Below the pieces are notes generated by a model, which worked only from the letters and a program-made list of their open reading frames with translations, ran no database searches and was not told the DNA's origin. DNA of 62,675 bases, filler included, from Sphacelaria rigidula (lineage: Eukaryota), in the NCBI GenBank assembly GCA_964200075.2. It is 5 parts of 5 records of this genome, joined end to end, with 100 filler letters (N's around TTAATTAATTAA, not from the genome) between each part and the next. Parts side by side here need not be neighbours in the genome. Positions count along the whole stretch, not along the records: positions 37,667 to 50,121 come from CAXNAA020003753.1; 4 more parts are not named here. One strand, given 5' to 3'. Of this stretch, positions 1-62,675 are shown in pieces (within the stretch, counting starts at the first letter, position 1; every line of letters begins with the position of its first letter). A program made the translations under genes and the position numbers.

Positions 1-847
1 GTGTGCCTTTACCCATCCGTGTTCGGTATCGCGCAAGTGATGGGTCCGGGTAACATGAAGTTTTCAACAGAGTCAAGTGTGTAGACAGCACTGCGTCCTG
101 ACTGATACATTATGTTACAGAGAGAGGAACACAACAATACAACACATCAAGCAATCTCAGCGGAAACCAAGCCGTCTTCGCAACGTCTAAACATACCACA
201 GAACAGTGATAGCTACAGCATATGAGAGCGGACGTGAGTGTGTTAATACTGCAGTACAGTGAAACAAGACATGTCCCACGTTCTAGTTCTTCGGCTGATT
301 TCAATCGGATCCTCAGTGTTTGCCGGGTGCCGATCTTGAACGCTCGTACATAATCGCGCTTCGCGCCAATATTATTTTACTACAAAACTATCCCCATGTA
401 AGGGTTCTGTGCCGTATTTTTGGCCGAAATTGCACCAGGATCTCCTGTACACATGTACGCACAACAACCCGAGGGATGCCGACGTATTTCTTTATTTTCA
501 CGTTTTTATAGCATTTTTCCAGTTTTTGCAGAAACTTCGAATCGCTCCAACTTTGTGTTGTTGTTCCTTTTTTTCGTTGCATCCCCCGGGAGGTTGTACG
601 TATTGATGAAGAAAATGTTGTGCCATAATTTCAAAATTTCAGTGCCAAACTTCTGGAATTACCCGCAGCCGGGCCCGGAAACATTAAAAATCACTCTCAG
701 CTGGCCCGGCTCCACTTTCCTTTGGCGCTGCTTGCCTTTTTTTTTTATCGCGAAAGGGGTTTCCAGGCCGCTCCTTATGGCCGACAAGAACAAAAATCTA
801 GAAAAGTGCATTTCTGGAGCTTTCACGTCGTCTTGAACCATCTTGTA

Positions 848-1283
848 TGGCAACATATCCGTATTCGTACAAATATGAGCATTTCAGCCCGTTCACAGGC
901 GATTCTGTCTCGTGGATTGATTTTTCGAACCCCAGTCCGTTGGGCAATGTATTTAGGCCAGCTGCGAGGAAACAAGATCTATTCTCTGATTCGCTGGACG
1001 TTGGCTTTTGGTTCATGACCTTTCCGCTCAGATCGGGAGGCTGCCGCATCTCCCCCAAATCGGGGGCCCAAATTGGGAGATATGTGGCAGCCTCCCGATT
1101 TGAGCAGACAGGTGATTAACCAAAAGTCAACGCCCAGAGAATCAGAGAATTGATATTGTTTCCTCGCAGCTGGCCGAAATACATTGCCCAACGCACTGGG
1201 GTTTGAAAAATAATTCCGCGGGAGAAAATCGCCTGTAAACGGGCTGAAATGCTCGTATTTGTACAAATATGGATTGGTTGCCA
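848..1283. repeat. Long imperfect palindrome (arms about 215 bp, centre about 1065), probably a foldback/MITE-type element
   Basis: 848-1065 is the reverse complement of 1066-1283 with scattered mismatches, e.g. ccagctgcgaggaaacaa / ttgtttcctcgcagctgg. Confidence 0.9.
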
Positions 1284-1483
1284 GCACACCTTTGCGTTTT
1301 TCCGGTGGTTGCATTTTTTTCGGCTAAACTTACATTTTTCTCGAGAATCAGTGAAGTCCGAAAAAACATTTCGAGATTTGTCTGGCCTTGGCCGGTCTCC
1401 GAGGAAAATGACCGGTCTCGGAGAAAATTGCAGGGTTGGCAAAAAAAAACTGCGAGCACCGGAAAAACGCAAAGGTGTGCTGG
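1281..1483. mobile_element. MITE with perfect 27-bp terminal inverted repeats
   Basis: ccagcacacctttgcgtttttccggtg (1281-1307) is the exact reverse complement of 1457-1483. The interior is non-coding. Confidence 0.8.
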
Positions 1484-1619
1484 AGCCATCTCAAAGGTAC
1501 AATAAAGCATTCCATGTTGTACAAAATTCCGCCTAGCTCTCTTCCAGGGCGTAACACGATGTACAAGCTTCGAAAAGGCACTTTTCCAGATTTTATTCTT
1601 GTCTGCAATAAGCAGCTGC

Positions 1620-1808
1620 CGTCAGCGGTCCCTTTCCATCATCGACCGTGAAGTCAAATTTTGTGTACCCACGACATGGTCGCCCCCCACTACTGTTGGA
1701 CATGTTGTGAAAAAAAATCCCAGATCATGTGACTTCACTGAGATTCGTACCCACGACCCAGCCGTCAGAAGATTTCGAGGTTCTCAACTGAGCCACCGGG
1801 GCGGCTGG
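1620..1808 (-). mobile_element. tRNA-derived SINE, 3'-truncated copy
   Basis: The reverse strand reads GCCCCGGTGGCTCAGTTG (A-box) followed by the body shared with the copies at 21296, 47575 and 58699. Confidence 0.75.
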
Positions 1809-3149
1809 CTCGTAAAAGTAACGTAATACAAAACTGCAAAAAAGGTTGGAACTTTTTTTTTATAACACCACGAGTCTTCTCCCCACGAAAACCGGCTATC
1901 GCGGGTGCTGCGTCGGTACTCCACCTGTGGAGCCTGGGTTCGTGGACATAGTTTAGAGCACACACTAGAAACTGATGGTCACAGATACAGAGTCTCTCGT
2001 TGGGGATTTCTTGCAAGGGATATCTCGTTGAGGACCATTTTTTCTCTACCGAGCCGTTGGTGCTGGGAAATGATCTTCGTGAATGTTGTTCATGGGACTG
2101 CAAGTGCGGAACGCCAGGAACGCCAAGAACGTACTCTCAACAGCATCCCCCCTTTTCACACTAGACTCCATGAACAGGCCGATGCGGTGTGAAAGGTTGG
2201 GCTCTGGAGCGGCTCTCCACGAATCTACTGATAACGGACAACTTTAACTTTATCTCGTGTAAGTATTGTGCGTTTATCACCTGTACATCGAGTTACAGAA
2301 TACTTGCAAGTATGCAGAGGGTATTCTCGTGCATCGACACTCTTGGAGAGCTCAAGAATTTTCAAAAGAAGTGAGCCAGCCCCCCCCGCAAAACCATCCT
2401 CCAATGTTTATAGGGCACAAATAACCACGAATTTACCGGACTCTTCTCACCCATCAACGTAACCCGTTGACTTCTTCATGGAGGAGTGAACGTGACGGTG
2501 TGTAACACCCCTCTTCGGATCAGTATCTCATCTGGATTTGCTCAAACACTGCGGCGATTGAGCCGTTGAAAGCTGTGTGAAATTAACACTTATTTGACAA
2601 TTTTTATACCTTAGATCGACTCGAGAGCGGAAGATCTTGCTGGAGAAGCCCAACTGTGATAATCATATCATTGAGATGCGATCCGTGGTCAACAGTACTG
2701 CACTCTACCGTACTGTGTGGCAGTAACGATAATCTCCTATTGCACACGAATACCTCACACAACTCTCATTTCTCCCAGTGAACGATTTGACATCGAAACT
2801 TTCAACAAAGTGCTGTAGCACCTCACGCAGCAGTAGGCCCCGCCATTACTAGCCTACCATCGCCATGGGTGCTTGGTAACTACCCTAGATAACGGGGTAT
2901 AAAACCCCCTTCCTGCCGGTAAAGGGGTTTTGCGATCTTGAGTGTCCCTAGAGCGGCGGCGGCCACGCGTGGAAATATAAGAGAAATGAACTTCGATAAA
3001 AGGGCGATGTTGAACATGTCAGGGTCGTACTTTCTCGAGAAAATTTAGGTTGAAACAACCATTACGAAGGGTGGTATTTGGCGTGATCTACAATCGTAAA
3101 GACAAGAGGGTTAACACAAACAGTACCACAGACAGACAGGAAGACTCAC

Positions 3150-3247
3150 TTGGAGAACAGGTCAGAGTACATATCGATCTCCTGTTTGGCGAGGTCCATG
3201 GGACTCGGCCCAGACGGAGCCTCAGGCTCCGAGCTAAACCAGCTCAT
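3150..3247 (-). CDS. TIM10: Exon 1 of a mitochondrial small Tim chaperone (Tim10-like); later exons not found in the window
   Basis: ATG at 3247 gives MSWFSSEPEAPSGPSPMDLAKQEIDMYSDLFS(K), followed by a GTGAGT donor at 3149. AKQEIDMYSDLFSK resembles the Tim10 helix that precedes the first CX3C motif. I did not find the CX3C exons in 1-3149. Confidence 0.7.
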
Positions 3248-3514
3248 CTCGTGCACGTTGCTGGTTTATAGCTCTGAAGGTCAGCGTCTGTGAAGTAGGT
3301 AGGCACACCTGCAAACAGTTCAATACGGGAAAGTGGGCGTGGCGCACAACCCGCCATAGTATAAAACCGAAATAAAAATATAAAAATATACGTACCGAAA
3401 CTAAAATGCGAACGCCCCCTGTTTTATTATTCAGGAAGGTCATCTACAGACAGTATCAACTGCCTTCTGATGCCACCTTCTTCATAATCATTATAGCAGC
3501 AGTTGACCAGACTC
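3248..3514. promoter_or_regulatory. Probable bidirectional promoter between the Tim10-like and Alba genes
   Basis: Only 267 bp separate the divergent ATGs. AT-rich TATAAAA-like motifs lie at about 3360-3390. Confidence 0.55.
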
Positions 3515-6500
3515 ATGGCGGCGAGCAGCACGGCAGCGCCAGGCGACAGCAATGCCGGCCGCAGTTCTGGCTACAATCTTGTCAAGAATGAGGTAAGCTC
3601 TCAAGCTATGCGTTGCAAGTTTTGATTGTTGCGTCGTGGTGGAGTTTCTCTAAATCAAATCTTAGACGTGAGATCGTCAGCGTCGAACCGTGGTCTCCAA
3701 GGATAACGATAATAGATACACCGCAGTAACACCGTACCCGTCGAAGACCGACTGGACTGCAAGTAAAGGGATGCCAACAGAACAAACGGAATGTTTGTAC
3801 ACTTGCAGATGTTTCCAGAGACCACGATATCCTCACCGCTGTTGCCGCTGTGTTGCTCTTGACTTCCTCGTGGAGTCCGTTACCAGCCGCAGGTAGCTAG
3901 TGAAATACATTCTATCTTTCTCACAGCGACCGACAAAAGATAGCATGTGATGTGTGATCCGCTGGATATACCGGTCGCTGTCATATCCTCCGCTGATATG
4001 CAGAACTTGCAGCACTTTGACACCTTGTCTCGACACCACGCGTGCATTGCTACCCTTATTGCTGTGCTCTTTAGGTACGCGTCACCCAGCAGGGCAAGAC
4101 GCACATGTACATCTCGCATGCGCAGTCCCTGCTCACAGAAAAGGGGGCCACGAGCATCACCATCAAGGCACTGGGTCGTGCGATAAATAAGGCCGTCACA
4201 ATTGCGGAAATTTTGAAGCGAAGGGTGCCTGGATTACACCAAGTGAGAATTACATTGAGCAGGACAGTCCGTCGTGTGCGGAGAAGGCGTTTTTAGACTG
4301 CTTGTCCTAAGGTGGAACACGGCAGACACGCATTGCTTTGAGCACAAGGGATGAAGAAACGGTGATGGGGCAATGGTGATGTGTCATGCACTACAGTACA
4401 CTATACTGTGGGGGGGCAATTGTTTACATCCGGCGCTTTTTGTCGGTCAGCTGTGTTCGGACCACCGGTGTACAGTACGTCCTGTTTTCAAGATGTCACC
4501 GCCTACTTTTCCCGCTTCGGGATTTTCTTTTATCATCTCCTTCTTTTTTCTTTTGGCCAACTACTGTCACTGACTGAGTTCGAATTTATCAGAACTTTCG
4601 AGGCATTTGAACAGCAAGTGCGAACCAGCAATGGAGAGCTTACGCAACACAAAGTCACGATGCGCCCGAATGGATATCATGTTTCATGTGCCAATTTGTC
4701 AGAGCCCACTGGCTGGAACTATTGTTGCGTGTGTGGCGGGGAGCCGCGCACCGCCATCACCATCACCGTGTTTCATCGCGTTTCACGTGTACGTAAAGTT
4801 TCAGTTAGTTGCCCGTACGGTGCGTAACGTTGCAGTTTGTACGCTTTCCTGTCTCAACACATCCAAAGCGCGCAGTATATTTCATCGCTGATGCCTGGGC
4901 TTGGAGTCTAGGCCAATGTTATCGGGACAAGTACAGAGCTTTAGAAGTAAATGCCTCAGCTCAGGTACATCGCCGTATGTACGTCGATGTTGCACTATAG
5001 ACGGTGCAGTGGATGTAGTTTTTGCCTGTCATGGTGGGGCGAGGTCGAACGTTCAACTATTTTTTAACCATACTGTTGTAGATATTTGTGAAGATACTGG
5101 GTGGGGTGAAAGCTTTCAAGTGTATTCATGTTTTTATGTTTATACGCAAAGTATTCTAGTCTTGTGTATCCGATAGAAGAATATTCAGGCTGCGAGCACG
5201 GGCTGTATACACCATGATCTCACTCCCCGTTTCAGTCCTGTAACGTACCACCCTGGTATTGTAGCCAGTCCAGTAACCGCTCTCCTCCCGATATCACTTC
5301 CAGTATTTTTTGTTCAGATTTTTGGTTCCGAATTAGTTTGTAACTGAAGCCAGCGCAACTGTTTCCCGCAAGTTTCCCGCACAAAACTTACGGTCATGAA
5401 TGGGTGCACAGTAATGACGCGTAATTGTGGAATTATACACTATTGAACAGACGTATCGTCGATTCTGCTCAACTCAACCCGTCGTGCACGCTCACCAATC
5501 GTGTGTTTGACGTGAGCTTGACACCTCATCCCTCCCCCCTGAAGTTCTGGCTATGTCCAACGTATTTATTCCAACGTCCTACTCGCAGCACCAGGTGTTG
5601 GTGTTTTGAAATGTTTAAAGATGAGTACTTGACTTGACCAACGAATTGTAATACTGTACAACGAGTCGATAAACCATCATCGATGTCGAAAACATGCTGC
5701 TGACATATCGCCTTTTCCCTACACATGTGTGGCCAGAACGTATAGCTGTACTGCACGCGTCGTGTGGCGTGATGTACCTTGTACACTCGTATCTTCGTTC
5801 GTTGGATTCAAGTACGAGTACGAGAATTGCCGACTGGAAAAGAGAACCCCGCCGGAACTGAACCGAGTATAATCCACGGTCGAGATGGAACGGGCTAGCG
5901 TAACGATGTAATGACAAGTGTTTCTAAGGCGTTCCCTCTTTGCGCCGTGTCAATTTCACCGAATGTTCGCCTCCTCCCCACCGTCGGACCAAACGCTGCA
6001 TTTATGTGCCTGGGTAGATTTCCGACATATCATCGACAGAACTGGCCTGCTCTCCGCAACAGCAACAGCAGCAGCAGCAGCAGCAGCAGCAACGGAGACA
6101 ACAGCAAAACCTGCTGGAAGCGTCGGAAACATCATCATTGAGTGAAAAGAATGAAAAGAAGCAAGACGGGACAACATACGAAGATGGTGTATCTGCCAAA
6201 CACGGAGGGGGGGCAGAAGAAAAAGTGGTTGTCCAATTCAAGGAGGACAACGCCGACAAGGACGAGGTAAAAAACGCCCAGGAATCGAAGCAGCAGCAGC
6301 AGCAGGAAGGAAAGCAGGGCGAAAACGCGGCCACGACACGCCGCGTCAGCGTTGTGATCATCACTCTCTCCTTCGCTCCCCTAGACACCTCTCACATCGG
6401 GTACCAGCCGCCGCTGCCGCCAGAGGAACTCAATCTCGGTGGTGGTGGCGGGCGCGGCGGCATCATACGAGGCGGCGGTCGGTCTGGGGATCGCGGTGGC

Positions 6501-7851
6501 TTTGCGGGTCGGGTGAGTGGGCTACTTGTTGGTTTAAGGTGTCGCACTTGGGTCGTCACATGTACTTATGGTAGCATCGTTTTACTCTTGGGGAGACGTG
6601 AGAAGGGCAAAGTCTACGTTTCTTCATACATTTGTTTTTGTTGATGATCTTGCTAGTAACAGTACCATGAATGTAAGGGTGTTGATGAAACACCCTCCGA
6701 TCCCACAAAAAAATCTGCCCTTGATATCAGGCTTGGCTACTTAACCAGTCGAGCTCGGGGTTGTGCTGGTGACACCTCGAGGGTCACCTCGCGGAACATG
6801 GGCCCATTACCATATCAAACAGGCCACGGTGTTCATGTCAAAGTGTATATGTGCCCACCGTGATCTGTTTGCGACTCAAGTCTCTTGTACTCGACTATGA
6901 GACTGCAGTCATGTTATAAATACCCCTAAATTTGTCGCAGGCGAAGGGTTGTTGTACATCATACATTCAACGAAAATGGCACAACGTCTCTGCTCACCTG
7001 GAACACGAACAGTTACAGCTTTTGTATAATGACACGTGTCATGCGCATGGCGAGAGCGACAGCATGGCGTTTCTCTCCGTGACCCTTATCCCGTGAATAA
7101 AACACTACGAGCACAACTTGCGGCCTATGATACGTGGTAGGATCTTCTCATGGTGTCCCTCTCTGCTCGCGTGTGCAAGTTTCCTACGTTCCTTGGATGA
7201 ACCTTGGATGAACCTTGGATGAACCTTGGATGAACGAGTGACACCTTTGATCTCGCTTGCATCGTCACGCGCGAATCATGGAGATATGGCAGTAAGCATT
7301 TTCTCGGGGTGCTGCACAACGCATATGTTGAGGCATTGCCAAACCCCCTGCTATTGGAGCCCCTTCCTATTTGTTCAGCCATTAACTTCGTGTCCTCTCT
7401 CCCGGAAAATGTTGCGACTTCTGAATTACGGCGGACTTTTTGACCACCCCCCCCGAAGAACGCACGAAGGCGCCACCAACTTGTGAAACGAACTCCGCGA
7501 TAGATCCATTTGATGATACCTTCGTCACCTCCCGCGCGACGTTTGCCCGAATGCTCGTTCAATATATTGTCACTTCCTGCAGGACACCTTCCTACCACAC
7601 TTGACAGTAGCGTGTGCCACATAAAATCCTCCCTCACACTGTCTTACCCCCCCCCCTCCCACCCCCCTCCCCACCCCTCCCTCCTCCCCTCTCAAAAACA
7701 AACGTGTGCCCGAAAACAATCAAAAACCTCTGACATGCGGGGTGATTTTTACTTGATGTAATGTGCATTTGTTTCACGTTGCTGGCTGACTCTCTGCAAC
7801 AAATATAATGTTTTGTTTTGTTTTGTTTTCGTAATTTAGGGGTTTAGGTAA
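3515..7851 (+). CDS. Alba/Rpp25-family nucleic-acid-binding protein with polyQ insertion and RGG tail; exons 3515-3592, 4075-4242, 6018-6512 and probable last exon 7840-7851
   Basis: The spliced translation reads ...KNE|VRVTQQGKTHMYISHAQSLLTEKGATSITIKALGRAINKAVTIAEILKRRVPGLHQ|ISDISSTEL...TTRRVSVVIITLSFAPLDTSHIGYQPP...RGG...|GFR*. These are Alba motifs (GRAINKAVTIAEILKRR, ITLS...GYQPP). All introns are GT-AG and phase 0. The last mini-exon is inferred from a strong pyrimidine tract and is less certain. Confidence 0.9.
7191..7235. repeat. 11-bp minisatellite (CCTTGGATGAA)x4
   Basis: Four exact tandem copies within the Alba intron. Confidence 0.9.
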
Positions 7852-10049
7852 AGGGGGGAACACAATACTCGCTGCCCTTGCTGTGTTGAGAATAATCTCC
7901 CTCCACCTGATGAAACACCGCTTCATTTGATTTCTAAAGAACAGCATGCCTAGGTCGGTGTATTACCTCTAAGCGGCGAATTCGGGCCGACTTGCGGATG
8001 AACGCAAAAAATGGGTATATTCGGCACATCTTTTATGTAGTGCTTTTGTTAGGCCTTTATGCACCGGAGGTCGGAGCGACCGAGTAGGTCATTTGGAAAC
8101 TCTGGCTGTTGGCATATTTTCCCCAGGCTTTCATGTTGATGTGGAAAGTAAAGGTGCTCGTGTTTTGTGGTGGCAGGCAGCTTCATTCAACCCACGGGTG
8201 TGGGGGCTTAGCTTTGTGGGTTATAGATGACCTGGCTATGTGTTCGTTTTTGCGTATGGAGGTTGGGGTGGACCACCCTCCTTGTGGCATGGATATCCCG
8301 CTGACGGAATGGGCAATAATCGCTGGAGGTGACGAAATATGCACCCAGAGGAATGTTGCCACATCCATGCGGGAAACATGAATCGTCAGTTTAAAAGAAA
8401 GAAAGAAAACGAACATTGGCCAAAAACAAGTAGAAACGAGAGTGCCCTAGAAGCACCTTGAGCAATGTTCGTGTAAGTATTAATTTTAGCCTCCCCAAAG
8501 GGGGTTTCAAATATTGTTACTGGCGAGAGGCATGATTGGATCGATGGAGTGCACCAACCTTTGCGCGGCTCGAAAGAACAGCATGGACCCGCGAGGTGCT
8601 CGTTTCTATACTGAAAACACGTGATATGTCCTTTTCCACGGAATATAAGCAAAGTAAGGTATTTTATACACTGATATACGAGTATATATATTATGGTCTT
8701 CATACACTGAATACATCATGCTCATTTAGAGGGACTTCGCGGGGAAGTCGGACCACAGTTGTTTTTGGTCAAAATACAACGCCTCTGTCGGACGTTAAAA
8801 TGGACTCATCACGCCTTGCGTCTTGACTGCACTTGCGCGTGCATGGTAATTGACATCGTCACGCGTCGATACCACCACGAGCGGTAACAGCATGATAGCG
8901 CCGCCAGCACTTACGACCGCTCGTGGGATCGTCGCCAACTCACAAAAAGCTGAACTAATCAATACCGATGCCTGTATATCAGCTCCTCATCCAGGAATAT
9001 ATATATCTACGATCAATCGGATGTTTCGAGAGTTGTCAACCCCTGGACATCATCATCTAATTTTTATTTTCAATAACTACCCCCTTTCCCGCTTGGACCT
9101 CTGCTTAGCGGAACACTAGACGGGCGAGCCATTTCGAGGAGATTCGGAATCCATGTACTCGCTTTTGGTTGGGGAATAACGCCTACATGCATGTAAGGCA
9201 GTAGCGGTGATTGCTGCAGCAGAATATATAGCCACGCATGTACTGCAACGTATGCCAGTACAGACGGCAGAATGGTGCGCGAACTAGAAGAACCTGCATT
9301 CCATCCATTTAACCATACAAATTCAGACATTGCTGCGCTAGACAGACCCCTGTTGGTAAAAAAATATAGTTTCCGATCACTCCTCCTCACCGCGTCCGAG
9401 GACTATAAGGACGTGCCTTATCTCGGGAAAAAGATCTGTTCGCTCAAGATCTGTTTGCTCGAGATCTATTTGCTCAAAATGTGTTTACTTTTTATACCCT
9501 ATGATTGCCTGGTGCAGTATCACCCCGAAGAAAGCGGGAGGAAAATCTGTTTTCGTGAATCCTCGATCTATTTTCTCCAAGGGGAATCGAATGTAAACAC
9601 AGCATCCGCAGGGTCGCATGCAGTGATATGAGACACAACCCGACACAACAACATGTTAAACTGAGACCCACTACCCTCGCGGACAAGAAGGCATCACGCT
9701 GAAGTCGTAGGTGCTCATCAGCTGAACACGTCGCGCTTTGCTTTGGTCGAATCGGTTCAGAATCCAACGAGACAGTCACAGTAGTTTGTGTTGAGACGCG
9801 CGCCAGGAACTCTTTGACATAAGGGTCAACAAAGGCAAGCTTTCGGCTCAAGTTGGCATGCACACAGGCGGCCACTCTGCCTCCAGTACTGAACGGATCT
9901 CCGCCAAGGACTCCTGTATATAGATTAGCAAGGGCTGGCGGTAGAGCTAATGTGCTTGCGCGGTGGATGTATCTGCATGTTTTTTCGGAGCTCGGTGTGC
10001 ATATGTTATACGTACTGCCTTGTCGCGTCTTTACTGACTATCATAGAGG

Positions 10050-10166
10050 AGGTATCTCAAACTGGAAGTTCCCGGCATTTTTTATAGTACTGTGGTATTA
10101 AATTGGAAGTTCCTGGTATTTCTAACAGTAATAAAAAATAGCGGGAACTTGAAGCTTGAGATACCT
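10050..10166. mobile_element. Short MITE-like inverted repeat
   Basis: Termini aggtatctcaa / ttgagatacct, with inner aagttccc / gggaactt complementarity. Confidence 0.6.
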
Positions 10167-10269
10167 GTAGAGAGGTGTGGAACCAACGGCCACTGTTAGA
10201 ACCGCCGCATTTTGAATCCTGTATGCAGATAGGGGTTCCATGTGGACATGAACATGCAATATAAATGTG

Positions 10270-10770
10270 TTTTCGATCGGTAGCTTTCCAGAGATTTCAC
10301 GATTTTCCCGAGTTTTCGGACTCGGCGTTCAGGCTTCTCCGAGAATGAAGCGGCTTGATTTTTTCTGCAAAGCTTCATTTTTGGAGAAGGTCGGAAAATT
10401 CGGACGGCAACGGAGCACTTCGGAGAGCTGCCCCGTGAAAACGCTGTGGCTCTCTCACGCATTCGAGAATCATCAGGCACTTTGCGAGTCTTGACACTTT
10501 CGGAGATCTCCGAAGAAACCAGTGTCGATAATAATCAGTAGTGTGTACCATTTGGTCGATTAGAACCTTCACGGAATGTCATTACTTGATTTGAGTGTAA
10601 ATAACGATAGTCGAATCGCTGACAGCCCCAACTGCCCCTTGCTTGCGCAGAACGCGTTTTCGTCGAAATCGGCGCCTGGGGCGCCGTTTTGAGATCTGCC
10701 AACGCCACACTTTGGCTGCGGAACGTTTCACGCCCCCCTCGCCCGAGGATTCTCGGTATGCCTTGGGTGG
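10270..10770. repeat. Interspersed repeat family also found at 33830-34120, 51710-51920 and 52530-52930
   Basis: 10270-10475 resembles 33910-34118. 10580-10768 (minus) resembles 51737-51917 and 52558-52747 (aaggcataccgagaa..ctcgggcgag, aaaacgcgttctg). Confidence 0.75.
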
Positions 10771-11729
10771 AGTTCTGGTTAATGTTATTTCAAAAATATG
10801 TTTCTGAGAACTTTCTTCATCCACCAAGTGGTGAACACACCTCATAATAATAAGCTTCAGGCTGGATGTTACGGGAAACAGATTTTTGACACACGGATTC
10901 TTCACTTTTGGGGCGTTTGACGCGTTTGACCCACCTTTTGACCCCCAAACAGGGAAAACCGCCAACACACGTCTCGAACACTTTGCATCACCCCACAGAG
11001 ACGAGCCTAGTCTGCTTCTCAGATTCGCTTGGCTCCGAGGTTTCGAGATTTCGAGATTGGCCGCTGAACAAAAAATTGTGCGCAAAAGTATGTGCTTGCC
11101 GACCCCCGCCAGTTTGGCCAAAGGGTACTCTTGAAGCCCACAGCGCTTTGAGTGTCGTGAAAGATAAAAGGTTGTGTCAACTGATCGACATGAACCACGG
11201 ACAGTGAGGTTCGATACGGCTGGATGAAGAAAATGACACGGACGTAAAGACCAACGCGATGAAACGCAGTCATCATGCTGAGGTTGTACGCTGCTCCCCA
11301 CAACTCATCACACACGACTCTGTAGTTGTCGCTTCCATTGGCACTGTTTATCATCGGAAGAACATTCCGCAAAAATGTGTCGGGTTAATGTGATCATAAT
11401 TTGCCGCCACATTTCTTCTGGTTCAGTCCGTCACCGGAGAAACATCACCCGGACTATGGAGGAATGTCCCGTGCCCCGGAATTACCCGCTTATCCCATTG
11501 ACGGCAAGCAAGGGTAGACCTTGCAGTCAGTTTTCAAGTGAAATTGAGTTATTCAATAAATAACCCATGCTCGCGGTGAAGGAGACCTCTATTAGACGGC
11601 GAGGGTAGTCCGTCTGGATTATTAATAATTTCATCAAATGAAATGAAATTGATGCTCATTCAACTCTCGCTGTCAGAGGGGTTACCAACGACTTTTCCCC
11701 GGCAAATCGTTCATTCCAAGATTGTGTTC

Positions 11730-12030
11730 TGTAGGGTATGAGATTCCCTACAGAACTTACAGAAATATCGGGTACTGGTTTGAAAGTCATACAGAAATTG
11801 CAAAACTGTCGGGTACCGGTTTGAAAGTCTCACAGAAATTACGGAACTTGTCGGGTATGGTATGGAAGGCTTACAGAAAAACCGTACCGGCAATCGGGTG
11901 TTTCTTCAAGAGCACACCCACCCTTCGGGTACGAGTAAATATCCTGTACATAACTCACAGAACTGTCGGGTAAGGGAATAGGGGGCTTACAGAACTCACA
12001 GAAACTGTCGGGTAGGGTATGGAGGTTGCA
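11730..12030. repeat. Degenerate tandem repeat of about 40 bp (acagaa...tgtcgggta..ggtat), probably the interior of a non-autonomous DNA transposon
   Basis: Recurrent 'cagaa...gtcgggta' units spaced about 40 bp apart. Confidence 0.6.
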
Positions 12031-12329
12031 GATAAAACCTTACCCGCAAATGGAGTAGTATTCGAGTGCCGCTCCAGTAGTGCATTGTTCGGAGTTATCC
12101 GTTCCAGTGGCACGTTAGAGGTATCAAAACTCGAGGTTCCCGATATATTCAACCGTAAATTACTCTCAAATACAGCTACAGTACGCTGCGATGGAATCCA
12201 TCTCGGTCCATCTGGGGTGATCGTCCTGACCAATCACAGCTCTCAAAATAGTCCCTCCGCTCCTTTTGGGCCTCGTTCCTGTCTGACGTTTTGAGCTTTC
12301 TGCTGTTTTGTGAACAGGCCCCGACCCCC

Positions 12330-12456
12330 CAGTCAAAAATGCAAGGTTATCAGTACGATTCGGGCCAAACAATCTTGGCAGGATGCAGCTCACCCTTTAT
12401 GCGGCTCGCCGAACACACCACGGCTCTTCGCGCTTGGTGATTGATTGCGAGCCTGG
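12330..12456. repeat. High-copy repeat at the contig end; same family as 24775-25011 and 40130-40560
   Basis: Shared sequence 'aacaatc.t.gcaggatgcagctcacc...atgcg.ctc.cc.aacaca'. Confidence 0.8.
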
Positions 12457-12556
12457 NNNNNNNNNNNNNNNNNNNNNNNNNNNNNNNNNNNNNNNNNNNN
12501 TTAATTAATTAANNNNNNNNNNNNNNNNNNNNNNNNNNNNNNNNNNNNNNNNNNNN
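12457..12556. other. Artificial contig linker (N44-TTAATTAATTAA-N44)
   Basis: Six-frame stop cassette flanked by Ns. Identical linkers recur every 12555 bp. Confidence 0.98.
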
Positions 12557-15500
12557 AAACTCTGACTCTGAATCTGAAACTACACTCTGAATCTCACGAA
12601 TATAGTATTAACTGTTTTTTCATTTAAGATCCCAAAAATTGGGTCATCGGAATCCAGATTTATATGGTGTGTAGTAGTTTTCAATAGCTACCAGTAGGTG
12701 AAGGAATGTAATCATATTTCCAAGAATTGGTGTGGGTAAGAAGATTTCAGATTTCACCGTAATCATCCTCAATGAAAACCTCCATTTCCAATGTTGAAAG
12801 TCGGCTGTTTGTGGGAAGAATGCAGTGATGTCACACCTATCAAGGGATGAGTTTGCAATTACCTTACGCCAAGAAGTCATATTTTGTCCTCGACATGCTC
12901 CTGTGGCAATATGGATATGTTTATCTATCTTCACGACCTTCTGGGTGATCTGGATGATCACGCAAACATTCTCAGCAAAGAATTTGTTCGTGAGATGATA
13001 AGCCCCGCTTGCTGCCCCCCAACAGTTGTTCTTTTACGCTTAAATTTGCGTCTTCGTTTCTTCATTCATACCGGTGATCGGGGCGGGTAGCGAACTCAGT
13101 ACCTTCTCTTGTTTTTACAACGCAATAAGAACCATATATTTGTTTTGTCAGAAAGAAAAAATGGGAATTTGTCCTCGGCAGACATTTGATGCTTATTTCA
13201 CTCCCACATACAAACTCTTCTGATAGTCGTTTTTTTGCCTTGCTTCACCGCCGCACCCGCAAATAGCATTCGCGAATCCACATACTTGCCCCTCCCTCCC
13301 GTGAGGCCGTGCGGCAAACACGATCGCCGCATCAGAGCTACTGTATGTTTTTTATTTCATTGCCGCAGAAAACGCAGCAGCTCGGCATACAATCTTCACA
13401 GCACGATGCTCGGAGTAACGAGCGACGCTGACGACGACAGCAGCGACAGGCAAACAATGCGACGTTTGCAGATATAGCGTGCCCGGCACAGTTGCAGGTT
13501 GTGCGTTCGTTGGCGACTCAGGACCTGACATTGTCCGGCGTCATCCACGTAAGTACCGATGGTTTACCAGGGGCAGCTAGCTCATGGGTATCTGCGAACA
13601 TTCATCGTCTTACGCGGATACCCGTCGGTCACGACCAATCATCCGGGCCTGATGGGCTTGAACGAGTTTACAGTTCAAGAAAGAAACACTTGCTTGGCAC
13701 TAGACAAAGTGGACCTTTGAGGTGAAACGATGTGTACGCACGGGTGCATTGGACCAAAATACGAACTCTTTACGTGCACGCATTTAAATATATTGGGGGA
13801 GGGAAGGGATACGACGAGGGTTGGCACAGGGGGTGGTTCAGTATCATCAGGCGAGTTCAGGCACAGAAGCCTGGTCTCAGGCACATCATTGACTGCCGCC
13901 CGACTCAAGCCTCACAACTGCTATCTGGTGTTTATATAGCGAGGCAACGCCGGTTTTATGGTACTCACCCGGTATATTTGTTTGGTGGGCCTCTGATGAC
14001 GACCACCCATTGTACTGGATCTTAGAAGGCGAAGTGGTCAAAGATGCAGTTGGCGGCGTGTTCTTGAAGCGTCGCGGACTGTTGTGCGCGACCCTCGTTT
14101 GACTTCTGTGTCACAAGAGATAATTGAATGGTACTACACACCTGACATCAACAGGCGCGCTCTGATATTTCGCGGTAAATTCCCAAATAGATTTACGTGG
14201 TACACTTTTAGGAGTGAAGTGAGTCATGACGGCGAGAATGGCACGTGAGTTTATACTTCAACTGCACGGCGAATAATTTTGCACCATAATGAGTTGAAGC
14301 ACAGATGGCCTGCATGTTAAAAGTAACAAATTCACTGCTGAGCTGCCGGTCAGCGCTGACTGGCAGCTCAGCGGTGTTTTATACGTCCATCAAAATCTAA
14401 TCCCGAGATTCGTTGAGGTGTCACGCAATCGAACCGTTACACTGGACGTAGCAAGTATGCAACATAAACCGCGGGAAACGCGGACGGCGATGCGCGCAGG
14501 CACCACTAGTGAAAAGATAGCTAAGTAGATGTGAAATCGATTGGAAAAAGTGGCTCGCAGATCATCTGACACTTCTGCTACTGCGGCATCGAGTAATATC
14601 GAGAAAGAGAGACGCGAAATATTTGGGGGTGGGAGGAGGAAGGCTTGAAATCTTCGCGGTCGCGATCGAATGCAGTCGAATGCCAGTATTAAGAAGAGGT
14701 GTTGACAACGCGATAACTTCTACAGGCTCCTCACCTACTAGCGGAGGACGCCCAAATGTTAGGTAATTTGTCGAACATCTCGTTCATCGAGGGTGCACGC
14801 CACTTAGGAGCATCGCTTTAGTCCCACGCTTTGCCCCTACCAAGGAACAGCGGACTCAATAGTACCACTATGAGGTAAACTGCAGAGCGATAAGAGTGTG
14901 CTTAACACCATTCTCTCAAGTAATGATTATAACCTGTAATTGTACGCCTTCTGTGTCTACAAACGTGCGTATAGCTCACCTACAAACTATATATGGTGGT
15001 CAGACTTGAGCTAGACATGAACCACCAAACAGCGTGGACTATACATCATCATAAACACGAGGAGCGTCGCCGGACGCCCTTACCCACATAGGTCGCCAAC
15101 GACATGGTTCAAGGTTAAGAACATCCGCCTCGCTACAGTGGAATATTTTAGACCAAAAGTTGCGTGTCGTCAAAGTATAGCATGTGGTCAGCGAGCACCG
15201 GTATCCATGTTCGACGAGGCCGGCCCTAAGCGCCTGATGTCGCCATCACTGGTGAAATACGGGAATCCCAGCTCACAGACATGACCACGACCTCGAGAAT
15301 GTCGGCACAGAATGTACTCGCAATAAGGGTTATATTTCACGCAATCAGGGGGCACGTCTCTAGCTCTAGGGAGCTGATCAAGGTAAGCCCGGTCGGGGCC
15401 GGGACATGAATTCGGAGGAAACGTTCGACTATGTCGATGTAGCTACGGAAGCCAAAGAATATGCTGTGGAGCTTTAGAGCTCTACACCACACCCTTTGGT

Positions 15501-16339
15501 GGTTACAACGGATTATACTGAGGATGTTGAGTAGACTTTCTGCTATCGATATGGTTTACCGGCCAGAGTTAAGCCAGTACCTTCCGTAGCTGGCGGGTGT
15601 ATTTGTTTTGTCAGTCACGATTGACGAGGTGAATAGCTGAACTTCGAGGGCATACCTGTAAAGTGTCCGCTGTGTCCGATCTCGCAGTCGCTTGTCATGC
15701 CAGGGCTCGGGCGACTCGGTCACATCTAATACAAGGGGTTTACTCGCACAGCGTTTGGCGTGTGGCCACCGTGATCGGGACTCTCCCTTCTCTCCACACA
15801 CCGCACACTCTTTCACACTCCGCAATTTCCATGTAGTTATGAAGTATCTTGGGATAGGTCTATCGAGCGTGACGGCCGAAGTCGCCGGAAACCTCGCACC
15901 CTGCATTCATCATTTTGTTTTCTCTAGATTTTTGTTCGGTTTTCTCCGTGTGTTCTTCCTTCATTTTCTCCCTTTCTCGAATTACTCTGACGAATGTTTC
16001 CGTTTCGTTTACCTTGGGTACGTGTATCTCATGGGAAATGACTACGACTGGATCCCTCGGACATCAGTTCATAACTATCAGGGTCATATAATTATTCACA
16101 CCGTCATCTCGATGTAAGTGAATACCCAGAGTTTCGCGGGGGGGGGGGGGGTTTATGTAGAAGGAATCCTTATTTCGCATGGAGGTTTCGCACGTGCTGT
16201 ACATGAAGCAGCGGACCACACGGCGTTGGTGGGAGGAGCGGGCGCGAGGAAGATCTAGATGTGTCCATATATAGACAGGCAGATCATCTCACAAATTTCA
16301 ACGGTGACGGTACATGGACGCTCTGGACTACCGAATATA

Positions 16340-16440
16340 GTAACACTGTATACCCCTGCTCAGTACAGCTCAGTACAGCACAGTACAGCACAGTACAACA
16401 CAGTGCAGTGAAGTCCAGTACAGTACATAGCACTGTACTG
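16340..16440. repeat. Degenerate (CAGTA)n pentamer microsatellite
   Basis: cagtacagctcagtacagcacagtacagcacagtac... Confidence 0.8.
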
Positions 16441-17699
16441 CCTGCGAAGTATTCATGCTTGTTGCTGAAGTAAGTGCCTCGATCGAAAGAGGAAAACGTC
16501 AAGTTTAGTAGTACAACGGTGCATATGTGGCGGTCGCATCGAAGCCTCCAAGAATCGACTCCTGTAAACAGCGGTACTGGGTTGCGCGTAATTCTGTGGG
16601 TTGCGTTATTCATTGATGAAGAAATACATCGCTGGTAGTGCTGCGTTGGCTGAAGGAGTGGTAGCTAGGAGCCTGCACCCGCATTCAGGCAACCTTTAAC
16701 GTGGAGAGAGATCAACGGAGATGGTATGGGCATTGATCTCGACGTGGAGAGTTGAATAGTACTCTAGTGTCATGATCGCACGATGCAATGGTCAGATATG
16801 ATGGAAAGAAAACACGATTCCGCTGCCGTAGGCCGGCACAGCATGAGAGCCGCAGGATGGACGACATGCACGATATAAAACTTTGATATTCAACCCTCCG
16901 CCCGATCATCCTCGTGAACATTCACTCGCGTTAGATATGGAGGACCCCCAAGGCTCACTCATGGGATGCAACGTCTGGCTGTCTGATCAGACTTCGGGGG
17001 GAGCAGTCCAAGCGTAGCATACGACACCAAAATCGATTTCGAAGTAAGAGCGCCACGAGTTCACCGGTGTAGCAATAACCTCCGAACGATAAATGCTGAA
17101 GATCATCCGCATCGGACTGCTTTCCTCATGTTTCCGGTGAAAGTTGTGGCTTTCGAATGAAGTTGCGGACGCCTACGATTGAGCATAACCGACCTACACA
17201 TGAATCCCCGACCCCGACTCTCGCAGCTATGAGGAGGGCAAAGGCCTGACACCTTGCACCCATATATCGCTGTTCCATTTCCTCCGGACAGGTAGTGAAG
17301 CACCTGTATCACTTGGGCCGCCATCCCGTCCGACAGATGCCACCTGCATAGTTGAGAGTAGATGTCAACCGGCAGACTCCGAACGTGCAGTACCGATCGA
17401 CGATATGAGAGAAATCACCCATCGAATCGGCCTACCACACTTCTCAACGAAGTGGGCACCACCCCGCGCGAAGGCCGGGGAGCAACCGGCGGGAGACGCA
17501 TGGAGGTGTGGGGTTCAAGTCCATGGGCCAAGGCGGAGAAAAGGCGGGCCCCACCCGACTCGCGGAGAGGCACACCCGCGCATGCTCACGTACCGATGTC
17601 GAGACGGAAGCGAAATACAAGAAATCGCTCGGACGTCAATAGTGCGTGGGGAGCATTGCCCGAGCAAGCAGACGGCATTGCAGCACAGGAATCGGGCCA

Positions 17700-19400
17700 A
17701 GGAAGATAAGTCGAAGGTACTATAGCCTCCCAGGGTGGCACCGACACCCGCATCTCCAGACAACTCAACACGAGGACCTCCTGGAGGGCCGCCGGGGGGG
17801 GTTTCAATGCCATCAGAACACTGTAAAAAGCGACCGAGCTCGTCGTGCTCCTCGAAACCAACACCATCGAACGCGTCCGCATCAAAATCGAACCGAACCA
17901 AAAAGAAGGCTACACATGCTGCCGCCCCCGTGACCATGCCGTAGGTACGGGTCCAGATGTCGGCAGCTCATCTACGGCGGCACCCGAACAAGAGGAGGTA
18001 ACACCGACCCTAAAAAATGGGGTTACCGGCGTGGTGATAAGGGATCAGGAAGAGCAAGTACCACCACCCCCGGGCCGGTTGTGGTAAAGGTCAAGTGTGC
18101 GGTGAAAGAGGGAGAATACCGACGCGACGAAGTATTTCACAGGGCCCTGCCGGAAATCACGATAATTGTAGGAGGGAGCAGTCGACGCCAGCGGAGTCTA
18201 AGCCGGAAAGTGGAAGCAGGGGACTGGCGGTGGCGGCCCGCCGGTCGAATTGAGCGACGGTGTCAGGCGGGGTGGGGAGAGGAGGAGCAGCGATGCGGCC
18301 GGTGGCGGCAATGGGGGCGGGCGGAGGTATCGACGGCAGAGGTGTGGCAGAGGTAACCCCGCGGACATATCTTGCAGCGGTGACAGGTGGGTGATCAAGG
18401 GGGGCGGTGCAGGCGCCGACGGGGGCGCTGGACGCGGGTATTTGCGCTCGCGCGGGGTTTGGGTGAGTCCCCACCGTACCTTGCCGCATTGACAGGAAGA
18501 AAGAGGGAGAATACAGCGGTGGCAGGAGGAGTAAGTCTGCCAAGTGCGACGATCTCCCACCTTTCTAGCCATGGCAGTGGACCCGATCGGAGGATCCTCA
18601 GTGCAGCTGGACCCCGTATGGGCGAGGGAGGTTCCCGCAGTTCACCTCATCATCCACTCCGGGAGGTTGTTCTGAAAGCACTTGAAGAAGTGACTCTCGA
18701 GTTCCATCGATACTGATCTGTGGATTATTGTATTACTGGCTATGTTCTCGACATGTATATTCGCCGCAGGGCTCAGACGCGTGCAAGTCACTGTCAAACT
18801 CATATTGAATGTTGGCACCCGGTACCTCTGGTGAATGAGGTATGAAACGCGATCGAGAATCTCCGGGGCGGGAGGGAAAGTGCTTTCCGCCAGACAGGCA
18901 GTACTCTCGGCCAACGCAATCTGTGAAGGTGATACTGTTCGTTTTAACCGATCTGTTTGCTACATGTGACTCCCTACCACTTGTGTACGGGATTCCTTCG
19001 GTCAATGTGCAGGATTTCGTTCTGAAGGCCACACGAACGCCAAATCTGTTTATAACACCGATACCGGTGGTCAAAGACGGTACGCTGAGAGTCGCGTAAA
19101 GCTGCTGGCCACGGTAGTTTTTCATATACGAAAATGCTGTGCGCAAGTCACCGCGGATCCAGGGCCTCAGCTCACCACGTCTGTGCAGGGTTTGGAGTCG
19201 TACGTGAACAAGATCCACCTACAGCACACATGGACACATGCCTTCCCACTAGTGCCCAGACTTGGACACGTGCAGGAAGCAGGTAGATAAGTTAGGCGCA
19301 GTATTTTCGAATACTGAGGGGGGGAGAAGGGGCTTGGGACAGGATGCCCACTGTGGACTTCAACGAACGCGGCTGGGGCATTGGGCCGAAGAGGAGTCAC
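17700..19400 (+). mobile_element. Possible degenerate retroelement ORF1/gag-like remnant
   Basis: GC-rich, coding-like sequence broken by stops and frameshifts, with a decayed zinc-knuckle-like stretch (..HGHMPSH*CP) at about 19215-19260. No RT domain is visible. Confidence 0.3.
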
Positions 19401-21295
19401 GACAAAGGTGGCAGAAAATCGGCAGGCAAAGGGGCGGTCGACCTCGCACGAGGCAGCATTGTTGTTTACCTGTCAAGTCACACGTACGTTGATGTATCCG
19501 GGAACCTGCGAACTCTCAGATGTTCATGCAAGTCGGCAAAGGTGGCGCAAAGAAACCACAAATGCCGAGGGCGCGGGTGTTTGGGGAGTCGCACGCTGAG
19601 CTGCGGCTGCCAGGGTCACTGCTTCTTGCGACCGCCCCCTTCGCGACCGACCGGCGCGATTCCCACTGGTGATGCCAGCGGAGGATATAGCGGCGCACGC
19701 GGGCGATCATATTCTGGGAGGGGTGGCTCCACGGCGAACCATGGAAGGAGCGGGTCCATCGCAAACCGTCGAAAGGGGGAGTCGAATGAAGTGAGGAGCG
19801 CGTCAGGGGCAGCTGTTCATACGAGTCATGGTGGGGACCCGTGCTGGTACGGCGGCGGGAGGGGGGTGGGGTGGTATAATGGGAGGAAGGGGCCCGGGAG
19901 TAGATCCGATCCATCGCAACCTTTGCGACGGCGGACCAGACGGGCCTATCGACCGCGGGTCGAAGAGTTCAGCCGGGGTCTGGATTGGTCGGGGAGAGAG
20001 AGAGAGAACTCAACATCGGAAGCGGGCAACGTCCATGGTGATGATTTCACGTTTTATTCAGCTTGTTGAGAAATTTGGTGTGTTAATGGGTTGCACGCAT
20101 ATGTCTGCACAACGCAAGTTTGTCCTGTCAAGGAGGCAGTCATCAATTGTGCTCCGTGTACATGGTGAGGTGATTCGCCATCGTGCGGTGCGCCCTTGGG
20201 TGCACACGTGTACCGGGAGTGGTTCGGCGACGCCCGTGGGAGAATATAACCCTAACCCTAACCCTGAATTGTACGTGAGGCTAAAGATTCATGTCGGCCG
20301 AAGGAGTGTATCGACGCAAAACGACAAACCCGAACAAAACCATGGCATCCAACCCGACCGTTTCGAGTACTGTGCAGCGCTACCAATGCACGCGCATCGA
20401 CTCTGTTCGCTGGATGATCTCAATTCCGTTCTGACAGCAAGCGAACTGTCGGGAATCATCGCACGACCTATGTACTGAAAGATGCGGAAAAGATTCGGAT
20501 GATGCTCATCATAACTATCTCTTCGATATGTTCCATGTTGCATAATCTGCACCGAACCGAACGGTGACCACGTGTCCTCCCAATCTCATATCGGTGGCAT
20601 TTCTGCAGTATCATCCTTTTGATGCTGAGAAGTGACGGTATTGCTGTCTACACCAGGAATCGACAGTACGTTTGTGCGCGTGTGCGTTATACCTTGTGCG
20701 GCGATCCCCTAAGCACGCTTCACGCGCCACCCCAGTAACAACGGCATGCACCTGTTTGTACCGTCTTTCCTTCCAGCGAGCGACATTAATACTTGTATGA
20801 ATGACTGGGGGAAAACATATCCCCAGGTATGTCCCTGCGTTTTGCTACCGGGTGTTGATTTTGTCCTTGATAATGCCATTGGTCATGGTCTCGCGGTGTT
20901 CCCTGGTTCATGTGTGTGTACCTGCTCTACTGCACCATGCCCGTGGGTTTCATCGCTTCTGTAGTCTCTGCTCCTCTTTCACTCCGCATATCTCCCTCTC
21001 TCTGTCTCTCTTTGTGCTCTTTCCTCTCCGTCTTCGCAAGTCGCAGTTTGGTGCCTCGCTTCCGTAGGGTTCACGGGTGAGAGCTCATACCCAAAATAGA
21101 GTGGCTGAAATAAATGAGCCGCAATCCGTCCCCACGGCTTTTTTCTTTCTCTCGATTGGGTATGAATGCGTGTGTGGTCAAGCAAGACCTTTCCCACCTG
21201 AAGCTATGTGCAGAGGTGGGCTATTTCTAGTTTTTTGTGCATCTTTGCCTCCGTGTTTTTTCTTTCTTGTTTTTGTTTCTTCAGTCTACTCGTAG

Positions 21296-21660
21296 GTCGG
21301 TCGCCCCGGTGGCTCAGTTGATGGCCTCGAAACCTTCTGACGGTTCGGATGTGGGTTAGAATCTCGGGGAAGTCACATGATGATATGGTGTCTTTTTTCC
21401 TCACATAATACCCAACAGTAGAGAGAGACTACGTCGTGAGTAAAAAAAACTCGACGTCACGCTCGACGACGGAAAGGGACCGCTGAACCCTTGTCGCGAT
21501 GAAAAGTAAGGCAAGCACCACAGAACGGAGGCGGAGTACTAAAAAATAAACATAAAAAAGTCCTGTCTTGACTTTCCTCCTGTGTAATCCCGACTGCTGC
21601 ACCCACGTATACCGAAAGGTGCTGACTACTTGCGCGTCAAGACCAGATGGGAGAACAGCA
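21296..21660 (+). mobile_element. tRNA-derived SINE (about 360 bp)
   Basis: GGTCGCCCCGGTGGCTCAGTTG A-box, GGTTAGAATC B-box-like motif, and a body and A-rich segment shared with the other copies. Confidence 0.8.
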
Positions 21661-21790
21661 CACGTGCTCTTTGAGTCTGTTCAGCCTTCTTGTTTTCTTC
21701 ACTTTTCTCTAGCGAGTGAGTGTTCCGTTTTGTTTCATCTCGGATATATATAGTCTATGATCGCGGCTGGATCCCTGGGGGATCAGTTGG

Positions 21791-21982
21791 GGCGTGTCTC
21801 AACACATCATTTTTCGATCGAAATCGTGCGGTGAGAAATAAAAATCCCAATCTGATAGGTAGTAATTTCAACCAACCATCGTCGTTAATTTTGAAGATGG
21901 TTGAAATCACGACCTATCAGATCGGTATTTTTGTTTTCCACCGCACTTTTTCGATCGAAAACTGATGTGCTGAGACACGGCC
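21791..21982. repeat. Palindromic MITE-like hairpin of about 190 bp
   Basis: cgtgtctcaacacatcatttttcgatcgaaa pairs with tttcgatcgaaaactgatgtgctgagacacg, and the arms pair nearly to the centre. Confidence 0.85.
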
Positions 21983-24774
21983 TTAACCCTTTCGGAACTC
22001 ACAATGGATAATTGATCATTTGCAATTGACGGTTTTTGAGCAAGATATTATGGTTGATGGCTCACAGCTTAGACGCAACAATATTCACCCAATGCGTATT
22101 TGTCAGACCCATGCGAGCGACAAGTGGAACAAAATAAGTTTTCCTATTTACCGGTGTGCCGTACCAGACCCTGGAACCCGTTGCTGTTTTTGAATGGAAT
22201 GTTTCATAGTGTTTTTGCTAATTATTGTCGATGGATACAATTAGACACACTTCATTCCGTTGCGTGGTATGATTGGACGAACCTCACCCGACCTCTTCAG
22301 GAAGGACATTTTTCCTGCGCCTGCCGCGTATGCTACTGGATTTTTCTTCGGTCTTCCATTACAAAATGGTTACCGTCGGCCTCTTCTGCTTCCATTTTTT
22401 TCTTGTCAGGGCTTCATAATGAAGTGTTTGTCCCGGAGACAGGAGGGGAGGAGGGTTCATAAAGGGTTACTGTAATGCGCAACAATCAATCAATCAATCG
22501 ATTAAACTAAACGCGGCGCAATTATCGCCCGCTCATTTGGGATAGTGTATACCAACGATGTTGTGATGCGCTTTTACACCGCACTTCACATGTTCTGACC
22601 CTCCCCACCGACATGGCAATATCTCGATGCACACAGTAGCTGCAGAGACAAATCAAGTTGTTCTGTGTAACTAAGGCGCAAACCTACCAGCCAGCCATTT
22701 TCTGGCCGCACAGACCCTTGCCCCAGATAAGAATATCGATCGAGTTAAAGTGACGGTCATTTCCTTCAAATATTGAACTATCCCCAGAGTTGATTGGTGG
22801 AATCTTGATCTTGAGCCATGATTACTATAGTAGCTAGATGTATCTGCCTGTAGAGTTTCAGTTTGCTGACGATCGTGCAGACTGCAATAACATTAGTGTT
22901 GGTGTGGTAATTGACAATTTTCGACCCAAGTTCGATCGTGTGTCGGATGGGCATATTGGAAAATGACTTCTCGGCTTATGCAGATTTCGCGGTCTCGGTC
23001 TCGTTGCGAGGGCTATCCATCGCTGGTTTGTGTACTGCACTGGGTGGAACTGAGCCTGGTGTAGATAGGGACAAATATTCGGAGACATACAACAGCTGTG
23101 TATCACCATCATAGTCATTCGTTCGCTGTGCCCACTTCTTTGATTCCTTCGCGTCTTACTCTTGGGGTGAAGGTGAAGAACGTGATATCCCGCGTAACAC
23201 TGGATACCAATCGACAACGAAGCAAAATCCCCGAACACGAGGAGAGACGACAGCTGCTACGTAGCTGGTGCGGAAGAATTGCCCCAGAATTCTGAAGCAT
23301 TCTACGGAACTAGAAACCCACGAAGAAGTGGACGAAGACGCCTGGTTTCTCATGAACCATGCGTGAAAAGCATGGTCATCGGATCCGCACGGGGGTACAG
23401 TATATGGTCAGCAGCGCAGACTTGATGATGTATATATCAAGCATTAAGTTACACCCTCTGGTTTCATGTCAGGATTGGACACGGGAACCAGTATTCACAT
23501 TCCCTGCGTGAAAATTGACAACCCCGCACTCCGGTCTCCTGTAATCTAACACACATGAAGAGAATTCTTGCAGCATATACTTGTAGCTACCCACAATGGT
23601 CCCGCAGGTAGCACCTTAGTCTATCTGTGTTGCACGACATGTTCTGCGTGTTCTGCGTGTTGGCATTTCGTGCTCGGAGGTGAAACAATTACACCTCCAA
23701 CCGCAAGGTCCTCTCGCCGCTCGTGTGTGTTTGCAGGGGTCATCTATCTGGGCTGCGCCAACCAAGCAACACAATTACAGTAAAGAAAGGATTTCTCGAG
23801 TGTTGGTCACCTTAAAATCCGCGTTGCCTTGCAGGACTTGGTTGTGTGGGTTCTCTTTGTCCTTCTCGCTCAGCTCATAACCCATGCCCTTTGTCGTCAC
23901 CACCGTAGTGTGGACACCTCGCTATTGGCGCTAGCGAATATACGACCCGACGACAAATTGATGAAATACTCCACGTATTGTTATCACGGAAATGTATCTG
24001 TGCATTCGCTATACCAAATGATGAACCGCAAGGGATGTTCGTATATTCTCCGCTATGGAGTTAGTTCTCTCAGCATTAGCGTCCTTTTGAATATCGAGAT
24101 GACCTTCTCCTCCTTCCAAACGTCGTGACCACCCTTATAGTATTGCTGGTACCACAATTTGCTGTTGCAGATTTTAGATTTTTAAATGCTTTTTTTTCGT
24201 CGATTCGTCGAAAGTGGCGGTTACATATTCTTGGATGGGGTATAACGGTACAACACCAGCAGAATCGTGAGATCCTTTCCGCAGCTGCAGTGAGCACTTG
24301 CCGGCTCCACCGGCACGACCAACGCCAAGGTCCATGGAGATGTGTGTGTTTCTAGGTGAAACTTATGGAGATGGGGTGCCTGAGACCTTCCGATTAGGGG
24401 GATTTTCTTAGAGCTGTGAATTGGCCGCGCCAGCGGGCAGTACAGTACGCCCACGTTTTCCCAGTCAATCGACTTAGTCGATTACTTCGTCGACTGACTG
24501 GAAAAACATCGGCGGCTTGCGGCGAAGCCGCGACCCGCAAACGCCCCCTTCACACACACACTATCGTAGTTTTAACCTGGTCCGGCGAGAAACCGGCGCG
24601 CGTGCTTCGTCCCGGCTATGAAGGGGTGGACCCCCGATGGGGTTGGCGTTGGATGGCGATGATGCTGTAAAACATGCCACTCACTGCTTAAGCTAGGCAA
24701 CCAGGTTACCGATCTTTTTGCGCGCTTGCGTTTTTTGTGATAACCATGATGGTAGTCGAGCTGGATCATGTTGA

Positions 24775-25011
24775 GCGGCGTGGGAAAACCTCAACTCCGT
24801 GCAAAGGGGATGATCGTACTACGTAGTGTTGAAATGGTGAGACATCCATGAGGCAGTGTATAAGTCGTGGCTGTCTCTGGAACTGGCGATACCAGAAAAT
24901 ACAGCAACTCATTGGAGGCTGCCATCCAAACGCAAAATAATCAGTTGGCTTCGGGACGAACAATCTTAGCAGGATGCAGCTCACCACTCATGCGACTCGC
25001 CGAACACACCA
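24775..25011. repeat. High-copy repeat at the contig end (family of 40130-40560)
   Basis: Colinear with about 40130-40365 (aggcagtgtataag.cgtggctgtctctggaa.tggcgataccagaaaat). Confidence 0.85.
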
Positions 25012-25111
25012 NNNNNNNNNNNNNNNNNNNNNNNNNNNNNNNNNNNNNNNNNNNNTTAATTAATTAANNNNNNNNNNNNNNNNNNNNNNNNNNNNNNNNN
25101 NNNNNNNNNNN
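25012..25111. other. Artificial contig linker
   Basis: N44-TTAATTAATTAA-N44. Confidence 0.98.
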
Positions 25112-38297: not shown

Positions 38298-40119
38298 CAC
38301 CCTGGACAATACAATATGTTTTCAATATATATTAGTCGACCATATTGGAACTTTGCGGTATATTGCCGGCGTTATTGATGATTGATTGATTGATTATCTC
38401 ACATTAGCTGATTGCAACAATCCAGCCCGTGGTCAGGAGCAGCAAAAATAGAGCAGAATAATCAAAAATACAAAAATAGAAAGAAAGGAACAGAAAAACG
38501 ACAGATATATATTGGTACCCTTGGACTTGGACTGCACACATATTGCGCGCCCGAAATATATGTACATATATTGATGTCCTGGGACTGCATACATATTGCC
38601 CGCCCAACATATATTAGTACCGTGGGGTTGAACACATATTGTTCCATCAATATATATATATATATATATTGAGGCAGTGTGGACGACGGCAAATTGCACG
38701 ACCAATTCATATTAGGGTCGCATTGGTGAGAACTTGTTGACCGGTCAATATATATTGGGTCTGCGTGGGTGCCAATGTATTGGCCGGTCAATATATATAT
38801 TGGGTATTATAAATATGGTGTATGCTTTGAGAAAGATCCAGACGCGATGGATGCCGGAGCCCGTGCAGATTGGGAAACACTTCGAAGAGAGCCGCAGAAG
38901 TTCGCGTGAATGGCTACGAAGAGTTGTCGAATTCGTTATATATATATATATATACTGGTCAGAAAATATGGAGCTAGAGGAGGCGACCCGGGTATGTATG
39001 CCTTTTGATACCTATCTGGCCACCGGTACGGGGCCGCCCATCCCCTTCACAGCATGTAATATATCTTGGCTAAACATAACGACGACATAAAACGCGGGTC
39101 GACATGCCTCTTTTGGTGGCACTGTGGTCACCGGTGCTGTGTTGCTTACACCCTGGACAATACAATATGTTCCAGTATGATAGCAATACTTTGTGTTGGA
39201 GACAGCGCAAATACTGTCCTTCCAATATATATATTGTGTTGGGATGTTCTCGGAGACATTGAAGCAACAACATATATTTCTCGTGTCATGATCGTGAAGT
39301 AACGCATGACAAAACATATTGGACATACATTTGCTCCGGGAACCAAACATTCAATATATATATTGTGCATGCTGGCCGTGTGTGTTTCGAAAAGTAAATG
39401 AATATTGAGTCGAAGCGATGCGTAGCATATTGTTGCCATAATATATATATGTATATATATATTGAACACCAACCATGCAAACGTGTTGTTTTTTCAGTAT
39501 ATACTGCGCACGCTCATCGCATTGCTATTGTGCAGCCAGTATATATCGAACACGCTCGCGGAGGAATATATTGAGCGTTTTCGGCATGTGGTGATACATC
39601 TTTCAGAGGCGTCCGCGAACATAGAACTGCCCACTATACTAATTTCAATACACTTTCCAATCTGCTGTTGAAAATCAATGTATATATATATATATTGCTA
39701 CACCAATATGTATTGTGACCATCGGTTTCCTCGTGTATTGTCCGCCCAATATATATTGGACGCATTGACGCACGGCATATTGGGGCGGCAATATATACTG
39801 ACGCTTCGGGTGTTGAGTATATTGAATCATCAGCATAAATGTTGACCTCGTGTGGCAGCCAATATATTACTCGACAAATATACATTGGTGTCTTACCGCA
39901 CCAACATGCTACTCGGCCAATATATATTGAGGAGGCGCGTGTCGTGATATATTGTTCTGTCGATATATATTGCATGTCGCGAGACTTGACATACTGATCG
40001 CACAACATATATTGACCCTCTCTCGTGCCATCATATTGCTTGCCCAATATATACTGACCACCCAACGCGTCGTCATATTGAGCGGGCAGTATGTATTGCA
40101 TGTTGTATTGTCCAGGGTG
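38298..40119. mobile_element. Non-autonomous TIR element (CACCCTGGACAATACAA termini, possible TGCA TSD) with a phased internal motif array
   Basis: The 17-bp TIRs are at 38298 and at 40103-40119, with a third TIR copy at 39149. TGCA flanks both ends. The interior has repeated ATATTG-N6-CAATATATATTG units. CAC...GTG termini are typical of the CMC (CACTA/Mirage/Chapaev) group, but this assignment is an inference. Confidence 0.75.
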
Positions 40120-40129
40120 TGCAATATTG

Positions 40130-40560
40130 TGCGGGGTGGAGAACCTCAACTCCGCACAATGGGGATGATCGTACTACTTAGTGTTTTAATGGTGAGACAC
40201 CCACGAGGCAGTGTATAAGCCGTGGCTGTCTCTGGAAGTGGCGATACCAGAAAATGAAGCAACTCATCGCAGGCTGTCATCCATATGCGAGGTAATCAAG
40301 ACGCTTCGGACCGAACAATCGTAGCAGGATGCAGCTCACCCTTCATGCGACTCCCCAACACATCACGGCGCTTCGCGCTCGGTGATTGATTGCGAGCCTG
40401 GTCCGACCAAACCCTGCGTGCTCCGTCCCGGCTTCGCAGGGATACGAGGTCAATGGTCATGTGACTACGACATGCAATAGCATGCTTACGCCTCCTCATC
40501 GTAGGATCACGCCATCCTCGTCCTTCCCATATCTCTCGCTCTCTACGTTTTGCCTCGCCA
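40130..40560. repeat. High-copy repeat, same family as the ends of contigs 1 and 2
   Basis: Matches 24775-25011 and 12330-12456. Confidence 0.8.
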
Positions 40561-41244
40561 GTCTCCATCCTCGTTCCACATGTCTGAATCACCTTCTCAT
40601 GTCCCTAATTCTGATATATTCCTTCCGTCCCTTCTCATGCACATCCAGCTGCCTGTCCAAGCCACCTTGGATCACCTGTTCGAGACTTCTGCACGCTGCT
40701 CGCTGCTCGCGAGGTGCGCCATGCGGCGTTACCTCTAAGTCCTCCTCGCACCCGTCAATCTCGTCCTTTCCCTCTCATCTCAGGCCTATTCGAATTCCGT
40801 TCGGGTGGCAGCATCCTCGAACCACTCCGACATACGTGGCTTTCGAGTCTGACGAAGGCTTCTCAGCGGAGATCAGGAACATGTCGGCGTAGTTGCAGCC
40901 AGTGCCATGACTGCACCGCCAGTTCTACCCTGCTTGAGCTCGCTGATGATGAGCTGAGTGAGTTGCTCACGTCTATCGGCGGCAGACGTTGTTGCCCGCC
41001 TGTCTACCGGTCTGTGCCCAGTGGGGGTTCGTCGAGGTCCATTACGTGCGAACCGACCGAAGAGTCGCAGTGAGGCGCATACAATATTGTGATCAAAGAC
41101 CGGCGAGTGGGGCGGTTGAAGGTGGGGACGGCGACACCGCAAACAAGCCAGCGGTAATGTTACCGTGAGAGAATGTAGGCGATCGTGCTTTTTGTCCGCA
41201 GGGACGATTCACAATAATTTGAACGTACGCGACGTGCCTCCCTT

Positions 41245-41312
41245 GGGGGGCGTACTCATTTGTTGCTTGCCTTAGTCATTTGACCATTGACCACGCATCC
41301 CTTTCGAGACGG
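41245..41312 (-). mobile_element. 3' end fragment of the LINE family at 48150-50040
   Basis: Near reverse complement of 49980-50045 (gtctcgaaagg.atgcgtggt.aatggtcaaatgactaa.gcaagcaac.aatgagtac). Confidence 0.75.
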
Positions 41313-41659
41313 TGCCTCCCTTGGGGATGAGGAAAAGAAAAAAAAAACATTGACAGGCCTATCTATTGCCACATGCAACTTGTAGCAAAGAGATGCCATT
41401 GTTGTCGTCGGCTCCAGTGCCATTGCTGTAGTTGGCTCGGGTGTCCCGGCCGTATGCCCCCGCTATTTCACAGCCCTCCTCTTCTGTTCTTCCTCAGTCC
41501 TAGCGTCAGCGTCGATAAAGACAAAGGTGGTGATTTTTGACAACTCGGTTCACTGTGCTGCCCAACTCAGTCCAGAATATATATACACACACATTTATAT
41601 ATATATATATGTATATCTTTTACGGCGATGTATCTGTCGGAGCATAGGTGACCACAACC

Positions 41660-42010
41660 GTGCTAGTGTTCGATTTACCTGCCAGGCCAAAAGGCATATC
41701 AGTATGAGGCGTTCGCTGATGAGCGCCTGAGTGTACCTAGCCCTTTCGATGATTGACTCCTTGACCGCCAACCCAACCCCATGCCATCTAGCCCTTTCCT
41801 TGCCCCCTTCCGCCCCGCAGAAGAAGACACGGTATCCCGTGGCAACGAACTCAGTTCGCCCCGGTCTCCTTTCCTCCTGGACTCCGATGACGCCACAACC
41901 CACCGCTTGACATTTCTACAAAACCAGCTTAGCATGGCCAGCGCCGTTCTTACCAGTGCCGAACAGTGTACGGACGTTGTAGGTCGCCACTTTGAGTTTC
42001 CCCATAGACG
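41660..42010 (-). mobile_element. LINE (RTE-like) apurinic endonuclease domain fragment, degenerate
   Basis: The translation KVATYNVRTL...VIGVQEERRPGRTEFVATGYRVFFCG...HGVGLAVKESII...ISERL contains the APE motifs NVR, QE and GVG. Confidence 0.8.
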
Positions 42011-42222
42011 ATCGAGCTCTAGCTTCACCTTAATCCACACGCTTTGCTTTTTTTTCGCCTCAGTTTTCTCAGCCTGATCTTGTAATCTTACGCGCGAGCT
42101 TTCTTTTTCCGTTTCGATTTTTTCCTGTCCGATATATCAGATTTTTCTGCCCCTCGACATTTCAGCTCATAAGCCTCTCGTATGAGTCTATACTATTTGC
42201 GCACGTACAACCGTGACGGTGG

Positions 42223-42254
<32 letters not shown>

Positions 42255-42259
42255 TGAAG

Positions 42260-45200
42260 GTGTGGATGCTGACTGGAGACAGGGTGGATACCGCCATCAA
42301 CATCGGACACAGCTGCAGCCTTCTCAGCACGGAAATGGTGACGCTTCGCTTCTGCGCTGACGACGAAGAGGAGAAGGAGAAGGAGCAGGAGTCGCACGAA
42401 ACGAATGAAAGCGAGGTGAATACCAGCCGAAAGCCATGTTCTGTGTAACTTGAGGGGCGAAACTGAGGATTCATACCGCAGCGGCAACACCCACCGACTC
42501 GATCCCTCCGTGTTGGCGATAAACACTCCAGTAAGCGAGTTTAATCGCTGGCGCCGTGTGGCACGTCCGACTGACAGGCTGCGCTGGTTGCCGCGGGGTA
42601 CATGAGGGCACAAACATCGAGATTCGATGGGCGTGAGGAGGCAGCGGCAGACATGATGGTGGACGGTGCCAGGCTTGACCTTGATGCCTCGGGCGTTCCG
42701 TCCGAAAGTTCAACACGGAGGTGAGGGATCCCACAAAGCTGGACTGTCCTGGGTGCTACACTTTGCGGGATCGTCCCGACGTGCTTAGGTATGCTCGCTT
42801 CGCGGGATCATTGCAACTATGCTAAGACACCCAAGAGAAAGCAGTGGTTGCGGTTGTCACAGCCATGTCGGTCTTTTCGCTACTCGTATGTATGCAGTTC
42901 GATTTCTTTTTACATCAAACGCGTCGGACGTGCGAATACTTGGATGCACCGGCCGTTACATTAGTTCGGGTCGTTATCTACAACAAGAGTTACAGTACTA
43001 CTCTCTTCAGTGGGCTCGCGTTTACGGGCAAACAAAGCGCTGCACGAGCCAAACAGGGGCTTTGGGGGGGGACAGGGAAGGGGGGGTACAAAAAGATCTA
43101 CTTCATCGTTTCCGAGACGTCGCGCTTGTGAGTGCTTCCCCGCCTGCAACACGGCGTTTTTACATCTTGTCTCGTGGTCCAGTTTGCTGACGGAGTTAGT
43201 ATATCGGGTCGTGGATTCTGACGGAATGGGCAACGGGGGGACACCGGCGGTGACGTTTGCTCTCGTCGTCGACACCTATGCTCTGAACGTGAGTGTACGT
43301 CCTAATAGATTTTTCTGGGAAAACCGCCTCATGCATATGCATCGCGTGGCAGCGGCCGTCGGAGCTGCCAGGCATGTTCACTGGACCTTTGACCTCGAAC
43401 GTCGAGACCGTTTGACACAGAGGCTTACATTCGCTGCTGATAATAGGGAAAGGTTTCTGCCCGAGCAAATGTGTCGGCATTCAAATCAAAGTCGGGAAGG
43501 CACCGTACACCATGGACTACGACCACAGATGGTTGAACACATCCACATTGGACCAAAGCTAAAGCCAGGACTTCATTTTCATCTCAATGCCAACAGCTTC
43601 GGTTATGTTGCGTTATTCTGCGATGTCTATATGGACATAACTACACGTACCGTCCTTCGTAGTGTGCACTCCGATGCTCACTCAGATGTTTTTGATTTCG
43701 AAACGTAGGGTCAAAATCGTCACTCTTCCTCTTCTGTCACTTGCCGCCTGTTGGCTCACTCGTGCCGTGTCAGGGTGTTTGCCAATACAGACTGGCGGCA
43801 GAGTTTGTGCATTTGTGTTCCCTGTGCGCCAGCGTAGTGTGCGCCAGAGTCAGCCCCCGCCAAAAGAGCTTGGTTGTGAGCATGGTGCGGAGCGCGTCTC
43901 CTAAAGTGGTGACCCTGAGCATTGGAGACGGTGCGAACGACGTCCCCATGATACAGGTGCCACCCGTCTAAAGTGTCGGTAGTTGTGGCAGCGGGTAGTG
44001 ATGGCGGTAGTATAAAGTAGTGTAATCTAGTGTCCTCTGGTGTCATCCAGTGTAATCCATTGTCATGTAGTGCCATGCATTGTAAAGGTGTAGATGAGCC
44101 ATCTAGTACGGTAGTGTGGTATTTGTTTGAGGCGGTGCTTCGTACCTTTCATACGTAATGGCGATGTGTGTGTACGCACGCTACTGCCTGTAGGAGGTGT
44201 GCTACTATACGTTCGTTTCGTGGTAGCATACTTGCCGCCATGTCTCGGTCGTCGTGAGCGGTACAGCAGAGACTACCTAGGGCGGAAGAGTGCGGTTGAA
44301 TCTCTGAAAATACATTCTGGGTATTTTCTGAGACGTATCTGATTTTCGCCGTTACAAACGTAAGGACGTGACATCAACACCTTTTTTTCTTTGTTCGACG
44401 AGCGTCGACTCGGCGAGGGAGTGCTGATCGCATCTACGATACAGTAATAAAACACGTGTACTGCGGGAGAGGTGAGTCGATCCTTCGAGCAAGGGGAGGG
44501 GCTGAAATATGACGGATCTAGGAGATGAAAAAGGGGGTATCTCATGGAGCCCTCTAAAGGTTGTTCGCGATCTTGGGATTCTTCTCGCCAGCGCGAAACA
44601 AGGGTTCGTGCCATGTATAGTTTAGCCCCCCCCTCCCCTCCGCCCCCCCGCCCTTCCGCAGGGGCTTCGACACTGCGAAAGCCCTTTTTGATTTGAACTG
44701 TTGGACTCGTCCAACGTTGCGCTGTGCGTTTGGGTAGAGATGTTGGGGTCTTTATGCGGTGTCTCACGGCATATAGCTCCTTCCCTACACAAAAAAAAGC
44801 TCATCTCATACGGAACCTACCTCGTCCATCACCCTCAAAACGCTCAAAATCCAGCTAGTTCGCTGGGCCGATGGTGACGTGATCAACGATATCGAAAAAG
44901 CTTAATCATAGCGAACGTCTGACGGAAGAAGTAAAAAATAAAAACGACGTTTTGCGCTTGACGCTTCACTGTGTTGCGTTGTGTGTACAGACTGCTCACG
45001 TCGGAGTAGGTATGCACGGGCTCGAGGGAGCTCAGGCGGTGAACAACTCCGACTACAGCCTCGGACAGTTCCGGTTTTTGAAGAAGCTCCTGCTGGTCCA
45101 CGGCCGCTGGAGCTACCGCCGCATATGTAAGGTGTGGTGTAGTGCCGAATAACGTCAAGTGATATACATCTACGACAAAATCGAGTTAATCCCGACGGGT

Positions 45201-46707
45201 TCCTAGCGAGAAATGGGAAAGATTTTGTTCATCTTGCCCAAGCGGACTTCCTCTTCCTCAATCCCCTTCCTTTTTATGAAGCAGAGAGGCGGGTGCGACA
45301 GACCTGTTATCGTGCCGCGTGCAACACGGGAAAAATGTTCCGCCTGTCACTGACCGTTTCGATCCCCCCCACACACCCACCACACCCAATTTTGGTTGCA
45401 GGTCGAGTTGTGACTTCTGTGTGCGGACGGACACCGCCCTTTCCCTGCCCCCCCCATCCCCGTTCCCTCCTATATCCCCTTGATCCGTACTCTTGAAAAC
45501 CCGTGGTGAGTGGGCGAAGAGGAAGAGCACCCAAAAACATGAGCATTGGCCTCCCCTATTGAGGACGCGCGACGCATGTGTACGTTCTTAGCTAAGGCGC
45601 GAAAAAGCTGCTTACTCTCTGCCCCCGCCTGTTCTCCCGTCGTCGCCCTCCGACCGGCTACCCTCGACGACGCGCCCCGCCTCGGTCCCCACCCAACCCG
45701 TCGTTCACACACTCTCGGGACTTCTTGACATTGTGCATTGAAAATCGGACGCTTAACCCCCCATGGTACTCGGCAGGTGACAGTGTACGTGTTCTACAAG
45801 AATGCCCTACTGGTCCTGCCGCAGTTCTACTTCTCTTTCATGTCGCTTTCATCCGGGCAGAATTTCTACTACGATGTGCTGTACCAGGCCTACAACGTGT
45901 TCTACACCAGCCTGCCCATAATTGTGCTTGGCGTTTTTGATCAGGCAAGGGGGGGTGCGAATTTCGCCTTTATCCGGTAAGAAAAGATGACAGTGTGTCA
46001 TATATTCATACATATACATGTATGTATGTATATGGCGAAATTGGTTTGGCCTCGATAACAAAGGTAGTACCGTTGCTTCCCAACGTGGAGAGCTTTGCTA
46101 ACCGCGCTTAGTTTTTTTTTTTTTTTAATCCTTCTGGAAGGTACTAGTGCAACCCTGCAAATAAGATGGACGAAGCAAGACCGTGTCATGTATTTCGACT
46201 TCGAATGGTCCTATAGGGTAAAGGTCTAACGTGAATAATAAAACGCGTACAAGAACAAAATAGAGAAACCTACAGCAAAAGACTTGAAAGAAACGAAAAC
46301 ACTAATGCCAATAATGGAAGAAGAAGTAAATGCCCTACGGTGTAGCATGCAAAAAAACACCGAGTCAACGACTGCGATTATATACATATCGTGCGAAGCA
46401 GCGAGAAACGGTAAAGTACCAATGGTACAAGAGGCAAGGAAGGGAACAACTCAATCTAATGGGCAACAATTCGTTTTCGCTCGTTTCCCTTACCTGTCGC
46501 TTGTCGCAGACAGTGGACTATTGACAATCAATTATTGCAAAATTACGTCTTTCCATTCTATCCTTCAAGACCCTCGTCCGTCGATGATCGTTGTTCCACC
46601 TGGCGTTCGATCGAGTAGGATGTGTCGGCCGGCGTGTCCTTGGCGCATCCGATCCTGTACCGTGATGGAGCAGAGCACGCATTCCTAACACGGGCCATCT
46701 TCTGGAG
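42260..46707 (+). CDS. P4-type ATPase (phospholipid flippase), partial; exons 42260-42415, 42578-42720, 43183-43288, 43774-43956, 44991-45131, 45777-45944 and 46619-46707
   Basis: Motifs [95 protein letters not shown] and FYKN...YNVFYTSLP...FDQ|DVS are diagnostic of the ALA/Drs2/ATP8 family. Splice phases are consistent. The 5' and 3' exons were not found in this contig. Confidence 0.95.
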
Positions 46708-47574
46708 GTACACAACACAAAGATACGATCTTCAAGTTATCGAGATCCTGTAGGTTCGCCTTGCTGTATGTAGTATTGACCAACACCATAGCCTGTGCTC
46801 CTCAGTGTCTGACTCCCTCAACCCCCAAGCGTAACGATTCCGAGATAACGAGCTGATTGTCCCGGGATTCGGAAGATGACCGATTGGCGCAGGCATAGGT
46901 GAGCGTCTGTTGCCCATGAGTGCGATGCAACTTAAAAGTTTGAAACACGCTAGTTTTGAGCGCTAGAGCTCGTCACCGGACTGTCGAGTGACGGTCGTCA
47001 TTCCGGTTATCACCGCAGATAATTTTTCAGCTAGCTGGCGTCCGCCCAGCAATAAGCCGGACATAAAAACGCGCCCCAGGGTACGGGTTGCAAAATACAC
47101 GACTGCGGGTGCTCTTGGGGCGATCGCTGTTCGTGAACCATGCGTTGTGTCCACGTACCCATGGTTATCGCTGGTGCATGCACGACTAACTTTGACGCAA
47201 TACACAGGTGTGACACCGGTCCTTTTCGTCCCTCAGCGCCCCTATCCCCATGCAGGCTTTATTTTCCCATCAATAAAGTCTCCCTTCCTTCCTCCCCAAA
47301 TAGTGCAGTCTCCAGATACCTGAGTTGCATCCTGCTTCCATGGCCTTGCTTCTTGTACGGCTTCACGTTGAAGCCTTGGCATGGGCTTTCCGGGGGGGGG
47401 GGGGGGGGGGGGCAGGGTTTGGGGAACCGCAAAATGTTCTTCCCCGGGGTTGTGTTGTTTTTTTTGTGTGTTTTTTCCCCCTTTTTNNNNNNNNNNGGGG
47501 GCGGTGGGCGGGGGTAGGGTCGACGCGGCAGGATTGTCGGAACCGTCAATAGTTCTTCACCTGGCGTCTGTGTG

Positions 47575-47934
47575 TCTTGTTGTGTGTTATCATCCCATCT
47601 ATTCTGGACGCCCGTTTACACCTGTCGGTCACACAGGAGGGAGGTCAAGACAGGAACTTTTTCCTTCTCATTTTGTTTTAGTTCTCCACGTTCCTTCTGC
47701 GATACGTGTCTTATTTGTTTCTCGCGAGGGGGATTCAGCGGTCCCTTTCCCTCGTCGACCGTTGAGTCGAATTTTTCGTGTACCCACCACATAATCGCTC
47801 TCTACTGTTGTTGTTGAGCCTCATGGTGTGAGAAAAAATTCGACATCGTGTGACTGCACCGAGACAGATTCGAACCCACGATCTCACTGTCAGAAAGTTT
47901 TCGAGGTTACCAACTGAGTCACCGGGGCGACCGG
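47575..47934 (-). mobile_element. tRNA-derived SINE
   Basis: The reverse strand reads CCGGTCGCCCCGGTGACTCAGTTGG (A-box) and GGTTCGAATC (B-box), with the family body and tail. Confidence 0.85.
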
Positions 47935-48149
47935 CGTCTGCGCCACAATTATTTCTGCGTATCTCCCTTTGTATCCCCTTTCATTGTTCGGCCTATTGGC
48001 TTATTTGGAGCGAATGTTTGCGTGGGTTTTTCTCGGACCCGTCCATCGTGTGACCACACTTGCATCCGTAGTGAATCTGAAATATGTAAGGTGATCAATC
48101 AATCACTCGATCGATACCAAACAGGCCGTAGTTCGAACCGACGTTTGGT

Positions 48150-50040
48150 GCGCAGCGTGGGCATCATTTTGGGACGAGCATTTCAAGCGACAGATATACC
48201 AGGAAACGTTGCCTTCTCTCTCTCCTCCCCCCTCCCCCCTGAACAAGAGAGTGGGAGCGGTGATGAAGAAGTGAGAAAACCACAATGAGGGGCGAGCAGG
48301 GTGTAGACCATGTGTACACATTAGATGAGACTATTCGAGGTAGGGGAGACGCGGGGTTGATAACGTACTGCTTCTTTCTAGACGTACGGAAGGACAAACT
48401 ACACGGCATGGAGAAATGGGCTGTGGAAAAAGATATGGAAAACTGGGATCAGAGAGAAGACGTGGAGAAAGTTGGAACAGATGGTAGAATGTGCGAGAAG
48501 TGCTACGACGCAAGGCGGGGAAATATCTATTGATATTGGCGTTTCGCAAGGAGTTGCATAAGGATGTACATTATCACCCCCTTTATTAAAAGGTTTTTGT
48601 AAATGGCATAATAAGATCAATAGAGGCAGCAAAGCGAGGAGTCAAGATGGGGGAAGATAGGGTACTGTATCGGGATTGATATTCGAGGATGGTTCCGTGG
48701 GGATATTAGAAACAACAGAAGGATTGCAGCAACACGAAGATAAGGCGCTAGAGTACACTAGGAAATGGAGACCGACAGCGAAGGTAAATAAATACGCGGT
48801 AGTTGTATGTAAAGAACATAAGGGGAACCTGGTGGAGTTTAAATGGAATTGAGAAGAGCAACTGCCGATCGTAGACCAGTATGCATACCTTGGCGCAGAG
48901 ATGTAAATATACTGATCTTAGTATATACACAGGAAGAAGTAAAGGGAAAGGGTAAGGCACAGATAAGCAAGGTGGACGTTATCCCCAGAGACACACATCT
49001 CGGTACTAGGAATAAGAGATGAATCCTGATGAATGTGGTTGTACCGAAGCTAGCGTATGCAGGAGAAGCATGGGAACGGAACGCGAAGTTGGGAAGAAGC
49101 TGGATACAGTACAGACAGCAACAGCTAGGAAAATACTTGGGACTCTCAAAACGACGACAAAATACGGTGTTGAGAGCAGAATTGGGAATATATCAAGTTC
49201 AAACGAATAGAGACGCGAGATAATTGAACGGCAATATAACGTAAGGAACATGCCGAGGACGAGATTGCCAGCCACAGGTGATAGGGCTGTATGGAAGAAA
49301 GTAACGATAGGAGAGGTTGAAATAAGGTGGAATAGCGTAGTCGAGAAATCATGGAAAAAAACTGGAGGAAACCAAGACGAGATAATGTCCATGGGTAAAC
49401 TTGAGGGGTACAAGACAAAAGTAAGAAACATGATATAAATGAGGGGAAAACAAACGCCAAGACGGGAAGTAGATGAGGAAGAGCACCTCAAGACATATGG
49501 GGGGGTTAAGAGAGGAGATAGGGATGAAAATATATCTGCATGGCCCAATGAGATACACGAGAAAGTCGAAAGTAGTTTTTCGGGTGAAAGACCTCGATCT
49601 GTTCGAAAAAAAAAATAGGTATGCCAGTAGTCGGGTAGAAGAGCAGGAAGCGGATGCACAGAAGGGTTCCCTGTGGTGAAGCAATGGAGAGTAAAACTCG
49701 TATAGTGGGAAAATGTGAACTATGCAAGCAGGAACCGAACATGTTGGAGAGGAAATGTAGGAAGTGGGCGAGGTTGGCATGGAACCGCTTGGTACGTTAT
49801 TGCTTGGTACGTGAAACAGTAGCGAGGAAACGATGGCTATACTAGGAGGTAGATCGTGGCCACAGACGGCAAAGCAGGGAGGGGAAAAGGTTCTAAAAGC
49901 GTTTGATTTCATGTATGGGAGATGTATAATGAGTGCCGAAATGTTGGAGGCGTCTGTATTAGGAGTAGGAACGATGCTGCGTCTCGAAAGGATGCGTGGT
50001 AAATGGTCAAATGACTAAAGCAAGCAACGAATGAGTACCC
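48150..50040 (+). mobile_element. 5'-truncated, degenerate LINE reverse transcriptase and 3' end
   Basis: Frameshifted translation gives DHVYTLDETIRGR...YCFFLDVRK, WRNGLWKKIW, QGVA*GCTLSP, GLIFEDG and GLQQHEDKALEYTRKWR, which are non-LTR RT subdomains. Confidence 0.85.
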
Positions 50041-50121
50041 CCCCCCCGGCGCGGGGATGAGTACGGCCCCCCGCCCCCCCCCCCCCCCCCCCCCCCCCCC
50101 CGCCGCCGGGCGCCAACCCGC

Positions 50122-50221
50122 NNNNNNNNNNNNNNNNNNNNNNNNNNNNNNNNNNNNNNNNNNNNTTAATTAATTAANNNNNNNNNNNNNNNNNNNNNNN
50201 NNNNNNNNNNNNNNNNNNNNN
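50122..50221. other. Artificial contig linker
   Basis: N44-TTAATTAATTAA-N44. Confidence 0.98.
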
Positions 50222-51581
50222 ACGAGCGTACATTCGCCGGGTGTGTCATGTAGGCTGGGCGGATGTTGGTCGACTTCCTCGTCATGTTCATCGTTCTACA
50301 ATTTCAGCGGATGTTTGACTCGCCCTGTGCAAGTGTATTTGTTGTTCCGTGGGTATGCCTCTTCATTTCATGAATATGCACGATTTTCATCGGACTCCTA
50401 GGATATCGTGTCCCAAGAGGGAATGAAAACAAACCGTCGGTCGTCACCCACCACTACCGATACAACGGACGCGTGTCTTTGGACGGGTTGGTGCACTGAA
50501 AGACATGAATGGGGCTCCGGTGCCATGTGGCTTCAGCAAAAGTGGGCTGACGACTTTATGCTGTCTTCTGTGTCGCCTTGACGCAGTATAGTTGACCATT
50601 GGGGAGGATAAGTTGATCCATCTTGATATTATTGCGAACACCGAAATCCGGATCTTTTCATGGGAGCTGTGCCTTTACCATTCTCTGTGGCTTTCTTTTC
50701 TCCGTCAGTTCAGAGTTTGTCCACACTTGCCGCCAGGTGAGATGAGATACAAAGCTACGCTATCGACGGTGGCGTGGTGATGGCACCGGGTGCAGGAGAA
50801 CGAGCGCTACTCTTGCCACTATCACAAGCGATGCACAGACGTGCGGGTAAATATCCGCACACACGGAAGCCTCTAGGGGTTTGGTCAAAGGTTCAATTCT
50901 GCACCTACCTGTCGAACATTCCACACATGTGATGTATCAACCATCTGCAGTATCAAGAGTCATCCATGAGTGTAATCTATTCTGAGGCCGTCGGACAGGG
51001 GTGACGTGTTCGCATGTCGTGAAAACCGGCGAGGGTTGGAGGTGCTGGTTTGCGCCCGTAGCCCAAACGGTTGCCCCAATTACTCATCGTCAAGGCCATC
51101 GATTGGGATGCGATTTTTTGTATCATGTGCGCCAAGACGGCAGCTAAAAACTCGGTGAACCTTTTTTTTATCTCATCGGGATTGAAGTTTTATAACGAAA
51201 TAAGTGGTAAAAACATGTTTTTTTTGCGATTTTTTTAATAACCACAACTCCTTTGGTTCCACAATCTTTCCAGATTGTAGCTTGGACAAATACACGCAGG
51301 TGAGTAGCCTAGGTACGCTGTGGTTCGTAGCCCGGGACAACGAAAATGGGAAATCGTCGAGTGGAAACCTCACTCAAATCACAAGTACTTGGGGGGATTT
51401 TACGGCGTGCATAATCAGGGGATGAACGAGATTTCCGGTCTGTTCGTGCTTTTGGTCGGTGACACTTTTTTGGCTCATTTTGGGGGGTCAGGCGCGCCCA
51501 TAACTGTTTCATGTATATGCAGGACACGTCATTCCTAATCAGCCTCGTTGGTCGTTCTGGAGACCCACTCCCAAAAGGGTC

Positions 51582-52034
51582 AAGTGCGTACAGAGTCAGT
51601 ACGAACCTGTAACCCGGTCGGAGACGTTTCGTCCGGATCCACAATCCACAACAGTAGTGTTTTCACTCGGTCGATGACGAGTATTCTTGGAAACATTTTT
51701 TTTTAATTACGCTAACCCTAACCCCAACCCCAACCCAAGGCATATCGAGAACCCTCGGGCGAGGGTGGTGTCAAGAGTTCCCTGGGCAAAGTGTGGCGTT
51801 GGCAGACCAAACAACGGCGCCGATTTCGACGAAAACGCGTTCTGTGCACGCGAGGGGCAGTTGGGCTGTCAGCCCCGATAAAGATCCGAATATCGGTGTC
51901 TACACTAAAATCAAGTAATGAAATTCCGGGAAGGTTCGAATCGACCAAATGATAAACACTACTCTTGTGGATTGTGGATCCGGACGAAACGTCTCCGACC
52001 GGGTTGCAGGTTCGTACTGACTCTGTACGCACTT
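51582..52034. mobile_element. MITE with TIRs of about 80 bp and an interior containing CCCTAA-like telomeric motifs
   Basis: 51582-51663 is the near-exact reverse complement of 51954-52034. ctaaccctaaccccaacccc lies at 51712. Confidence 0.8.
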
Positions 52035-54016
52035 AGCTGCAGGGCAAGAACCGGCCGGGGGTTCTTCCGGACTATTTTTTACTCAGGAGCGTATGTATGC
52101 CCAATATCCACACGTTCATGGAAAAGGGCGTCTTATGTCGTGAAAAAAACGGCTGTCCTGGAAACGGAACGTGGCATCGCCCATCTGAGTCCATCTGAGG
52201 GTGGTTCACAGTGTAAGGGTTAAATTGTAGTACTGTACATCCACTAGACTTTCCTGCAATACTGCGAGATAGATCTCCAAGGGTCAAGGAGGATATATGC
52301 GCCCGCCACCTGCACGCGTGAATTTTGCTCGGCCACTTTCTCTCCGCCCTCTTCTGGCAGTATAGTTTATCCCAGTTGGGAGCCATTCTAACCACGCTTA
52401 ATTACTTGATTTGAATGTAGACACCAAAATTCGGAAGTTTAGTCTGCACCGGGCCGACACTCCCGAGTTAAGGTTAGTTGACCACTTGGGAGGGTGAGAA
52501 ATTTATAACTTTGAACAAACTGTAACACTGACACTAACCCTAACCCTAACCCCGACGAAGGCACACCGAGAACCCTCGGGCGAGAGAGTGGAGAGTGTTG
52601 CCTAGGCAAAGGGTGCGTTGCCAGGCCTCAAATCGGCGCCCCAGGCGCCGATTCCGACAAAAACGCGTTCTGTGCAAGCTAGGAGCTCGCTTGGAGCACA
52701 GCCCAAATAAAGATCCGGATTTCGCTGTTCGCACTAAAATCAAGTCGAACTATCTGAGAAATTTCTCACCCTCCCAAATGGTAAACCATACTGCCCGAGT
52801 TCTTCGTGCAGTCCGCAATAACTGTTTTTGTCGAAACCGAATTGAGGTCTGCTAACGCACACTTCGTGCGTGTGGCACCTTTTGCACCCCCCTTCCCTTG
52901 CCCGAGGGTTCTCGGTATGCCTTGGGTTGCTGCTGTGAGCAGGTTGGACAGCATGTGTACAGCATGATCCGGGTTGCAACACACATGTACGACGATATAG
53001 TCGAGTTGGCACTGGTTCCACGACACGACACCACGTACGATTACGGCAATATTTTATTCGACGTGGACAGCCTACACCTTTCGGTATGTGTGGGCGCATC
53101 AGCCGGGGTCGCAGCAGCACATTCGATGATGCGTCATTCGATTCGTACGTTCCTGCAATCCGGTTGGAGATGTTTCGTCCCGATCCACAATCCACAGACC
53201 GTAGATCCCGCGACGCTCTGATCTTCCACATAGTGAGTCGACACGAAGACGTTTGGGCGTGTGTATGCCATTCACACATGGTTGGATCTAAGTGATCTCC
53301 CGCACACAAGCGTTTGCACCCTGCATGCATCATCGGATCTTTGGGATATGCGGGGCAACCACTAGCGGGCTACAACATCTTGGTCATTGAGTTTCCGCTT
53401 TTTTGGCGAGGTGCTATTTGACGAAATTCGGCATTCTTGTGACTGTTCGGCGTATCTGCTGCAGAACCCGCGATAGAATCACCACCGAACATCATAAGGG
53501 TATGCATGTGAGCATGAAAGGGTAGGCAGATGAGCAGCAACGAGTATGAAATTACTTTTCAGACTGCGATTCGGGTGTACCATGCTATCATAGTTTGTTG
53601 ACAAAAAGGTTGGTGTAACAGGCTCTCCTTATCCACGCCGTAGGCAAGCCTAATGTCACGTGTCGAAAAAAAAAAGAAGGCGGGGCATGCTGCCTAGACA
53701 CGTCGTGCGTGTGGCTGAGGCGCTGGAACGTGTTTCGAGGTGCTCAGCCCGCGTGTACTGCGTACAGTTCGGAGTAGACCAAATATTCATCTTTGTCCAG
53801 GCTATATATATATATATATATATATATAGCTCTTTCTGGATCTAAAGCACCAACGCTCCTGCAGCAGAAAGACATCGCAATAGCTGGGGCAAAGTGAGAA
53901 TTGCGTACGATGACACCATCGCTGTCCATCGCCATTACTTATCGAGCGCTCTACGGCTAGACATGTCCCTTCGGCTAGACGCATTCTACAACACGGTCAC
54001 GTCCGCAGAGTTTCAC

Positions 54017-57000
54017 CTTGGTTGCAAAGTTGGAGGACATAACGGCCAGCATGCCGTCCCGGGAGAAGCACGCGAGAAATCGGCCATTTGGTGCAACGGC
54101 CATCTTAATTATCGGCTCTTTCAGCGGCTCCTGTAAAAGGCCATCTTCCACTCCGTTTTCGTCGACGGCTGAACCAAGCGTGGACGTAGCGGAGGAAAAA
54201 AAACGCCGGAGCGAGCGATAGCAATAGGCGCGCGTGCATCATTACGCGATAATTCGAAAACATTAAGCGGTAAATGTATCAAGAAGCTTCGGACATTTTC
54301 TTTTTGAGAACTTTTCACAAGATTAAAGATGACTTGCTTAATTCGGCATGTTTGCCCGCAGGGTAAAGACGACGCGGCGTTCGCCACGCCGACTAAAAAA
54401 TACAGCCGACATAGTTCGTGAAACAGTCCTTGACATGTAATCAGACGATCATTTGAACTACATGCGTGTGTACCACTCATACTTCAACGGTGCGATGGGT
54501 GGTATTCCCAATATATAAATACCCTTGCTGAAAAAAAAATAACATGTTTTCAGTTGAGCTCCTCATAGTTTCCCCTGACATTCGTGATCATGTGTCCTTT
54601 TCCGATGGCAAGTCTCCACAACACCTTCCCTGTGTTCGTGAGACTCAGTGGGTGTCAGTGACAAAGGACAGGATTCAACAGGCGACATTTGTCGCCTACT
54701 TTCCATGTGTGTTGGATGGTCAGGTCAACGACCTCAAAGATACTAGCTTGTAACTTCGCAAAATCTGTTTCCTGCCCCCCGACCATCTTCCGACCTTTTA
54801 ATCCTCGCTGTACTTCTCGAGGAGAGATAGTTTGGTAACGATCTGCAAAAGGTACAGGCGATGGAACAAAAAACAGTTTGGTTCAAGTCGTGGTACCCTG
54901 AACGAGTTCCCACATGCTGTGCTCTAGAGAAGCGTGCGGCAATTTAACCGTTGAAACAAAGTCTCCTGCCGGCTCACAACAACTACTGTACAGTTCCGTC
55001 AAAGGTAAGATAACCATTCTCTCGATGTTTCTCTCACCGAACACGTTCCCGTCCTCCGTGGCAAGCACCACCTCCAAAGCACCAGATTGGGTAAACTGCG
55101 GCTCGAGCACAGCCATAGCTGTTAACATGCCCTCGTTGCCCCCGAGGCCTATGGCCATGCCGAATTGCCTGCCACACCAACAACATATCCACAGCGGCAG
55201 GCATTTCACGGCTGAATCAGGGGAAGACATCAAGATCGTCAACTGGCCGTAGAGAGGTCAAGCCACCAGCACAACCGGCCAACTCCTCATCTCCGTATCT
55301 TGCCTTGATCTTGGCAATTCGACTGCTCAGGTCAGAGCGATAATCGTGGGACATACCGCGTGCCTACGAGTAGTCTGCACCAACAGCGATACCAAGTACG
55401 GTAGAGCAAGAAGAACAAACAGCGTTTCTGGGAGGCCATACGCCACGGGAAACCATAGGGCAGCAAGCCACATACTTCTGAATCCATACGCACGCCCTTT
55501 CAGGACATCAAAGCTGCCCCGGAGGAAGCTTACGGCGCAGCGGACATAACTTCCCCATTGACCCTTTGGCCACCGGCCTCGTCTCGGAAGAGCTTCCCCG
55601 GCTGACAGTCCCGGGGTATGCAGGGGTTTCCAGAGGAGGGGGGAGCGGGGCGGGGTCGGTTCCCAGAGCAACGGAGATACTTCCGAAGTCGATCATATAT
55701 GTGCGTTTTGAGGAAATTTTCACACGTCGGACATGAGCTACCTAAGTGAATTAATCAAAGAGGACTCTCAAACCCCTTGGTCCAAAACACAAATGCGTGA
55801 CCGCGGGGTCAGATAAACCAAGGCGCAACTATTGCGCTACTCCGCGCGCTCGGCCTCCAGCGCTGTAGGGGGCAACTGCGGGCACAGGAGCCAAATGAGC
55901 TAGCTCATGATCCGGATTAGTACACTCAGAGGAAGTTATAATTAGGTGGGTCATGAGCTGTCAAACCCGCAGAATTTCCGCCAGGACGAAAAACGTGAAG
56001 TTTCGCTCGGAGCCAAGGAAGACGGGGTCGCCTGATTGATCAAAAGCAGCAAAGTGACGAGCTATGTTTCGCGACAAGATGCGAATAACAACGCCTAATT
56101 GCAGCAAGAGCATATTTATATCAGTGTTGGGGACAACGGTCGAAATTACGTGAGGTCCCTTCTGGAGGGTGAGGGGCTCGGTGTCGCCTAGCCTCCTCAC
56201 TACGACACGACCGATGGACACCGCACTCAGCAGCGCCGTATTCGCTGACCGCTTGTTCTCAACACCACTCACGTTACAAAGCCACCAATGCTTCGCTACA
56301 TACCGTACAGCTAACAGCACAGTGTACGTGTTTTCGATCCCCATCCCTCGCGTCCATCTACTGACGTTTTCTCTTCTTTTTGGAATATTATAATTCCGAA
56401 TCGTAACGGCTGGCTGGCAATACTAGGTAACCTAAAATGGGGGTGGTGGGCAGCAGGTTTACTGTTGCATGCCCGAAGTTTCACATGAAGTCGCGTCTGT
56501 AAACAGTTGATACCGCGCCGGTTTCCCTTGATAGCAGCTTCCGTTTACCTCAGCGATCTCATTCCCAACGAATAAGTGGGATGTTAGTTTCTACATATAT
56601 CGTCGCAGACACGGTTTCATGTCCAATGCATGAAAAAGAAGCTACTCCTCAGTCGATTTTCAGCGGAACACCGCGAAAGCGGTCTGTTGCCGTCAAGTAG
56701 CAACGAAGGCAGAGACAAGGAGTAGGTCCGAAACAGGATTTCTTGCCTGAGTTCCGCGCTGTGAATTCCCGACACAGCCGTGACTTTACCACTACTCAGC
56801 AGCGCCACTACCCCGTCCCCCCAGACTTCGCAGGCCATGACTCGATCCGGGTTTGCTGAGCGGCGGGAGTTCTCGTCGACGAGTTCAAGCGTCTTGGACA
56901 GTTCACCCTGTCGGACAGCAAAAACACACAAGCACAGGAGGCACGTCGGGGTGCGCCGGATGCGTAGACCAACCACTGGCGTGCGAGAGATACATGAGCT

Positions 57001-60000
57001 GCAAGCCTGCAGCAGCTGAGGCGATCCTGTTGGCGCCATAAATGTGCTGTACATCAGAAACGTCCAGAATTTGGTCACGACGAAGCGCCAGGCCGCACTT
57101 TTGGTACCAAGAACAAAAATCGAGATTTTGTCCTCGACAGCACTTGACAAAACCTCGTCTTCGTCATAAACATGATACAGAACTGTACGATACAACAGTA
57201 CAGTACAGTGCAGTGAAAGTGCCCGACGTGGCGTCAGACTACCTGAATGCCGCGTGTTATAATAGTGCTCCATACCAGCGTCAACCTGTGCCGTCAAAAT
57301 GTCCCTACAAAACGAGCTGGATCAGGAAAGAATTTCCACTGGCGGTTGAACCGTTTTGCTGTGCTTGATTTTAGGATGTTAGACTTGTGTTAGGGGCTGA
57401 TGTCCTCGACACGAACTTTAGATAATCAATCAGGGGTCTGTCGGGAGAAGATTTTTCAACACGTAGCCCCCCCCCCCCGCCCCCGCCCCGCCCGGAGGGC
57501 AATTTTTCACAGGCACCGTAGGTAAGGTAGGTAGGTACCGGTATTTGGGATATCTCATACCCTACTGATACCGGTCCGATCGGGTATTTTCGAATGTCAT
57601 ACCTACGATACCCACGATACCACAGTATTTCGAGATGTCAATATGTACCGTACCTGCTCTATTGGGTATTTCCAAAACTCATACCTACGATACCTACGAT
57701 ACCACTATTCCGAGGTTTCAATACCTACCGTATCTGCTCGATCGGGTATTTTCAAATGTCATACCTACGATACCACGGTATTTCGAGATACCACTACCTA
57801 CCGTACCCGCTCAATCGGGTATTTTCAAAACTCATACCTACGACACCTACGACACCACGGTATTTCGAGATTTCAATACCGACGGCACCCGCTCAATCAG
57901 TTTTTTTTAAAAGTCATACCTACGATACCCACGCATTCCACGGTATGGGATACCCCGGTATTTGCCTGGGGCACCTTCGGTACGGTACCTTACGTACGGT
58001 TCCCGTCCAATTTTTCGAAAATTGTCATGATGTGTCTTAATTTTGTTTGCGAATTATTGTTGAAGAAATTGGTTATGAAACACTGACAAACACCGACAAG
58101 TCTGATCGGCATTGCGCGGTTCGTATACTTGCTTCTGCTCCTTGCCCGCTCTGTCCCGATGACCTCGGATGCCGGCCACGCGTACACACATGTATGCACA
58201 CCAGCGCATGGTAGCGACAGCCTGTAGCCAAAGAAGCAACATCATCTCACGCCTCGCCAAAGTTTCCCGGGCCACTGGTAGGTACTCGAGGCACACCACA
58301 CGGAACATGATCCCATAAATGTAAACATCTTTTATGGCAGTCACAAATTACAAGTCGGGAAACGCCTGCCCCCAATTTGACCCAAATCGGGGAAGCTTAC
58401 GATGGTATGTCACGATTTGAGAACGGTTTCCCCCAAATCTGAGCCCAGATCGGGGGAAAGTCGCGTCCCCCCAAATCTGTAGGGAGTGACGTACCTACAC
58501 TGACTGATGGTGATAGGGCAACAGGCGTTTGACATTTTTGTACCCGCAGAAGCAGACAGTCTCGTGACAGCACAGGCCGTGCCTGCCTACGCCAGCTGCT
58601 GAAGCAGCTTCGCACAGGGTTTGACAAGCGGATAAGAAGTGTTCACGCCGTATCCTGCGGCGATGGTAATATTCAACATTTCATGCTACACTGCAGTGCC
58701 GGTCGCCCCGGTGGCTCAGTTGGTATCTTTGAAACCTTCTTAAGGCTGGGTTGTCGGTTCAAATCTCGGAGCGATCTGGGATTTTTTTGTCACACAGTGC
58801 CCAACAGTGGAGAGCGACTGCGCCGTGGGTACACAGTATTCGACATCATGGTCGACGAGGGAGAGGGATCGCTGATCCCCTCTCGAGATTAAAAATAAAG
58901 GCAAGCACCGCAGAAGGAAGGTGGAGTACAAGAAGAAGAAAAAAACTGTGTTGGACCTCCTCCTGTGTGACTCCGGCCGGTGTGCTCACATATACCGAAA
59001 GGTTTAGACCGGCGTCTAGAGTAGAGGGGATGTCAACACACACAACACACTGAGCTGTTGTATTTATATCATTGTAAGGAACGGTACTGTACTATCCTTC
59101 TCCGCTGTCGCTGTGCTTGCAGGGTGACGTACGACACTGCACTCGTGAACTCTTCTCGCACACTGTTCTCTGTTCTGGAAATACCGACTGTACCATCATG
59201 TATTACCACACGGCATTGCCGTGTACTGTACTACCCTGTATTATACCCTAGGCTGCTACGGTACTACGGTATGACGCTGCTCTTGAAGGACGATTAGCTG
59301 CCTGCCTGTTTTTCGGCTTCGCTGCGAATGCGATACCACACCTCTGCACAAAATGATCCTCCGTGTACAGAACTATTTCAACGAATCTGTGGAACCATGA
59401 TGGGGTCTCTACAGATCTGACTTTCGCAGATATGAGTCACCCCAATTTTGCACAGATCGGGGTATCTGCAGATTCTGGACTTATCCCCATAGAAAATGGT
59501 TTCACATCCGGCCTAAGTGATGAGCTTGGGAGGGCGGCGTATCGGCAATCTCAGCGGTCTTCATGCAAAGGATCTCTGTACACGGCAGCGGACCGCATCC
59601 GCAAACGCCTCGACTATTAACTAGGGAGCAGAAGGCTGGGTACCCCCCCCTCCCCTCTCCTCAACTCAACTTTTCGATCTTGGGGCCTACGTATCCCGAA
59701 ATCTCTTTCGACAGACCCTTGCACCAGTACGCGGGAAGTAGCAATGATTCCCTGGAAAAAAAAAGAGACCCATCAAAAATTTCTGAAAAAAGAAATATAG
59801 TCACTCGTTGGGAAAAACAAAACTGGGAACTTTTTGTGAAGAATTTTCAATTCGCTAGTAGGCGGTCCTTCTAAAAATTTCGACTGAAAAATCCAAAATT
59901 GGGCAGGGCATTGAAGTATTTGTGTGATACCACTGCACCCTGCCGTTTAACTGATACAGGAGACATCGTACAGGGCGGGAGGTAACGAGTTCGCAGCCCG

Positions 60001-61362
60001 ACAGGTACCTTTTTTTGTCAGCAGAATCTGGTTCTGTCGCCGAGGTAAATCTTAAACGCAAAATCTTTTTTTTAGCAGCAGAACGTGTCATCAGCAGGTT
60101 GGCCTCCATTTCACAGAGATATGCTTACATCAGGCTGGTTCGGGAAACTGAAGAGTTACTGTACTGTACTATACTGTACTACTGTGCTGTATCGTGTGCC
60201 GAAAAAATGGCGGTTTCTTGACTAGCTCCGCTCGTATTGTTGTGTTTTATTTTTATTTGCACATTTCGCACAACACAGACAGGAGAGTAAACTGTAGTAC
60301 AGAGAGAGGCGTACCATTACATCTCGGACCTCCACTCCGCCTCGCTCGCGCACCAAAACCAGCATCTCCCCCTCGGTCCAGCCCATCACTGACAAACGAC
60401 CCCGCTCCGCCGCCAGTCCCGGCGCTAGCGCCGCTTTGTCGAGCACAGTCTCGGATATGCTGCCTCCCGCACAGTTGCATACTCTCAGAGTTGGGGTGAA
60501 AGTGTCTGCCGTTGATAGCTATCCGCCGTTGTTGTGATGTCAAGGAGTCCATCGATCGTCGATCGGAATGATTCATCGATCAAACGTTTTGGGTACGATG
60601 GGACACGACGAAAAAATTTCAGATTGATTTCGATCGTGGATAGCGTAGTACAACAGTCACAGTACAGAAGAGTGCAGAATCGTGAGGGTATTCGTCCTTG
60701 TAGACTGCTCAGCTTCGAGCCGGGAGGAAACAGACCGCACCTTTTGCGGTAAGGCAATGGATTTTGTTAGCATATTCGAAATGCAGTACTTGGAGAGCGC
60801 TGAAATGCGGGGGAAGTGCAAAAAAAAAAGCGATAGCACGGAGCATCTAGTAAAGTGTGTAGTGCATGCAGCACGCGATGGGTACCATATGCGGAGACAA
60901 GCAAGAACATGTGCTCGCAGCAATACTGACTGCCTGCAATAATGTTGTAAGCAGACATCGCAACTGCATGTTACGGGGTATAGCACCCTCTTGTGCTGAA
61001 GACTTGCAACCTCGACTACATTCACAATAGATTTTCACAATTGTGCCAATGATTTTTCTCATGAGAATCTAATACTAGATGGTGTAGGTGTGCTACACAG
61101 TGTGGGGGCCTGTTCCTCGAGGAGATTGAGGTTGGAACTACGTATCATCTGGGGGGTGTTATCTGTTTTCACTAAGCGTAAGGGAATGCACCTTGAGTAG
61201 CTTAGTCTCGTCTCGGACCATAGCGATCGCCCCTCCATACTTGGCAACGGCCACAACATTGTGATCCAGACGGTGATTCTCGTCCTTGGTCCAGTCGAGA
61301 TCGTAGAGATGTATTTTGCGGTACTGCACGTCCCGCAGACTTGTCCAATCATCCGCGAGCAT
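54017..61362 (-). CDS. VPS16: VPS16 (HOPS/CORVET subunit), N-terminal part; exons 61362-61192, 60518-60315, 56907-56747, 55168-55038 and 54168-54017
   Basis: The spliced translation reads MLADDWTSLRDVQYRKIHLYDLDW...VAVAKYGGAIAMVRDETKLLK|LSTADTFTPTLRVCNCAGGSISET...GRLSVMGWTEGEMLVLV...|GELS...CEVWGDGVVALL...|...MAVLEPQFTQSGALEVVLA...|AVDENG...IIKMAVAPNGRFLACFSRDGML. This is colinear with the Vps16 N-terminal beta-propeller, and the phases are consistent. Confidence 0.9.
57515..57986. repeat. Element with about five tandem units of 73-82 bp and inverted ends, in VPS16 intron 2
   Basis: Unit: atcgggtattttc.aaa.tcatacctacgatacc...accgtacc.gctc. The ends gggatatctcatacc and ggtatgggatacccc are imperfect inverted copies. 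Confidence 0.8.
58699..59050 (+). mobile_element. tRNA-derived SINE, full length
   Basis: TGGCTCAGTTGG A-box, GGTTCAAATC B-box, family body and CA-rich tail. Confidence 0.85.
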
Positions 61363-62675
61363 CCTTCCTGGCTCTCTCCACCAGCATTACCCCGTTCGAA
61401 TGCGCAATTCCTCTGCTATTCTTGTACGCTGGCTCTCTTCGGCGATGGTAAACCCGAGCGTTTTTTTGAGTCGTTTTCAGGCGTCCATTTAGACTTGTGG
61501 GTGTGTTTCGTGCTATCTTGTGTGCTGTTGCAATGCCTGTATCTAGGCAGGAACACAATGTGCTCCAAATATGGCCCAAGAGTGTTTCTGGAATCAAGTT
61601 GACGTAGGTAGAGACATGTCACGGGAAAAGTGTTCCGAAACAGCTGTAATAGCTCATGGAACGGGTACAACAACTGGACCATACACAAGGACACTGCAGT
61701 AGTATTTTGCACGGACTGACCGGTGCTTCATACGGGATAGATCTGCACAGACAGTACAGTACAACAGCTGTAGTCGAAATGTGCAGGCAGAGTACGGTCG
61801 TAGTAGTGCTTGTGTGTGTCTATACCTACTACCATGCTTGTACTAACTATTAGCGTGCTGTGCACAGCAGCTCAAACACAACCAGCCAGCGGAATACTGA
61901 ATAGTAGTACTCGTGGAGCATCCAACAACCAAAACAGACGACCCCTCCAACATAAACAGACGGTGACAAACGGATAATCCTGCGTTGTTTATACGTTTTT
62001 GCGTCCAGGAACAACAGACCGAGACCCCTCCTTGTTAAAAAAACTGGTGATGCGCACAATTTTTGCCTATTTTTGGTGCTGCTGAGCCTGGTCAAGTGAG
62101 CGAAAGTGCGTCACACGTGATGCACCTCACGATCAGACCTTGAACAAAGCCGCGAACAGACGAAAACAATTTGTTCGTGGACCCTTGCGCTTCGTACGGC
62201 ACTATACCATATCTCTTCTCTCTGAAAAAACGTGTGAAATATTACATGAAAACTAAAATTTTCGAGCTCGACAAAAAGTTGATGGGTAGGCTTCGGGGAA
62301 CTCGTGTGTTTCTCGTGTAAAAACTGACGCATTGCCTGTCTGATACATATATAATTAGCTTCTATCTATTGTGCACGACTACTGCTGTAGTGCATCTCAT
62401 GTCCCACTGTACAGTACGATCCCCTTTGACCTGGAACTATGTTGCGGCAGGGTCCTGTCTTTTGGGGCCTTCCTCTCATTAGTACTGGTGTGATAGATCC
62501 TAGCCTCGTATTCTTTGTCTTCTTTGCGCTTTCCGTTCCTTTCCATTTTTCTCTTCGTTGAGCCTTTTTTCTTTTCATTATTTTTCTTATTTCAGTGCCG
62601 GTAACAGTGTTTTCGTGAGATTGAGAGTAGATGATACGATTGAGAGTGGCTTTGATCATTCGCTTTAAGTGGGAC

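Follow-up and report, generated by a model that had tools for sequence, protein, structure and literature searches.

Does a regularly interspaced palindromic motif with a different spacer in every unit, found in the genome of the brown alga Sphacelaria rigidula, collect short foreign sequences, as its CRISPR-like layout might suggest, or does it belong to a transposable element? The array lies in the window, a stretch of 62,675 nucleotides joined from five parts of the genome assembly GCA_964200075.2. We propose, with a probability of about 72%, that the array belongs to a multi-copy non-autonomous transposon, likely of the hAT type, and that its units are putative transposase-binding sites which would have been multiplied by tandem duplication and kept in phase by selection. 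This reading draws on features of the sequence and on analogy with elements studied elsewhere.

The array is real and beyond chance expectation. Its unit can be written as ATATTG-N6-CAATATATATTG-N18/19, with linkers of 6 and 18–19 bp. The copy in the window has 17 units with at most three mismatches over the 18 motif bases, compared with 0.025 on average and never more than 1 unit in 200 dinucleotide shuffles. The rest of the window (60.8 kb) contains one unit at the same threshold. The right-block cores start at 39704, 39747, 39789, 39831, 39876, 39918, 39961, 40003, 40045 and 40087, which agrees with the first-pass annotation except for the shift of one position from 39875 to 39876; the core at 39831 is decayed (14 bp). 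The units reported in the same orientation at 38500–38800 and 39200–39570 were also seen, with the extents given in Table 1. Several cores of the left block are lengthened by TA slippage in this copy. The blocks form direct repeats across both arms, with no mirror-image arrangement. In the family consensus of 1,647 bp, to which 25 of 39 copies (each 1.5–1.85 kb long) align end to end at 90–95%, there are 25 cores in blocks of 7, 8 and 10, and the half-site CAATA occurs 78 times. Tandem Repeats Finder did not call the array in the window, which is consistent with its divergent spacers. Ordinary tandem repeats are located at 57608–57929 (period 82/153), 31146–31334 (period 63) and 11749–11879 (41 bp).

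Table 1 Features of the window copy (positions in the window)
Feature	Position	Strand	Remark
Left target-site duplication copy, 8 bp, CAATATTG	38288..38295	.	Identical to 40122–40129
Left terminal inverted repeat, CACACCCTGGACAATACAATATG	38296..38318	+	24 bp in the family consensus; two CAATA sites inside
Left array block, 7 units	38360..38803	+	Consensus period 43 bp
Copy-specific insertion of ~130 bp, another high-copy repeat with a (TGAT)n end	38374..38504	.	Inside the first unit; missing from the consensus
Relic of a ~125-codon frame	38811..38927	+	Frame longer in the parent form; one stop here
Internal copy of the left end	39147..39171	+	Fixed family-wide, usually as the mutated form TATACCC
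Middle array block, 8 cores	39211..39549	+	Consensus period 42–43 bp
Right array block, 10 units	39692..40098	+	Consensus period 42–43 bp; orientation as in the left block
Right terminal inverted repeat	40099..40121	-	22 of 23 bases match the left repeat
Right target-site duplication copy, 8 bp	40122..40129	.	Equals 38288..38295

The array is carried by a non-autonomous DNA transposon of 1,826 bp (38296–40121) with the ends CACACCC...GGGTGTG. The element bounded by terminal inverted repeats (TIRs) that had been annotated in the first pass is therefore confirmed, although its true ends lie 2 bp further out. The TIR measures 23 bp in the window copy and 24 bp in the family consensus; the ends are marked by the sequence CACACCCTGGACAA. 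A 17-nt core of the TIR occurs 267 times without mismatch in the genome of 244 Mb (control, 0). We sampled 20 loci by TIR position alone and 20 best BLAST hits together with the window copy, and paired ends were present in 39 of these 41 loci (40 fetched plus the window copy). A target-site duplication (TSD) of 8 bp with at most one mismatch flanks 25 of the 39 pairs, and in 16 of them it is exact. With the same tolerance, none of the 39 showed a duplication of 4, 7 or 9–12 bp and three showed one of 3 bp; exact duplications of 2, 3, 4 and 5 bp were found 1, 1, 0 and 0 times. Among the 14 loci without an 8-bp TSD are composite loci and cases in which an end was paired with the internal end copy. 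The preferred target, nAAnnTTn for this family and its sister MITEs alike, matches neither the Ac pattern nTnnnnAn nor the Buster pattern nnnTAnnn, a difference that counts against the explanation proposed above. In public contigs, the depth of the element is high relative to its flanks. The internal copy of the left end was not seen to act as an end since its upstream flank is identical in all copies.

The insertion in the first unit of the window copy was recognized in public contigs by the joint 38372>38505 and by a depth peak of its own. An independent insertion of ~130 bp with a (CCAT)n tail is present near the left end of another locus (L039), again in the first left unit, and both insertions, with their tetranucleotide tails, look like truncated 3′ ends of retroelements. 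Outside the TSD, the left flank (38266–38295) resembles the left end of the element (GGACAA...CAATATGTTTTCAATAT), as if the window copy had inserted into, or next to, a decayed end belonging to its own clan. A very high-copy repeat, the deepest stretch in all four public runs, starts at the right TSD (40124–40527), and 40438–40477 and 41263–41302 form an inverted pair of 83% identity. At 37728–37817 there is a near-perfect palindrome of 90 bp (45-bp arms, no loop) whose depth in public contigs is very high; it probably represents a further small repeat family. The scaffold gap at 37568–37666, with the linker TTAATTAATTAA between runs of N, leaves the array unaffected, as it lies on the next contig.

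The TIR is shared by a larger clan. Two types of sister MITEs of ~138 and ~170 bp (L145–L164, L193–L222) have the same TIR, with 317 and 804 further exact end matches, respectively, so that, counted over three patterns, the clan has no fewer than 1,388 exact end matches. These MITEs are hairpin-like, contain CAATAG/CTATTG sites and were amplified without the 42-bp array, and the array is therefore dispensable for this type of TIR. Longer forms exist as well. A copy of 3.6 kb (L040) has the spacers of the 1.65-kb form in unchanged order, which indicates that the latter arose from a longer parent by internal deletion and that the array is older. The parent forms (L040, L306, L307 and L310–L312) contain 1–2 kb of extra interior with a frame of ~125 codons ending in a C-x4-C motif. 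This frame (P0019, from L306) matched no Pfam family and no longer homologue; four of its eight representatives appear to be fragments of the same repeat and the other four are unrelated repetitive proteins. An assignment to DUF4371, one of the weak Atlas leads (0.80 on 17% of members), was not counted. Overall, silent changes were no more frequent than expected (0.279 vs 0.280). In L312, the most distant copy, there were 24 silent and 26 replacement changes together with in-frame indels, and such indels between the parent lineages hint at a coding past. Its tail survives in the centre of the 1.65-kb element, and the frame may be the dead first exon of the transposase. One of the parent forms (L311:1–630) also has tandem cysteine/histidine repeats of ~38 aa (KRCGDEGC...FCSEHA), which we take to resemble EsV-1-7 repeats.

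In the mechanism that we propose, the units would have arisen by tandem duplication, and a transposase supplied in trans would contact each CAATA half-site through its N-terminal DNA-binding domain. The palindromic pair and a third site 6 bp away would be repeated on one face of the helix, so that a multimeric transposase could load cooperatively. Lineages keeping the motif and the spacing would have transposed better, while the letters of the spacers drifted. It counts against this explanation that the short sister MITEs spread without the array and that many copies have lost whole units, either before or after moving. The phased protein-binding scaffold suggested in the first pass stands as far as the TIR element and its phased, binding-type array are concerned, and binding is ascribed to it here by analogy. 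The motifs, being AT-rich and phased, might instead serve as recognition sites for a host factor or influence the structure of DNA or chromatin through bending, nucleosome placement or escape from silencing, with no transposase bound. Such a role would suit the spread of the sister MITEs without an array, the position of one block in the middle of the element and the common orientation of both arms. We nevertheless consider it unlikely since the TIR contains the CAATA half-site twice and the sister MITEs have it in their subtermini, the middle block follows the internal copy of the left end, and the binding of transposases to such repeats has been documented for Hermes, Muta1 and Galileo (PMC10368747; PMC5499845; PMC3688188).

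Judged from its ends and from the length of its duplications, the transposon probably belongs to the hAT superfamily. The TIRs of hAT elements are short (10–25 bp; PMC3942097), and the consensus TIR of 24 bp falls within this range. The 8-bp TSD typical of hAT elements was found in 24 of 34 pairs of ends of the sister MITEs in addition to the 25 of 39 pairs of the family itself, and the numerous CAATA sites correspond to the repeated short subterminal sites of hAT elements. In the table of Ectocarpus elements, hAT-2_Ec32 is an autonomous element of 8,945 bp with 21-bp TIRs and the termini CACAC-GTGTG, and it is the only family with these termini in the parts of the table covered (PMC12477816). 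This match comprises five terminal bases and the TIR length, and the TSD of hAT-2_Ec32 is an assumed one, which weakens the case. The Sphacelaria genome contains 139 matches to the hAT dimerisation domain (PF05699), and a hAT protein of this genome, which is 100% identical to a record of Sphacelaria rigidula, has relatives from Ectocarpus and Ascophyllum, in agreement with a brown-algal host. The termini CAC...GTG, a feature of CACTA/EnSpm/Chapaev elements, are also present, and the first-pass annotation had placed the element in that frame. Ectocarpus EnSpm families, which begin with CAC, make 2-bp duplications (PMC12477816) and the TSDs of the CMCT clade measure 2–5 bp (PMC12730594), whereas the duplication here is 8 bp long, and CACTA/EnSpm is therefore excluded. 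A MULE or foldback identity was rejected as well, since long (>100 bp) mirror-image TIRs are lacking, the TIR being 24 bp long and the arrays direct.

It is improbable that the element was moved by another superfamily with 8-bp TSDs (KDZ, P-like, MULE or an unclassified clade). The lack of a hAT partner and the occurrence in Ectocarpus of KDZ families with 8-bp TSDs, a feature which the element shares, and tandem-repeat termini, and of divergent P-like families (PMC12477816), speak for such an origin. However, in the table parts covered, the KDZ termini of Ectocarpus are GGGG-/CAGTA without clean short TIRs, P elements have CAAGG with a 7-bp TSD and MuDR elements GGGCG with a 9-bp TSD, and CACAC-GTGTG is confined to hAT-2 (PMC12477816). 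The Sphacelaria genome gave no match to PF18758 (KDZ) or PF21787 (P), but control searches were equally silent and Pfam may miss algal KDZ and P proteins. The 19 MULE loci yielded only MITE-type or lone TIR-like matches, and neither these loci nor one BED locus had the ends of the element.

A long copy with the same TIR and a transposase gene, the search for which the first-pass annotation had recommended, was not found around ~50 of the 139 PF05699 loci, within partial flanks and a fragmented assembly, and this also counts against our explanation. The TIR scan covered the top 20 PF05699 loci, 20 loci related to L089 and 20 further downstream stretches. Two leads (L076 and L089) were rejected, one as a broken 170-bp MITE and the other because it lies inside a 426-bp repeat, which several contigs share together with its flank. 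The TIR-like sequences near hAT domains (L076, L089, L125, L271 and L272) were all MITEs, MITE remnants or parts of other repeats. No tblastn match was obtained between the hAT proteins from the protein comparison and the copies of the element, and no Pfam match with the 19 longest open reading frames of the window. None of the viral (28) and metagenome (23) TIR matches contained an array unit; one metagenome locus had a loose inward pair of TIR matches. These viral and metagenome matches were taken as chance, and no viral locus matched a hAT protein query.

The most regular property of the array is its spacing. All 22 intervals of the consensus measure 42 or 43 bp (11 each). This length corresponds to about four turns of B-DNA, from which we infer that consecutive motifs would be exposed on the same side of the helix. 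Copies that differ from the consensus by ~7% have a changed unit length in 92 of 455 intervals, mostly due to TA slippage in the core (114 indel events). The per-site difference among copies is 0.051–0.055 in the motif and 0.067–0.069 in the spacers, a small, purely descriptive difference in counts that ignore the shared ancestry of the copies. The spacers were described in the first pass as different in every unit, unlike an ordinary minisatellite, but they are measurably similar. The mean identity of the trimmed long spacers is 0.287 compared with 0.262 after shuffling (reached by 4 of 2,000 shuffles), and within blocks it amounts to 0.45 in the left, 0.28 in the middle and 0.29 in the right block (null 0.26). 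Adjacent spacers are more alike (0.385) than non-adjacent spacers of the same block (0.298; p = 0.012). By these identities, the spacers are decayed tandem copies. Because most of them are near saturation and yet all 22 consensus intervals remain unchanged beyond one base, the spacing was likely filtered, i.e. likely selected in the transposing lineage. A neutral old minisatellite, with motifs homogenised by slippage or unequal exchange and no selection on spacing, would also account for spacers that are decayed relatives and for the changes among the copies, most of which are whole-unit deletions (42, 43 and 129 bp) plus one local duplication. We regard this as very improbable: it is already strained by a consensus that kept its period despite the altered intervals at ~7% divergence, and by middle and right spacers whose identity of 27–31% is near the floor of 26% with the period still kept.

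The alignment of copies that had been recommended as a check showed that the spacer order is fixed. Out of 550 spacer slots in 25 full copies, 537 were syntenic, 13 were missing (mostly through whole-unit deletions) and none was new. As most of the 25 aligned copies were chosen by similarity, which biases this count, the genome was also searched with the motif alone. Among 100 listed of the 1,051 matches, 98 carry a consensus spacer (assessed by eye) and the other two (C124 and C575) represent a longer, older form of the family, the spacer of which shares 14 of 19 bases with the seventh left spacer of L040. The array is inherited as a fixed component of the transposon, and its spacers are not acquired. 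The idea of a CRISPR-like array gaining short foreign sequences at one end, to which only the layout lends itself (a conserved motif, near-unique spacers and a regular period), has practically no probability left, since no slot is new, all 100 listed motif matches are explained by the family and the spacers are homologous to their neighbours. Fixed spacer order and decayed tandem relatedness of the spacers, which the first-pass annotation had named as marks of an ordinary subterminal repeat, were both found in substance, and the array is probably a subterminal-type repeat of a non-autonomous hAT transposon and no memory array.

A false lead, a eukaryotic CRISPR-like layout, is thus removed as a case of spacer acquisition. 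The array instead offers a natural example of putative binding sites at transposon ends between which the spacing appears to have been conserved rather than the sequence. Tentatively, the 25 three-site motifs placed at four turns may be a molecular ruler, a track along which a multimeric hAT transposase would polymerise or wrap the ends; selection might then act on the spacing and not on the spacer sequence. If true, the ruler would be a naturally evolved regular form of the scattered hAT subterminal repeats, and the element a ready substrate for studying how higher-order transpososomes read their ends. How transposases of the hAT type apart from Hermes form multimers at the transposon ends is described as an open question (PMC10368747). 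Strict phasing predicts that the addition of 5 bp disrupts function and that the addition of 10 bp does not. The MITE clan with the shared TIR matters for the annotation of the Sphacelaria genome. No description of the family itself or of a phased hAT array with a strict period was found in the open literature, with Repbase, Dfam and most subscription papers outside the search. The TIR and core strings are absent from the five supplementary files of PMC12477816, any TE sequence library being outside these files.

The array is most likely a regular version of the known subterminal repeats of hAT elements and MULEs, with binding ascribed by analogy to the systems compared here. The element resembles hAT-2_Ec32/hAT-2_ESi in its CACAC-GTGTG termini, its short TIR (21 bp there, 23–24 bp here) and its brown-algal host, although the two can be compared only by listed termini (5 bases) and TIR length (PMC12477816). 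It differs in that hAT-2_Ec32 is autonomous, 8,945 bp long and present in one intact copy with an assumed 8-bp TSD, whereas the Sphacelaria element is non-coding, 1.65 kb long and multi-copy, with the 8-bp TSD observed (PMC12477816). CACTA/EnSpm elements have similar CAC termini and repeated subterminal motifs but a TSD of 2–3 bp instead of 8 bp. Galileo of the P superfamily also has secondary transposase sites in tandem repeats far from its ends, but it has long foldback TIRs and a THAP transposase (PMC3688188); no P domain was found here, with control searches silent too. Muta1, a MULE of Aedes aegypti, has regular 12-bp repeats with variable linkers, more copies of which result in more binding and excision (PMC5499845). 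Like our element, Muta1 has an array in which a conserved motif recurs regularly between linkers that vary, and its TSD measures 8–9 bp, but it has mirror-image TIRs of 145 bp and linkers of 3–4 bp, in contrast to the TIR of 23–24 bp, direct arrays and linkers of 6 and 18–19 bp in Sphacelaria (PMC5499845). The BED domains of Hermes bind cooperatively to two subterminal repeats that form a quasi-palindrome, and in Tol2 a palindrome is accompanied by a third site at a distance of 10 bp (PMC10368747). Like the Sphacelaria element, these systems carry short repeated sites close to their termini, among them a palindromic pair with another site nearby, in an asymmetric arrangement at the two ends. 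The sites of Hermes are 4-bp words scattered irregularly (PMC10368747), whereas the Sphacelaria array repeats its 18-bp three-site motif 25 times with a strict period of 42/43 bp and covers most of the element.
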